A stretch of DNA of 64,000 nucleotides from NCBI GenBank assembly GCA_945883745.1, contig CAMCYH010000002.1, forward strand, positions 1,508 to 65,507. The letters are read 5' to 3'. The notes beneath the pieces were generated by a model, which did not search any database, was not told the origin of the DNA, and saw only the letters and a list, made by a program, of their open reading frames with translations. Positions 1 to 64,000 of the stretch are shown in pieces. How positions within the stretch are numbered: position 1 is the first letter of the stretch; the number at the start of each line of letters is the position of its first letter. A program made the translations under genes and the position numbers. The stretch is from Candidatus Kuenenia stuttgartensis (lineage in GTDB: Bacteria > Planctomycetota > Planctomycetia > Pirellulales > UBA1268).

Positions 1-1
1 G

Positions 2-3001
2 GTGTGGGCGGCTGATCGCACGGGCTATGTCAACCTCTGCCGGCTGCTGACACGCGGCTACGAGCAGGCCGCAGCTCAGGGCGATGGCGGCGGCTGTCAG
101 CTTTTGCTCGACGATATCGCCATGCACTCAGGCGGGCTTATCGCCGGGGTGCCACTGGCGGCCTGTCGCTCTTCGGAAATGCACGCTGCAGGAATTCCTG
201 TTCGACAGACTGATGAGCAGGAAATCGTGGAGCAATTGCTCGAATGGCGGTGGGTATTTGGTGATCGGCTGCATGCTCTGGCCGAGGTTGCTCTCGAAGG
301 GGATGACAGGCAGCGCCTCGAGTGGTTTGCACAGTTGGCCCGGCGAACTCGTGTGCCGCTCGTGGCGGCTGGTGACGTGCGCTACCACGAGCGGTCGCGG
401 CTACCGCTCTTCGACACCCTCACTGCGGTGCGACACGGCAGCACGGTCGAGGAGGTCCGCGACCAACTCCTGGCCAACGGCGAGCGGCATCTCCAGGAAC
501 GCTGGCGGATCACTGAGCGATTCGCCGTGGTGCCTGAGGCAGTGGAGCGGTCGGCCGACATCGCGGCGCGGTGCACGTTTTCGCTCGACGAACTGCGGTA
601 TGAGTATCCCGACGCGGCCGTGCCCATGGGCCGTTCGCCGCGGGAGTATCTCGCGCACCTGGCCTGGAAGGGGGCGACGCAGCGGTATCCCGATGGCGTG
701 CCTGAAGCGGTGCGGCAGCTTATCGGTCATGAACTCACGCTGATCGCCGAACTCGGCTACGAGGCCTATTTCCTTACGGTCTTTGATGTCGTGCGGTTTG
801 CCCGCCGCCGCGGCATCCTCTGCCAGGGCCGCGGCTCGGCCGCCAATTCAGCTGTCTGCTACTGCCTGGGTATCACGTCAGTTGATCCAGCACGGATGAA
901 CGTGCTCTTCGAGCGGTTCGTGAGCCGTGAACGGCGCGAGGCGCCCGACATCGACATCGATTTCGAGCACCAGCGTCGCGAAGAGGTGATTCAATACATC
1001 TACGAGACCTACGGCCGCACCCGGGCGGCGATGACGGCCGAAGTGATTTCGTATCGGCTGCGGTCGGCCGTTCGCGATCTGGCCAAGGCGCTGGGGCTGT
1101 CGCTCGACCGGGTCGCTGCGCTGGCTGCGGTGCTCGACGTGGCAGATGGCTTCGAGGATCTGCCGACGCGGCTGGCCGAGGCGGGAATCGATCCTGCCGG
1201 CGACACGGGCACGAGGCTCATGACGCTTGTCGGCCAGCTCGTCGGCTTTCCGCGGCATCTCGGGCAGCACGTCGGTGGCATGGTGATGACGCGCGGCGAT
1301 CTCTGTGATCTCGTACCGATTCAGCCTGCTGCGATGGACGGTCGGACGATCATCCAGTGGGATAAAAACGACCTCGATGAACTTGGCATTCTTAAAGTCG
1401 ATTGCCTCGCCCTCGGCATGCTCTCCTGCATCCGCCGGGCCTTCAATCTCATTGAGTCGGCCGGTGGACCTAGGCTCACGCTCGCTACGGTGCCGGCCGA
1501 AGACCCAGCCGTCTATGAGATGGTCTCCCGGGCCGACACGGTGGGTGTGTTTCAGATTGAGAGCCGGGCCCAGATGAGCATGCTGCCGCGGCTCAAGCCG
1601 GCCTGCTTCTACGACCTCGTCATCGAGGTGGCGATCGTACGGCCGGGGCCAATCCAGGGTGACATGGTGCATCCATACCTGCGGCGGCGGGCTGGCGAGG
1701 ATCCGGTGACCTATCCCAACGACGAGATCCGGAAGGTCTTGGAAAAGACCCTCGGAGTGCCACTCTTTCAGGAGCAGGCGATGCGGCTGGCCGTCGTGGC
1801 GGCGGGCTTTACGCCGGGTGAGGCCGATCAATTGCGGCGGGCGATGGGTGCCTGGCGGCGGCCGGGGCTGATCGAGGAGTTTCGCCAGAAGTTGATCACC
1901 GGCATGCTCGCGCGGGGGCTGTCGCAGCGGTTTGCCGAGCAGGTGTTTGGCCAGATCCGTGGCTTTGGCGAATACGGCTTCCCTGAATCTCATGCGGCAA
2001 GTTTCGCCTTACTCGTGTATGTGTCGGCCTGGCTCAAGCGGCACCATCCGGCGGCCTTCACCGCTGCACTCCTGGGCAGCCAGCCAATGGGGTTTTATGC
2101 ACCGGCCCAGCTTATTCGCGATGCGAAGGCGCATGGTGTGAGGGTGCTCCCGGTCGACGTGAATGCCAGCCGCTGGCATGCGACGCTGGAGGTGCCAAGG
2201 AGAACTGAAGGCAGAGAGTCAACCATCGGGGAGCAGCCGGCCATTCGGCTGGGGCTTGAGCAGGTGTATGGCCTGGGTGAGTCGGCAGGTATGCGGATCG
2301 AGGCAGCCCGCACCGACGGCCGTTTTCGGCTTCTCCGCGACCTGGCCCTCCGCGCCGGCCTCAGCCGCGAGTCATTACTGCACCTGGCCCGCGCCGGTGG
2401 CTTGGGATCGCTGGGCCTGGACCGGCGGCGGGCAGTTTGGGAGGCGATGCGGTTTCTCGACCGCCCTGGCAGCATGCCGTTGCTGGAGCAGCTCGATGAA
2501 GACGAGGACGACCAGAGCAAATCCGGCGTCAATGATACATGCTTCAGCAACGAAACTTCGCCGAATCGATTGTGTCTGCCACCGATGAGCCGGCAGGAGG
2601 AAGTGATCGCCGATTACCGCGCTACCGGCCTGTCGCTCGTCGCTCACCCGTTGCACTTCGAGCGGCCGCGATGCACTACGCAGGGCATCGATACGATCGC
2701 CGCCGCGACAGCGGCCCCGGAGGGCCGCCGCGTGCAGGTAGCGGGAATCGTGCTCACGCGTCAGCGACCGGCGACGGCCAAGGGAATGATCTTCCTGTCG
2801 ATCGAGGATGAGACTGGCGTCGCCAATATCGTCGTCCGTCCCGATGTGTGGGAGCATGCCGACGCGGCTGCCCGTCGGGCGGCCGTGCTCGTCGTGCAGG
2901 GCCGGATCCAGCGCCGTGGCAGCGTGGTGCATGTAGTAGCCACCCGGCTCCAGGCCGATGCGCATGCCGCCCTCCCGAGAATGTCCCGCGATTTTTGCTA
3001 G
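2..3001 (+). CDS. dnaE2: Error-prone DNA polymerase III alpha-type subunit (DnaE2-like), N-terminus cut by window edge
   Basis: The ORF is open to the window start. It has Pol III alpha core motifs (GRGSAANSAVCYCLGIT, PDIDIDFEH, FQIESRAQM, VRPGPIQGDMVHPY). It ends soon after an OB-fold (GMIFLSIEDETGVANIVV) with no long C-terminal extension, which fits DnaE2 rather than DnaE1. Confidence 0.85.
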   Translation: MWAADRTGYVNLCRLLTRGYEQAAAQGDGGGCQLLLDDIAMHSGGLIAGVPLAACRSSEMHAAGIPVRQTDEQEIVEQLLEWRWVFGDRLHALAEVALEGDDRQRLEWFAQLARRTRVPLVAAGDVRYHERSRLPLFDTLTAVRHGSTVEEVRDQLLANGERHLQERWRITERFAVVPEAVERSADIAARCTFSLDELRYEYPDAAVPMGRSPREYLAHLAWKGATQRYPDGVPEAVRQLIGHELTLIAELGYEAYFLTVFDVVRFARRRGILCQGRGSAANSAVCYCLGITSVDPARMNVLFERFVSRERREAPDIDIDFEHQRREEVIQYIYETYGRTRAAMTAEVISYRLRSAVRDLAKALGLSLDRVAALAAVLDVADGFEDLPTRLAEAGIDPAGDTGTRLMTLVGQLVGFPRHLGQHVGGMVMTRGDLCDLVPIQPAAMDGRTIIQWDKNDLDELGILKVDCLALGMLSCIRRAFNLIESAGGPRLTLATVPAEDPAVYEMVSRADTVGVFQIESRAQMSMLPRLKPACFYDLVIEVAIVRPGPIQGDMVHPYLRRRAGEDPVTYPNDEIRKVLEKTLGVPLFQEQAMRLAVVAAGFTPGEADQLRRAMGAWRRPGLIEEFRQKLITGMLARGLSQRFAEQVFGQIRGFGEYGFPESHAASFALLVYVSAWLKRHHPAAFTAALLGSQPMGFYAPAQLIRDAKAHGVRVLPVDVNASRWHATLEVPRRTEGRESTIGEQPAIRLGLEQVYGLGESAGMRIEAARTDGRFRLLRDLALRAGLSRESLLHLARAGGLGSLGLDRRRAVWEAMRFLDRPGSMPLLEQLDEDEDDQSKSGVNDTCFSNETSPNRLCLPPMSRQEEVIADYRATGLSLVAHPLHFERPRCTTQGIDTIAAATAAPEGRRVQVAGIVLTRQRPATAKGMIFLSIEDETGVANIVVRPDVWEHADAAARRAAVLVVQGRIQRRGSVVHVVATRLQADAHAALPRMSRDFC

Positions 3002-3011
3002 AACAGTCGCC

Positions 3012-3926
3012 ATGAATGACGCCGTGATCGAGACGAATCTGGGCATCGGTACGCTTTCGCGGGGAAAGGTGCGGGACTGTTACCGGCTGCGGGATGCCCA
3101 GCATGGCGATGTGATGCTGATCGTGAGCACCGACCGAATCAGTGCCTTTGACTGGATCCTCCCGACGCCGATCCCCGGCAAGGGCAAGGTGCTCACCACC
3201 ATTTCAGCCTTCTGGTGTGAGTGGCTCGCGACGAGCCCTGATCCTGTCGCCCACCACCTGATCACGACCGACGTTGATGCGATGAACTTGCCGGCGTCGG
3301 TCGATCGTGAGCCGCTTCGTGGCCGCACGATGCTCGTGCGAGCGAGTGCCGTGATTCCATTTGAGTGCGTCGTCCGTGGCTGGCTCGCCGGCTCGGGGCT
3401 GGCAGAGTATCGCCAACATGGCACCGTGTGCGGTGAGTCGCTGCCGCCCGGCCTCGGGGCTGGTGATCGCCTGCCTGCGCCGATCTTCACGCCGGCGACG
3501 AAGGCCGAGGCAGGGCACGATGAAAACGTGTCATTTGCAGAGATGGCCGCGGCGATCGGCGAACCACTGGCCACCACGCTTCGCGACAAGAGCCTCGCCG
3601 TCTACGCCCGAGGCGCGGCGCATGCCGCCGGTCGCGGGATCGTGGTAGCCGACACCAAGTTCGAATGGGGGCTCGATGCCGACGGCACGGTGCGGCTCAT
3701 CGACGAGGTTCTCACGCCTGACAGTTCGCGGTTTTGGCCGGCCGCCGAAGCCGGGAAAGGCCGCGTCCCCGATTCGTTTGACAAGCAGTTTGTCCGCGAC
3801 TGGCTGGAGGCCAGCGGATGGGACAAGGCTAGCCCGCCCCCTGCCCTGCCCGCGGACGTGGTCGCCAAAACCCTCGAAAAATATCGCGATGCCCTTTGCC
3901 TCCTCACCGGCAAGTCACTTTTCTGA
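3012..3926 (+). CDS. purC: Phosphoribosylaminoimidazole-succinocarboxamide (SAICAR) synthase
   Basis: Motifs RGKVRDCY, STDRISAFD and ADTKFEWG are present. The internal ATG at 3012 was chosen because the 18 upstream codons overlap the dnaE2 end. Confidence 0.92.
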   Translation: MNDAVIETNLGIGTLSRGKVRDCYRLRDAQHGDVMLIVSTDRISAFDWILPTPIPGKGKVLTTISAFWCEWLATSPDPVAHHLITTDVDAMNLPASVDREPLRGRTMLVRASAVIPFECVVRGWLAGSGLAEYRQHGTVCGESLPPGLGAGDRLPAPIFTPATKAEAGHDENVSFAEMAAAIGEPLATTLRDKSLAVYARGAAHAAGRGIVVADTKFEWGLDADGTVRLIDEVLTPDSSRFWPAAEAGKGRVPDSFDKQFVRDWLEASGWDKASPPPALPADVVAKTLEKYRDALCLLTGKSLF

Positions 3927-3942
3927 GGTGTAGGAAAAGGTT

Positions 3943-3968
3943 GAACTGCCCTAGGGGGCGGCAGTTTT
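3943..3968 (+). terminator. Intrinsic terminator after purC
   Basis: AACTGCC (3943-3949) pairs with GGCAGTT (3959-3965). A T-run follows to 3968, about 17 nt after the purC stop. Confidence 0.6.
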
Positions 3969-4025
3969 TGAAACTAGAATCCATCGTTCTCGTTCGATGT
4001 CCCTGCCACCTCCCGGCTTCTTCTC

Positions 4026-5180
4026 ATGCTGCGTTACTGGACTGCCGGCGAATCGCACGGCCCCGCCCTTGTCGCCCTCGTCGATGGCTTTCCCGCTGGC
4101 CTCGCCGTCGATGCCGATGCTATCAATGCGGAACTACAGCGGCGACAGGGAGGCCACGGCCGGGGTGGTCGCCAACGGATCGAGACCGATACCGTCACCT
4201 TCCTATCGGGATTGTGGCGGGGAGTCACCCTCGGCAGCCCACTGGCGCTCGAGGTGATCAACCGTGATGCCAAGCTTGAACGGCTCGACGATGTCGAGCG
4301 GCCGCGGCCCGGACATGCCGATCTCGCCGGCAGCATCAAGCACTTGGGGAGCGTGCGGGCCGTGCTCGAGCGGGCTAGCGCCCGCGAGACCGCTGCCCGG
4401 GTAGCCGCCGGGGCGCTTGCCCGCCAATTGCTGGCCGTCTTTGGCATCGAGGTGGCCGGCTGGGTGCGGGAACTTGGCGGTCTTGTGCTCGGTGGTCCCG
4501 AAGACAGCCTTCTCGGCAGATCTGCGGCCGATCTGCGGGAGATCCGCGACTCCAGCGCCGTCTACTCGCTCAAGCCTGACCGCGATCCCGAGGTCACCAG
4601 CTTCATCGACAAAGTGGGTAAGGAAGGCGACACGCTCGGTGGCATCGTCGAAGTGCAGATCACGGGGTTGCCGATTGGCCTCGGTACGCACGCCCAGTGG
4701 GATCGCAAACTTGACGGCCGGATCGCGCAGGCAGTCATGGCGGTGCAGGCGATCAAGGGCGTCGAGATCGGAATGGGCTTCGAGACGGCCCGCCGCCGCG
4801 GATCGGAGGTGCACGATGCGATTGCCTATGTGGCGGGGGACCGCGATACCCCAACCCTCGGCTTCAGCCGGCCCACGAACAATGCCGGTGGACTGGAAGC
4901 CGGAATGACCAACGGCCAGCCGCTCGTCGTGAAGGCGGCCATGAAGCCGATCAGCACGCTCCGCAAGCCGCTCGGCTCGGTGAATCTGCGGACGAAAGAG
5001 TCCGAAGAGGCCGCCTACGAACGGAGCGATGTGTGCGCGGTGAGCGCCTGCAGTGTGATCATCGAGAATGTCGTGGCCTTCGAGGTGGCCGCGGCACTCG
5101 TGGATAAGTTCGGTGGCGACAGCATCGAGGAGATGCAGGCCCGCTGGCGGCTGTATCACGATTTGGCGAGGCAGAAATAG
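4026..5180 (+). CDS. aroC: Chorismate synthase
   Basis: N-terminus MLRYWTAGESHGPALV, then GGRSSARETA-like SARETAARV and RSDVCAV motifs. Length 384 aa. Confidence 0.95.
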   Translation: MLRYWTAGESHGPALVALVDGFPAGLAVDADAINAELQRRQGGHGRGGRQRIETDTVTFLSGLWRGVTLGSPLALEVINRDAKLERLDDVERPRPGHADLAGSIKHLGSVRAVLERASARETAARVAAGALARQLLAVFGIEVAGWVRELGGLVLGGPEDSLLGRSAADLREIRDSSAVYSLKPDRDPEVTSFIDKVGKEGDTLGGIVEVQITGLPIGLGTHAQWDRKLDGRIAQAVMAVQAIKGVEIGMGFETARRRGSEVHDAIAYVAGDRDTPTLGFSRPTNNAGGLEAGMTNGQPLVVKAAMKPISTLRKPLGSVNLRTKESEEAAYERSDVCAVSACSVIIENVVAFEVAAALVDKFGGDSIEEMQARWRLYHDLARQK

Positions 5181-5214
5181 CGGCCGCGGCCGGCGGCTCC
5201 GACGAGGAACAGGG

Positions 5215-6531
5215 ATGTTCATCGAGCGATCGACGGCGAAGATTCGCGGCGTGCGCACGCTCTTCGTGCTGCTCGGTGTCGTGCCCTGCGCAGCCCTGAT
5301 GACCTGGGCGGTGATGCGGCATGCTCCGGCCCATCGTGATGCCCTCCGCCGCCAGGGTGAGCAGGTTCTCGGAATTCCATTGAAGATTGGCTCGGTCGAA
5401 CACGTCCGCCCTGGTGCCTTGAGGCTGCGAGACTGCTCGCTGCTGGCCACGGGCGGCAGTCCCCTGCTCCTGCTGCCGGAGATCGAGGTGGAGACCTCGA
5501 GCGACGAGGTGCGGCTGCGGCTGCCGACGGTCGCCTGCAGGCCGGCCGCCGCGGCGGTGTTGGCGGGTGTGGCACGGGCCTGGCTGAATGAGCCGGTGCG
5601 GTTTTCCAGGGCGTGGGTCATCGAGGTGGGGGCGGTGAACTGGGACGTCCCGCTCACGGCGTCGACTCGCCACGACCCTGCCGCCTCTGAAGGTCGCGAA
5701 GCCTTTCCGCTGCGGATCGAGTGCGTTGCGGCCGGTGACTCTCGTGCGGTTCGCATCCACCGTGTCGATCGAGGGCATGAAGGGGACGAGTTGCGGGTAA
5801 TCGCCACCGCCGGCAGTCCGTGGCGGCACGAGGTTCGCGGAGTGGTTCGCACGCCTATTCCATGGGCCGTGGTGCGGGAAGTGGTGCCCGCGTCACTTGG
5901 CAGGCCGGAACTCGGGCCTGCCGCGATGGTCAGTGGCCAGGTGGAGGCGTCGATTGCCAGCGGCGGCTGGTCTGGCGTTGCGAGCGGACTTGTGGAAGGA
6001 ATTCGTCTCGAGGAACTGGCATCCGGTGCGAGGCACTCCCTGGAGGGACTGCTGACGGTCGAGATCGAGCGGCTCCAATGGGATGATGACCGGCTTGTGT
6101 CCGTAACTGCTACCGGGTCGGCCGTCCGCGGCATGGTCGCCCAGTCGTTGCTCGGTGCGCTGGTGACGACCTGTGGGTGTCGGGCCGGTCCCGCGTTTCA
6201 GTCGCTCTCCAGCGAGCCCATGCGGGCCTTCGACGACCTCAAGGTGCGGTTGGTGATCGATAGCGGCGGGCTTCGTATTCTCTCTGGCGAGAACCGCAAC
6301 GGTTCGCTCGTCCGTCGGCAGGGGCTTTCGCTGGTCGATGAGCCTGCCGGTGTGGTGCCACTGGATCGACTGGCTTGGCTTGTCGGGCCCGCCGACGCAC
6401 CGACAGTGCCGGCCTCGGCGGCGACATCATGGCTGATGCGGCTCCTGCCGACGGCGGTCTCCCAGCCGCGACGCAGCGAAAACACCGCCATCCGCCCCCC
6501 CGATCAGACCCGCAAGAAGAGCGATTTTTGA
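5215..6531 (+). CDS. Hypothetical membrane-anchored protein
   Basis: ATG at 5215 is preceded by GAGGAA. One N-terminal hydrophobic helix (LFVLLGVVPCAALMTWAV). No motif I recognise. Coding-like GC3. Confidence 0.5.
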   Translation: MFIERSTAKIRGVRTLFVLLGVVPCAALMTWAVMRHAPAHRDALRRQGEQVLGIPLKIGSVEHVRPGALRLRDCSLLATGGSPLLLLPEIEVETSSDEVRLRLPTVACRPAAAAVLAGVARAWLNEPVRFSRAWVIEVGAVNWDVPLTASTRHDPAASEGREAFPLRIECVAAGDSRAVRIHRVDRGHEGDELRVIATAGSPWRHEVRGVVRTPIPWAVVREVVPASLGRPELGPAAMVSGQVEASIASGGWSGVASGLVEGIRLEELASGARHSLEGLLTVEIERLQWDDDRLVSVTATGSAVRGMVAQSLLGALVTTCGCRAGPAFQSLSSEPMRAFDDLKVRLVIDSGGLRILSGENRNGSLVRRQGLSLVDEPAGVVPLDRLAWLVGPADAPTVPASAATSWLMRLLPTAVSQPRRSENTAIRPPDQTRKKSDF

Positions 6532-6683
6532 CCTGTTTTTGACATCGGTTCGACCGATGCCTGACCGCTTGCGCTGGCCAAACCGCCGGAAAAGGTGACA
6601 GTGATAGTGCTCAAGGACATCCTACACAGATGCCACTGCCCCTGCCGCATGCCATACCAGGTCCTGGACGACAAGGAATTCCC

Positions 6684-7706
6684 ATGACTCCCACTGCCTC
6701 GCCCACCGAACCCGCCGCCCTCACCGGTCAACGTGGCCAGCCATCGCGCGAGATCGCCCTTGATGACGATTCCTGTTCGTTTGGTCGCACATCGGTTGTC
6801 GTGCCGGAGCAGTCTGCCCAGCATCATGCCGAGATCGAGCCGCGGCGTGAGGAAGCCGCCCGCAGCTGGACCGACCTCGACTGGCCAACGGCGATCTGGA
6901 TCGGCGGCATCCACCTCGCCGCCCTCGCCGCCCCCTTTTATTTCACCTGGTCGGGCTTCTGGATCTGCATGGCGCTCTATTGGGTGACCGGCGGTCTTGG
7001 CGTGTGCCTTGGTTATCACCGACTGCTGACTCACGGCAGTTTCACGACCTACCGGCCGGTGCGTTGGCTGTTTGCGTTTCTCGGTGGCATTTCCGGAGAG
7101 GGTTCATCCCTGGTCTGGGTTGCCAATCATCGCAAGCATCACGTCTTCAGCGATCAGGATGGTGATCCTCATTCGCCCCGTGACGGTGGTCTTTGGTCTC
7201 ACATGCTCTGGCTGTTTCCCAGTCATCCCGGCGACGAGGTGGCGGCGCACGTGAAACGGTGGGCACCCGATCTGGAGAAAGATGGCGGCCTACGGTTTTT
7301 GCACACCACGTTTCTCCTTTGGCATGTCCTCATTGGTGGCGGGTTGCTTACCGCCGGTTGGATGCTCTACGGACGCGACGTCGGCATCTCGTGGCTGCTC
7401 TGGGGGCTGGCCGTCCGCATGGTGATCGTGTTCCACGTCACATGGTTTGTGAATTCGGCCACCCACATGTGGGGCTACCGCAATTACGAGACCACCGACG
7501 ATTCAACGAATCTTTGGTGGGTGGGCCTCTTGGCCTTCGGCGAGGGCTGGCACAACAACCATCACGCCTTCCAGCGAATGGCCAAGCATGGCCACAAGTG
7601 GTGGGAGGTTGATTCCACCTACTGGGTGATTCTGGCCCTCGAAAAACTCGGGCTTGCCTGGAACGTCGTCCACACACCCCATGGCATCAGCCGCAGTGCA
7701 AAGTAG
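6684..7706 (+). CDS. Membrane acyl-CoA/acyl-lipid delta-9-type fatty acid desaturase
   Basis: Three His boxes (HRLLTH, HRKHH, HNNHH). ATG at 6684 has AAGGA 7 nt upstream. Alternative start at 6630. Confidence 0.88.
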
Positions 7707-7804
7707 GCCCTGTTGCAAAAAAACAGAGGCCGGGTAGACTGCGTCATAACCAAAACGTCATTTCCAAACAACGAATGCCACCCGCGGATGGGTGGAAACG
7801 GCTG

Positions 7805-8074
7805 ATGTCGCTCACCAAGGAACGCAAGCACGAGTTGATCGGCGCCTACGGGCGTGGGAAGGCCGACACCGGTTCGGCTGAGGTTCAAATTGCCCTGTTG
7901 ACCGGGCGGATCTCCCATCTCACGGATCACTTCAAGAAGCACAGCAAGGACTTCGCCAGTCGGCGAGGTCTGCTCATGATGGTGAGCCGCCGTCGTCGTC
8001 TGCTCGATTATCTCAAGCGTGTCGCGCCGCAGCGGTATCTCGATATCATTCAGCGGCTCGAGATCCGCAAGTAA
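7805..8074 (+). CDS. rpsO: 30S ribosomal protein S15
   Basis: MSLTKERK...[48 protein letters not shown] is canonical S15. Confidence 0.95.
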
Positions 8075-8099
8075 GCCCTCTTCTGAGTGGCATTTGTTG

Positions 8100-8151
8100 G
8101 TGCAGCCTCTTGCTGCACGGAAAAGGCGCCCAGGGCGACGTATGCCCTGGG
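8100..8151 (+). promoter_or_regulatory. Two stem-loops in the rpsO-pnp spacer (possible attenuator or processing site)
   Basis: GTGCAGC (8100-8106) pairs with GCTGCAC (8112-8118). CCCAGGGC (8129-8136) pairs with GCCCTGGG (8144-8151). Neither has a U-tract. Confidence 0.35.
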
Positions 8152-8193
8152 TCGAACTTCACACGCGGCCCGATGGCTACGGAAGAGAAAACC

Positions 8194-10332
8194 ATGAAAG
8201 AACGAGTAGAGCGGCAGATCGGTGATCAAGTGTTGGCCATCGAGACGGGCTTTTTGGCGAAGCAGGCCGCCGGCAGCGTGCTGGTGTCGTACGGCGAAAC
8301 CACGGTGCTGGTCGCGGCTGCCACCGGCGCTCCTCGCGCCGGCATCGACTTCTTCCCCCTCACCTGCGATTACCGCGAGCGGTCGGCAGCGGCCGGGAAG
8401 TTCCCCGGTGGCTTCCTCAAGCGAGAGGGCCGGCCGACCATGAAGGAAACGCTCACCAGCCGCCTCATCGACCGCCCCATCCGCCCCCTCTTTCCCGAGG
8501 GTTTCTATGACGAAGTGCAGGTGCAGGCCTCGGTGCTGGCCAGCGACCGTCAGAACGATCCCGACGTCTTGGCGATGATTGGCGCCTCGGCGGCGCTGTG
8601 TGTCTCGCCGCTCCCGTTTCAGGGGCCGTTGGGGAGTGTGCGGCTGGCCCAGGTGGACGGCCGGTTCATCCCCTTTCCGACCCAGGATCAGCTCGAGGAG
8701 AGCGATCTCGACCTCGTCGTATCGGGCAGCCCGACCGCGGTACTTATGATCGAGGGCTTTGCCCGCGAGATGCCCGAGGACCGGATGCTGGAGGCTCTGG
8801 AAGAGGCTCACCGCTACATCCGCATCCTGTGCGAGATGCAGGACGAACTTGCCCGCAAGGCTGGCAAGCCGAAGAAGGAATACGTGCTGGCCGATTACTC
8901 AGCCCTCCGGGAGCGGCTCACTCGCGACTACCTCGGCGAGCTCAAGGCCGCCAAGGCGATCGCCATGAAGCAGGATCGCGGACAGGCCGTGAAGGCTCTG
9001 CGTGAGAAGGCCAAGGCCGCCGTCATGCCGAGCGAGCCGGCCTTCAACTTCCAGCCAGGTGCCGCGGGCGGCATCAGTGAGGCTGACTTTGCCCACGTCT
9101 GGCACGGTCTCGAAGAGCGGGCCGTCCGGGAGTTGATCCTCGAGGGCAAACGGCCCGATGGTCGTGACTACACGTCCCTCCGGCAGCTGCACTGCGAGGT
9201 CGATCTGCTGCCCCGCGTGCATGGATCGGCACTCTTCCAGCGTGGTGAGACACAGGCCCTGATCACGATCACGCTCGGCACCGGCAAGGATGAGCAGCGG
9301 GTCGATGGCCTGATCGACGAGTATTCGAAGAAGTTCATGCTCGACTACTACTTCCCATCGTTTTCGGTGGGCGAAGTGCGGCCGATTCGGGGGCCCGGCC
9401 GCCGAGAGATCGGCCACGGGGCGTTGGCCGAGCGGAGCGTGAAGCCTGTGCTGCCGGAGCCGGATCAGTTCCCCTACACGATCCGGGTCATCTCCGACAT
9501 CCTTGAGTCCAACGGATCGAGCTCGATGGCTTCGGTCTGCGGGGCGACCCTCGGCTTGATGGCTGCCGGCGTGCCGATCACCAACCCGGTGGCCGGCATT
9601 TCCGTGGGCCTCGTCAAGCATTCGGAGGACCAGTGGGTGCTGCTCACCGACATCATCGGTGATGAAGACCACTACGGCGACATGGACTTCAAGATCGCCG
9701 GCTCCCAAGCCGGGATCACCGGCATCCAGCTCGACCTCAAGATCAACGGTATCTCGCCGGCGATCATCGCGGCCACGCTCAAGCAGTCGCGGGAGGCCCG
9801 CATGGAGATCCTCAGGACCATGCTCTCGGCCATTCGTCGGCCACGGGCAGAGATCTCGCCGTGGGCGCCGCGGCTCCTCCGCACCCACATCAATCCCGAG
9901 AAGATCGGCCTCTTGATCGGCCCGGGTGGCAAGACGATCCGTGCCATTCAGGAATCGACCGGTGCCAGCATTGAGGTCGAGGACGACGGCACGGTGACAG
10001 TGGCCAGCCACGATTCCGAAGGGGCGATGGCGGCCATGGCACAGGTCGAGGCGCTCACCGCATCGATCCAGATCGGCCGCATCTACGAGGGGCGGGTGAC
10101 GAGCGTGAAGGACTTCGGTGCCTTCATCGAACTCGTGCCCGGCAAGGACGGCCTCTGCCACATCAGTGAACTGTCGGCGGAATACGTGGGCAACGTCGCC
10201 GATGTCTGCCGTGTCGGCGACGTGCTCCGTGTGAAGGTGATTGCGGTCGACGAACAGGATCGCGTGAAGCTCAGCCGCAAGGCAGTGCTGCTCGAGGAGG
10301 CGGCCGGTGCCGCTGAGCAGCCACGGGCCTGA
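8194..10332 (+). CDS. pnp: Polynucleotide phosphorylase
   Basis: Two RNase PH-like halves (GDEDHYGDMDFKIAG), a KH region, and a C-terminal S1 domain (GRIYEGRVTSVKDFGAFIEL). Start 8194 (MKERVERQIGD) fits PNPase N-termini. Alternative start at 8173. Confidence 0.95.
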   Translation: MKERVERQIGDQVLAIETGFLAKQAAGSVLVSYGETTVLVAAATGAPRAGIDFFPLTCDYRERSAAAGKFPGGFLKREGRPTMKETLTSRLIDRPIRPLFPEGFYDEVQVQASVLASDRQNDPDVLAMIGASAALCVSPLPFQGPLGSVRLAQVDGRFIPFPTQDQLEESDLDLVVSGSPTAVLMIEGFAREMPEDRMLEALEEAHRYIRILCEMQDELARKAGKPKKEYVLADYSALRERLTRDYLGELKAAKAIAMKQDRGQAVKALREKAKAAVMPSEPAFNFQPGAAGGISEADFAHVWHGLEERAVRELILEGKRPDGRDYTSLRQLHCEVDLLPRVHGSALFQRGETQALITITLGTGKDEQRVDGLIDEYSKKFMLDYYFPSFSVGEVRPIRGPGRREIGHGALAERSVKPVLPEPDQFPYTIRVISDILESNGSSSMASVCGATLGLMAAGVPITNPVAGISVGLVKHSEDQWVLLTDIIGDEDHYGDMDFKIAGSQAGITGIQLDLKINGISPAIIAATLKQSREARMEILRTMLSAIRRPRAEISPWAPRLLRTHINPEKIGLLIGPGGKTIRAIQESTGASIEVEDDGTVTVASHDSEGAMAAMAQVEALTASIQIGRIYEGRVTSVKDFGAFIELVPGKDGLCHISELSAEYVGNVADVCRVGDVLRVKVIAVDEQDRVKLSRKAVLLEEAAGAAEQPRA

Positions 10333-10373
10333 CGCCCACAGCCAGCCGGGCTTGTAACCGAGGGAGGTCGACC

Positions 10374-11183
10374 ATGTCGTCAGCAGACGAATCGTCGTCA
10401 GCCCGCGCGGAGACATACGCGGAGTTTGCGGCTCTCGTGGGCGCCCTTGCCCACGAGATCCGCAACCCGCTTTCCACGATCCGGCTCAACATGGAACTCT
10501 TGGCGGAGGACTTCGAGACCAGCGATCCCGAATCCACGACCAAGCAGCGGGATCGTCGTGCCAAGGCCAAGATCGACCTCGTGCGGCAGGAGTGTGATCG
10601 GCTCCAGAAACTCCTCGGTGACTTTCTCGATTTTGCCCGGCAGGAATCGCTGACGCTCGAGCCGGCGAATCTCAACGTCGAGTTGTCGCAGTTGCTCGAC
10701 TTTTTTGCGCCGCAGGCCCGTGAGGCCGAGGTCGAGGTCGTCCGCTATCTCGACCCCGAATTGCCCAACGTGCGGCTCGACCGCGAGACATTCCGGTCGG
10801 CTGTGCTCAACCTGCTCATCAATGCCGTGCAGGCCATGGACGCCGGGGGGCAGATGGTGGTGCGTACCCGGGCCTCAGGGCTGGGCGTGATCCTTGAACT
10901 GATCGACACCGGGCCGGGCATGGATCCGGAGACGTTGGCGAAGGTCTTCCGCGCCTTCTACACCACCAAGCAGGGAGGTTCTGGCCTCGGCCTGCCGACG
11001 GCCCGCAAGATCGTGGAGGCCCATGGCGGCACGATCGACGTCGAGAGCGCTCCGGGCCGTGGAACGAAGGTGACGATCTGGCTTCCCGCTCCGCCACGGT
11101 TGCCGACCGGCGGACGAGCCCTTCGGGGCGACCCGCAGCCGCTGCAACTGGACGCTGCGCCGCATGGCTTCGTACCATCGTGA
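10374..11183 (+). CDS. Soluble histidine kinase without recognisable input domain
   Basis: The H-box [11 protein letters not shown] starts about 25 aa from the N-terminus. HATPase N and G boxes present ([22 protein letters not shown]). No TM segment. SD GAGGGAGG upstream. Confidence 0.85.
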
Positions 11184-11229
11184 TCGCCGCGACCCCTTCA
11201 AGCCATCACCTTTTTTTCGCTCCGTCGCC

Positions 11230-12660
11230 ATGCCCACCCCCCGTGAATCAGTCGCCCATTCGATCGAGCCTGGATCACAGGAACTCGTCGCCGTGCTCGT
11301 GGTCGACAATGACATTGTGCATGCTCGCACGATGGGCGAGTGCCTAAGCCGACTGGGCTACCGGGTCACCGTGGTGGGGAGCGGCACCGAGGGGGCCAAA
11401 AAGATCACCGCCGAAACGTTTGACGTCGTCGTCACCGATCTGATGATGAACGACATCGGGGGGCTCGACATCCTCATGCGGGCCAAGGCGGCCTGCCCCG
11501 AGACCGAGGTGATCGTGGTCACCGGTCACGGCACCGTCCCCTCGGCCGTGTCAGCGATGCAGCAGGGAGCCTTTACCTACCTTCAGAAGCCACTCGACAT
11601 GGGGCACCTGCGGACCGCCGTGGAGAAGGCCTCGGAAGGAGTGCGACTGAAGCGGCAGAACATCGAGCTCAACCGCCGGCTCGACGAAAAGTTTGGCTTC
11701 GAGGGGGTGGTTGGGTCGAGTCCGCAGATGCTGGCCCTCATCGAGCGACTCAAGAGGATCGCACCGACCGACGCGACCGTGCTGATCCAGGGAGAGACAG
11801 GCACCGGGAAGGAATTGGTGGCCCAGGCGATCCACCAGAACAGTCCGCGGAAGACGAAGCCGTTCGTGGCTCTCAACTGCGCCGCGCTCAGTGAAAACAT
11901 CCTTGAGAGCGAACTGTTCGGCCATGTAAGGGGAGCCTTTACCGACGCCTCGAGCGACCGCGTCGGAAAGTTCGAGTACGCCAACGGCGGTACGCTGTTT
12001 CTCGACGAGGTTGGGGACATGCCGATGCCGACCCAGATCAAACTCCTCCGGGTTCTGGAGTCGGGGGATATCACTCGTGTCGGCTCCAACACACCTGTGA
12101 AAGTCAATGTTCGTATCCTCTCAGCCACCAATCGCAACCTCGAGGAGGCGATCGCCTCGGGCCAGTTCCGCAGCGATCTCTATCACCGGCTTAAGGTGGT
12201 CACGATCGCCATCCCCACGCTGCAGGAGAGAGCCGCCGACATCCCGCTCCTGATCGAGCACTTCGTCAGACAGTTTGCCTCCCGGCACGGCAAGACGATC
12301 AGGGGCATGTCGGCGGCGGCCCGGGCGAAACTGGCCGCCTATGCCTGGCCGGGCAATGTCCGTCAGTTACGAAATGTGATCGAAAGCATGGTGGTCGTCG
12401 ACTGTGACGGTACGCTCGACGTCGACGACCTGCCGCTGGAATTGGAGCCGGATGTTGCCGTCCCGTTGGTCGAAGCGGCCCATGTCGATGCACCAGGCGG
12501 CATCACCGCGCTCGTGGGCCGCCCGCTCGAGGAGATCGAGCGGGTCTTCATCAGCGAAACGCTCAAGCTCACTGGTGGCAACCGGGAGCAGGCCGCTGAA
12601 ATGCTCGGCATCGGCGAGCGGACCCTGTATCGCAAGATCAAGGAATATCAGATCACCTGA
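11230..12660 (+). CDS. Sigma-54-dependent response regulator (NtrC/AtoC family enhancer-binding protein)
   Basis: Receiver domain (VLVVDND...VVTDLMM), AAA+ sigma-54 interaction domain ([21 protein letters not shown]) and C-terminal Fis-type HTH ([19 protein letters not shown]). Confidence 0.9.
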
Positions 12661-12690
12661 CCGCGGATGGTTTCTCGGCGGGGCGTCACC

Positions 12691-14472
12691 ATGGGACGGA
12701 TTCACACGCTACCGATGTCGGTCGTCAACAGGATCGCCGCCGGCGAGGTGGTCGAACGACCGGCGAGCATCGTGAAGGAATTGCTCGAGAATGCCCTCGA
12801 TGCGGGGCCGACACGAATCGACGTGACGCTCGAGCAAGGCGGCGTGGCGCTGGTGCGGGTGGTCGATGATGGCTGCGGCATGGAGGCGGACGATCTGCCG
12901 CTGGCGGTGGCCCCGCATGCCACGAGCAAGCTGCGGGTCGCCGAGGATCTCGAAAGGATCGGCACGCTTGGTTTTCGTGGTGAGGCGCTGGCCAGTATCG
13001 GCGAGGTGTCGCGTCTGGTGATCCGGTCGCGGCCCGCCGGAGGTGCTGGCGCGACGCTCGAGGTGGATGGTGGCCGGATGGGGGAGGTGGTGCCCGAGGG
13101 CTGCGCTGTCGGTACGACCGTCGAAGTGCGGCAGGTGTTCGGCAACGTGCCTGCCCGGAGGGCGTTTCTTCGCGCCCCGCAAACGGAATGGTCGCACGCC
13201 ACCGAGGCGTTTGTCCGTACGGCCCTCGCCCATCCCGGAGTGGCGTTCACGCTCACTCACAACGGCCGGCTCGTGCACGACCTGCCGGCGGTAACGGTGT
13301 GGCGTGAGCGGATCGGGGGGCTCTTTGGTACGAAGATGGCCGAGCGGCTCATCGAGGTAGAGGCCAGCGATGGAGAGATACGGCTCGCCGGGCTGGTCGG
13401 TCGCCCTGCGGATGATCAGGCCAGTGGCCGCCTTCAGCATCTCTTCGTGGCGGGCCGGCCGTTTCGCGATCGTTCGATCCTCCACGCCGCGCAAGAGGCC
13501 TATCGGGGTCTGCTCCTCACCGGCCGGCAGCCGATCGTATTTCTGCAGTTCGAATTGCCTCCGGATGCGGTCGACGTCAACGTCCACCCCGCCAAGATGG
13601 AGGTGCGGTTTCGGGATCCGCAGCGGCTCTACCGACTGGTGCTCTCATCGTTGCGGTCGAAATTTCTCGAAAGCGACATGGGCACATCGCTGCGGCCACC
13701 GACTCCCTGGGATGCCCCGCGTGCCGAGCCGGCGCCCTCCCCTCCGCTGTTCGTGAACGATGCCTTTCCGCTCCCGGCGGCGGCGGTTCCGGCACACCGA
13801 CCGGCCATGGCGGCACGGACGACCACCGGCCCAGTGCCCGGCATCGCATCGCCAGCCGAGAAGACGTCGCTGCCCATGGCGGCCGAGACGCGCCTTCGTG
13901 ATGAGGAGCGAGCCGTGCAAATGCTCAACCGGTACCTGGTGGTGGAGCAGGCCGATGGCATCGAGGTGATCGACCAGCATGCGTTGCATGAGCGCGTGCT
14001 CTTTGAGCAGCTCAAGGCATCGGTCAACGAGGGGCGGCTGGAGGTGCAGCCCCTGCTCATTCCGGAACAGGTCGATCTCGCCCCGGCGGAACTGGAACTG
14101 GTGACCGAATACGCCGCGGCCCTGCAGAAGGCCGGCATGCGGGTCGAGCCGTTTGGTGGCTCGACGGTGATCGTATCGTCGAAGCCGGTGCTGGTTGGCA
14201 AGGCGTCGGCTGCGGGAATCGTCCGTGAAGTCGTCGATCGGCTGGTGGCGGCCGCCCCTGCTGCAGAGCCGGCGATGCTGGTTGAGGAGGTGCTCCACGG
14301 TCTGGCCTGTCGGGCTGCCATCAAGGCCGGTGACCCGTTGTCGCAGCAGGAGGTCGAAGCCCTTCTTCGCGACCGGCGGAGTGTGCAGGATTCACATCAT
14401 TGCCCCCACGGTCGGCCCACGTCCCTGGTCTTGTCGCGACAGGAACTCGACCGCCAATTTCGTCGGATCTAA
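12691..14472 (+). CDS. mutL: DNA mismatch repair protein MutL
   Basis: The N-terminus NRIAAGEVVERPASIVKELLENALDAG is the GHKL MutL signature. The C-terminal dimerisation region contains a QHALHERVLFE motif. Confidence 0.93.
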   Translation: MGRIHTLPMSVVNRIAAGEVVERPASIVKELLENALDAGPTRIDVTLEQGGVALVRVVDDGCGMEADDLPLAVAPHATSKLRVAEDLERIGTLGFRGEALASIGEVSRLVIRSRPAGGAGATLEVDGGRMGEVVPEGCAVGTTVEVRQVFGNVPARRAFLRAPQTEWSHATEAFVRTALAHPGVAFTLTHNGRLVHDLPAVTVWRERIGGLFGTKMAERLIEVEASDGEIRLAGLVGRPADDQASGRLQHLFVAGRPFRDRSILHAAQEAYRGLLLTGRQPIVFLQFELPPDAVDVNVHPAKMEVRFRDPQRLYRLVLSSLRSKFLESDMGTSLRPPTPWDAPRAEPAPSPPLFVNDAFPLPAAAVPAHRPAMAARTTTGPVPGIASPAEKTSLPMAAETRLRDEERAVQMLNRYLVVEQADGIEVIDQHALHERVLFEQLKASVNEGRLEVQPLLIPEQVDLAPAELELVTEYAAALQKAGMRVEPFGGSTVIVSSKPVLVGKASAAGIVREVVDRLVAAAPAAEPAMLVEEVLHGLACRAAIKAGDPLSQQEVEALLRDRRSVQDSHHCPHGRPTSLVLSRQELDRQFRRI

Positions 14473-14515
14473 ATCCGCTACACATTCCGAAAGAGAAAGC
14501 GAGCCACAGCCTCCC

Positions 14516-16024
14516 ATGATCTGCGTTGGAATCGGTCGCGGTCGACATCGGCACGTCATTGCCGAGCACAAGTTTCTTGCCGAGCAGGGGGTCGGCTTGG
14601 TGGAGCTGCGGCTCGATTACATCCAGGGCCCCGTGCAGGTGAAGCGGCTGCTGAAGGACCGGCCCTGCCCGGTGATCGTCACCTGCCGGCGGGCCGCCGA
14701 CGGGGGCCGCTGGGAGCAGTCGGAGGAGGTGCGGCTGCTCTTGCTCCGCACGGCCATCGTCGAGGGGGCCGACTACGTCGATCTCGAGGACGACATTGCG
14801 ACGCAGGTGCCCCGCTACGGATCGACGAAGCGGATCATCAGCCACCACGATTTTCACAAGACGCCGACCGATCTGATCGGGATGCACGCCCGGTTCGCGT
14901 CGCTCGACGCCGACATCGTGAAGATAGCCACCATGGCCAACCAGCCGGGCGACACGCTGCGGATGCTCGAGATGATGCGGGGGGCCACGATCCCCACGAT
15001 CGGCCTGTGCATGGGCGACATCGGAACGCCATCGCGGGTGTTGGCCGGTCGCTTCGGGGCCCCCTTCACCTATGCCACGTTCAATGACGAACGGGTGCTC
15101 GCGCCCGGCCAGATCGGCTGGCGACAGATGCGGGATGTGTACCGCTATGACTCCATCACGGCGACCACGAAGATCTACGGCGTGGTGGCCGACCCAGTCG
15201 GGCACAGTCTCAGCCCGCTTGTTCACAACGCGGCCCTGTCTGCCGCGGGGGTAGACGCGGTCTATCTGCCGTTTCGGGTACCCGAAGAGGAGATTGATGC
15301 GTTTCTCGAGTCGGCCGGAAGGTGGCCGCTTGCCGGTCTCAGTGTCACGATCCCTCACAAGCAGCATGTGCTTGCCAAGGCGTCCCAGCAGGACGATCTC
15401 GTCCGTTCGATCGGTGCCGCCAACACCCTTGCCTTCCGCCCTGACGGTATCGCAGCCTTCAACACGGACGCGACCGCTGCCGTGGAGAGCCTGCGATCGG
15501 CGATCGTTGACGATGAGGAAACGGGAGAACCGGTGGCCAAGTCAGGGTTTGGCATTCGCACGGCACTGGTGCTCGGGGCGGGCGGGGCCGCGCGGGCGGT
15601 TGCCTTCGGGCTGCGGGAGCGGGGCATCGAGGTGACGGTGACCGCCCGCACGCTCGAGCGGGCCCAGCAGATCGCCAAGGAGGTCGGTTGCAAGGTCGTC
15701 GAATGGGATGTCCGTCACCGCATCCCCCACGACTGCATCGTGAATGCCACGCCTGTCGGCATGCATCCTCACGTCAATGAGAGCCCGTTTCCGAAGTCAC
15801 ATCTGCAGTCGTACATGATCGTATTTGACACGGTCTACAATCCGGAAAACACGCTGCTGATCAAGGAGGCCCGCTCGGTAGGGTGTCGGACCGTGACGGG
15901 AGTTGACATGTTCGTCAGGCAGGCAGCCCATCAATTCAGGATCTGGAACGGCAGTGATGCCCCGGAGAGCGTGATGCGGGATGCCCTCAAACGAGCCACC
16001 GCGTCGGCCAAAATTCCCGACTGA
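14516..16024 (+). CDS. aroDE: Bifunctional type I 3-dehydroquinate dehydratase / shikimate 5-dehydrogenase
   Basis: The N-terminal half has type I DHQase features (ELRLDY, IVKIATMA Schiff-base Lys context). The C-terminal half is AroE-like (GHSLSPLVHN, SVTIPHK, NTDATAA, GAGGAARAV). Confidence 0.9.
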   Translation: MICVGIGRGRHRHVIAEHKFLAEQGVGLVELRLDYIQGPVQVKRLLKDRPCPVIVTCRRAADGGRWEQSEEVRLLLLRTAIVEGADYVDLEDDIATQVPRYGSTKRIISHHDFHKTPTDLIGMHARFASLDADIVKIATMANQPGDTLRMLEMMRGATIPTIGLCMGDIGTPSRVLAGRFGAPFTYATFNDERVLAPGQIGWRQMRDVYRYDSITATTKIYGVVADPVGHSLSPLVHNAALSAAGVDAVYLPFRVPEEEIDAFLESAGRWPLAGLSVTIPHKQHVLAKASQQDDLVRSIGAANTLAFRPDGIAAFNTDATAAVESLRSAIVDDEETGEPVAKSGFGIRTALVLGAGGAARAVAFGLRERGIEVTVTARTLERAQQIAKEVGCKVVEWDVRHRIPHDCIVNATPVGMHPHVNESPFPKSHLQSYMIVFDTVYNPENTLLIKEARSVGCRTVTGVDMFVRQAAHQFRIWNGSDAPESVMRDALKRATASAKIPD

Positions 16025-16043
16025 TAGCCCGACGGAAGGAACC

Positions 16044-16577
16044 ATGCCCCTCATCACTCTCATCGGCTATCGAGGATGTGGCAAGTCGACTGTGGCGGCA
16101 TTACTTGCCGAACGGCTGGGATGCGGCTGGGAGGACGCCGACGTTGTGCTGGAGGCAGCGGTCGGCTGTTCGATCGCCGAGTTCATCGGCATGCGGGGAG
16201 AAGCGGCCTTCCGGGACACGGAGGCCGCGGTCTTGGCGTCGACCTTGGTGGCATTTGACGGCGTCGTGGCCACCGGCGGGGGCGTCGTGCTGCGGCCTGA
16301 AAACCGCCGCGTGCTGCGAGAGGCATTCCGGCCGGTGGTGTGGCTGTCGGCCCCGGCGGCCGTCGTGCGGCAACGCCTCGCGGCTGACCCGACGACAGCC
16401 GCCCGGCGGCCAGGGTTGTCGGGGGGCGATCCGCTTGACGAGGTGGCTGCCGCGGTCGTTGAGCGAGAGCCTCTTTACCGCGAGTGTGCCGACCACATTG
16501 TCGATACCGCCACGGCCGCTCCTGTGACTGTGGCCGCAGGGGTTGTCGCCTGGCTTCGAGAGGTATGGCGGCCATGA
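16044..16577 (+). CDS. aroK: Shikimate kinase
   Basis: P-loop GYRGCGKST, then FRDTE and GGGVV motifs. SD GGAAGGA upstream of the ATG at 16044. Confidence 0.9.
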   Translation: MPLITLIGYRGCGKSTVAALLAERLGCGWEDADVVLEAAVGCSIAEFIGMRGEAAFRDTEAAVLASTLVAFDGVVATGGGVVLRPENRRVLREAFRPVVWLSAPAAVVRQRLAADPTTAARRPGLSGGDPLDEVAAAVVEREPLYRECADHIVDTATAAPVTVAAGVVAWLREVWRP

Positions 16578-17710
16578 ACGATCCGTTTTCGTCCCTGACG
16601 GGGTGGGTTGGCGGAATCGTTGCCGTCGTACTCGGAACCCTGCTTGGAAGGCTGCTGACGACCACGGTAACCCGCTGGCTGGGTGAAAAGTCACGGCTTG
16701 AGCGGGTCGTCGAACTTGTGGCGGTGGCGGCGGCCGTGGGGCTGTGGTGGTGGGAAGTGCCAGCCGGTCGTCTCACGCCACTCGCGGCGGACGGCAGCCT
16801 GTTCGAGGTCCAGCCGACCATCCTGCTTGCCCGCTGGGCTGGCCACCTCGTGTTCTTCACGCTGTTGGCCGCTGCCACGTGGATCGACATGCGATATCGA
16901 GTCATTCCCGACTGGATTACCGTGACCGGAGTCATGCTCGGGTTGGTGGTGGCCTGCCTGTTGCCCGAGCCGTTTTTGCCGGTGGGCTGGGAAGTTGAAC
17001 GTTCGTTTGCTCCGCCGGCAATCCTGCCGGATGTGCTCGCCGCCTTCGGTGGACTCCGGTCAGTACCGGGCCCAGTCTGGCTGGGCGGGATGCCGCACCT
17101 TGGCGGCCTCGCGGTGGCTGGGCTCATTTTCTTGACCTGGTGGTTCTTCTGCACGGCCCCCTTCATCGAGGCCGAGAGCAGCGGGCGGTCGTCGCCGCTG
17201 CCAAGCGCTGCGCTCGAGCCGAGAAACATGGTTTTCGTCGCCGGTCTCGGCGGGATCGTCGTTGTGTGGTTCATGGGGGGGCATCGTTTCGACGCCCTGC
17301 AAGCGGGGCTCATCGGTCTCGCCGTGGCTGCCGGTCTGGTGTGGGGCGTTCGCGAAGGGGCCAGCCACGCCATGGGCCGCGAGGCCATGGGCTTCGGCGA
17401 CGTCACCCTGATGGCGATGATCGGCGTCTGGCTCGGCTGGCAACCGGCGATTCTTGTTTTCTTTCTGGCGACGTTTCTTGGGTTGGCGCATGGTGTGTTG
17501 GGGCTGCTCCTTCACCGTGACAACGAACTTCCCTATGGCCCGAGTCTCTGCCTGGCGACCGTGCTGGTCGTGGTGGGCTGGCGGCCGCTTTGGGCGGCGG
17601 TGGGTGGGTACTTTGCCGATCCGGTGCTGCTGGCGATCATGCTCGTCGCGGTGGTGGTGCTCACGGCTGCCGCCTTGTGGGTGTGGCAGTGGGTTCGCGG
17701 CGCCCGCTGA
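16574..17710 (+). CDS. Prepilin (type IV leader) peptidase, A24 family
   Basis: Polytopic membrane protein with the two A24 aspartate motifs (IDMRYRVIPD and GFGDVTLMAMIG). Its ATG overlaps the aroK TGA (ATGA). Confidence 0.8.
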   Translation: MNDPFSSLTGWVGGIVAVVLGTLLGRLLTTTVTRWLGEKSRLERVVELVAVAAAVGLWWWEVPAGRLTPLAADGSLFEVQPTILLARWAGHLVFFTLLAAATWIDMRYRVIPDWITVTGVMLGLVVACLLPEPFLPVGWEVERSFAPPAILPDVLAAFGGLRSVPGPVWLGGMPHLGGLAVAGLIFLTWWFFCTAPFIEAESSGRSSPLPSAALEPRNMVFVAGLGGIVVVWFMGGHRFDALQAGLIGLAVAAGLVWGVREGASHAMGREAMGFGDVTLMAMIGVWLGWQPAILVFFLATFLGLAHGVLGLLLHRDNELPYGPSLCLATVLVVVGWRPLWAAVGGYFADPVLLAIMLVAVVVLTAAALWVWQWVRGAR

Positions 17711-18001
17711 TTCTGCCCGCTGTGGTGACGCGCCGCCGGGGCGGGTAAAGCCTCGGCTTCGGGGCGAGGATACGCCAACTTGCCTCGACGTCACCCGCCC
17801 CGGCTGCATGGTTGGGTTTCGCCAGACTCGAATGCAATCCACTTGGTGCATGTGGAGGCTTGGGGCAGTGTGGGGGTTTGGGGGCCGGTGGCGTCGGCTT
17901 GTTTGCGGTGGGGGTGTTTTCTACGATCCCGCCGCGCTGGTGCAGCGACTGGGCTGATGATCGGCTGCTTCCAAGGGCGTGTGTGGAGGATGTGCGGGAG
18001 C

Positions 18002-18901
18002 ATGCGAAGTCGCGTGGCTGGAAGCGTCGGGGCGATTGTGGCCATCATGCTGGTGGCTGGTGGAGGCTGCGCCGGCAATCCCTTCAAGAAGGCGACGCCC
18101 GGACCGATCAGCCTTGAGCCCCCACCGGGAATCGCGGCGCCCGCGCATACGCTCGGGCAGCTTCAGCCGCCGGTGGTGAGTGGGCCGGTGATGCCCTCCT
18201 ATGCCAATCTCGATGGGCGAGAACTCGAGGCAGCGCTCTCCCGCAGCCAGCAGGAGTCGCAAGTGATGCAAGATGAGATTGCGGCGCTTCGAGAGCAGTT
18301 GGCGAGCACGTCGACCCAACTGGCCCAGCAGCGATCGACCACTCAGCCGGCGGCGACAACGGTCGCGAAGCCAAATGCCACTCCACCGTTGGTCATGGAG
18401 TCGGCGATCAGTCAGTTGTCACTCCCCGGCTTCGAGACGCGATTCGATGGCAGTGTGGTGCGAATTGAACTGCCCGCCGACAAAATCTTCGAGGAGGGCA
18501 CCGCCAACATAGTACCGGGAGGCGTTGCGATGCTCACGCAGGCTGCGGAGGAGATCGGGCGGGTCTACCCTGGCCATTTCATCGGTATCGAGGGGCATCT
18601 CGATACCGAACCACTCTCGGGTGCCTCGTGGGCATCGCCTCACGAACTCGCTGCTGCGCGAGCGACGTCAGTCTTTGATTTCTTCACCAGCCGCACGCCG
18701 CTGGTACAGGGCCAGCTGTTCATCGTGGCCCACGGAGCGAATCACCCCGTTGTATCGAATGCCACAGCCGCCGGTCGGGCCCGCAACCGACGCATCGAAC
18801 TGGTGGTCTATTCCGAACGGGCAGGCGACGGCGGTGCACACCCCGCCGCTGCCGCGGCGGCCGGGGCCTCTCAGCCGCATTGGCAGTCAGCTGCGCCGTA
18901 A
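18002..18901 (+). CDS. OmpA/MotB-like peptidoglycan-associated lipoprotein
   Basis: Lipobox-like signal (AIMLVAGGGC), a coiled-coil segment, and a C-terminal OmpA-like domain (AAARATSVFDFF...GRARNRRIELVVY). The start could instead be 17990. Confidence 0.75.
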   Translation: MRSRVAGSVGAIVAIMLVAGGGCAGNPFKKATPGPISLEPPPGIAAPAHTLGQLQPPVVSGPVMPSYANLDGRELEAALSRSQQESQVMQDEIAALREQLASTSTQLAQQRSTTQPAATTVAKPNATPPLVMESAISQLSLPGFETRFDGSVVRIELPADKIFEEGTANIVPGGVAMLTQAAEEIGRVYPGHFIGIEGHLDTEPLSGASWASPHELAAARATSVFDFFTSRTPLVQGQLFIVAHGANHPVVSNATAAGRARNRRIELVVYSERAGDGGAHPAAAAAAGASQPHWQSAAP

Positions 18902-18960
18902 GCTGGCCGAAGGCGGCCTGCCGGCGTTGTGTTTCGCCGCCGTCGTCCTACACTCGCTCC

Positions 18961-19575
18961 ATGGTCACGATCGTCGATTACGGCAGCGGCAATCTCCGCA
19001 GCGTCCAGAAATCATTTGAACGGCTTGGTCATGCGGCTTTGATCACGTCCGATCCTGACCGGGTGGCTGCCGCCCACGCGGTCGTTCTGCCCGGGGTGGG
19101 GGCGTTCGGTGATGCCGTGCGGGCCCTGCACGACCGCGGTCTCGTCGCGCCGCTCCGGTCACACCTGCTCGCTGATCGCCCCTTTCTCGGCATCTGCATG
19201 GGGCTCCAACTTCTCTTCGAGACCGGCTGGGAAGGCGGTCGTCACGAAGGGCTCGGGGTCCTGGGGGGCGACGTGGTACGGTTGGATGTTCCGGTCGGCA
19301 ACAAAGTGCCCCACATGGGCTGGAATACGGTCTCGTGGCGGTCGGCCATTCATTCGAAGGCTCAGGCGGGATTGTCTGGTGACGACTGGTTTTACTTTGT
19401 GCACTCCTATGTCGCCCGCCCGACGGACGAGTCGGTGATCGCTGCGGTGACCGACTATGCCGGGCCATTCTGTTCAGCGGTGTCGCGGGGACGTCTGTTC
19501 GCCACGCAGTTCCACCCCGAGAAGAGCCAGGCGGCCGGCCTGCGTCTGCTCCAGACATTTCTCGAGTCCGTCTGA
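18961..19575 (+). CDS. hisH: Imidazole glycerol phosphate synthase, glutaminase subunit
   Basis: MVTIVDYGSGNLRSV, GVGAFG, LGICMGLQ, and the HSY/FHPEKS triad context. Confidence 0.93.
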   Translation: MVTIVDYGSGNLRSVQKSFERLGHAALITSDPDRVAAAHAVVLPGVGAFGDAVRALHDRGLVAPLRSHLLADRPFLGICMGLQLLFETGWEGGRHEGLGVLGGDVVRLDVPVGNKVPHMGWNTVSWRSAIHSKAQAGLSGDDWFYFVHSYVARPTDESVIAAVTDYAGPFCSAVSRGRLFATQFHPEKSQAAGLRLLQTFLESV

Positions 19576-19620
19576 CACCGAACCGTCGTTTCAGTCTTAA
19601 TTCTTTCGGGAGCCTTGCTC

Positions 19621-20346
19621 ATGGAACTCTGGCCAGCGATCGACCTTCGTGGCGGAAAATGCGTGCGGCTGCTGCAGGGAGACTATGACCGTGAAACGGT
19701 TTTTGGACACGACCCCGTCGCCATGGTGGAGCGATTCATTACAGGGGGAGCCCGGCGGCTGCATATCGTCGACCTCGACGGTGCCAAGGCGGGTGGACCG
19801 GTCCAGGCAGACCTGATCGGCAGAATGGTGAGGGCTGCCGGCGTGCCCGTGCAGCTTGGCGGTGGAATCCGCTCCTTGGACATCGCCCAGGCCTATGCGG
19901 AGGCCGGTGTCCAGCGGCTCGTTGTCGGCAGCGTGGCCATCGAACGGCCCGACCTGCTGGAGTCGTTGGCGGACGCCCTGCCCGGCCGGATTGTGCTCGG
20001 TCTCGATGCCCGTGATGGTCTCGTCGCCACGCGCGGCTGGCTGGAAACCAGTCGGCTCGCAGCCGTTGACGTTGCGAGACGGCACGAGCGACTGCCACTG
20101 GCCGCGATCGTCTACACCGACATCGCGAAAGACGGCATGATGGCAGGGCCCAATCTGGCCGCGCTGCGGGAGATGATCAACGCGGTCAGTCTGCCCGTCG
20201 TGGCATCCGGGGGCGTCTCCACGGTCGACGACATCCGCGCGGTGGCCGCTTGCAACGCGGCCGGCTGCATCGTCGGCCGCGCCCTCTACGATGGGGCAGT
20301 GACGCTTGCCGAAGCCGCTGCGGCCTGCGGCGAGTCGGTCTCATGA
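19621..20346 (+). CDS. hisA: ProFAR isomerase
   Basis: [28 protein letters not shown] and SGGVS motifs. ATG at 19621 is preceded by GGGAG. The track start at 19615 is a TTG. Confidence 0.92.
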
Positions 20347-20524
20347 GCGGGGTGGACCTGCTTCGGAACAGACTACCTGGCTTACCGAGAGTTTGGAGGG
20401 AACGCGGTTCCCGAGAGGAGAAGGCCAACGCGGCTCAATTTCCCCCCGTCGTGCCGCCGACCGCTTATGGGCGGGGCGCTCCGCAATTTGCCACGGCGTC
20501 CGCGGCACCCTTACCATCTTTGTC

Positions 20525-21526
20525 ATGGCCACCGACGTTCGCATCAAGGAACAATTGCCCGATCTGACGAGGCGGATCGTCCAGACGTATCACGACACGC
20601 CGACGATCCACTATCTCGGCCACTGCCCGCTACCCAACTACGAGTCGATCGTTGCGATCTGCGAGGACCTGAAGGAGATTCTCTACCCCGGCTATCGCAG
20701 GCGGGAGAATCTTCACCTCGGAAATGTCACCTACCACGTGGGTGATCTCGTCGATGGTCTCCACGACAAACTCACCACCCAGATCGGCCGCGCACTGCGA
20801 CACAGCCTGTCGGCCCAGGAGACTGCCGCAGCGCAGGGCATGGATCCACCCGCGGTATCCACGGCCGTTCAGCACTGCGTCGAAGAGGCCGACTTCGAGG
20901 CTCTCGGGCAGGCCAAGGCGGTCGAGTTCCTCGAACGGATTCCAGAGCTGCGGAAGATTCTTGCCACCGACGTCCAGGCCGCCTACGACGGCGACCCAGC
21001 GGTGCGGACGCTCGACGAGATCATCTTCTGTTATCCAGGCCTCGAGGCGGTGACGATTCACAGGCTTGCCCACCTGCTGCACTCACTCGAGATTCCTCTC
21101 ATCCCACGAATGATGGCGGAGTGGGCCCACTCGCGCACCGGGATCGACATCCACCCGGGTGCCACCATAGGCGACCACTTTTTCATCGATCATGGCACCG
21201 GCGTGGTCATCGGCGAGACGTGCGAGATCGGCGGCCATGTGAAAATCTACCAGGGCGTGACGTTGGGGGCGGTGTCGTTCCAGACCGACGCCGACGGCCA
21301 ACTCGTCCGGGGCACGAAGCGGCATCCGACGATCGAGGATTGGGTGGTGATCTACGCCAACGCCACAGTCCTCGGTGGGGCCACGCGGATCGGGCATCAT
21401 TCCGTGATCGGGAGCAACGTCTGGCTCACCCGCTCCGTCGATCCGCACACGACCGTCGTGCTCGAGAAGCCGAAGCTGCGGATGCGGGGGGAAGCCCCCG
21501 AACCAGAAAACGATTACCAGATTTAG
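20525..21526 (+). CDS. cysE: Serine O-acetyltransferase
   Basis: Left-handed beta-helix hexapeptide core ([39 protein letters not shown]) preceded by a SATase N-terminal helical region. Confidence 0.88.
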
Positions 21527-21556
21527 GCGACTCTCCGCCTTGATCTGTGACGCGTC

Positions 21557-21687
21557 GGGGTTGCCCGTGCCACGTCGCCGGACGTTCGCTACGGGCATCC
21601 TGCCCTTCGCTCACTCGGAGGAAACCTCGCTTCGCCATCCTGGCTACGCTCGGTTTCCTACGCCGGCTCTGTGGCACGGGCAACCCC
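21557..21687. repeat. Nested inverted-repeat element (possible structured RNA, REP-like element or bidirectional terminator)
   Basis: A perfect 17-bp inverted repeat: GGGGTTGCCCGTGCCAC (21557-21573) and GTGGCACGGGCAACCCC (21671-21687). It encloses inner stems AGGAAACC (21619-21626)/GGTTTCCT (21652-21659) and GGGCA/TGCCC (about 21593-21605). Confidence 0.6.
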
Positions 21688-21799
21688 TCAACCGTCCTCT
21701 GCAACGCTAGTGCCCACCTAGTGGAACTGTAGCGACGATGCAGCAATCCAGGAAAGGTAGGCTCGGGGGTCGGCGAACGCTCGACGAGCATTGGGCGTA

Positions 21800-21822
21800 T
21801 CCTCGCCCGCGAGGAGACTTTT
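21800..21822 (+). terminator. Weak intrinsic-terminator-like hairpin plus T4
   Basis: TCCTCG/CGAGGA 6-bp stem (21800-21815) followed by GACTTTT. It lies about 275 nt after the cysE stop. Confidence 0.3.
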
Positions 21823-21862
21823 GCCGCCCCCGAGCCGGCGCTACGCGTAGGCTTGATAAGCT

Positions 21863-22288
21863 CTACCGGCCGGCGGTGCGGGCGAGGGCGCGGGCGGCCT
21901 CGATGGCCTTGAAGCGGGCGGCGATGGCGTCGTCACCGACGGCCTTTGAGGCCTGAGCCGTGGCGAGTTCCGTACGGGCCTGATCGGCGTCTATTTTCTC
22001 GGCATGCAGGGCCCGCTGCGTGATCACCGTGACGGCGTCGTGCCCGACCTCGACGAAGCCCCCCTCGACGAACACCTCGCGAGGACGGTCGGCCGACCCC
22101 CCCTGCTCACCAACGATCCGCACCGCCCCCACGCCAAGGCGGCCAATGAAGGGAGCATGGCCGCGGGCGACGCCTAACAGGCCATCGAACAGTGGCAGTG
22201 TGACGAACCGGGCACGGGCATCGAGGATCGTCGTCTCGGGCGTGACGATCACGCAGCGGACGCCGGCGTCGGTCTTGGTGTCGGCCAT
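21863..22288 (-). CDS. atpC: F1 ATP synthase epsilon subunit
   Basis: VIVTPETTILDARARFVTLPLFDGLLGVARGHAPFIGRL is a typical epsilon beta-sandwich, and it is the last gene of the atp operon. Start at MADTK. Confidence 0.9.
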   Translation of the reverse strand: MADTKTDAGVRCVIVTPETTILDARARFVTLPLFDGLLGVARGHAPFIGRLGVGAVRIVGEQGGSADRPREVFVEGGFVEVGHDAVTVITQRALHAEKIDADQARTELATAQASKAVGDDAIAARFKAIEAARALARTAGR

Positions 22289-22317
22289 GATTGGGCTCCT
22301 GTCGGCGGGGGACGACC

Positions 22318-24715
<2,398 letters not shown>

Positions 24716-24764
24716 CGTTGGTGTGCCCTACGCTCCGTGGTGCCAGGTCGTCTGAGTCTGTGGA

Positions 24765-26315
24765 TCAGCCTGCCGCGCCGGCCAGTTGCCGCTTTCCCTC
24801 ACCCGCTCCGGCGGCCCACTGCCGCTTGAACTCCGCGATTGCCGCCTCCAGCTGCCGCTCGCTTTCGGCGTCGAGTTCCTTCGAGTCCTTGATTCGGTTT
24901 CGCAGTTCCGACACCTGCTCTCTGACGAACGTGAGGAAGCCCTTCTCCCACGCCGCCACGTCCTCCCGCTTTACGGCATCGAGGTGTCCGCGGGTTCCCG
25001 CATAGATCGAGAGCACCTGATCGACCATCTCCATCGGCTGGTACTGTCCTTGCTTGAGCAACTCGACCATCCGGTAACCGCGGTCAAGCCGTTGCTGGGT
25101 GGCGGCGTCGAGGTCGGTGCCGAGTTGGGCAAAGGCCTCGAGTTCACGGAAGCTTGCCAGATCGAGACGGAGGCCGCCGGCGACTTTCTTCATTGCCTTG
25201 GTCTGGGCGGCACCACCCACGCGGGAGACCGAGATGCCGACATTCATGGCCGGCCGCTGACCGGCGAAGAACAGGTCGGGCTGCAGATAAATCTGACCGT
25301 CGGTGATCGAGATCACGTTGGTCGGGATGTAGGCCGAAACCTCGCCTTCGAGCGTCTCGATGATCGGCAAACTCGTGAGGGAGCCCCCGCCAAGTTCTTG
25401 GGAGAGTTTGGAGGACCGTTCGAGCAGGCGACTGTGGGCGTAGAACACGTCACCGGGGTAGGCCTCACGCCCTGGCGGTCGCCGCATCAGGAGGGAGAGC
25501 TGACGGTATGCCGTCGCCTGCTTGGAGAGGTCGTCATAGACGATCAGGGCGTGTTGGCCATTGTACATAAAGTGCTCGGCCATCGCGGTACCCGAGTAGG
25601 GCGCAATGTACTGCAGCGGAGCAGCTGTGCTGGCCCCTGCCACGATCACGGTGGTGTAATCCATGGCGCCGTGTTTGCGGAGCACATCGATCGCCACGGC
25701 GACAGACGAATCCTTCTGCCCCACGGCGACGTAGAAGCATTTCACGCCACTGTTCTTCTGATTGATGATGGCGTCGATGCCGATGGCAGTTTTGCCGGTC
25801 TTTCGGTCGCCGATGATCAGTTCGCGCTGGCCGCGGCCGATCGGTGTCATGGCATCAACGGCCTTGATGCCGGTCTGCAATGGCTCGCGCACCGGAGACC
25901 GTTCGGCCACGCCGGGCGCGAGGGTTTCCACCGGCCGCCGCTGGTCGGTCACCACCGGTCCTTTGCCATCCAGCGGATTGCCGAGCGGATCGAGCACGCG
26001 GCCGATGACGGCGTCGCCTACCGGCACCGACAGCAGCCGGCCCGTACTCTTCACCTCGTCTCCCTCGGTCACCTTGAGGTAGTCGCCGAGGATGATCACA
26101 CCGACAGAGTTTTCTTCAAGATTGAAGGCGAGGCCGGTGATGCCTCCAGGAAACTCGACCATCTCGCCCGCCATCACGCCGGAGAGACCCCACACGCGGG
26201 CGATGCCGTCGCCCACTTCGAGAACCCGCCCGACCTGACGGACATCGATGCCCGACTCGTAGCGGATGATTTCTTCACGAAGGACGGATGCGATCTCGTC
26301 GGTCAGGTTTGCCAT
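24765..26315 (-). CDS. atpA: F1 ATP synthase alpha subunit
   Basis: P-loop GDRKTGKT, then the [10 protein letters not shown]-like [13 protein letters not shown] and [12 protein letters not shown] motifs. Confidence 0.97.
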
Positions 26316-26950
26316 GAGTATTCCCCAGTTTGGAGGGCGGAAATGTTTCGTTGCCGAAGCCGGTCGCCAAGCCGCGTCAGACTGGTGGCTACCGATTGGT
26401 CGTAAATCGTGTCGCCGACCCGCACGATGAGGCCGCCGACGATGGCTGGGTCGACGAAGAACGAGGGCCGCAGCGAGATCGCCAACGCACGTTGTACCTC
26501 CGCGACGACACGTTGCTGCCCATCAGGATCGAGGGGCACGGCGGTGGTGAACACCGCCTCGTGAATGCCCTCCAACTCATCGGCGAACCGGCCAGCAGCG
26601 GCTGCCACCTCCGGCAGGACCCCGAGACGACCGTGGCGGGCGAGCACGTGGAGCGCGTGGGTCGTGGTGGGACGGAGCCGCCCGGCGGCAAGGCGGTCGA
26701 TAATCGCCTGTTTTTGATCGATCGAGACCTTTGGTGAGGCAAACACGCTTACCGCCTGGGGCACTCGTGGCAGCACATCGCGGGCCAAGGCAGTCAACTC
26801 GTCGATCACCTCGCGACGGCAGCCGGCAGCATCGGCAGCCTCAACGATGGCCCGCGCGTACACCTTCGCTACGTGCTCGGTGCCGATGTCGACGCCGAAA
26901 TGGCCTGCCGCCCCACCGGTCTGTTCTGTCGTGTCGTGCCCCATGGGCAT
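26303..26950 (-). CDS. atpH: F1 ATP synthase delta (OSCP) subunit
   Basis: Its position between atpF and atpA, plus [12 protein letters not shown] and [16 protein letters not shown] motifs. Start 26950 has GGAG upstream. Its 3' end overlaps the atpA start. Confidence 0.85.
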
Positions 26951-26966
26951 TCCGCGTGGCTCCGGT

Positions 26967-27632
26967 TTAGTTGACGCTCGGTCGGCTCGAAATGGAGGCA
27001 ACCGAATCCCTCACCAGCCGCGACTGGTCATCGGGACCAAGTTTCTCCCGCAGGAACTTCCCCGCCACCTCGACGGCCAAATGACCAGCCTTTTCGGCAA
27101 TCTGCGCCAGTGCGTCGTCCTTGGCGAGACCAATCTCATGGCGGGCACGGGCCCGTTCCTCTTCGGCTGCCTTGCGGGCGTCGGCGATGATCGACTGGCG
27201 GGTTGTCTCCGAATCGCGGCGTGCCTCCTCGAGCATCCCGCGCACCTCGTCCGACGCTTCCGCCAGCCGCCGTTCGTATGACGAGAGCAGCCGTTTCGCG
27301 TCGTCATGAGCCGCCTGGGTGGAGGCGATCATGTCGGCGATCCCCTGCTCCCGCTTTGCGAGCCCTTCCATGATCGGCTTCCAGGCGAACTTGGACAGCA
27401 GCGCGAACAGCGCGAGGAACACGACGAACGACCACAGCGCCAGGTCGGTCTGAAACCAGGCTGGGCTCTCGAAGTCTTTCTGGGTTGTTCCCGGCGGTAT
27501 GTTGTGGCCGATCTCGGCGTGGTGGCCATGGTCGCTCGCATGGGCATCGGCATTCGCCGCCGCGTGCGTGGAGCGTGCTGTGAGGCCGGTCGACGCAAGC
27601 AGCAGACCCACGACCATGCAGTGGATGGTCAT
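26967..27632 (-). CDS. atpF: Fo ATP synthase b subunit with N-terminal signal-like and His-rich extension
   Basis: TM segment LALWSFVVFLALFALLSKFAWKPI followed by a long charged helix (typical b). Start set at MTIHCMVVG (27632) because the longer ORF overlaps atpE. Confidence 0.82.
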   Translation of the reverse strand: MTIHCMVVGLLLASTGLTARSTHAAANADAHASDHGHHAEIGHNIPPGTTQKDFESPAWFQTDLALWSFVVFLALFALLSKFAWKPIMEGLAKREQGIADMIASTQAAHDDAKRLLSSYERRLAEASDEVRGMLEEARRDSETTRQSIIADARKAAEEERARARHEIGLAKDDALAQIAEKAGHLAVEVAGKFLREKLGPDDQSRLVRDSVASISSRPSVN

Positions 27633-27802
27633 CCCAACGCGGGTGGACGAGGCGTGGCGGAAAGAAGGATTCAAGTTTGTTCTCCCAAAGACGGGCGACG
27701 TGATCGCTCGTTCAATCGTGTTCACAGGGGGGCTGCCGACAGGCAGACCACGATCCGGGAGCGGACCACTGTGCGATCCGCTCCCGGAGCCGTGCGAATG
27801 GC

Positions 27803-28117
27803 CTACTTTTGCGAGCAGATGAACAACGCGTAGAAGGTGAAACCCTCGATGAGGGCCGCCGCGATGATCATCGCAGTCTGAATGCTGCCCGATACTTCGG
27901 GCTGCCGGGCCATGCTCTCGTACGCTGCCGAGGCAAGCCTGCTGATGCCGAGTGCAGCGCCGATGACGACCAAGCCGACGCTGAACGCCGCGGAGAAATC
28001 GATGAGGGAGCGGCCACCCGTGGCCTCTTGGGCGCTGGCAACATCGGCGCACATCAACATAACGACGACAGCGGCCACGGTGTACAGCGATCGGGCGGAA
28101 AGAAGCGAGCGAATCAT
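27803..28117 (-). CDS. atpE: Fo ATP synthase c subunit with N-terminal extension
   Basis: Hairpin loop ARQPE and carboxylate helix AALIEGFTFYALF. AAGGAG lies upstream of the ATG at 28117. Confidence 0.88.
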   Translation of the reverse strand: MIRSLLSARSLYTVAAVVVMLMCADVASAQEATGGRSLIDFSAAFSVGLVVIGAALGISRLASAAYESMARQPEVSGSIQTAMIIAAALIEGFTFYALFICSQK

Positions 28118-28247
28118 GACGGGTTCAAACTCCTTGGGGAACGAGGGGCCGATGCCGGCCCAGGGTTGGGAAATCAAAAAGTAAGAGAGGTTTACGCGAT
28201 GTTCTACGGTCTCGTGGTCGTGAAATACAGAGGCGTGTCGCCCGAGC

Positions 28248-29291
28248 CTAGTGTTGGTGAACCGACGCCCCGATAAAGAGAGCCGAGAGAAACGTAAAAA
28301 TGTAGGCCTGCAGAAAAGCGACGAAGAGTTCCAGGAGGCTGAAAAGCGTGCAACTTACGACGCTGATGCCCGTGACGGTGGCCCACATGCCCGTGGAATA
28401 ACTGGCAGCTGCAGTGATCAGCCCCATGATCCCGAGCAGGACGAGGTGGCCGGCGACCATGTTGGCCAGCAGTCGCACAGCCAGGATCAAGTGCTTGATG
28501 CAGAGCCCCAGCATTTCGATCGCGAAGATCATCGGCTTGAGCAGAATCGCCAGGGGAAGGGGCAGATCCATGGTCGGGATCTGGTTTTTGAAGAATCCAA
28601 AAAATCCAAACTTCTGCATCCCTGCCACCACGACAGTCAGCATCGTCACACCAGCCAGCGCCAGCGTGACTGAAAACGACGCGGTTGGCGACCCCGCCCA
28701 CGGGACCATCCCGAGGAGATTGCAGCCCAGCACGAAAAAAAAGAGCGTGAGCAGAAGCGGGACGAATTTGTCGCCGTCATGGGTCTTGTGAACGGTCGCC
28801 GGCGCGGTCACCGTGGAGCGGGCCCCGTGGTGGTCGAGCGAGTCATGCCCGTGATGGTCGTGGTCGTCATGGCCATGGTCATGGCTGTCGATCGCAGGCC
28901 TGGCGATCTGGTCACGGACGAACAGGATCATGGCCTCAAAAAGATTGCCAAACCAGCCGCGAGGCGGCTGCCCGGACTGCAGCGTCCGCGCCAATCGAGT
29001 GAAAACGGCCAAAAGGATGGCCGCGAGGGCGACCTCGAGAATCATGTACTTCGAGATGCCGAAGCCCGATTTCACCGCATAAAGGCTATCGAGTTTCGCG
29101 AACGGCTGCGGGATGAGAATTTTACCGTCCATTGCCGCATTGAACGCTGCGACATCGGTCACGTCGGGGCTGCCATCTCGCAGGAACAGGGGCACATCGT
29201 CAATGGTCTTCCATCCCTGGCGCCACATTGCCTTGGGGACTTCGAAGAAGTAGCTGTCCTTGAGGTGGTAGATCGGGTTGTGATCAGCCAT
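28248..29291 (-). CDS. atpB: Fo ATP synthase a subunit with His-rich insertion
   Basis: Conserved a-subunit C-terminal helices (LAVRLLANMVAGH with the essential Arg, then LQAYIFTFLSALF). 347 aa because of N-terminal and loop insertions. Confidence 0.9.
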   Translation of the reverse strand: MADHNPIYHLKDSYFFEVPKAMWRQGWKTIDDVPLFLRDGSPDVTDVAAFNAAMDGKILIPQPFAKLDSLYAVKSGFGISKYMILEVALAAILLAVFTRLARTLQSGQPPRGWFGNLFEAMILFVRDQIARPAIDSHDHGHDDHDHHGHDSLDHHGARSTVTAPATVHKTHDGDKFVPLLLTLFFFVLGCNLLGMVPWAGSPTASFSVTLALAGVTMLTVVVAGMQKFGFFGFFKNQIPTMDLPLPLAILLKPMIFAIEMLGLCIKHLILAVRLLANMVAGHLVLLGIMGLITAAASYSTGMWATVTGISVVSCTLFSLLELFVAFLQAYIFTFLSALFIGASVHQH

Positions 29292-29371
29292 GGATTGGAG
29301 CGTTTACAGAAGGGCTCAGGCCTGTCGGTTTGCGACCCGTGGCAAGAGTGTGCGGTACGCCACCGATGCCG

Positions 29372-29821
29372 TCAATTCGCGATTGTGATGTGCCGGGAAC
29401 CGGCCGTTTTCTTCGTGAAGATAATGTTTAGAACGATGTCGGTCGCCCACAGAAGCAGGTAGAAACCAGCGAGAAGGCGGTCGGCTCCCGCCTCCCGGTA
29501 CACACGTCCCTCGGTCTGCAGCCAGGCCAATGCGATTAACGGAATCGCCAGCCGCGAAAAAACGGCGGCAATGCTGGCGGCAACGGCTGTCGCGGGCGCG
29601 CGACACGGCCACCGTGAGATGATCCATCCCGCTCCAGAACCCGCGCCACAGACGGCCGCTGTGAAAGCAACCGCGCGATGAGATGACGATGTTCCGTCAC
29701 CGAGAGCGAGTGCGAACAGACTGGCGACCAGAAGCATGACAGTCAGCACAACACCACCGATGAGGGTGTGGCGAAGGTCGCCTGCCGAGGTCGGTGCAGT
29801 CGATGACCTATCGGCTGTCAT
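29372..29821 (-). CDS. AtpI-like small membrane protein (ATP synthase protein I candidate)
   Basis: About 149 aa with four hydrophobic segments, immediately upstream of atpB. Its ATG overlaps the stop of the upstream small ORF (ATGA). Called from position and topology only. Confidence 0.5.
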   Translation of the reverse strand: MTADRSSTAPTSAGDLRHTLIGGVVLTVMLLVASLFALALGDGTSSSHRAVAFTAAVCGAGSGAGWIISRWPCRAPATAVAASIAAVFSRLAIPLIALAWLQTEGRVYREAGADRLLAGFYLLLWATDIVLNIIFTKKTAGSRHITIAN

Positions 29822-30021
29822 GGTTTTCTCCGCTTCTGGAGCTGGATGAGCCAGGTAAGGCCCGAGGTGAAACCCAGCACGAGCCCGATGGGCGCGAGAA
29901 ACGCCGTTCCGAGTCGCTGATCGAGCCATCCCCCCGCCACGGCCGGCAGAAACATGACGAGTCCGATAGCGATAATTCGGGCGGCCCACGCCATTGCATC
30001 GCCGACCGGAGACGCTGCCAT
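29818..30021 (-). CDS. AtpZ/ATPase_gene1-like two-TM protein
   Basis: 67 aa (AWAARIIAIGLVMFLPAVAGGWLDQRLGT...IGLVLGFTSGL) resembling the small protein encoded at the head of many atp operons. Start uncertain (30021 or 29994). Confidence 0.55.
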   Translation of the reverse strand: MAASPVGDAMAWAARIIAIGLVMFLPAVAGGWLDQRLGTAFLAPIGLVLGFTSGLTWLIQLQKRRKP

Positions 30022-30046
30022 AAAGAGAGGATTGGAGCCTCGCCAG

Positions 30047-30125
30047 CCAAGGGTCCTTCCGCCTGCGAAAGCCCCCGGCGCCTCACCAACCAAGGGTCCT
30101 TCCGCCTGCGAAAGCCCCCCGGCGC
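30047..30125. repeat. Two-copy tandem direct repeat (about 35 bp unit, 43 bp period)
   Basis: CCAAGGGTCCTTCCGCCTGCGAAAGCCCCCGGCGC at 30047-30081 is repeated at 30090-30125 with one extra C. It lies between tRNA-Gln and the atp operon. Confidence 0.85.
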
Positions 30126-30138
30126 GTGAGGGAAAAAA

Positions 30139-30209
30139 CTGGGGAACTAGGATTCGAACCTAGACTAACTGGTTCAGAGCCAGTCGTGCTACCGTTACAC
30201 CATTCCCCA
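30139..30209 (-). tRNA. tRNA-Gln (anticodon CUG)
   Basis: The reverse complement gives UGGGGAA-UG-GUGU AACGGUA GCAC-G-ACUGG CUCUGAA CCAGU-UAGU-CUAGG UUCGAAU CCUAG-UUCCCCA-G. The cloverleaf closes, and the U1-A72 pair is typical of bacterial tRNA-Gln. No encoded CCA. Confidence 0.9.
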
Positions 30210-30315
30210 ATGGGTCGAGAGCCACTTAGAGAGAGTACCGTGAGATCCGCGGTCGGGCAATCGCGGACGAAACGGCGTGGTACCATGCCGCCAGTTTCGC
30301 GAGGAGATTTCCGTC

Positions 30316-31992
30316 GTGGCCGAACTCGTGTTTGTTTCCGGTAACCGCGCGGGCCAGCGCATTGCGGTCTCGACACCACGGGCCGTCATCGGTCGCCATC
30401 CCGCCTGCGACGTCGTGCTCGACATCTCGTCGGTGAGCCGCCAGCACGCCGCCGTGACCATCGAAGGCGACGATGTCTTCATCGAAGATCTTCGCAGCCG
30501 CAACGGCACGACAGTCAACGGCCAGCGGCTCACGGCCCGCCAGCGGCTCTCCGATGGCGACGAGGTGGTGATTTGCGATCAGTGCCTCCGTTTTCAGGAT
30601 GCGGAGCATTTCGATGCGACCATCCTCTCGGCGGAGCCGAGGACCGACGAAGCCGACATGGTCGAGGCCGATATCAGCGATTCTCACATCGTATCGCAGC
30701 TCGACATGCGGGGACTGTCCGGCGATGCTCCGGCCGGACCGCAGTCGGAGGCGCACCTGCGGGCAGTGGTCGGGCTGCGGCGGGCGCTTGGTGGTTCGCT
30801 CTCGCTCGACGAAGTGTTGCCGCGGATGCTCGATGGACTTTTCGGGATCTTTGCCCAGGCCGAACGAGGGTTTGTCCTGCTCATCGATCCGAAGTCGCAG
30901 CGTCTCGTGCTGCGAGCCAGCCGATTCAAGAATGGGCCAGAGCCAGGCGCGCTGCGACTGAGCCTCTCACTGCTCGACAATGTCGTCAAAACGAAACGGG
31001 CGATCCTGTCGGCCGATGCGGCCAGTGACAGCCGCTTTGACAGCAGCCATAGCATCGTCGACTGTCAGATCCGATCGGTGATGTGCGTTCCGGTGATACG
31101 GAGCGACGGTGACGTGCTCGGTGTGGTGCACGTCGACTCCCGCGATCCACGGAGTCGATTCGAGCAATCCGATCTTCAAGTGCTTGCCGGAATTGCCGGA
31201 GATGCTGCCCAGGTGATCGGTCGGGCGGTCGCTCACGACGAGCGGATCGGCCAAGAGCAGCTCAAGCGCGACTTGGAACTCGCCCATCGGGTGCAGCAGG
31301 GCCTGCTCCCGACGCGGCCGCCGGCGATCGACGGCTATGATGTGTTCGATTTTTACGAGTCGGCCCAGCACGTGGGGGGTGACTTCTTCGCCTATGTGCC
31401 GCTGGCAGGCGGTGCACTCGCCACCGTCATGGCGGACGTCTGCGGCAAAGGTGTCTCGGCCGCGTTGATGATGGCCAGCCTATCGGGCGATGTGCGGTAT
31501 TGCCTCGCCAGCGAACCTGACGCCGCCGTGGCAGTGGCACGGATCAACGATGCCTTTTTGCGGAGCGGGTGGGATGATCGGTTCGCGACGATGATTGCGG
31601 CCGTGCTCGAGCCGCGTTCGGGCCGCGTCACGCTGGTGAACGCCGGTCACCTGCCGGCGCTCATTCGAAACCCACATGGGAAGGTGCGGGAAGTTGGCGC
31701 CGAGGCGGCAGGCCTTCCGCTCGGCGTGGACACCGGTGCCAACTACGTCAGTTGCACCGAGGTACTGGGGCCGGGCGAGACTCTCATCCTGTTTACCGAC
31801 GGCATTACCGAGGCGATGGATCATGAACACCGCTGCTACGGCACCGAGCGGCTCACGCGGGTGCTCGAGGATGAGGTGAAAACGGCCGAGGATCTTGGCA
31901 GGCGGATCCTCGCGGATGTCGACCGGCATGCCGCCGGTCAAATACGGAGCGACGACATCTGCCTGATTTGTCTTCGCCGGTGGCCCGCCTGA
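30316..31992 (+). CDS. FHA - GAF - PP2C/SpoIIE-type serine phosphatase
   Basis: FHA domain (IGRHPACDVVLDISSVSRQHAAV...DLRSRNGTTVNG), a GAF-like middle (ERGFVLLID...VMCVPV) and a PP2C/SpoIIE domain (GGDFFAYVPL, MADVCGKGVSAA, LFTDGITEA). GTG at 30316 lies 9 nt after GAGGAG. The track start is 30277. Confidence 0.85.
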   Translation: MAELVFVSGNRAGQRIAVSTPRAVIGRHPACDVVLDISSVSRQHAAVTIEGDDVFIEDLRSRNGTTVNGQRLTARQRLSDGDEVVICDQCLRFQDAEHFDATILSAEPRTDEADMVEADISDSHIVSQLDMRGLSGDAPAGPQSEAHLRAVVGLRRALGGSLSLDEVLPRMLDGLFGIFAQAERGFVLLIDPKSQRLVLRASRFKNGPEPGALRLSLSLLDNVVKTKRAILSADAASDSRFDSSHSIVDCQIRSVMCVPVIRSDGDVLGVVHVDSRDPRSRFEQSDLQVLAGIAGDAAQVIGRAVAHDERIGQEQLKRDLELAHRVQQGLLPTRPPAIDGYDVFDFYESAQHVGGDFFAYVPLAGGALATVMADVCGKGVSAALMMASLSGDVRYCLASEPDAAVAVARINDAFLRSGWDDRFATMIAAVLEPRSGRVTLVNAGHLPALIRNPHGKVREVGAEAAGLPLGVDTGANYVSCTEVLGPGETLILFTDGITEAMDHEHRCYGTERLTRVLEDEVKTAEDLGRRILADVDRHAAGQIRSDDICLICLRRWPA

Positions 31993-32180
31993 GAGACCGT
32001 GTAGTTTGCGGAACCGGCGCCGAGCAAGGCGGAACAGTCCGCCCAAAGGCCCAGAACGGACGTCGGCCGGCCTGCCGTGTATTGGGCCCCTCCTGTGCGT
32101 CGATATTCCATCGTGGGTCGCCCAGGCCCGCCACTGGGCGTGGCGGTGCAGATGGAAGTCGACGATGCGGGGAGCCAACG

Positions 32181-32444
32181 ATGAGTTTTTTCGAGTGGTT
32201 GCGGGAAGGTGTGCGGCAGGCTGTTGTGCTGGGACTGGCCGATGCGGTCGAGGATGTTGGCACGCGGAACCGGGGCGAAGACCTTGGCCCCGCGTTGGCC
32301 CAGTCGCTCCGAGAGCGGCTCACGGAGTCGAGCGGCACGGCCGTGTTGGACTCTGATCCGACCCTGGCAGGAAAGGCAAAGGGCCGCCGGCGACTTGGCC
32401 GCTCGCTCGATGTGACTGTGGATTCGTTGCGGAAAGCAGCCTGA
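32181..32444 (+). CDS. Small hypothetical protein (87 aa)
   Basis: ATG at 32181 with GGGGAG 6 nt upstream and coding-like third-position GC. No recognisable motif. Confidence 0.45.
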   Translation: MSFFEWLREGVRQAVVLGLADAVEDVGTRNRGEDLGPALAQSLRERLTESSGTAVLDSDPTLAGKAKGRRRLGRSLDVTVDSLRKAA

Positions 32445-32466
32445 ACCAGCGGCATGGCCGGAGGGC

Positions 32467-33267
32467 CTACGACCGATTGGGCGGGGGAGATTTCGGCACG
32501 TCAACGACGTGGGTAATGCCGTTGAGTTCATCGGGGGGCACGGCTGCGAAGGTGATCTCCGGGAGGGAAACGATGGCCCGACGGAGTTCTCGTTCCCAAC
32601 TGGAGCGGATCTCACCGAGTTCGGCGTCGGGCACTCCGAATCGTCGATAGCGGCGGACGCACAGGTCGTCGTTGGCGTAGACGAGCAGGTCGATCGGGGG
32701 GCCGACTGCCACGTTGGAACGCATCGTGGAGTCGATCGAAATGACGGCATACTTCACGGCCTGCTCGAGCGTTGTTTCCGCGTAGCGAATGCCCCGGTCG
32801 AGGATCGGCCTGCCGTACTTGCTCTCGCCGATTTGAAGAAACGGCGATGATTGGGTGGCCCGGAGAGGGTTGCCCTGAGCGTAGATCATGTAGACCTGCG
32901 GAGCTTCGTCCGCGATCTGGCCGCCGAGCAGGAAATTGACTCCGCACGAGATGCCGTCCCGCTCCATGAACGGCCGGTCCAGAGCCGTGACCTCCCGCAC
33001 ATGGCGGCCCACGCAGCGGGCTGCCTCGTAGAACGTGCCGGCCGTGACCAGGCCCGCACCGCTGCAAAACTCCTGCTCGATCCGTGTGATGATCGACTGG
33101 GTGAGCGAGAGGCTGCCACTGGAAAGGAGCGTGAACATCCGCTGCCCGGGAATCACGAAGTTGTGCATCTTGCAACAGATGTCAACCTGGTCGATGCCAG
33201 CGTTGGTGCGGGAGTCCGATGCCATGACCAGCCCCTGCTTGGTACGAATCCCGAGACAGTACGTCAT
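32467..33267 (-). CDS. Anbu-type proteasome-like (Ntn-hydrolase) peptidase
   Basis: It starts MTYCLGIRTKQGLVMASDSRTNAG, so Thr2 sits where proteasome beta/HslV-like enzymes carry the nucleophile, with no propeptide. About 266 aa. It neighbours the ATP-grasp/alpha-E/transglutaminase genes typical of Anbu loci. Confidence 0.82.
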   Translation of the reverse strand: MTYCLGIRTKQGLVMASDSRTNAGIDQVDICCKMHNFVIPGQRMFTLLSSGSLSLTQSIITRIEQEFCSGAGLVTAGTFYEAARCVGRHVREVTALDRPFMERDGISCGVNFLLGGQIADEAPQVYMIYAQGNPLRATQSSPFLQIGESKYGRPILDRGIRYAETTLEQAVKYAVISIDSTMRSNVAVGPPIDLLVYANDDLCVRRYRRFGVPDAELGEIRSSWERELRRAIVSLPEITFAAVPPDELNGITHVVDVPKSPPPNRS

Positions 33268-33413
33268 CTTTTTTTCCGGGAAGGCCTCTGGAACCGGCGC
33301 GGTATTTGCTGCACATTGACAGACAGACCGAAAGGTAGCGAACCCGTGCGGTGCGTCAAGGAAAACAGATGCGGTACGATCGGGGTACGTCGGCAACTGC
33401 GCAGGGTTGAGGC

Positions 33414-34988
33414 ATGGGCAGCCCGTTTCACGAGCAGGTCCGATCGGCGATGACTACCCCCGGCATAACCCAGCGACGAGCGGCGGGAACGGGCTCGGCC
33501 GGAGCGGCCGAACCACTTTCTGGTGAATCTGCTCCGGCCACCAGCCTCCTTGCCGGCTATGAGCTGGGGGCCGCGTACGACGAAATGTTTGACCGCGACG
33601 AGCGTCCTCGTCCCCACTATCAGCAGCTGGCCCAGCTGCTTGATCGAACGCCGCCCGAGGAATTCCGCCGCCGCAAAGCGATGACTGACCTTTCGATGCG
33701 GCAAGACGGTGTCGGCTTTACCGTGTATCGCGCCGACGAGGGCATTGAGCGGGTCTGGCCGATGGATCCGGTGCCGCGGATCATCCCCGCCGACGAGTGG
33801 CAGCACATCGAGGCCGGGCTCGTGCAGCGGATCACCGCCCTCAACATGTTCCTGTGGGACGTCTACCACGAGCAGCAGATCCTTCGCGATCGCGTCGTTC
33901 CACCCCGACTGGTGCTCCAGGGAAGTTCGTTCCGGCGCGAGTTCGTCGGCGTTGACGTGCCGCGGAAGATCTACATTCACATCTGTGGTACCGACCTGAT
34001 CCGTGCGGTTGACGGCGAGTATCTCGTGCTCGAGGACAACGGCCGCACCCCCTCCGGCGTGAGCTACATGCTCCAAAATCGGCAGGTCCTCAAGCGGGTT
34101 TTTCCGTCGCTCTTCAACGACTACGACGTGTTGCCCAATGATGATTACCCGGCCGCCCTGCTCGATGTGCTTCAGTACATCGCCCCGGAGTCGGCTGCAA
34201 CGCCGACCGCCGTGCTGCTCAGTCCTGGCATGTACAACTCCGCCTACTTCGAGCACAGCTTCCTTGCCCAGCGGATGGGAATCGAGCTCGTCGAGGGGCG
34301 TGATCTGCTCGTCGATGCCAATCGTGTCTTCATGCGGACGACGCGGGGGCTGCAGCGGGTCGACGTGATCTACCGCCGGATCGACGACGACTTTCTCGAT
34401 CCGCTCACGTTCCGTCCGGATAGCGTGCTTGGCGTGCCAGGACTGGTAAACGCCTATCGGGCGGGCAACGTGGCGCTGGCCAACAGCATCGGCACCGGCA
34501 TCGCCGACGACAAGGGGATCTATCCGTTCGTGCCGGACATGATCCGCTACTACCTCAAGCAGGATCCGATCCTCAACAACGTCGAGACGTTCCGGCCCGA
34601 GGTGCCTGAGCACATGCAGCACGTACTGGCAAACCTCGACTCACTGGTGGTGAAGCGGGTGAATGAATCGGGCGGCTACGGCATGCTCGTGGGCCCCGCC
34701 TCGACGGCCGAGCAGCGGGAGGAATTCCGGCGGGCAATCCGGGCCAATCCACGGGATTTCATCGCCCAGCCCACGATCCAGCTGTCGACGCACCCGACCT
34801 TCGTCGACGGGCGGCTTGAGGGGCGTCATCTCGACCTGCGCCCATTCGTGCTGTGTGGCGAACGGGTCGTCGTCACGCCGGGCGGGCTGACCCGCGTCGC
34901 CCTGCCCAAGGGAAGCCTCGTGGTGAACAGTTCCCAGGGGGGGGGCAGCAAAGACACCTGGATCCTCGCCCAGACCGGCCGGACGTGA
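33414..34988 (+). CDS. Circularly permuted ATP-grasp family protein
   Basis: The N-terminal YDEMF...RPHY region plus [21 protein letters not shown] and [17 protein letters not shown] segments match what I recall of the circularly permuted ATP-grasp family. The start could be 33450. Confidence 0.85.
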
Positions 34989-34995
34989 GGAACGC

Positions 34996-35946
34996 ATGCT
35001 GAGCCGAGTCGCCGACGCACTGTTTTGGACGGGCCGCTACCTGGAGCGTTCGGCCTGCCTGGCCCGTGCCGTCGACGTCACGTTCAGCCTCGATCTCGAC
35101 CTGCACGGTGTGCTTTCCAATCCGGTGGAGCTCGAATGGAACGCGCTGCTCTCGATGCTTCGGCAGGCGCCGCCGCAGCCGGGCGACAGCGAGCACCCGG
35201 TGGCCGCCGTTCAGCGGTGGCTGCTCGTCGATCTCGGCAATCCGGGCAGCGTCATGTCGTGCGTGAACCGGGCCCGCAACAATGCCCGCAGCATCCGCGG
35301 CTCGATCAGCCCGCCGATGTGGCGGGAGCTCAACAAGCTTCACTGGCGGCTCTCCGACGGGACGTTTCAGGCGGCAGTGGCTGAGTCACCGCACGACTTC
35401 TGCGACGAGGCGCAGGTGGGCGTGCTCCTCTGTCACGGGGTCTGCGATGCCACGATGAGTCATGACGAGGGCTGGCACTTCATCCAACTCGGCACCTACC
35501 TCGAACGGGCCGACAAGGTGCTGCGGCTACTCGATTCCAAGTTCGGACTTCTGGAGCGGGGCGACGCGGTCGATCTGCCGGTCCGCAATCTGCAGTGGGG
35601 GGCGGTGCTCCGGCAGTGCCGAGCCTACGAGGCCTATCAACGGCTCTACATCAGCCGCGTCGAGCCGGAGCGGGTGGTCGAGTTTCTGCTGGCCAACCCC
35701 GACTTTCCCAATTCGGTGCGGTTTTGCCTGGAGCGGGTGCTCGATTCACTCACCGAGATCAGCGGCCGGCTCCCGGGCCGTTGCGACGGCGACGCGATGC
35801 GGACACTCGGTAGCCTCGTGAGCGAACTCACCTATCTCGATGGTGAGGAACTCGATGGAGAGCGGCTCCATGGGCTGCTTGGAAACGCCCTCGTCCGCTG
35901 CGGGCGAATCGGGCATCTGCTGCAGCAGCAGTACGCACTTCACTGA
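34996..35946 (+). CDS. Alpha-E domain protein
   Basis: MLSRVADALFWTGRYLERS and a second LGTYLERADK contain the conserved ER motifs of the alpha-E family. GAGGAA SD is 5 nt upstream. Confidence 0.87.
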   Translation: MLSRVADALFWTGRYLERSACLARAVDVTFSLDLDLHGVLSNPVELEWNALLSMLRQAPPQPGDSEHPVAAVQRWLLVDLGNPGSVMSCVNRARNNARSIRGSISPPMWRELNKLHWRLSDGTFQAAVAESPHDFCDEAQVGVLLCHGVCDATMSHDEGWHFIQLGTYLERADKVLRLLDSKFGLLERGDAVDLPVRNLQWGAVLRQCRAYEAYQRLYISRVEPERVVEFLLANPDFPNSVRFCLERVLDSLTEISGRLPGRCDGDAMRTLGSLVSELTYLDGEELDGERLHGLLGNALVRCGRIGHLLQQQYALH

Positions 35947-35967
35947 AACCGGCGGAGACTCTCTGCG

Positions 35968-36921
35968 ATGATTCTCGAGATCCAGCACGAGACGCTGATG
36001 GAATACACCGAGCCGGTGACGGAATGGCAGTGCGAACTGCGGATGGAGCCGGTCAGCGATGCGGTCCAACGGTGCCATTCTTTCCGGGTCACGATCGGCC
36101 AGCCGACGACGGTGAGCACCTATGTCGACGGGTTTGGCAACCGGGTGCATCACTTCAATCTGCTCAAGCCCCATGCCGCTGTCCGGGTGCTCGCCGCGAG
36201 CATCGTGCAGACGGATGACGTGGCAGTCAGCCCGATGGCCAGCCAGGTCATGTTCCCGCTGGAGGAGGAGCGGCTTCCTCTCGACACGCTCGACGCCCTT
36301 CCCCTTCGTGGGCCGGTGCGGGATACCCCGTTGCTGGCCCCGCACCTGGAAGCGCTGAAGCCCTCGCCGCGAATGCGGGTGGGCATGTGGGTCTGCCAGG
36401 TGGCGGAATACGTCCGCGGCCGGTTTGAGTATGCCCGGCACGTCACCGATGCCACTTCGCCGATCGATCATCTCCTCACCCATGGCAAGGGAGTCTGTCA
36501 GGACTTCACGCACTTGATGATCGCTATCCTCCGCTCCCACGGCGTGCCGGCCCGGTACGTGAGCGGCTACGTGCATCGGCCCGCCCAGGAATCGCAGAGC
36601 CACGCCTGGTGCGAGGTCTGGCTTCCCGATGCCGGCTGGCTCGGCTTTGATCCCACGAACGGCTGCCCGGTCAACAGCCACTACGTGAAGACGGCTGTGG
36701 GGCGGGATTTTTCCGATGTCCCGCCCAACAAGGGCACCTACCGGGGCGGCGGTGACGAGCGGATCGAGGTGCGAGTGGCCACCCGCACGCTCGACAGACT
36801 GCCATCGCTGTCATGGCATGACCAACTCGCGCCACTCGACACCCCGCTCCATGCCGTGCTCCGGTCGCCACCGGTTTACGAGTCTGAAGATTCCCGGCCG
36901 CTCGATCTCGCCCAGCAGTGA
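35968..36921 (+). CDS. Transglutaminase-like cysteine peptidase/ligase family protein
   Basis: N-terminal bacterial transglutaminase-N-like region, then the Cys-His-Asp core (GKGVCQDFTHL, HAWCEVW, GFDPTNG). Confidence 0.9.
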   Translation: MILEIQHETLMEYTEPVTEWQCELRMEPVSDAVQRCHSFRVTIGQPTTVSTYVDGFGNRVHHFNLLKPHAAVRVLAASIVQTDDVAVSPMASQVMFPLEEERLPLDTLDALPLRGPVRDTPLLAPHLEALKPSPRMRVGMWVCQVAEYVRGRFEYARHVTDATSPIDHLLTHGKGVCQDFTHLMIAILRSHGVPARYVSGYVHRPAQESQSHAWCEVWLPDAGWLGFDPTNGCPVNSHYVKTAVGRDFSDVPPNKGTYRGGGDERIEVRVATRTLDRLPSLSWHDQLAPLDTPLHAVLRSPPVYESEDSRPLDLAQQ

Positions 36922-36929
36922 CCACGAGG

Positions 36930-38000
36930 TCAGTCGGCTGCCACGTGGAGTGGCAGATCGACCTCGACGGCCGCCCCCTGCTCTGGCGATGAACGGATCA
37001 CCGCTTCGCTGCCGAGGAGCCGGGCTCGCTGGCGAATGCCCTCCAGCCCGAAGCGATTCTCCGGCACTCTGCTGGGATCGAAGCCGACACCATCGTCCCG
37101 GATGGACACTCTTATGCGTTGCTGCGGTTCCGCTCCGGTCGCCTCGATACACACGTCGACCCGGTTTGCCGCCGCATGCCGACGGGCATTGGAAAGCGAC
37201 TCTTGCACGATGCGGAAGATCGTCGTTTCGAGTTGGGGTGTCAGGCGACCGGCCGGTAATGAATGGGTGAACATCACGTGGGGCACGTCGATGCGAGCGT
37301 CGGCGACGAGCGACTCGACGGCCTCGATGATGCCCAGTTCATCGAGCGTCGGCGGGCGGAGCCCGCTGATCAGCCGCCGCGACTCGTCGACGGCTTCGCG
37401 GAGCAACCGCAGGCTCTCGTGGAGTTCGCGGCTCGGGCCGGCCGGCCCGGCGGCATGCTCGAGCGCCTGCAGATGCATCATCGCGCCGGCCAGGAACTGG
37501 GCGAGTCCATCGTGAATCTCGTAGGCGACAAGCTGCCGCTCCCGCTCCTGGATCTCGAGCATCTGCCGAAGCACCTGCCGCTCTCGATGGAGGGCGTCCT
37601 GTGACTTTTTGAGGGCCAGCATGTCCTCGGAATAGATGAGGGCGGCCTCGACTGTGCCGCCCACCAGGATTGGCACGCCCCGCACCGAGAAGCGGGCCTC
37701 TTCGCCAGACAGGAGGCGGACGGGGAATTCCTGTGCCTGCATCGACCCTGTTGAAAACACCAGCTCCAGGCTCTCTCGGATCGCGGCCTCGACATCGGGG
37801 GAGGCAAAGTCTCCGGGACCGCGGCCCACGACCTCGTCAGCTGAGCGACCGCCTTCGGCCCGGTTGGCAAAGAGGATGGTGCCGTCGCGATCGATCACCA
37901 GCATGAAGCCCGTGACCGCCCGGCAGGCGGCTTCCCACAGGGCGGCCGCGTCGGGGAGCGGTGCTGGGGGGGCGGTCTGGTGCGGGGGATCGGAAACCAT
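36930..38000 (-). CDS. PAS-domain sensor histidine kinase with HisKA_3-type (NarX-like) phosphoacceptor domain
   Basis: PAS-like N-terminus, H-box YEIHDGLAQFLAG, and an HATPase domain (NARRHAAA...DDGVGF...GLEGIRQRA). No TM segment and no adjacent response regulator. Confidence 0.85.
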   Translation of the reverse strand: MVSDPPHQTAPPAPLPDAAALWEAACRAVTGFMLVIDRDGTILFANRAEGGRSADEVVGRGPGDFASPDVEAAIRESLELVFSTGSMQAQEFPVRLLSGEEARFSVRGVPILVGGTVEAALIYSEDMLALKKSQDALHRERQVLRQMLEIQERERQLVAYEIHDGLAQFLAGAMMHLQALEHAAGPAGPSRELHESLRLLREAVDESRRLISGLRPPTLDELGIIEAVESLVADARIDVPHVMFTHSLPAGRLTPQLETTIFRIVQESLSNARRHAAANRVDVCIEATGAEPQQRIRVSIRDDGVGFDPSRVPENRFGLEGIRQRARLLGSEAVIRSSPEQGAAVEVDLPLHVAAD

Positions 38001-38253
38001 GGCGATAGTCTACGGTTGTGGCTCTGCTTAAAAAGCAACATCTCGCTGGCGCATGGGTGGCGGCCTGTGGACGCGGGTTCGGGGCTGCCGATGCCCCGTC
38101 GCCGGGCGTTCGAGAGCGAACGGATGTTCGCCAAGCAGGCTGAGGCCACGAGGGCGAAGCCTGCGTGAAGCCAGCGGCACGGGCAGCCCCTCACGGTTAC
38201 CTGACTGCGCGTGTCGAGCAGAACGGGGGCTCTATTTGGAAAACGAGAGATTC

Positions 38254-40304
<2,051 letters not shown>

Positions 40305-40308
<4 letters not shown>

Positions 40309-40670
40309 GGCTTGCTCAGAGGACGCAGGTGGGGTCGCATGGCGGCGAGAGTCGCTTCGCCGATGCCCGGCACGGCAAGGAGGTCCTCGGGGCTGGTGAA
40401 GGGACCGTGGGTGTCGCGGTGGGAGACGATCCGCGCCGCGATCGTGGGCCCGAGTCCTGGGAGTTGGGAAATCTCGGCGGCGTCAGCCTTGTTGATGTCG
40501 ACCGTGAATCGCACGGTGACGGCTGGCGGGGCGTCGTGGTCGACCAGACCTCGACGCCCCATAAAGGCCAGCCAGACGGCGATGCCGACCAGACCCACGG
40601 CGACCGCCGAGGCGACGAACGGTTGCATGGAGCGGGGCAGCGGACCGGAGGGGGAAGCATCGGAGTCCAT
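40305..40670 (-). CDS. ComEA-like helix-hairpin-helix DNA-binding protein with N-terminal TM anchor
   Basis: [52 protein letters not shown] forms tandem HhH motifs. Its stop overlaps the uvrB ATG (ATGA). Start uncertain (40670 or 40628). Confidence 0.72.
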
Positions 40671-40714
40671 GACCCTATGGTAGTCGACCGGCCAGGCGGC
40701 ATACGATGCCGTCC

Positions 40715-41653
40715 ATGACAGACTCACGCCCCGTCGAAAGCCGCTCGTTTCACCAGGTGTCGTGGAGCACCGTCCTCGCCGACCACGTGGCCAAGGCAGC
40801 CGCCGACTGGTTCGTTGAAGACCTCGGCCATGAATGCGATTGGACGAGCGTGGGGCTGATCCCGGCGGGCGATTTTAGCGAACTCGATATCGTCGTACGT
40901 GACGAGGGCGTGATTGCCGGCCTCGAGGCAGCCGCGGTCGTCGCCCGCGTTGCTGACACCGGGCTCGCGTGGCAGCCGGTGATGTCCGATGGCAGCCGCG
41001 TCACACCCGGCACCGTCGTCGCCCGGCTGGCGGGACCGACGCGAAGTGTCCTTGCGGCCGAGCGTGTGATTCTCAATCTGCTTGGCCGGATGTCGGGCGT
41101 GGCCTCGGCTACCCGACAACTGGTCGATGCCGTACGGGGCACGTCCTGCCACATCTACGACACCCGCAAGACCGTGCCAGGCTGGCGGCTCCTCGACAAG
41201 TATGCCGTGCAGCTGGGCGGAGGCTGGAATCACCGCCTCGGCCTCTACGACGCGATCCTCATCAAAGACAACCATCTCGCTGCCCTGGCAGAGGATGAGA
41301 TCGACCCCGGCGCGGCGGTGCGGCGGGTGCGGGCCTTCATTGCGAAGGCGTTTCCTCCATCCCGCGCAGCAGCAATGGTGGTGGAGGTCGAACTCGACGA
41401 TCTTGAGCAGCTGGAGGCCGTGCTGGCCGCGGGCCCCGACGTGATTCTGCTCGACAACATGCCGCCCGAGCTCCTTGCGGAGGCAGTGGCGACCCGCGAT
41501 CGGGCGGGGGCAGCCACGATTCTTGAAGCCTCGGGCGGTGTTCGGCCCGACACGGTTGCCGCGATTGCCCGGACCGGCGTAGACCGGATCAGCACCGGCT
41601 GGCCAACACACCATGCCCCATGGCTCGATGTGGCGTTGGACTGGCAGGGCTAG
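40715..41653 (+). CDS. nadC: Nicotinate-nucleotide pyrophosphorylase (quinolinate phosphoribosyltransferase)
   Basis: [44 protein letters not shown] and EASGG motifs. Confidence 0.92.
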
Positions 41654-41844
41654 ACGCCGAGCAGGCGGTTGCGCTTGGTGCGGCGCTCAGCACGAAGGCG
41701 GGCACGCCGATTGGTCTCGCTCGGCTTCTCGAAGAATTCCCGCTTCCGCATCTCTTTCTTGATGCCACTGCGTTCAACCAATTTGCGGAAGCGGCGAACC
41801 GCCTCCTGAATGCTTTCGCGTTCGCGAACCGTGAGTTTGACCAT
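41650..41844 (-). CDS. rpsU: 30S ribosomal protein S21
   Basis: [43 protein letters not shown] is canonical S21. Confidence 0.92.
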
Positions 41845-41947
41845 GCGACTCCAGACGAATCCAAAAAACCGAAATCGGAACCAGCAGGGCAAGCCTGCTC
41901 CGGCAAGGACCCGAGTATAGATTTTCGGGCTGGTCTCGTCTACATCC

Positions 41948-43813
41948 TTATCCTCCGGCCTCTTTCTGCCGGCTTTGCCGCTTGCGATCGTGCTCGGAAA
42001 GCAGCGCCTTTCGCAGGCGAATCACGGCGGGAGTCACCTCCACCAGTTCATCCTCCTCGATGTACTCGAGGGCCTCCTCCAGCGACATCTGCCGCGGAGG
42101 CTTCAAGAGGATGTTGCGGTCGCTGCCGGAAGCCCGCATGTTTGTGAGTTTCTTTTCTTTCGTGGGGTTCACGATCATGTCCTCGGCCCGGGCATTCTCG
42201 CCGACGATCATCCCCTCGTAGACTTCATCGCCGGGGCCGATGAACAGGTCAGCCCGTTCCTGAAGGCCGTCGAGCCCGAAGGCCACCGCCTTGCCCGGTA
42301 CCATCGACACCAGCACGCCGTTGGCCCGCCCGGTCACCTCCCCTTCCATCTCCCGCCAGGCTTCGAAACGGTGGTGCATGATGGCGGTGCCCTGCGTGGC
42401 ATTGAGCACGCGAGTTCGCAGGCCGATCAAGCCACGGGCCGGAATTGAAAAGGCTGCGTGGGCGAAGTCGCCCCGGTTGCCCATGTGCACGAGCTGACCG
42501 CGGCGGGAACCGGTGAGTTCCATCACGGGGCCGAGTTTGTCGTGAGGCACTTCGACCACGAGCGTCTCGAACGGCTCGAGTGTCTGGCCGGCTTCCTTCC
42601 GCAGGATGACCCGCGGCTTGCCGACGGAAATCTCAAAGCCCTCCCGCCGCATCGTCTCGATCAGTACCGAAAGGTGGAGCAGCCCGCGGCCCGAAACGGC
42701 GAAGTTGTCGGTGCCCTCGATCGGCTCCACACGAAGAGCGACGTTCTTTTCCAACTCCTTGACGAGCCGGTCCCGCAGGTGCCGGGTGGTGAGGAACTTG
42801 CCGGACCGACCGGCCAGGGGCGATGAATTGATGCCGAACACCATGCTGAGGGTCGGCTCGTCCACGGCGAGTCGCGGGAGTGGCCGGGCGTCGGTGGGGT
42901 CGCAGAGCGTGTCGCCAATTTCCACGTCTTCCAGTCCACTGACGGCGGCAATGTCACCGGCGGTGGCCTCGTCCGCATCGACGCGGCCCAGTTTGTCGAA
43001 CACTTGCAAGCCCGTAATCTTTGCCGGCACGAGCGGGCCGGCGGCCGTGGATCGCACGATCCCCTGCCCCTTCGTAAGCGTGCCCGACTCGATGCGGCCG
43101 ATCGCGATCCGGCCGACGTAGTCGGACCAGTCGAGCGTGGTGACGAGCATCCTCAGCGGAGCTGTCGGATCGACGGCAGGGCCGGGAATCTTGTCGAGCA
43201 CCAGATCGAGCAGTGGCTCCATCGTCCCCTCGCGGACGGCCGGGTCGTGCGACGCGAAGCCTCCCCGGCTCGATGCGAAGACATACGGAAAGTCGGCAAG
43301 GTCGTCATCTGCTCCAAGTTCCAGGAACAGGCCGAGGATTTCGTCGAGGACCTCCAGCGGGCGGCCGTCGGGGCGGTCGATCTTGTTGACGACCACCACC
43401 GGCCGCAGCCGCGCCTCAAGCGCTTTGGAGAGCACGAACCGCGTCTGCGGCATCGGTCCTTCGGCCGCGTCGACAAGCACCACGGCTCCGTCAGCCATCC
43501 GCAACACCCTTTCCACTTCGCCACCGAAGTCGGCGTGGCCAGGTGTGTCGATGATGTTGATCTTCACGCCCTTCCACAGCACGGCGATGTTTTTGGCCAG
43601 AATCGTGATGCCACGTTCCCGTTCCAAGTCGTTGGAGTCGAGGATTCGTTCGCCTGACAGTTGGCTCGCCCGAAACTGCCCGCTTTGTCGCAGCAGGCAG
43701 TCGACAAGCGTGGTCTTACCGTGGTCGACGTGGGCGATGATGGCGATGTTGCGGATGTCGGCGCGGCGAACGGCCGCACCAGGTGGCATCGTGTCGGCGG
43801 GGGCGGTGGTCAT
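41948..43813 (-). CDS. typA: Translational GTPase TypA/BipA
   Basis: [31 protein letters not shown] and NKIDR G-motifs, followed by the BipA-specific C-terminal domain. GAGG SD upstream of the ATG at 43813. Confidence 0.95.
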
Positions 43814-43862
43814 GGAGGGACCTCGGGCATCATGCCCTTGGCGAAGGAGGTGGGATGGACAA

Positions 43863-43936
<74 letters not shown>

Positions 43937-43947
43937 ATCGAGTGGAC

Positions 43948-44021
43948 TGCGCGCGCCAAGATTCGAACTTGGGACCTCTACCTTATCAGGGTAGCGCTCT
44001 AACCAACTGAGCTACGCGCGC
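43948..44021 (-). tRNA. tRNA-Ile (anticodon GAU)
   Basis: GCGCGCG-UA-GCUC AGUUGGUUA GAGC-G-CUACC CUGAUAA GGUAG-AGGUC-CCAAG UUCGAAU CUUGG-CGCGCGC-A. The cloverleaf closes perfectly. Confidence 0.93.
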
Positions 44022-44178
44022 GGACGACTGAGTCGAAGCCGCAAGTTTAGGGGTGCCGGCCCGGAATTCAAAGGGGTGCCGGGGCTCCCGTGGGACGCCC
44101 GGGGCGGAAAGTGGCGCTGGCGCATCACCGGGATCTGGATAGGTTGATCGGGAATTCCGAGTCCTCGAGGAGTCTGTC

Positions 44179-46086
44179 ATGCCCGCCTGCTGGTCGCCTC
44201 ATTTTCGGCATCGCTTTCACCCGCTCTGCAGCGTGGCCCTGCTGGTGCTGGTGTGCCCGTCCGTGCCGGCGGCGCAGCCAACGGTCGAGTATGCACTCGG
44301 ACTGAAACCATTTCAGCAGGAGGTTGAACACGACCAGCCGACCGGCGACCAGGCAAGCGGGGCGACGATCAAGATGGAAAAAGAAGGGGGCGTGACAGCC
44401 TGGGTGGTCCGCGACGCCCGTGGTCAGATTCTCCGCAGCTTCGCCGATACCAACGGCGATCGTGTCGTTGATCGTTGGAGCTATTATCGAGATGGCCAAG
44501 AGGTCTATCGAGACATTGACGCCAACTTCAATACCAAGGCCGACCAGGCGCGGTGGCTCAATGCTGCGGGCAGCCGCTGGGGAGTCGACAGCGACGAGAA
44601 CGGCACGATCGATTCCTGGAAGGCGATCTCCGCCGAAGAGACGACCGCGGAAATCGTCGCCGCCCTTCGTGGCCGGGACGCGGCGCGTTTTCGGCGGCTG
44701 TTGCCGACTGCGGCCGAGGTCGAAGCGGCCGGCTTCGAAGGACAGTTGCTGAAGGACGTCACGCAGCGGGTGGCGGCAGCGGCCACCGCGTTTGCTGCTT
44801 TGGCCCGTGATCAGCAGCAGATTGGCCCCCAAACAACGTGGAACAACATGCTCTCCACCCGTCCCGGTGTGATTCCGGCCGGCGCGACGGGGGCTTCGAA
44901 GGACATCTCCGCCTACGACAACGTCGTCGCCTTGATCGATACCGGTTCCACGAGCGGTCAGGTTTACATCGGGTCGCTTGTCCGCTGTGGGGATGCCTGG
45001 AGGCCGATCGATCTGCCGCAACTCCCCGGTGCCAATGGTGACATCGCCGAGCCGCTGGCTTTCTTTTCGCCACGGTTCGACGGCCCTCCTCTGGCCACAG
45101 GCCCCCAGGATGATCCGAGGCTGAAGCCGCTCTTGGCCCAGCTGCGTGCCGTCGAGACCAAGCTTTCTTCGGCGGCCCCGGCTGCTCGGCAGGCCTTGGC
45201 CGAGGAACAGGCAGATCTGCTGGGCAAGGTGGTGGCGGCTGCGGCTCCGGGCGATCAGCCTTTCTGGGTGCGTCAATATGCCGAGACGCTCGCCGCCGGC
45301 GTGCAGGATGGCAGTCTGCCCAGCGGCATTGCGATGCTCGAAAAGCTTGCCACGGCCGCAGCCGATGATGATGCGTTGTCGGCGTTCGTGATGTTTCGGC
45401 TGGCCTCGGCCCGCTATGCAGCCGCCATGCAGCAGCCGGGGGCCGACATCGAGTCAGCGCAGTCTGGATGGCTCAAGGAACTCGAACAGTTCGTTGAGAA
45501 GCATCCGACGGCTCCGGATGCCGCCGAGGCTATGCTCCAGATGGGTATTGCCGACGAGTTTTCCGGCCGTGAGGAGAAAGCGCTCGAGCGGTACGAAGCC
45601 ATCGTCGCGGGCTTCCCGGACTCGGCGTCGGCCCGCAAGGCCCGCGGCGCGGCGCGGCGTCTGCAACTTGAAGGCAAGCCATTGACGCTCACGGGCACGG
45701 CGGTTGACGGCAAGACCGTGGCTGTCGAGGGGCTGAAGGGAGCGCCGGTGCTTGTCCACTACTGGGCCACGTGGTGTGAGCCCTGCAAGGTCGACATCGC
45801 GAAGATCAGGGAGCTGTACTCCAAGTACGGCCCACAGAAGTTCCGCGTTGTGGGCATCTCGCTCGACTCCGACCAGCAACAGTTGTCCGCCTACCTCGCC
45901 ACAAAGCCGATGCCTTGGCCCCAACTGCATGAGTCGGGCGGGCTGGATGGGCGGCTGGCCGAGGAGCTCGGTGTGCTCACCCTCCCGACCATGCTGCTGG
46001 TCGACGCCGATGGCAAGGTGGTCGATCGCAATCTGGTCATCACCGACCTGGAAAAGAAGCTGGACTCGTTGGTCGGGGGAAAATAG
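44179..46086 (+). CDS. Secreted multidomain TlpA/ResA-like thiol-disulfide oxidoreductase (Ca-loop repeats + TPR-like region + thioredoxin fold)
   Basis: Signal-like N-terminus, DxNGDxxVDxW / DSDENGTIDSW loops, a TPR-like helical middle, and a C-terminal redoxin domain with WATWCEPC. GAGGAG SD. Confidence 0.8.
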   Translation: MPACWSPHFRHRFHPLCSVALLVLVCPSVPAAQPTVEYALGLKPFQQEVEHDQPTGDQASGATIKMEKEGGVTAWVVRDARGQILRSFADTNGDRVVDRWSYYRDGQEVYRDIDANFNTKADQARWLNAAGSRWGVDSDENGTIDSWKAISAEETTAEIVAALRGRDAARFRRLLPTAAEVEAAGFEGQLLKDVTQRVAAAATAFAALARDQQQIGPQTTWNNMLSTRPGVIPAGATGASKDISAYDNVVALIDTGSTSGQVYIGSLVRCGDAWRPIDLPQLPGANGDIAEPLAFFSPRFDGPPLATGPQDDPRLKPLLAQLRAVETKLSSAAPAARQALAEEQADLLGKVVAAAAPGDQPFWVRQYAETLAAGVQDGSLPSGIAMLEKLATAAADDDALSAFVMFRLASARYAAAMQQPGADIESAQSGWLKELEQFVEKHPTAPDAAEAMLQMGIADEFSGREEKALERYEAIVAGFPDSASARKARGAARRLQLEGKPLTLTGTAVDGKTVAVEGLKGAPVLVHYWATWCEPCKVDIAKIRELYSKYGPQKFRVVGISLDSDQQQLSAYLATKPMPWPQLHESGGLDGRLAEELGVLTLPTMLLVDADGKVVDRNLVITDLEKKLDSLVGGK

Positions 46087-46117
46087 GCCGACATCCCTTC
46101 GCTGATTTCCGTCTCGA

Positions 46118-46474
46118 ATGGGTTTGTCGGTCCGATCGACCGCCGCTACTGTCCGCGAAGACGGAGCGGAGAACGAGGTCAGTCGAGGAGCGATCGTGCC
46201 GTTTTCGATAGGAAATCTCAGCCCTGTCCTGTGTGGAGTGGGAATCGTGCAGGTGCTGGGAGTCGTCGCCGCGATTGCATCGCGGTTGGCCGAGGGCACG
46301 CCCCGCGAAACGCTGGGGCATTGGCTTTGCCTTGTTGCGTTGAGTGCCGTGGGAGGCCTCTGCGGGTTTTGCCTGCAGTACGGCCCCGACTCCGGCGCGA
46401 TGTGCGCGGTCACCTTCACCGTGATGACGATGATCGCGATTGTCGATGTACGGCCCTCCATCGAGCGGCAATGA
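46118..46474 (+). CDS. Hypothetical small membrane protein
   Basis: Three hydrophobic stretches and coding-like GC3. An alternative GTG start at 46196 is preceded by GAGGAG. No recognisable motif. Confidence 0.35.
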   Translation: MGLSVRSTAATVREDGAENEVSRGAIVPFSIGNLSPVLCGVGIVQVLGVVAAIASRLAEGTPRETLGHWLCLVALSAVGGLCGFCLQYGPDSGAMCAVTFTVMTMIAIVDVRPSIERQ

Positions 46475-46633
46475 CACCCTGCCCTTCCCGGATTGCCGGG
46501 CTTGGCTGTCTTTTCGGTGTCTTCGGGAGAATCGGAAAAAAACTCCCCTTCAGCCGCCCTCGATGCCGAACTGATGTGTGGCGAGGGAGCGCGACTCTCT
46601 GGTTCGCCCCCGCCCGTTTTCAAGGAGCCAGGC

Positions 46634-48067
46634 ATGTTGACTTCGATCCGCCCCTTTCGGCTGGTGCTGGCGTGCAGTGCGCCGCTGTTGTTCATGGCGA
46701 CCAGCGTTGCCGACGACCTTGCGGCACGCGTCACCGCGCAGATTCAGTCCTCGCCCGCACTGCAGGGCAATCCGATTGCGGTAAAGGCCCTCGGTCCGAC
46801 CGTCTGGCTCTCGGGTACTGCCTCGGCGGCTCAACAACAGGCGGTGGTCGCGATCGCCAGGCAGACGCCGGGCGTTGAGCGAGTGGTCGACCAGCTCTCG
46901 GTTTCGCGGCCAGCCGCCACTCCTGGGGCCACGCCCGACGCTTTGCAGCAGTTGTTCCCGCAACAGGCGATGACGCGCCCTGCATCGGCGTCCATGGATC
47001 GTTCCGGGCTTCCGCCGCAGCCCCGGGGGCCAGCGGGCAACTCGGCTCCTGCACAGGACGAGCTTGCCACCGCGGTGGCAGCCGGCCTCCGCAACTCTGG
47101 CTCACTGAAGGGCTACAGGGTGAGCGTGAAGGCGAAGGATGGCACCGTGTGGCTCACGGGAACGCTCACGAGCATCGAACAGCTGCAAGCCGCCGTTGCG
47201 GTTGCCGAACGCACGCCCGGGGTTGAGCGAGTCGTGAATCGCCTCTCCGTTGCCGAACCGGCGACTGCCAAGCAGGATTCTTCGACGGCGTTTTCACTCC
47301 CAGAATCGATGCGATCGCTGATCGGCTTGTCGCCCAAGAGCGATGCGGCCGAACGGCAGGATGGGGCGGTGCAGCAGGCTGCCGGCACCATGCAAGGAGG
47401 CGGTGTCCAACTGGCGGCTGGAGACATCCCCGATGGCGATTCGGGAGAATTCATCCAACTCACTCAGGCGCAGCAGGAAGCGGTCGGTCGGGCGCAGTAT
47501 CCGACCCAGCGACGCCCAATGGCGGCCGGTGGCCGCCAGCCGATGCCTCGCTCAGCCGGCATTCCGGCAGGGCGGCCCGTGCCGATGCGAACGGCCGCCA
47601 GGCCGGGCCGTGGAGGAGTGCGACCCGCCGGGTACGGCGAGCCGATGGTTCTGCCCGGCCCAAACGAGTACGGAGATTACGGCGTCGATGGCCAGATGGT
47701 GCCCGGCTCGATGCAGATGAGTGAGGGCGGCATGGGTATGCCCCAAGGCGGTATGCCGATGGGGGGTGGGCCGGGCATGGGACAGCCGATGCCGATGGGC
47801 GGCTCAGGCGTGGGGATGCCAGCCGTTCCCGTTCGCGGCGGTGGGCCAAACATGCCCAACTACGCCTGGCCGAGCTATGCAGCCAGCCCCAACTACGCAG
47901 CCCTTCAGTATCCCACGCAGTATTCCCCGACGGCATGGCCGTACATCGGCCCGTTCTATCCCTATCCGCAGGTGCCGCTGGGCTGGCGTCGCGTGTCGCT
48001 CGAGTGGGATGACGGCTGGTGGTTCCTCGACTTCGACGAACGGCACGTCCACAGCCACCACCGGTAA
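46634..48067 (+). CDS. Secreted protein with two BON domains and a Gly/Met/Pro-rich, aromatic C-terminal region
   Basis: AAGGAG SD and a signal peptide. Two BON-like modules each end in TPGVERVV(D/N)(Q/R)LSV. The C-terminus contains GGMGMPQGGMPMGGGPGMGQPMPMGG. Confidence 0.8.
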   Translation: MLTSIRPFRLVLACSAPLLFMATSVADDLAARVTAQIQSSPALQGNPIAVKALGPTVWLSGTASAAQQQAVVAIARQTPGVERVVDQLSVSRPAATPGATPDALQQLFPQQAMTRPASASMDRSGLPPQPRGPAGNSAPAQDELATAVAAGLRNSGSLKGYRVSVKAKDGTVWLTGTLTSIEQLQAAVAVAERTPGVERVVNRLSVAEPATAKQDSSTAFSLPESMRSLIGLSPKSDAAERQDGAVQQAAGTMQGGGVQLAAGDIPDGDSGEFIQLTQAQQEAVGRAQYPTQRRPMAAGGRQPMPRSAGIPAGRPVPMRTAARPGRGGVRPAGYGEPMVLPGPNEYGDYGVDGQMVPGSMQMSEGGMGMPQGGMPMGGGPGMGQPMPMGGSGVGMPAVPVRGGGPNMPNYAWPSYAASPNYAALQYPTQYSPTAWPYIGPFYPYPQVPLGWRRVSLEWDDGWWFLDFDERHVHSHHR

Positions 48068-48114
48068 GCCCGCACCACGGGAAGCAACCGTGGAGCCCCA
48101 AAGGACCGATCATG

Positions 48115-48150
48115 CCCACTCCCTCGTCGTCGCGAGGGAGTGGGTTTTTT
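48115..48150 (+). terminator. Strong intrinsic terminator after the BON-domain gene
   Basis: A perfect 12-bp stem, CCCACTCCCTCG (48115-48126) with CGAGGGAGTGGG (48133-48144), followed by TTTTTT (48145-48150). Confidence 0.85.
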
Positions 48151-48302
48151 GTTGCCTGCCGATCGGCTCCTTATTCCCCTGCCCCGGCATTCCAGTTTTC
48201 GCAGCCGGAAAAATCTGCAAGTCCGGTAGCCCGCAGAGCCGATACAACCGTCACGGTCGGCTTGCATGACCGCCACCCACGAGCGTCGTCGAGGAGTTCG
48301 CC

Positions 48303-48881
48303 ATGACGGTTGGCACACGATTCACACTACTGGCCCTGTTCACGGCCGCGACCGCCATGTCGCAAACCGGGTGCTTCTGGCTTACCGCCCAGGGCCCGAA
48401 CCTCGGCCCGTTGGCCATCCCGATCCCGGTGCCGGTCGGTATGCAGAAGAGCCGTGAGGATCACTTCTGGAACTACGAGCGGTACGAGCGAGCGCCCGTG
48501 CTGGGCCCGATCCCGCCGGGAGGTCCCTGCGAGGCGCTCGATGAACCGAGTGATGATGAGGTGATGCGGGCCCTCGAGAAGGCCCGGCCCGTGCAGGGCA
48601 ACTGGCCGTTCCTCTACGAGATCCAGCGGAATCACGTGCGGATTACGAAGTGCAAGATCTCCGACTATGTCGACCCGCCACGTCACTATCCTCTTGTCGG
48701 TCCGGCCCAGTTGCACCATGCCCACTACAAGTGCACGGTCTACTACCAGGAAGTGAAGCGAATCGGCTGGCCCGTGCCTTACACCACCGTGGACGAAGAC
48801 TGCCAGGAAGTCGTCTACATCGATCACGACCATCTGCACATGGTGGGTGACGTCGACACCGGCTGCGACGCGCAGTTTTAG
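48303..48881 (+). CDS. Hypothetical lipoprotein
   Basis: GAGGAG SD. Signal peptide with lipobox-like AMSQTGC. Cys- and His-containing C-terminal half. No motif I recognise. Confidence 0.6.
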   Translation: MTVGTRFTLLALFTAATAMSQTGCFWLTAQGPNLGPLAIPIPVPVGMQKSREDHFWNYERYERAPVLGPIPPGGPCEALDEPSDDEVMRALEKARPVQGNWPFLYEIQRNHVRITKCKISDYVDPPRHYPLVGPAQLHHAHYKCTVYYQEVKRIGWPVPYTTVDEDCQEVVYIDHDHLHMVGDVDTGCDAQF

Positions 48882-49206
48882 CTTCACGCCTGCGGGGCCC
48901 TCCCGGCGGGCCTTGTCCCACCAGGAAGCCCCGGGCGCGAGCCCGGGGGCTGCGGTGGCGCTGGCTGGTGCGTCATCCCGCGGGCTTGCGCCCTGCGGCT
49001 GCGTGTGTGATCGCCCGGGGGCTATCGCAGCGTGGCATGACGGTTGTAGTGGTGGCGGGTGCCGTGGCGGGAAAACTCGTTGAAGCCGGCCGAGCGGAAC
49101 GATCCTTCGTGATGAGAGGAATAGAGCGTCGGTGGCCTGCAGCGGTGCCCGAAGGACTGGGACCGCGTCGCCGACGGTTTCTTCTCGAGCCAGATACTCA
49201 CGATCG

Positions 49207-50097
49207 ATGCCGCAATGGATGGCGGTTGATCAGAAGCGGTTTGCCGCCGCGCTCGCGGTTGGAGTGATCCTCTGCACAGCGGCTCCAGCCCAGGCCCAGC
49301 GAACCCGCGTGTGGGCTGGCGCAGAAGCGACCACCCCTGCAACGGAATCCTCTGAGGAGATCAGGCTGGCCGCCAACCCGGCAGCGGTATCGGTGCCTCC
49401 CGGTCCACCCGCTGGTCTGCCGGTCAACCCGCCCGGCATCGCCTCCGAGAGCTTGCTCTCCACGGTCGTCGGTGGCGGCATCCTGATGATACCGCTGATC
49501 GGATGCTCCTTGGCGCTTGCCGTGTTTGGTATCGAGCGAGCCGTCAGCCTGCGGACCGGCCGTGTGGTGCCGCGCATGTTCGTGGACCGCTTCATCGAGC
49601 AGTTACAGGACGGGGAATTCTCACGGCAGCAGGCGATCGCCGCCTGCGATTCAAGCGGGAGCCCGGTGGCCCGCGTGTTCGCTGCGGTGGTCAGACGCTG
49701 GGGCCGGCCGGCGGTCGAAATTGAGCAGGCGGCGATCGATGCCTGCGAGCGTGAGATCATGCACCTACGACGCTATCGTCGCATCTTCAACGGCGTGGCC
49801 ACGATCGCACCGCTCCTGGGGCTGCTTGGCACGGTATTTGGCCTGATCCGCTCATTCAACGATGTCGCCGCGGCGGGGGCGATGGGGCGGCCCGACATGC
49901 TGGCGGGCGGCTTCGGTGAGGCGCTGATCACGACCGCGATGGGGCTCTTGGTAGCGATCCCGGCGATGGTGCTGCACTCGTTCTTCACCAGTCGCGTCGA
50001 CCGGCTGGCCCTGCGGCTGGACGAAACCTGCCAGCAGGTGATCGACGAGATCGCAGTCGAGACCGTGGGCGAGGGCCGTCGCCGCGCGGCGGCCTGA
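49207..50097 (+). CDS. exbB: MotA/TolQ/ExbB-family proton channel
   Basis: Signal-like N-terminus followed by the MotA_ExbB core (IAPLLGLLGTVFGLIRSF...GEALITTAMGLLVAIPA). Confidence 0.88.
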   Translation: MPQWMAVDQKRFAAALAVGVILCTAAPAQAQRTRVWAGAEATTPATESSEEIRLAANPAAVSVPPGPPAGLPVNPPGIASESLLSTVVGGGILMIPLIGCSLALAVFGIERAVSLRTGRVVPRMFVDRFIEQLQDGEFSRQQAIAACDSSGSPVARVFAAVVRRWGRPAVEIEQAAIDACEREIMHLRRYRRIFNGVATIAPLLGLLGTVFGLIRSFNDVAAAGAMGRPDMLAGGFGEALITTAMGLLVAIPAMVLHSFFTSRVDRLALRLDETCQQVIDEIAVETVGEGRRRAAA

Positions 50098-50114
50098 CCC
50101 CGGAGAGCCCTCCC

Positions 50115-50531
50115 ATGCCCCTGGTTCGACTCACCGATGACGACGAGCCCACGCCCAACCTTGCGCCCATGATCGACGTGATCCTCGTGCTCACGATCTT
50201 CTTCATGTGCGCCACGAAGTTTTCCGCCGACGAGCGGGCCTTCGATCTCGACCTTCCCACGGCCGATCACGCGGCGGCCGTCGCGGCGCGGCAACCGGAG
50301 GTTGTCGAGGTGGAAGCCGCCGGCACGCTGCGGCTCGGCAGTGAATCCGTCAGCCTCGACGACCTGGCAGTACATCTGACTGATCGTCGGGAAGCCATGC
50401 CCGACCTCGTCGTGATGATTCGTGGTGAGCGAGACGTATCGCACGGTCGGATGACGGAGGTCTACGAAGCCTGTCGCGGGGCCGGAGTGCGGCACGTGGC
50501 GATTTCGGTGCGCGGCAGGTCTCCGCGGTAA
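50115..50531 (+). CDS. exbD: ExbD/TolR-family protein
   Basis: NLAPMIDVILVLTIFFM TM segment plus a periplasmic domain. GGAGAG SD. Confidence 0.88.
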   Translation: MPLVRLTDDDEPTPNLAPMIDVILVLTIFFMCATKFSADERAFDLDLPTADHAAAVAARQPEVVEVEAAGTLRLGSESVSLDDLAVHLTDRREAMPDLVVMIRGERDVSHGRMTEVYEACRGAGVRHVAISVRGRSPR

Positions 50532-50556
50532 TCGGCGGTTGCGGCGAGGAAGCGTC

Positions 50557-52122
50557 ATGCACTCCATCTGGCTGGTCATCGGCATTGTTGCTGTGGCGAT
50601 CGCAGCGGGTCTGGCGCTTATCGTGCGGACGCGCTGGCTGCAGTCCCATACGCTTGCCAAGTGTGTGCTCCTCTCCGTCGGGCTGCACCTACTGCTGGCC
50701 GTCGCCTGCGGCCTGCTGGCCGGGTTCATGCCGGCGTCGTGGGGTCAGAACGACGAAGGTCGCATGACGATGCTCATGGTCGCGCCTTCGGAGGAGGACG
50801 ATGCCGACGAGCAATTCGAGGGCCAGGCACCCGGTGCGCGGTCATCGCGTGCGACACCGCCGGCCGATGTGACCGCCCCTGACGTGATTCGCTCGGCCGA
50901 GAAGACGCCGGCTGACGTGCCCGCGGCGGAAGGGGTCCCTGACAATGTCGTCCCGCTGCTGGAGGCTGTTGTCGAGGAGGCGAGTGCTGTGCCGGCGGAC
51001 GTCAAGCCTCAGCACGTGGTGCCCGCCGCCTACGCCGATCGCGGGCCGGCCAGACGGGCAGCCGCCGCAGTCGCTCGGGGGGGGTCAGAGGCGACCGAGC
51101 AGGCCGTTCGGCGGGCGCTCGTGTGGCTGGCGATGAATCAGTCGGCCGACGGTCGCTGGGAGGTGGCTCGGCATGGTGGCGGCCGGGGCCACTCGGGGCT
51201 GCACCGCAACCAGGCGACCGGTGTCGGGTGTGACCATGGCGTGACAGGGCTGGCACTTTTGGCATTTCTCGGCGCTGGCACGACGCATACCGACGGCACG
51301 CATGCCGACTGTGTGGCGCAGGGCATACGGTTTCTTGTCGATCGCCAACGAGCCGATGGATCGCTCGCTGGCGACGCCGAGTTTTTTGCTGCCCTTTACT
51401 GCCATGGGATGGCCGGAATCGCTTTGGCCGAGTGCGCGGCGATGACGGGTGATCCGGCGCTGCAAGGTCCGCTCGAGCGGGCTGTCGGCTACACGCTCGC
51501 GATGCAACATCCCACCACCGGCGGCTGGCGATACGCTGCTGGCGACAAGGGCGACACGAGCCAACTCGGCTGGCAGGTCATGCTGCTCGAGGCCGCCGCT
51601 CAAGCTGGAGTCGAAGCCGGACCTGGAAGCGGCATCGACCAGGCCCGCCAGCGTGCCCGCGGGTTTCTCCAGAGTGTCTCCTCCGGGAGAGCGGGCGGCC
51701 TGGCAGCGTATCGCGCCGGTGAGCGGCCGACGATGCCGATGACCGCCGAGGCTCTCTTCTGTCGAATGCTGCTCGGGGCGGCGCCGGATCACCCGAGCGT
51801 CAGTGAGGCGGTGGGCGTGATCGCCGGGTCGCTTCCCGACCCGGCGCAGCCAAATGTCTATGCTTGGTACTACGCGACTGCTGCGTCATTTCATACGGGT
51901 GGCCCGCAGTGGGAGATCTGGAATAGTCGGCTGCGAGCGACCGTCCTCACGCTGCAGCGGAAGGACGGCGGGAGTCTCGAGGGCAGTTGGGATCCCGATC
52001 CCTTGTGGGGCGGGCACGGCGGTCGCGTGTATGCGACGGCCATGGCGGCGCTCACGCTCGAGGTTTACTACCGCTACGCCCCCCTCCACGGCGAGGCGAT
52101 GCATGTGGCCAAAAACCACTGA
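50557..52122 (+). CDS. Membrane-anchored protein: TM region + acidic/Pro-rich linker + prenyltransferase/squalene-cyclase-like alpha/alpha-toroid repeats
   Basis: N-terminal TM helices and a linker rich in P, A, D, E and V. Repeats carry QSADGRWEV, QRADGSLAG, HPTTGGWRY and RKDGGSLEGSWD motifs, reminiscent of terpene cyclase/prenyltransferase repeats. GAGGAA SD before the ATG at 50557. Confidence 0.72.
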   Translation: MHSIWLVIGIVAVAIAAGLALIVRTRWLQSHTLAKCVLLSVGLHLLLAVACGLLAGFMPASWGQNDEGRMTMLMVAPSEEDDADEQFEGQAPGARSSRATPPADVTAPDVIRSAEKTPADVPAAEGVPDNVVPLLEAVVEEASAVPADVKPQHVVPAAYADRGPARRAAAAVARGGSEATEQAVRRALVWLAMNQSADGRWEVARHGGGRGHSGLHRNQATGVGCDHGVTGLALLAFLGAGTTHTDGTHADCVAQGIRFLVDRQRADGSLAGDAEFFAALYCHGMAGIALAECAAMTGDPALQGPLERAVGYTLAMQHPTTGGWRYAAGDKGDTSQLGWQVMLLEAAAQAGVEAGPGSGIDQARQRARGFLQSVSSGRAGGLAAYRAGERPTMPMTAEALFCRMLLGAAPDHPSVSEAVGVIAGSLPDPAQPNVYAWYYATAASFHTGGPQWEIWNSRLRATVLTLQRKDGGSLEGSWDPDPLWGGHGGRVYATAMAALTLEVYYRYAPLHGEAMHVAKNH

Positions 52123-52225
52123 AACGCGAGTGCGTGCTCGGCGCAGGAGTTTGACCCTCTCGAGGGCGAATGTAGACTTGAGGTGAGTTGAGGAAGCCCG
52201 ACAGCATTTGCAGGAGACCCTCCCC

Positions 52226-52459
52226 GTGCATCAAGCGTTTGTTCCCCTGATGGCGTTCATGGGCCTCGGTACCGTGGAACTCCTGGTGGTGGGTGGTGTG
52301 GTCCTTCTGCTGTTTGGATCGCGACTGCCCAAGGTGATGCGGTCGCTCGGTCAGGGCATCGTCGAATTCAAGCGGGGTGTGCAGGGCATCGAAGACGACA
52401 CCCATGCCTCGTCGTCTCGCAACGCCGACCACGCTGATCATGCTGCGGGCAACGGCTGA
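52226..52459 (+). CDS. tatA: TatA/E-family twin-arginine translocase subunit
   Basis: GLGTVELLVVGGVVLLLFGSRLPKVMRSLGQGIVEFKRG is a TatA TM plus amphipathic helix. Start ambiguous (GTG 52226, ATG 52250 or ATG 52259). Confidence 0.78.
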   Translation: MHQAFVPLMAFMGLGTVELLVVGGVVLLLFGSRLPKVMRSLGQGIVEFKRGVQGIEDDTHASSSRNADHADHAAGNG

Positions 52460-52485
52460 GACCTGCGGTCACAGGAGGCTGCATC

Positions 52486-52782
52486 ATGTTTGGCTTGGGT
52501 CCCGTGGAAATCTGCATGATCGGGGCGGTTGCCGTAATGCTATATGGCAAACGGCTTCCTGAGGTTGGCCGGTCGGTGGGGGCGAGCATTGCCGAGTTGC
52601 GCCGCCATTGGTCGACACTCTCGCAGGAACTCGACGTGGCGGCACACATTGATGGCCGCGTCGGTGACCCGCGTCCGGCCAAGCGGCGGCTTGCCGGCGG
52701 CGACGCCATCGACCGTGTGGAGGCCTCGCACGTGGCGACACCACGGTTTGATCCGCCCGTGAATGCCGGTGGTGAGGGCTGA
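52486..52782 (+). CDS. Second TatA/TatB-like subunit
   Basis: MFGLGPVEICMIGAVAVMLYGKRLPEVGRSVGASIAELRR. CAGGAGG SD. Confidence 0.78.
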   Translation: MFGLGPVEICMIGAVAVMLYGKRLPEVGRSVGASIAELRRHWSTLSQELDVAAHIDGRVGDPRPAKRRLAGGDAIDRVEASHVATPRFDPPVNAGGEG

Positions 52783-52871
52783 GCACGGGAGCGCGAGAAT
52801 TGGCGTACGGCGGCAGGATTTTCGCCGATGCGTGACGAACGCCATGACGTGCGTTAAATTCGGTAGCTGAA

Positions 52872-52945
52872 GGGCAGCTAGCTCAGTTGGTTAGAGCGCC
52901 ACGTTCACACCGTGGAGGTCACAGGTTCGAATCCTGTGCTGCCCA
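52872..52945 (+). tRNA. tRNA-Val (anticodon CAC)
   Basis: GGGCAGC-UA-GCUC AGUUGGUUA GAGC-G-CCACG UUCACAC CGUGG-AGGUC-ACAGG UUCGAAU CCUGU-GCUGCCC-A. Confidence 0.93.
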
Positions 52946-53061
52946 TTTGCCGGTTTTCTGAAACCGGTGTGAGTGGTGAGGCCGCCCACGGCCACCGTGG
53001 TTTGCTGGGTCGGTTGCTCGTGACCACGGGCGACGCGTAATACGTCCGCCTTTTGAATCGA

Positions 53062-53082
53062 CGTGTTGCAAAATGCAACGCG
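53062..53082. promoter_or_regulatory. Palindrome, candidate enhancer-binding-protein site
   Basis: CGTGTTGCA-AAA-TGCAACGCG has 9-bp arms with one G-T pair. It is centred about 96 bp upstream of the sigma-54-like -24 GG at 53168. Confidence 0.25.
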
Positions 53083-53166
53083 AGCCAACCTTCCTGCGAT
53101 CGCTGCGTCGCAGACTGAAACCTCCCTGGCGAGGGGAAAACGGACATTTCAGATTTTGACACGTTT

Positions 53167-53182
53167 TGGCACGCGGGCTGCT
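53167..53182 (+). promoter_or_regulatory. Sigma-54 (-24/-12)-like promoter candidate
   Basis: TGGCACGCGGGCTGCT compared with the consensus TGGCACG-N4-TTGCW. The GG and GC dinucleotides have exact spacing, with one mismatch in the -12 box. It lies 61 nt upstream of the ATG at 53243. Confidence 0.3.
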
Positions 53183-53242
53183 GTCCATCTCCTGGGTCGT
53201 TCGATTCATTCCCGATACCTGTCCGACGCAGGGAGAGATGCC

Positions 53243-53794
53243 ATGGCCACGGTTGACTGCTTGCATGACGGCGATTGTGAGATCGATGATCTGCCGGAAG
53301 GGTTTGTTCGGCCGTGCGGTGGACGCACTTCCCAGCAGACTCAGCGGCGGTGGCTCCACCGCGTTGCAGCAGTTCGGCAGCAGCAGCAGGTTTCCTTGCG
53401 CAGCGTTGCGCGGCGGCTGCAGCTCTCGATCGCCGAAGTTCGCCGCCAAGAGCAGGCAGACAGCGATCTGACGGTGTCGCAACTCCTTCGCTGGCAGCAG
53501 GTTTTGAATGTGCCTATGGCCGAACTGCTGGTCGAGGCGGACGGGCAGTTGGCGGGGCCCGTGCTGGAACGCTCACGTATGGTGAAGCTGATGAAAACCG
53601 CGGCGGCAATCCGGGAACAAACCCGGGCCACCCCTACGGCGAGGCTTGTGGCCATGCTGATCGAGCAGCTGGTGGAACTCATGCCCGAGGTCGAAGGCGT
53701 GACCCCCTGGCCGGAATCAGGGCAGCCTCGCCGCCTGGATGACCTGGGCCGTACGGGCCGCTTTCCGGTCCCAGATGAGGTTTTCCGGCCGTAA
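53243..53794 (+). CDS. XRE-like helix-turn-helix domain protein
   Basis: GGGAGAG SD 5 nt upstream. Contains VSLRSVARRLQLSIAEVRRQE...LTVSQLLRWQQVL, which resembles a Cro/C1-type HTH. Confidence 0.55.
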   Translation: MATVDCLHDGDCEIDDLPEGFVRPCGGRTSQQTQRRWLHRVAAVRQQQQVSLRSVARRLQLSIAEVRRQEQADSDLTVSQLLRWQQVLNVPMAELLVEADGQLAGPVLERSRMVKLMKTAAAIREQTRATPTARLVAMLIEQLVELMPEVEGVTPWPESGQPRRLDDLGRTGRFPVPDEVFRP

Positions 53795-54034
53795 AACGGC
53801 CGGCTACCTGTGATTTCGGTGCCGCTTTGGCCCCCGGGCACTTGGTCGCTTGCCTTTACATTCTTGCGGCTGACGCCGTTGTAGGCATTTGCCGAACGTG
53901 GTAGCCTTCCGATAGTCCGACTGACTATTCGTCTGCACCCTCCGGTTCGATCGGGAGTTGCGGTTCGTGCGTCCGGCGATGGTCGATGAGTCGATTGGGT
54001 TTGGTTCAGCTCCCGAGAACTGAGGTTTCTGTTT

Positions 54035-54418
54035 ATGTCCCGGAAGATTTACGTGGGGAACCTGCCTTGGTCCACCACGTCTGCTGATCTCGAGGCAATG
54101 TTTTCTCCGCACGGCGCGGTGCGGAGTGCCGAGGTGATCTCCGATCGTGAGACCGGACGTTCCCGTGGTTTCGGTTTCGTGGAGATGGAAACGGACGAAG
54201 GCCTGCAGGCGGCCATCTCCGCGCTCAACGGTCACGAGATCAATGGTCGCCCGCTGACGGTCAACGAGGCCCGCGAGCGGACGCCGCGTCCAGGTGGCGG
54301 CGGCGGTGGCGGCGGTGGTCGTGGTGGCTACGGTGGCGGTGGTGGTGGTGGCGGTCGTGGTGGCTACGGCGGCGGTGGCGGCCGTGGTGGCTACGGCGGC
54401 GGCGGCGATCGGTACTAG
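54035..54418 (+). CDS. RRM-type glycine-rich RNA-binding protein
   Basis: RNP2 (IYVGNL) and RNP1 (RGFGFVEM) motifs, plus a C-terminal (G)nRGGYGGGG x3 tail. Confidence 0.92.
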   Translation: MSRKIYVGNLPWSTTSADLEAMFSPHGAVRSAEVISDRETGRSRGFGFVEMETDEGLQAAISALNGHEINGRPLTVNEARERTPRPGGGGGGGGGRGGYGGGGGGGGRGGYGGGGGRGGYGGGGDRY

Positions 54419-54469
54419 GATCCGTCCTTGGCAAAAGTCATTCGTGACATTGCCACGTGCTGTTCAACA

Positions 54470-54512
54470 TCACGGGAGCCGGTGGCTTGAGCCCCGGCTC
54501 CCGTGAGCTTTT
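54470..54512 (+). terminator. Intrinsic terminator after the RRM gene
   Basis: A 13-bp stem, TCACGGGAGCCGG (54470-54482) with CCGGCTCCCGTGA (54494-54506), followed by GCTTTT. Confidence 0.78.
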
Positions 54513-54613
54513 CAATCGGCCGCTCTTGCATTCATGTGAAAATCGTTCATTCTGTTGTTCCTTAAAGCAATCAAGACAGTCTTCACACCCATCCCGCACA
54601 CCGAATCGACTTC

Positions 54614-54892
54614 ATGAGCCCTCCCCCAGCCAAGTTTGCCAAGTTTGCTCGCAAGAAAGCCAAGCCGCGCACAAAAGTGAAGCGGAAAGACCCGATCTAC
54701 ATCGACGGGGTGCGTCCGCGTCCGATGTACGTCGATTACAAGGATCTCGAGTTGCTGGGCAAACTGGTGAATCGGCAGGCCAAGATCATTGGCCGTCGCA
54801 AGAGTGGCTGCACGGCGGCCAGTCAGCATGCGGTTACCAGTGCCATTAAGCGAGCCCGCTTCATGGCGTTGCTACCGTACGTTGGAGAGTAG
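54614..54892 (+). CDS. rpsR: 30S ribosomal protein S18
   Basis: YVDYKDLELLGKLVNRQAKIIGRRKSGCTAASQHAVTSAIKRARFMALLPYV is canonical S18. Confidence 0.92.
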   Translation: MSPPPAKFAKFARKKAKPRTKVKRKDPIYIDGVRPRPMYVDYKDLELLGKLVNRQAKIIGRRKSGCTAASQHAVTSAIKRARFMALLPYVGE

Positions 54893-54918
54893 TCTCCTCC
54901 GCTTACCAGGCGCCCCTC

Positions 54919-55371
54919 GTGACCACTCCCGCCCCTGAGTCTCGCCACGCCGGGGGGCCGCTGCTGACGAAGCGGCGGGTCGAGTTTCGGGATACGGATG
55001 CCGCGGGGATCGTTCACTTCTCGGCGTTTTTCTTCTGGATGGAGTCGGCGGAGCATGAGCTCCTGCGGGCCGCGGATGTTTCTGTCGTCGACCGTCTGCC
55101 AGACGGTGTCGATGCCAGTTGGCCCCGGGTCTCGGTCTCCTGTGACTATGTGTCGGCCGTTCGCTTTGGTGACGAGGTGGCGATCGCGGTCGCGGTCGCC
55201 GAGATCGGTCGCACAAGCATCACCTATTCTTTCCAGTTTGAGCAGGCTGGTCGCCTCGTAGCGAAGGGTCGCGTGGTGGCCGTTCGTTGTCTCATGCATT
55301 CGGGACGAAAGCCCGAGGCGGTGTTGATCCCTCACGACATCATTTCCCGACTCGAGCCCTTCCGCGGATGA
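54919..55371 (+). CDS. 4HBT/YbgC-like hotdog-fold acyl-CoA thioesterase
   Basis: VEFRDTDAAGIVHFSAFFFWMESAEHELL is a 4HBT-type catalytic Asp context. GTG start at 54919 (uncertain). Confidence 0.82.
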   Translation: MTTPAPESRHAGGPLLTKRRVEFRDTDAAGIVHFSAFFFWMESAEHELLRAADVSVVDRLPDGVDASWPRVSVSCDYVSAVRFGDEVAIAVAVAEIGRTSITYSFQFEQAGRLVAKGRVVAVRCLMHSGRKPEAVLIPHDIISRLEPFRG

Positions 55372-56093
55372 TCAGCGGGGAGTTTGCGGTGCTTGAAGTC
55401 GAACACCTCGTCAAAGCGTATCCATCGCCCGCGGGGCCGCCGCTATCGGTTCTTCAAGACGTGTCGCTTCGCATGGAGTCGGGGCAGCGACTGGTCGTGA
55501 TGGGGCCGAGCGGCTCCGGCAAGAGCACGCTCCTGTCGATCATCGGCACCCTCGAAGAGCCGTCGGCCGGCAGCGTCCGTCTCGATGGCATTGATCCGTT
55601 CGCGGTGTCGCTTGCCGAAAGGGCGGCATTTCGGAACCGACGAATCGGGTTCGTATTTCAGGAGCATCACCTGATGGCGGGCTGTTCGGCGATCGATAAT
55701 GTCGTGCTGCCGGCTCTCGCCACTGGTCGGGTCACGGACGAAATCGAGGCCCGTGGGCGGCGGTTGCTCGAGCGCGTTGGGCTGGCGGACCGAGCCGATC
55801 ATCCGCCCGCTCGCCTTTCCGGTGGCGAACGGCAGCGGGTGGCAATCGCCCGCGGCCTCATCCATGCCCCGCGACTGATCCTTGCCGATGAACCAACCGG
55901 TCAGTTGGATGCGCACGCGGCGGCGGCTGTCGCCGATCTGCTCGTGGAGTTGGCCGCCGAGACCGCTTCGATGCTTGTCGTCGTGACACACGCCACGTCG
56001 ATCGCCGATCGGGTCGTCGCCGGAGGAGGCGCTGTGCAGCATCTGGTCAATGGCCAGCTCCAGCCACCGACATTGCAGGCAACGCGTCCATGA
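55368..56093 (+). CDS. ABC transporter ATP-binding protein (LolD/MacB-type)
   Basis: Walker [10 protein letters not shown], signature [15 protein letters not shown] and Walker [13 protein letters not shown]. Its ATG overlaps the thioesterase TGA. Confidence 0.92.
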
Positions 56094-59000
56094 GTGGCAC
56101 GGCTGCGGTTCGTTCGCTCGTTGGCTTGGCCGGTCGGTCTGCTCGCCAGTGGTGGCCTCAGGTGGCCACGCTGGCGGCGGCCAGCGGGATCGTCACGGCC
56201 ACGATCGCCGGCGCTCTTGGCGTGGGAGACGCGATGCATCGTGGCCTGCTGCATGTGGCCCACGCCCGCCTGGGGCGGATCGACGCGGCTGTGATCGCCG
56301 ATCAGCCGTTTCGCGCGGACCTCGCTCGTGAACTGGCCGCCTGCCTGGCGACAGGCCCTGCTCAACCGGTCGTGGTCCCGGCCCTGATCCTGGAAATCGC
56401 CGTCGAATCGCCCCCCTCTGGTCCACGAGGCCGAGTCGCTGCCCGGGCCACGCTCTTGGCCTGCGACGATCCTGCCACGCTCGGCTTCGCCTCGCCGCCA
56501 CCGCTGGCAGCCGACGAGGTGGCGATCAACGCAACACTTGCCGAGGCCTTGGGTGTGAACGGCGGGGAGCCGCTCGTGCTGCGGCTGGCGGTGCGGTCTG
56601 ACGTGCCGGCCGACAGTCCACTGGGTAGACGATCGATGGAATCGATGAGCCGTCGACTGCGGCTGGCCGCCGTGCTGCCCCGCGGCAGTCTCGGCGACTT
56701 TTCGCTCCAGCCCGCGCAGGTCACGAGCGGACTGGTCGTGACATCGCTCGCCGTCGCCCAGTCGATCCTGCGCGAAGAGCAGGCCGCCAACGCCCTGCTC
56801 TGTGTGTCGCCGACCGCAGCCCGAGCCGCTGCCAATGACGCACTGGCCCTGCGGGTGGCGGACTGTCTCAGGCCGCAGCTGGCTGATTACGGGCTCGCGG
56901 TTGCCCGTGTTGCCGCGACGGACGAGTCGCCCGGCGCGCTGCGGCTCGTGAGCCGCCGTCTCGTACTCGATCGCCCGATCGATCGGGCGGCTGCCGCCGT
57001 GCTCGGCCCACGCGGTGGTCGACCGTCGCTGGTTTTTCTCGCCAACACGTTGCAGCCGGTGGGACGCAAGGCCTCCATTCCCTACTCCACCATCGTTGGC
57101 CTCGACTCCACGACTCACCCCGCGGGCACCCTCGTTGATGATGACGATCATCTGCTCCCGCTGCCTGGTGCCGACGAGATCATCATCGATCGTTGGATGG
57201 CCGAGGATCTGGCGGCCCAGGGCAGTCCGGTCGCCATTGGCGACATGCTGGACATCACGACGTTCCTGCCCGAGACACTCCACGGCCGCGTCGAGGAGGC
57301 GACGCACCGACTTCGAATCAGCGGAATCACCGCGATGCGGGGAGCCGCCGTGGCGCGGAGCCTCGTTCCAGAAGTCGAGGGCGTGACCGACGAGCAGTCG
57401 ATCGCCGATTGGGATCCCCCCTTCCCCTTTGATCGACGTCGCGTCCGCACCACGCCCCCCGAAGACCAGGACGATCGCTACTGGAAGGAGTATGGCGCCG
57501 CACCGAAGGCGTTCGTGTCGTTGGCCACCGCCCGGGCGATCGCGGGCAGCCGATTCGGTGAGACGACCGCCTGGCACGTGCCCACCGCAGCCGTCGAGAA
57601 TGATGAATCGCTGCGGCTCGAACTCGCGGCGGCCTTGCAGCCAGAATCGCTCGGATTTCGCATCCTGCCGCTGGCGGCGCGCGCGGAGGCCGCGGCCCGC
57701 GGTTCGACGCCCTTCGGTGCACTCTTCATCGGGCTGTCGCTGGTCGTGGTAGCCGCCGGCCTCCTGTTGGAGTGGCTGCTCTTTCATCTGCTCGTGTCAG
57801 CCCATCGCCGCGAGGCTGGCATGCTTGTTGCGATTGGCTGGCCGGCCCGTCGCCTGGCCCATCTTCTTCTCATGGTGGGGGCCATTGCCGTCATGGGGGG
57901 TGGAATCCTCGGGCTGATCGTGGCGCCGATCTGGTCGGCTGCGCTCTTGGCATGGCTGGGGCAGTCGTGGGACGCGGCCGTGGCAACCGGCTCACGGCAG
58001 GTATTCGGCGCAGCGGTGCCGCGGCTGGCGGCGATGTGGCCGGGGATGGTGGCGGCGGCGGCTGTCTCACTGGTGGCGGTCTGGTGGGCAGCGCGGCGGG
58101 CGGCGGGAGCAGAGCCGTTGCCCTTGTTGCGTGGCGAACCGCCACGGCACTGGCAGGGGCGGGTGCGGGCCCACTCCGTCATTTGTTCGCTGGGGCAGCT
58201 GGCCCGTCGTGGCCTGGCATACCGTCGATCGCGAACCATCTCCGTGATCGCGATCGTGGCTCTCGCGGAGTTTCTGATTGTTGTCGTGTCGGCCTTCGCC
58301 TTGCGGCCGGCCGAGCGGGCCGGTGACCGCGGGTCGCCCACCGGAGGTTGGACCCACATCGCCTCGTTCGGAGAGCCCAACGGGATCGATCCGTCTGATC
58401 CGGAGGTGGCGGCCATGCTCGGCCTCAGCGATCCGGAGCGGGACCTGCTCGCCGAGTGCCCGATCGAACGCATCCGCTCCAACGGCGGTGATGATGCCAG
58501 TTGCACGAACCTCTACGCCGCCACACAACCGACCGTCTTCGGGGTGGGGCCGGCGTTTGTGCGACGAGGCGGCTTCCGCTTTGTCGGCCATGAATCGCTC
58601 GAAGCGGGGGCGAGCAATCCGTGGACGCTGCTGGAAGCGGATCCCGACCGGGATGGATCGATTCCCGCCATTCTGGATCAGGCCACCGCACAGTGGGCGC
58701 TCAAACTGGGTGGCGTCGGAGCACGGTTTACGCTGCCGACCGACGACGGTGGCAAGACGCCACCGTTGCGCATCGTGGGCCTGTTGGAGCCGGGCATCCT
58801 GCAAGGGGCGGTGATCATCTCCGAGCACAACTTCACCCGACTTCTACCGCGCCGGTCGGGCTATGCGCTGGCGCTTGTGGATGCCTCGGCGGTCCCGGCT
58901 CAGTCTCGACACGCTGTGCCCCGCGCGATCGCTGCCGCCTGGGCCGATGTCGGCGTGTCGGTGCAGTCGTCCGTCGATCGACTGCAGAGCCTGTATGCGG

Positions 59001-59380
59001 TGCAAAATACGTTTCTCTCGGGGTTTCAAATGCTCGGGAGCCTCGGCCTGCTGTTGGGCACGCTGGGCGTGGCGGCCGTCCAGATGCAGGGCGTGTTCGA
59101 GCGGCTCGGTGCGCTGGCGGTGCTCCGGTCGATCGGGTTCACGATTGGCCGCGTGCGTGGCCTGATCGTGCTGGAAACGATCATGCTGGTAGGCGCGGGG
59201 CTCGTTGTAGGGGCGGCCCTCGGCTGCCTGACATTGCTGCCGCTGCTCGTTGCCGGACAGGCGATTGTGCCCTGGGGCTGGCTGGCCGCCTCCGCCTTCC
59301 TCACGCTGGCCGCCGCCTCGGGCGCGGGCATGATCGCCGCCCGCGACAGCACGATTCCCGTGCGTCCGTCGGCTGAGTGA
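56090..59380 (+). CDS. Giant duplicated FtsX/MacB-type ABC permease (1096 aa)
   Basis: The pattern TM1, large extracytoplasmic domain, then a 3-TM FtsX bundle occurs twice (for example GMLVAIGWPARRL and AVLRSIGFTIGRV). Its ATG overlaps the ATPase TGA. Confidence 0.85.
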   Translation: MSGTAAVRSLVGLAGRSARQWWPQVATLAAASGIVTATIAGALGVGDAMHRGLLHVAHARLGRIDAAVIADQPFRADLARELAACLATGPAQPVVVPALILEIAVESPPSGPRGRVAARATLLACDDPATLGFASPPPLAADEVAINATLAEALGVNGGEPLVLRLAVRSDVPADSPLGRRSMESMSRRLRLAAVLPRGSLGDFSLQPAQVTSGLVVTSLAVAQSILREEQAANALLCVSPTAARAAANDALALRVADCLRPQLADYGLAVARVAATDESPGALRLVSRRLVLDRPIDRAAAAVLGPRGGRPSLVFLANTLQPVGRKASIPYSTIVGLDSTTHPAGTLVDDDDHLLPLPGADEIIIDRWMAEDLAAQGSPVAIGDMLDITTFLPETLHGRVEEATHRLRISGITAMRGAAVARSLVPEVEGVTDEQSIADWDPPFPFDRRRVRTTPPEDQDDRYWKEYGAAPKAFVSLATARAIAGSRFGETTAWHVPTAAVENDESLRLELAAALQPESLGFRILPLAARAEAAARGSTPFGALFIGLSLVVVAAGLLLEWLLFHLLVSAHRREAGMLVAIGWPARRLAHLLLMVGAIAVMGGGILGLIVAPIWSAALLAWLGQSWDAAVATGSRQVFGAAVPRLAAMWPGMVAAAAVSLVAVWWAARRAAGAEPLPLLRGEPPRHWQGRVRAHSVICSLGQLARRGLAYRRSRTISVIAIVALAEFLIVVVSAFALRPAERAGDRGSPTGGWTHIASFGEPNGIDPSDPEVAAMLGLSDPERDLLAECPIERIRSNGGDDASCTNLYAATQPTVFGVGPAFVRRGGFRFVGHESLEAGASNPWTLLEADPDRDGSIPAILDQATAQWALKLGGVGARFTLPTDDGGKTPPLRIVGLLEPGILQGAVIISEHNFTRLLPRRSGYALALVDASAVPAQSRHAVPRAIAAAWADVGVSVQSSVDRLQSLYAVQNTFLSGFQMLGSLGLLLGTLGVAAVQMQGVFERLGALAVLRSIGFTIGRVRGLIVLETIMLVGAGLVVGAALGCLTLLPLLVAGQAIVPWGWLAASAFLTLAAASGAGMIAARDSTIPVRPSAE

Positions 59381-59419
59381 TGGTGGGTGTTTTGCATGGC
59401 ATCTGATAGTGTTTCGCCC

Positions 59420-60472
59420 ATGCATATCGTGGTGATCATGCCCCGCTGGGTGGGTGACATCGTCATGGCGACGCCAATGCTGCGTGGCCTGCGGCGGCAC
59501 GTCGCCGGTCGCGGGCGGATCACCGGCGTGCTGCGGCCGCTGGCCGTCGACCTCCTTGCCGGGTCTGAATGGTTCGACGATACGATCCTCTACGACCGCC
59601 GCAGCCGTGATGCGACCCTGCGGTTTTCGGCAGTTGTTCGGCGACTGCGAGCCGATCAGGCCGATGTGGCGATCATCGTTCCCAATTCGCTGTCGAGCGC
59701 GGCGCTTGCCGTCGCGGGAGGGGCCCGGCGACGAATCGGCATGGCCATGCACTGGCGGCGCTGGCTCCTCACCGATCCCGTACTACCTCCCAGAAAGCAT
59801 GGGCGGATCGAACCGTTCTCGTCGGCAGCGTATCCCGTTCGCTTGGCCGAGCATCTGGGGATGCCACCCGAGCCGTTACGGCTGGAGCTGGCTATTTCTC
59901 GCGATGACGAGAGCCTCGGCGACGCGGTGCTCGCCCGGTTGTTCCCCAGCCCTCTCCCGCAGGGGCCGCTTTTCGTGCTCAACGATGGGGCGGCGTTCGG
60001 GCCGGCGAAGCAGTGGGGTGTGGAAAAGGTTGTCGCGTTGGCCCGCCTGCTCCTTGATCGCGTGCCAAACGCGCGGGTCTTGATGCACTGTGGGCCGGGG
60101 GACCGCGACGAGGCTCGGGCCGTGGTCGAGGCAGCCGCTCACCCGGCTGTGCAGAGCCTTGCGGGCGAGGCCCAACTCCCGTTCGGCCTGTCGAAGGCAG
60201 TCATCAGCCGGGCGGCTGTGATGGTCACGACGGACAGCGGTCCGCGGCACATCGCTGCGGCATTCCAGCGGCCGACCGTGGTGCTGCACGGCCCGATGGA
60301 TCCCCGGCTCAGTCGCGCCGTCCATGACCACCTCGTGGAGATGCGGCTTGAGCTGCCCTGCTCCCCGTGCGGCCGGCAGATCTGCCCGCTCGAGCATCAC
60401 GATTGCATGCGGCTGCTTTCCGTGGAGGATGTGGGGGCTGCTGTTTTGAAACTCCTGGAGTCGACCCGATGA
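59420..60472 (+). CDS. Glycosyltransferase family 9 (heptosyltransferase-like)
   Basis: MHIVVIMPRWVGDIVMATPMLRGLR N-terminus, plus the C-terminal TTDSGPRHIAAAF motif and CSPCGRQICP. Alternative starts at 59396 and 59387. Confidence 0.85.
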   Translation: MHIVVIMPRWVGDIVMATPMLRGLRRHVAGRGRITGVLRPLAVDLLAGSEWFDDTILYDRRSRDATLRFSAVVRRLRADQADVAIIVPNSLSSAALAVAGGARRRIGMAMHWRRWLLTDPVLPPRKHGRIEPFSSAAYPVRLAEHLGMPPEPLRLELAISRDDESLGDAVLARLFPSPLPQGPLFVLNDGAAFGPAKQWGVEKVVALARLLLDRVPNARVLMHCGPGDRDEARAVVEAAAHPAVQSLAGEAQLPFGLSKAVISRAAVMVTTDSGPRHIAAAFQRPTVVLHGPMDPRLSRAVHDHLVEMRLELPCSPCGRQICPLEHHDCMRLLSVEDVGAAVLKLLESTR

Positions 60473-61506
60473 TGCAGATGCTCGGAATGCTGGCCGCGAT
60501 CGCCTTGACGGCGCTTTGTTGGGGGCTCTACGGCCCAGTGCTCCACTTCGGCCGCGAGGCCATGCAGTCGGCCCTGCGCCCCTTCGTGTGCGTGGGAGTC
60601 GCCTACTTCCTGATCGCCGTGCTGATTCCGCTGGCGCTCCTACGGCGTGGCGAGCGTGGTGGCTGGACTACGAAGGGAGTCATCTGGAGCCTCCTCGCCG
60701 GCACCGCCGGAGCGCTCGGGGCGCTCGGCGTGATCCTCGCCTTGCGATTCGGTGGCAAGCCGATCTACGTGATGCCGCTGGTGTTCGGCGGTGCGCCTGT
60801 CGTCAACACGCTGCTTACGGCGTTCATGAACCGGGCCTTCAACCAGCTGAAGGCGCCCTTCCTCGCCGGTCTGATCCTGGTGGTCACCGGCGCTGTAACG
60901 GTACTTGTCTTCAAACCGCAGCCTCAGCCACATGCCGAACCCGTCGCGGTGGTGGCGGGGGCCGATGTCGCGGACGTGACCGTCGTCGCCGAACCGAAGC
61001 CTGCGACCGTCGGCACGGCCGCAGCCGGAGCGGAGCGATTCGTCGAGGTGCTGCTCTCGGTCGCGCTGGCGATGTTTTCCTGGGGCGCGTACGGGCCGGT
61101 TCTCCACCGTGGGCAGGCGGCGATGGGGGGCAGTCGCCTACGGCCGCTCATCTGCATCGGAGCCGCCTACTTTCTGATCGCCGTCGTTGTACCGCTGGCG
61201 TTGCTCGTGCCGCTGGGCGACACCGGCACCTGGGCCGTGCGGGGCAGCATGATGAGCATGGCTGCCGGAGCGCTCGGGGCCGTCGGAGCGCTCGGTACGA
61301 TTCTTGCTTTCACCTGCGGCGGCAAGCCATTCACCGTGATGCCGGTGGTGTTTGGCTGCGCTCCTGTGATCAACACGCTCGCCACGCTCGCTTTCGCCCA
61401 CACGCCCCCGAGCGCGGTGAGCCCCTGGTTTCTCGCCGGCATGCTCATCGTGGCCGTCGGTGCCGCGACCGTGCTCGTCTTCGGCCCACGCGGCCACGCC
61501 AAGTAG
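60469..61506 (+). CDS. Internally duplicated 10-TM (5+5) DMT-like membrane transporter
   Basis: Two homologous halves (LCWGLYGPVLHFGREAM...AYFLIAVLIPLALL and MFSWGAYGPVLHRGQAAM...AYFLIAVVVPLALL) are joined by a Pro/Ala/Val linker. Its ATG overlaps the GT9 TGA. Confidence 0.7.
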   Translation: MMQMLGMLAAIALTALCWGLYGPVLHFGREAMQSALRPFVCVGVAYFLIAVLIPLALLRRGERGGWTTKGVIWSLLAGTAGALGALGVILALRFGGKPIYVMPLVFGGAPVVNTLLTAFMNRAFNQLKAPFLAGLILVVTGAVTVLVFKPQPQPHAEPVAVVAGADVADVTVVAEPKPATVGTAAAGAERFVEVLLSVALAMFSWGAYGPVLHRGQAAMGGSRLRPLICIGAAYFLIAVVVPLALLVPLGDTGTWAVRGSMMSMAAGALGAVGALGTILAFTCGGKPFTVMPVVFGCAPVINTLATLAFAHTPPSAVSPWFLAGMLIVAVGAATVLVFGPRGHAK

Positions 61507-61514
61507 GTCCGCTT

Positions 61515-62219
61515 TCATGTGCCGCGCCGGTGCCCGAACCAGTCGACATGGTGGCGGTGAGCGAGGCGGTAACCGCGGCTTTCGCAGGCGGCGGAGAGCC
61601 ACGCGGTGGTGCGGGATAGGTCGTCGGCGGTAACCCCCTGCGGCATCATGAAGACGGCTCCGCCGGCCACCCGCCCGCCGAGACTCGAGATCCACCCGTC
61701 CGCCTCGTCGAGGTCATCCGGAGAGTCGATCACAAACTTCAACTGCCACGGTCCGTCGCTCATCAGCGCCTCGAGCACGTCATCACGACGGCGGGCCGAT
61801 GCGTGCCGGGCGGCCCAGCCGGCCGGCGTGTCGGCCGGAGGGCCGGAGGAGGCGAGCTTTGGACTGATCGACATGAGGTCGGCGATCGGCGCGACTCCCG
61901 GGGGTGCGGTGAGCACCGTGCCAGCGGTTTCGATCGTCACGTGGTGCCCCCGCCGTCGCAGTTCGCGGCACAGGTTCAGCGTCTCGCCGAAGAGGAGAGG
62001 CTCACCGCCGGTGACCACAACATGCCGCCGACCGAGGCAGTCGACGGCGGCGACGATGTCGTCCACATCCATGGAGTCGCCGGTCGGCTGCCACGATGTG
62101 AAGGGCGTGTCGCACCAATGGCAGCGCAGGTTGCAGCCGCTTGTCCGCACGAACACGCTGGGCGTGCCGGCGAGGAGTCCTTCTCCTTGGAGTGACTGGT
62201 AGATCTCGGCGATCTGCAT
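61515..62219 (-). CDS. queE: 7-carboxy-7-deazaguanine synthase (radical SAM)
   Basis: [38 protein letters not shown] carries the CX3CX2C cluster motif in the QueE context. Confidence 0.9.
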
Positions 62220-62230
62220 GCGGAACGTTG

Positions 62231-62935
62231 TCAGCCGGAAGTGAGTCGGGGATCGGCCGCACCCGCGGCGGCGAAACCTGCCGCCCGGAGGCGGCACGAA
62301 TCGCACTGACCGCAGGGGTGACCGACGGGAGTGGGATCGTAGCAACTGGAGGTGGAGCCGTAGTCCACATCCAGTGCCAGACCGAGGCGGATGATCTCCT
62401 CCTTCGTCAGCGCCACCAGCGGGGCGAGAATCTCAAGCGGCCGGCCCTCCACTCCCGCCTTCGTAGCGAGTGTCGCGACCGCTCGAAAGGCATCGAGATA
62501 CTCCGGCCGGCAGTCTGGGTAGCCGCTGTAGTCAACGGCGTTGATCCCCAGCACGATCGCCTCGGCCTGCCGGGTCTCGGCCATCGCGAGGGCGAGCGAC
62601 AGAAAGATCGTGTTGCGGGCCGGCACGTATGTCGATGGGATACCAGTCGCCATGGCGTCGATCGCTCGTCCCTTGGGCACGGGGATCCCGGTGTCGGTGA
62701 GGGCGCTACCGCCAAACACCGACAGATCGATTGGCAGGACGACATGGTCCGTGATTCCGAGGTTCGCCGCGGTGCGCCGGGCACAGTCGAGTTCCACGCG
62801 ATGCCGCTGTCCGTAGTCGAGGGAGAGCGCCGCGAGCCGATAGCCCTCCCGCCGTGCCCAGGCGGCGGCAGTGGCCGAATCGAGCCCGCCGGAGAGCAGC
62901 ACCACGGCTGCCGCTTTCGATCCGAGGCGATTCAT
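62231..62935 (-). CDS. queC: 7-cyano-7-deazaguanine synthase
   Basis: [16 protein letters not shown] (SGGxDS PP-loop), TYVPARN, and the C-terminal Zn Cys cluster (SCY...CGQCDSC). AAGGA SD. Confidence 0.92.
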
Positions 62936-62950
62936 GGCACACTTTCCTTC

Positions 62951-63334
62951 ATGACACACTCCGCTCCATCGCGTGATACGCTCGAAACCTTTGCCAACCA
63001 GTTCCCCGGACGTGACTACACGATCGAAATCGTCTGTCCGGAATTCACGTCGGTCTGCCCCAAGACGGGCCAGCCCGATTTCGGCACGCTCACCTTCCGC
63101 TACATCCCGGAGGGAAAGTGCGTCGAGCTCAAAAGCCTCAAATTGTACCTCCAGGCTTTTCGTAACGAAGGCATCTTTTACGAAAACGTCACCAATCGCA
63201 TCCTCGACGATCTGGTCGCCCTGCTCCAACCCCGACAGATGACGCTCGTGGCCCAGTTCACGCCCCGTGGCGGGATCTCATCGCGGATCGTCGTGTCTCA
63301 TCCGTCGGGGCACCACCTGCCGTCTGCCACCTGA
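62951..63334 (+). CDS. queF: NADPH-dependent 7-cyano-7-deazaguanine reductase (unimodular type)
   Basis: [16 protein letters not shown] (catalytic Cys), the [10 protein letters not shown] QueF motif, and FTPRGGIS. Confidence 0.92.
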
Positions 63335-63389
63335 GACGTCGCCGGCAGCGGCTCCGTCCCCGAATCACTTGCTCCCGGAGAATCGTTCC

Positions 63390-64000
63390 ATGGCCCAGGC
63401 ATCGCGTGTCCTGCTTTCCGCCCTCGCCGATGAGGCCGCCTTCGACCTTTCCGCCGTCGAGCAGTTTGCGGCGCTGGCGGCGATCGGCCTGGAGTACTAC
63501 AGCATCCGGCACATCGACGTCGGCAAGGGCGTGAAGAACGTGATGAAGCTCACGCTCGGCGAGATCCAGAAAATTCGTCACCTCGAGGATCGTTACGGTC
63601 TGAATGTCGCTTCGATCGCTTCACCGATCGGCAAGGTGAAACTCGTCGACAAGGCCGACGGCACGAAAAACGCCTACGTCCCGTTCAAGCAGTATCTCGC
63701 CAAGGACGTGGCTCGTGCCTGCGAACTGGCCCATGCGTTCGAAACGAAACTGATCCGTGGGTTTTCCTTCTATCACCCGCGGGGCGAGCACGCGGAGGAC
63801 CATCTGGAGCAGGCTGTCGACCAGATCGGCCGGATCGCCGAGGCCTGCCATCGTTCCGACCTGACCTTTGGGCTCGAGGTCGAGGCCAACCTCGTCGGGC
63901 AGACGGGGAAGTTGCTCGCGGAGATTCACCGGCGAGTGAACCATCCTGCGTTGGTGCTCGTGTTCGATGCCGCCAATCTCATCGTGCAAGGATTTTCCAC
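63390..64000 (+). CDS. Xylose-isomerase-like TIM-barrel (sugar phosphate isomerase/epimerase family) protein, 3'-truncated by window edge
   Basis: Not in the supplied ORF track because no stop codon is reached. ATG at 63390 lies 9 nt after GGAG. The translation MAQASRVLLSAL...IRGFSFY...TFGLEVEANLVGQTG...VFDAANL stays open to the window end. The family call is from general resemblance only. Confidence 0.65.
   Translation, partial: MAQASRVLLSALADEAAFDLSAVEQFAALAAIGLEYYSIRHIDVGKGVKNVMKLTLGEIQKIRHLEDRYGLNVASIASPIGKVKLVDKADGTKNAYVPFKQYLAKDVARACELAHAFETKLIRGFSFYHPRGEHAEDHLEQAVDQIGRIAEACHRSDLTFGLEVEANLVGQTGKLLAEIHRRVNHPALVLVFDAANLIVQGFS

Follow-up and report, generated by a model that had tools for sequence, protein, structure and literature searches.

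A divergently arranged copy of the Anbu operon in Pirellulales and its predicted control region

The locus and its four proteins

What is encoded at this locus? The window, by which we mean the whole 64-kb stretch of DNA analyzed, carries a complete chromosomal copy of the known Anbu operon in a bacterium of the Pirellulales (Planctomycetota), and all four proteins are intact family members that retain catalytic or signature residues (Table 1). The operon was defined as a COG2308 ATP-grasp protein, a COG2307 Alpha-E protein, a COG1305 transglutaminase-like protein and Anbu (Valas & Bourne 2008, PMC3235984), it also appears in Iyer et al. 2009, as cited in PMC5666114 and PMC6376114, and its description in 2008-2009 was followed by structural studies in 2017-2018. 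The locus is a further copy of a system known since 2008. The first-pass annotation had correctly matched these genes to the published four-family operon, and its gene coordinates, with gaps of 7 nt between the ATP-grasp and Alpha-E genes and 21 nt between the Alpha-E and transglutaminase-like genes, agree with the open reading frames. As in the published operon, the first three genes keep their order, and no AAA+ ATPase adjoins Anbu, which is associated with the other three genes. In contrast to the canonical architecture, in which ATP-grasp, Alpha-E, transglutaminase and Anbu are co-directional, Anbu here is inverted, upstream of the ATP-grasp gene and divergently transcribed, with a sigma-70-like promoter of its own predicted.

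Table 1. Genes and predicted control elements of the Anbu locus (positions in the window)
Feature	Position	Strand	Remarks
Anbu	32467..33267	-	proteasome-homologous hydrolase with N-terminal threonine, 266 aa; start MTYCLG, without propeptide
Circularly permuted ATP-grasp amidoligase-like protein (COG2308)	33414..34988 (ATG 33450 the likelier start)	+	Pfam, 3n6x
Alpha-E domain protein (COG2307)	34996..35946	+	316 aa; Pfam, two YLER motifs
Transglutaminase-like Cys-His-Asp protein (COG1305)	35968..36921	+	317 aa; Bact_transglu_N and Transglut_core
Predicted sigma-54 type promoter motif CGGCGCGGTATTTGCT	33295..33310	+	-24 GG at 33296-7, -12 GC at 33308-9; toward the ATP-grasp operon
Predicted sigma-70-like promoter toward Anbu	33332..33359	-	-35 TTGACG (complement of 33354-33359), 16 nt spacer, -10 TACCTT (complement of 33332-33337)
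Site 1 TGCGCAGGGTTGAGGCA	33398..33414		17 bp TGC-N11-GCA palindrome, NtrC-family activator type
Site 2 AGCCCGTTTCACGAGCA	33420..33436		First base degenerate in the sub-clade; TGC-N11-GCA in most relatives

In a PDB sequence search, Anbu residues 2-237 match the solved Anbu chains 5loy, 5lox, 5nyj, 5nyf and 5nyw with E-values of 1e-52 to 1e-70, whereas proteasome beta subunits are matched at only 1e-3; the Pfam Proteasome model matches at 8e-08. All 13 homologues share residues Thr2, Asp18 and Lys33, numbered Thr1, Asp17 and Lys32 once Met is removed, and these correspond to the Anbu residues Thr1, Asp17 and Lys32(33) named in PMC6376114. The catalytic constellation is therefore aligned and has not been lost, and the earlier claim that Thr2 is exposed as in Anbu homologues is upheld. 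The solved particles (5LOX, 5LOY, 5NYF, 5NYJ and 5NYW) come from Hyphomicrobium, other species and a consensus design and have been described as helical or lock-washer (or double-ring) oligomers; the protein described here shares their Met-Thr start without a propeptide and their Thr1/Asp17/Lys32. The planctomycete Anbu probably belongs to the "Anbu-2" sequence subtype described in PMC5666114, and its C-terminal tail of about 25 aa is variable. A longer Anbu reading frame from TTG 33396 was considered and rejected because the 13 homologues begin with MTYC at a conserved ATG and because the extension would cover a conserved promoter motif.

The ATP-grasp protein matches the Pfam models CP_ATPgrasp_2 (2e-166) and CP_ATPgrasp_1 (2e-148) over its full length, scoring 554 and 495 bits where the cut-offs are 32 and 23, and its closest solved structure is 3n6x (E 1e-171, aligned residues 54-518), which was deposited as a "putative glutathionylspermidine synthase". 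For a Yersinia homologue ATP turnover has been measured, and only phosphate release was reported (PMC6376114). Where does this protein begin? The first-pass annotation gave a divergent gap of 146 bp, which holds with ATG 33414 as the start. However, this codon overlaps a conserved DNA site (site 1), and the conserved "CGATG" context favors ATG 33450, which is the more likely start; the ATP-grasp protein would then comprise 512 aa and the intergenic region about 182 nt.

The Alpha-E protein matches PF04168 (1e-80, 272 bits), and the two ER motifs noted previously are indeed present as YLER at residues 15-18 and 168-171, with E17, R18, E170 and R171 invariant in 36 sequences. Its predicted model is all-helical (14 helices, pLDDT 89, pTM 0.90), and comparison of the model with solved structures found no structural relative. 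Likewise, the transglutaminase-like protein matches Bact_transglu_N (3e-18), Transglut_core (7e-25) and, in the PDB sequence search, 3isr (9e-14), and the Cys-His-Asp triad expected of the fold is found at C177 in GVCQDF, H212 in SHAWCEVW and D228 in GFDPTN. Profile-HMM matches to Pfam models, together with the PDB sequence matches, thus support all four family assignments.

Gene order and co-inheritance in relatives

The inverted position of Anbu had been described as a break in the usual gene order. Anbu is indeed flipped, but the window is no exception in this: a whole Pirellulales clade conserves the arrangement. The divergent layout is found in all 23 Pirellulales-type loci in which a flanking gene is retained, with the ATP-grasp gene adjoining Anbu wherever the contig reaches, while about 67 of 80 alphaproteobacterial loci have all four genes in the canonical co-directional order. 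A flipped Anbu has also arisen independently at least once in the Alphaproteobacteria (L160).

Co-conservation of the four genes, on which the first-pass annotation had staked its reading, is seen in relatives, where the module is kept or missing as a block. For example, two loci (L087 and L088) have the same flanking genes (FHA-GAF-SpoIIE, a small open reading frame, a PAS histidine kinase, UvrB and NadC) but none of the four module genes, while L089 and L090 have all four. Since the flanks are kept where the module is missing, gain and loss concern the whole block, and all four genes are passed on, or are missing in some relatives, together even though they occupy both strands. The divergent pair persists at ATP-grasp identities of 70-94%, and the architecture of its control region stays fixed. 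In many related genomes (many Acidobacteriota, Tepidisphaerales and others), Anbu stands by itself or is accompanied just by a second transglutaminase-like gene, and its coupling to the ligase may therefore be loose.

The divergent control region

What is new here is the control region, with predicted sigma-54 and sigma-70-like promoters and tandem TGC-N11-GCA sites. The earlier suggestion that Anbu and the operon share a control region proved sound: the region is conserved, spans about 180 bp and contains recognizable promoter and activator-site motifs. The sigma-54 motif is the only match in the 64-kb window, but shuffled sequences gave at least one match in 41 of 100 cases, so that a single match is not significant and its weight comes only from conservation. 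The -24 GG and -12 GC elements are conserved across relatives at the exact spacing; in 19 aligned loci the blocks GGCGC and TTGC never change, although the spacer does. The strict motif, whose background is 3.7e-5 per nt, occurs in 25 of 29 control regions (window counted) and a looser pattern in 23 of 24 Pirellulales-type loci. Similarly, the sigma-70-like promoter blocks are conserved in the control-region alignment of relatives, and TTGACG-N16-TAnnnT is found in 18 of 29 control regions (window counted), at a constant offset from the sigma-54 motif. From consensus match and conservation we infer both promoters, with predicted starts at about 33322 on the plus strand (sigma-54) and about 33325 on the minus strand (sigma-70-like). 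These opposed starts would lie within a few base pairs of each other, so that competition between the two polymerases for this stretch of DNA is probable.

Site 2 begins exactly 22 nt after site 1, a spacing that is fixed in the Pirellulales loci, and the TGC and GCA triplets of site 1 are invariant in 19 loci. When 2.04 Mb of related loci were scanned, 45 of the 47 tandem TGC-N11-GCA pairs lay in an Anbu control region, in two phyla. In enterobacterial glnAp2, a promoter with GG-N10-GC elements is accompanied by a pair of adjoining 17 bp TGC-N11-GCA sites some 100 bp away, and the Pirellulales control region has the same elements at a similar distance. Unlike in glnAp2 and the published Anbu operon, the Pirellulales sites lie on the transcribed side, 104-117 nt downstream of the sigma-54 promoter and directly before the first start codon, with the divergent sigma-70-like promoter in between. 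In Tundrisphaera (L036), two sites are found upstream of TGGTGC-N5-TTGCA. Among ten alphaproteobacterial loci in which both motifs were scored, six show the classical NtrC layout, with the sites about 90 nt ahead of a TGGCC-N6-TTGC promoter; in two the sites are upstream but closer, and in two they are downstream. Activator sites downstream of a sigma-54 promoter and abutting a start codon are unusual.

We propose that a sigma-54 promoter drives the ATP-grasp/Alpha-E/transglutaminase operon, that an NtrC-family enhancer-binding protein bound to the two tandem sites, about 105 bp downstream in this lineage, would activate it, and that Anbu would be transcribed from its own sigma-70-like promoter. 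Such control would be of the same sigma-54/NtrC type as in Pseudomonas and Burkholderia. Against the activator reading, the tandem sites could equally be a putative operator for a repressor. A more specific possibility, which we consider quite unlikely, is that the Pirellulales control region acts as a compact two-way switch, in which one NtrC-type activator at the two transcribed-side sites picks the winning polymerase. If it did, the tandem sites, which distant phyla have in common at their Anbu operons, would define a regulator of the system that is either dedicated or nitrogen-global, and the switch would support a nitrogen-starvation tag-and-degrade pathway analogous to the Pup-proteasome system.

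The window encodes a kinase and an NtrC-family sigma-54 activator at 10374-12660; the activator (11164-12660) has REC, Sigma54_activat and HTH_8 domains and scores 438 bits, below the NtrC equivalog cut-off of 558. Nothing links this protein to the tandem sites, and rpoN does not lie within the 64-kb window.

Function and rival readings

Published expression data connect the operon to nitrogen. In P. putida it was the most up-regulated locus under nitrogen limitation (note added in proof, PMC3235984), with PP2685-87 up 6.6 to 11 fold (PMC3325844); the B. cenocepacia cluster is NtrC- and sigma-54-dependent (PMC5491218); and in marine metagenomes the domains of the operon co-vary with those of urea metabolism (PMC3597751). 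Together with family knowledge, these data suggest that nitrogen shortage would switch the module on. The ATP-grasp protein, with Alpha-E as its partner or scaffold, would then use ATP to form an amide linkage (peptide or isopeptide) on a peptide or protein; this linkage may be transferred, deamidated or cleaved by the enzyme with the transglutaminase fold, and Anbu would hydrolyze the product or tagged substrate. Taken as a whole, an Anbu module under sigma-54/NtrC-type control that ligates and then hydrolyzes during nitrogen shortage is the best explanation, and one in which we place moderate confidence.

In outline this would resemble the Pup ligase, Dop and proteasome. The Anbu module would follow the same general scheme as the actinobacterial Pup-proteasome system (PafA, Dop and 20S), in which a carboxylate-amine ligase that uses ATP, an enzyme that hydrolyzes amide bonds and a peptidase of the proteasome family are encoded side by side. 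However, the ligase here has an ATP-grasp fold whereas that of the Pup system is glutamine-synthetase-like, and the Anbu module comes without an AAA+ unfoldase, demonstrated tagging or a Pup-like tag gene encoded with the ligase and peptidase; the sole small conserved open reading frame nearby (32181-32444) stays beside the FHA-GAF-SpoIIE gene in loci without the module. We therefore regard the likeness as an analogy and not as membership.

As the first-pass annotation had it, neither a substrate nor a physiological role is established for the Anbu operon: none is reported in PMC5666114 or PMC6376114, and we found no later functional paper in the literature searched. In the same two studies no Anbu acted as a peptidase or amidase in vitro, and the operon proteins were not found to form a stable complex with one another. 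The operon is a better-known example of a conserved but unexplained system and bears on the origin of the proteasome. The comparison made here offers two handles: the four genes come and go together despite occupying two strands, and the tandem TGC-N11-GCA sites beside a predicted sigma-54 promoter accompany the operon from Planctomycetota to Alphaproteobacteria. This highly specific cis-element is a direct route to the regulator and the inducing condition, which were missing from the earlier in vitro work, and it suggests nitrogen limitation as the condition for a substrate search.

Could the three-gene operon instead serve a small-molecule pathway that scavenges or stores nitrogen in an amide-linked (glutathionylspermidine-like or gamma-glutamyl) metabolite, without protein tagging, while Anbu supplies amino acids by bulk proteolysis in nitrogen starvation? 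This possibility is listed in PMC6376114; the deposited name of 3n6x, the induction by nitrogen limitation, the co-variation with urea metabolism, and the lack of a tag-like small gene in the module (the 87 aa neighbor persists without it) all fit, and we judge it possible though on the whole unlikely. The tight cross-phylum linkage to a peptidase of self-compartmentalizing type and to a transglutaminase-fold enzyme, which normally acts on proteins, favors a peptide or protein substrate, and the lack of general protease activity of Anbu in vitro argues against a bulk role. A different view holds that the inversion split Anbu off in this lineage, leaving it functionally independent and its adjacency a remnant. 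Its separate strand and predicted promoter, its occurrence apart from the ligase in many other loci, and published data giving moderate constitutive Anbu expression would agree with this, but the view is improbable given the persistence of the divergent pair over the identity range above with a control region of fixed architecture, the joint absence of all four genes in L087 and L088, and the interleaved promoters and shared sites, which point to coordinated control.

Returning to the reading of the intergenic blocks as promoters and protein-binding sites, we weighed whether they could be a structured 5' leader RNA, such as a riboswitch or hairpins bound by a protein, through which the ATP-grasp gene would be controlled at the level of translation. 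Tandem palindromes directly 5' of a start codon can be drawn as hairpins, and some inner positions look complementary. Such a leader is nevertheless very improbable: covariation is no better than in shuffles (245/500 and 428/500), RNAalifold gives no consensus structure (covariation term -0.06), and there is no Rfam match. Moreover, invariance is confined to the outer TGC and GCA, at fixed spacings of 11 and 22 nt, which fits a dimeric DNA-binding protein, and the alphaproteobacterial sites that lie upstream of the promoter would therefore be untranscribed there.

Family identity of the four genes

What does the module encode? All four of its genes are intact, and gaps of 7 and 21 nt separate the three on the plus strand, in agreement with the first-pass annotation. 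The four family assignments made there also hold: the Pfam scores of all four proteins lie far above the cut-offs, and solved structures provide further sequence matches. Anbu residues 2-237 align with five solved Anbu chains (E values of 1e-52 to 1e-70) and with ordinary proteasome beta subunits at 1e-3 at best, while the ATP-grasp protein matches 3N6X with an E value of 1e-171. Anbu residues Thr2, Asp18 and Lys33, equivalent to the Thr1, Asp17 and Lys32 named for Yersinia Anbu (PMC6376114), show no variation across 13 aligned homologues. Likewise, Alpha-E contains two invariant ER motifs, and residues Cys177, His212 and Asp228 of the transglutaminase-like protein lie in the expected motifs. 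Thus none of the findings that the annotation had named as contrary to it, such as a lack of HMM support or of the catalytic Thr, Asp and Lys, occurred. The Alpha-E model is all-helical and confident (pLDDT 89, pTM 0.90); a Foldseek search of the PDB returned no structural relatives (best E value 0.2, TM 0.38), and no sequence match to Alpha-E was found in the PDB.

Table. Features of the module and its surroundings, in window coordinates
Feature	Position	Strand	Remarks
Two-component pair	10374-12660	plus	HisKA/HATPase kinase and NtrC-family sigma-54 activator (REC, Sigma54_activat, HTH_8)
87 aa ORF	32181-32444	plus	convergent with Anbu; ends 22 nt before the Anbu stop codon
Anbu	32467-33267	minus	266 aa, start MTYCLG, intact
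Predicted sigma-54 promoter motif, CGGCGCGGTATTTGCT	33295-33310	plus	toward the ATP-grasp gene; sole match in 64 kb
Predicted sigma-70-like promoter for Anbu	complement of 33332-33359	minus	TTGACG-N16-TAnnnT match
Tandem site 1	33398-33414		TGC-N11-GCA
Tandem site 2	33420-33436		TGC-N11-GCA in most relatives; degenerate first base in this sub-clade
Circularly permuted ATP-grasp protein	33414-34988	plus	intact
Alpha-E protein	34996-35946	plus	intact
Second tandem match	35899-35937		inside the Alpha-E 3' end, 31 nt before the transglutaminase start
Transglutaminase-like protein	35968-36921	plus	intact
PAS/HisKA_3 kinase	36930-38000		

Anbu was named, and its operon with COG2307, COG2308 and COG1305 noted, by Valas and Bourne in 2008 (PMC3235984). 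Iyer et al. (2009), as cited in PMC5666114 and PMC6376114, proposed a peptide-synthesis or tagging system in which Anbu is the peptidase. In the structural papers of 2017-2018 (PMC5666114, PMC6376114), ATP turnover by the ATP-grasp protein was measured, peptidase activity was not seen and the operon proteins were not found to form a stable complex; the papers called the function unconfirmed, in keeping with the first-pass description of the module as unexplained. In the literature that we searched, including by COG and DUF names, we found no functional study of the operon since 2019, only expression and metagenome-correlation data. The window copy is one more member of this system, which has been in the literature since 2008, and its layout is normal for its lineage. 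New here are two findings: the control region is conserved, with its elements permuted in this lineage, and the module is present or absent as a block.

Gene order and block-wise inheritance

The closest loci come from metagenome-assembled Pirellulales and Planctomycetia genomes (Anbu identity 77-95%), and the module is surrounded by ordinary chromosomal genes encoding ATP synthase, UvrB, NadC, TypA/BipA, PNPase and DnaE. Elsewhere in the window, at 22291-26405 on the plus strand, three long ORFs in a row (501, 306 and 539 aa) matched no Pfam family; their third-position GC of 0.62-0.67 is below the 0.75-0.83 of the adjacent genes. The first-pass annotation had stated that the usual co-directional order is broken here. 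Anbu does lie on the opposite strand, but this is not peculiar to the window: in each of the 23 Pirellulales-type loci in which one or more flanking genes are retained, Anbu is encoded on the strand opposite to transglutaminase, Alpha-E and ATP-grasp, and ATP-grasp identity in this set falls from 94% to about 77%. The flipped Anbu gene is therefore no accident of the window. Six fetched loci (L002, L004, L005, L012, L015 and L018) that are 72-93% identical to the Pirellulales-type locus are recorded as 'Candidatus Kuenenia' or 'Chitinophagaceae', which probably reflects mis-binning or mislabelling of the metagenome bins.

Does the divergent Anbu gene still belong with the other three? Our best evidence that it does comes from two Planctomycetia contigs, L087 and L088, which keep the window neighbourhood (FHA-GAF-SpoIIE phosphatase, small ORF, PAS/HisKA_3 kinase, UvrB, HHH protein and NadC) and have, at 6318-6364, only 46 nt and no visible remnant in place of the four-gene module. 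Two other fetched loci, L089 and L090, have all four genes. The module is thus gained or lost as a single block.

When a Hyphomicrobium Anbu sequence was used as the query, about 67 of the 80 alphaproteobacterial loci fetched showed the canonical order. The remainder are truncated contigs, with the exception of L160, a Hyphomicrobiales locus with the sole divergent layout in this set, which is an independent inversion. In three alphaproteobacterial loci (L113, L123 and L124) the ATP-grasp gene is found as two or three separate tblastn pieces, which could reflect a frameshift, an assembly error or partial duplication.

A second, shorter transglutaminase-core gene often lies divergent from Anbu in Acidobacteriota, Tepidisphaerales, Armatimonadota and others, with the three-gene operon nearby in some cases and not in others. 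This divergent pairing suggests that a transglutaminase-fold protein is the closest functional partner of Anbu. We note that the shorter partner, which lacks Bact_transglu_N, also occurs in Isosphaeraceae and Methylomirabilota; examples of the pairing are L036 (6954-7781) and L052 (6958-7944), and it recurs in about 25 other loci (L040, L045, L048-L052, L057, L059, L061, L063, L065, L067, L070, L073, L076, L077, L079-L081, L085 and L086).

The Anbu/ATP-grasp control region

Alignment of the Anbu/ATP-grasp intergenic region from 19 loci (mean identity 54%) revealed two groups of invariant columns. The first consists of GGCGC and TTGC at the spacing of sigma-54 -24 and -12 elements; the second consists of two TGC...GCA pairs, each with an 11 nt gap between its triplets, whose starts are 22 nt apart. 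The sigma-54 motif is not significant in the window sequence by itself, since 41 of 100 shuffles contained at least one match. Of 29 control regions, the window included, 25 have the strict pattern, whose background is 3.7e-5 per nt; a looser pattern matches 23 of 24 Pirellulales-type loci. The strict pattern misses the alphaproteobacterial promoters, which were found by direct reading and with a looser pattern that has its own background rate. On the Anbu strand, TTGACG-N16-TAnnnT occurs at a fixed distance in 18 of the 29 control regions, between the promoter and the tandem sites. From the usual distances, transcription would be predicted to start at about 33322 (plus) and 33325 (minus), which would place the two start points face to face and overlapping.

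The tandem sites are highly specific to this region: 45 of the 47 TGC-N11-GCA pairs spaced 19-23 nt in 2.04 Mb of fetched loci fall in an Anbu-operon control region, in Planctomycetota and Alphaproteobacteria alike. Both motifs were scored in ten alphaproteobacterial loci. In six of these, a TGGCC-N6-TTGC promoter is found about 90 nt downstream of the sites; in two others the sites are also upstream of the promoter but closer to it, and in the last two they are downstream of it. In Tundrisphaera (L036) the sites are likewise upstream. The upstream position in Alphaproteobacteria and L036 is the classical NtrC arrangement. Pirellulales loci, by contrast, have the sites on the other side of the promoter, 104-117 nt downstream and immediately ahead of the start codon, likely because the upstream side is taken up by the inverted Anbu gene. 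The ATP-grasp start is more likely ATG 33450 than ATG 33414, because the latter overlaps site 1 and the conserved CGATG context follows it. The palindromes could also be read as an RNA leader or hairpin; covariation was no better than in shuffles, and RNAalifold and Rfam were both empty, which leads us to reject this reading. The second tandem match in the window has no counterpart in relatives and is probably due to chance.

Probable nitrogen control, proposed mechanism and neighbouring genes

The window encodes an NtrC-family sigma-54 activator (best NCBIfam hit ntrC, 438 bits, below the 558-bit cut-off), and it is therefore likely that the organism uses sigma-54. This activator, encoded 21 kb from the tandem sites, is a candidate to bind them, though an unproven one. 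Elsewhere, in P. putida, nitrogen limitation induces the operon more strongly than any other locus (PMC3235984, note added in proof); PP2685-87 are up 6.6 to 11 fold (PMC3325844); the Burkholderia cenocepacia cluster is NtrC- and sigma-54-dependent (PMC5491218); and in marine metagenomes the operon domains co-vary with urea-metabolism domains (PMC3597751). Judged from sequence, the conserved motifs may extend this picture of nitrogen control to Planctomycetota and Hyphomicrobiales.

We propose that nitrogen shortage would lead an NtrC-type activator to switch on the ligase operon, and that the ATP-grasp enzyme with Alpha-E would then act on a peptide or protein to form an amide bond. Remodelling or removal of this bond may fall to the transglutaminase-fold enzyme, and Anbu, expressed from its own promoter, would hydrolyse the product or the tagged substrate. 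This proposal reaches beyond our observations, which comprise family membership, intact catalytic residues, co-inheritance and conserved cis-elements. The main competing explanation is a nitrogen pathway for small molecules in which Anbu would be a general starvation protease.

Two neighbouring genes were considered as additional components and rejected. The PAS/HisKA_3 kinase is unsupported as a sensor for the module, as it occupies the same place in loci that lack the module. Similarly, the 87 aa ORF is out as a Pup-like tag or substrate, as loci without the module still have it beside the FHA-GAF-SpoIIE gene. This ORF has no Pfam family or annotation and shows strong conservation (MSFFEWLREGVRQAVVLGLADAVEDVG..., RRRLGRSL and, at the C-terminus, an invariant LRKAA); it occurs in 16 fetched loci and 325 database hits, and all hits with a named source are from Planctomycetota. 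The FHA-GAF-SpoIIE phosphatase gene always precedes it, also in loci without the Anbu module, and the ORF product probably serves that phosphatase as a partner or substrate.
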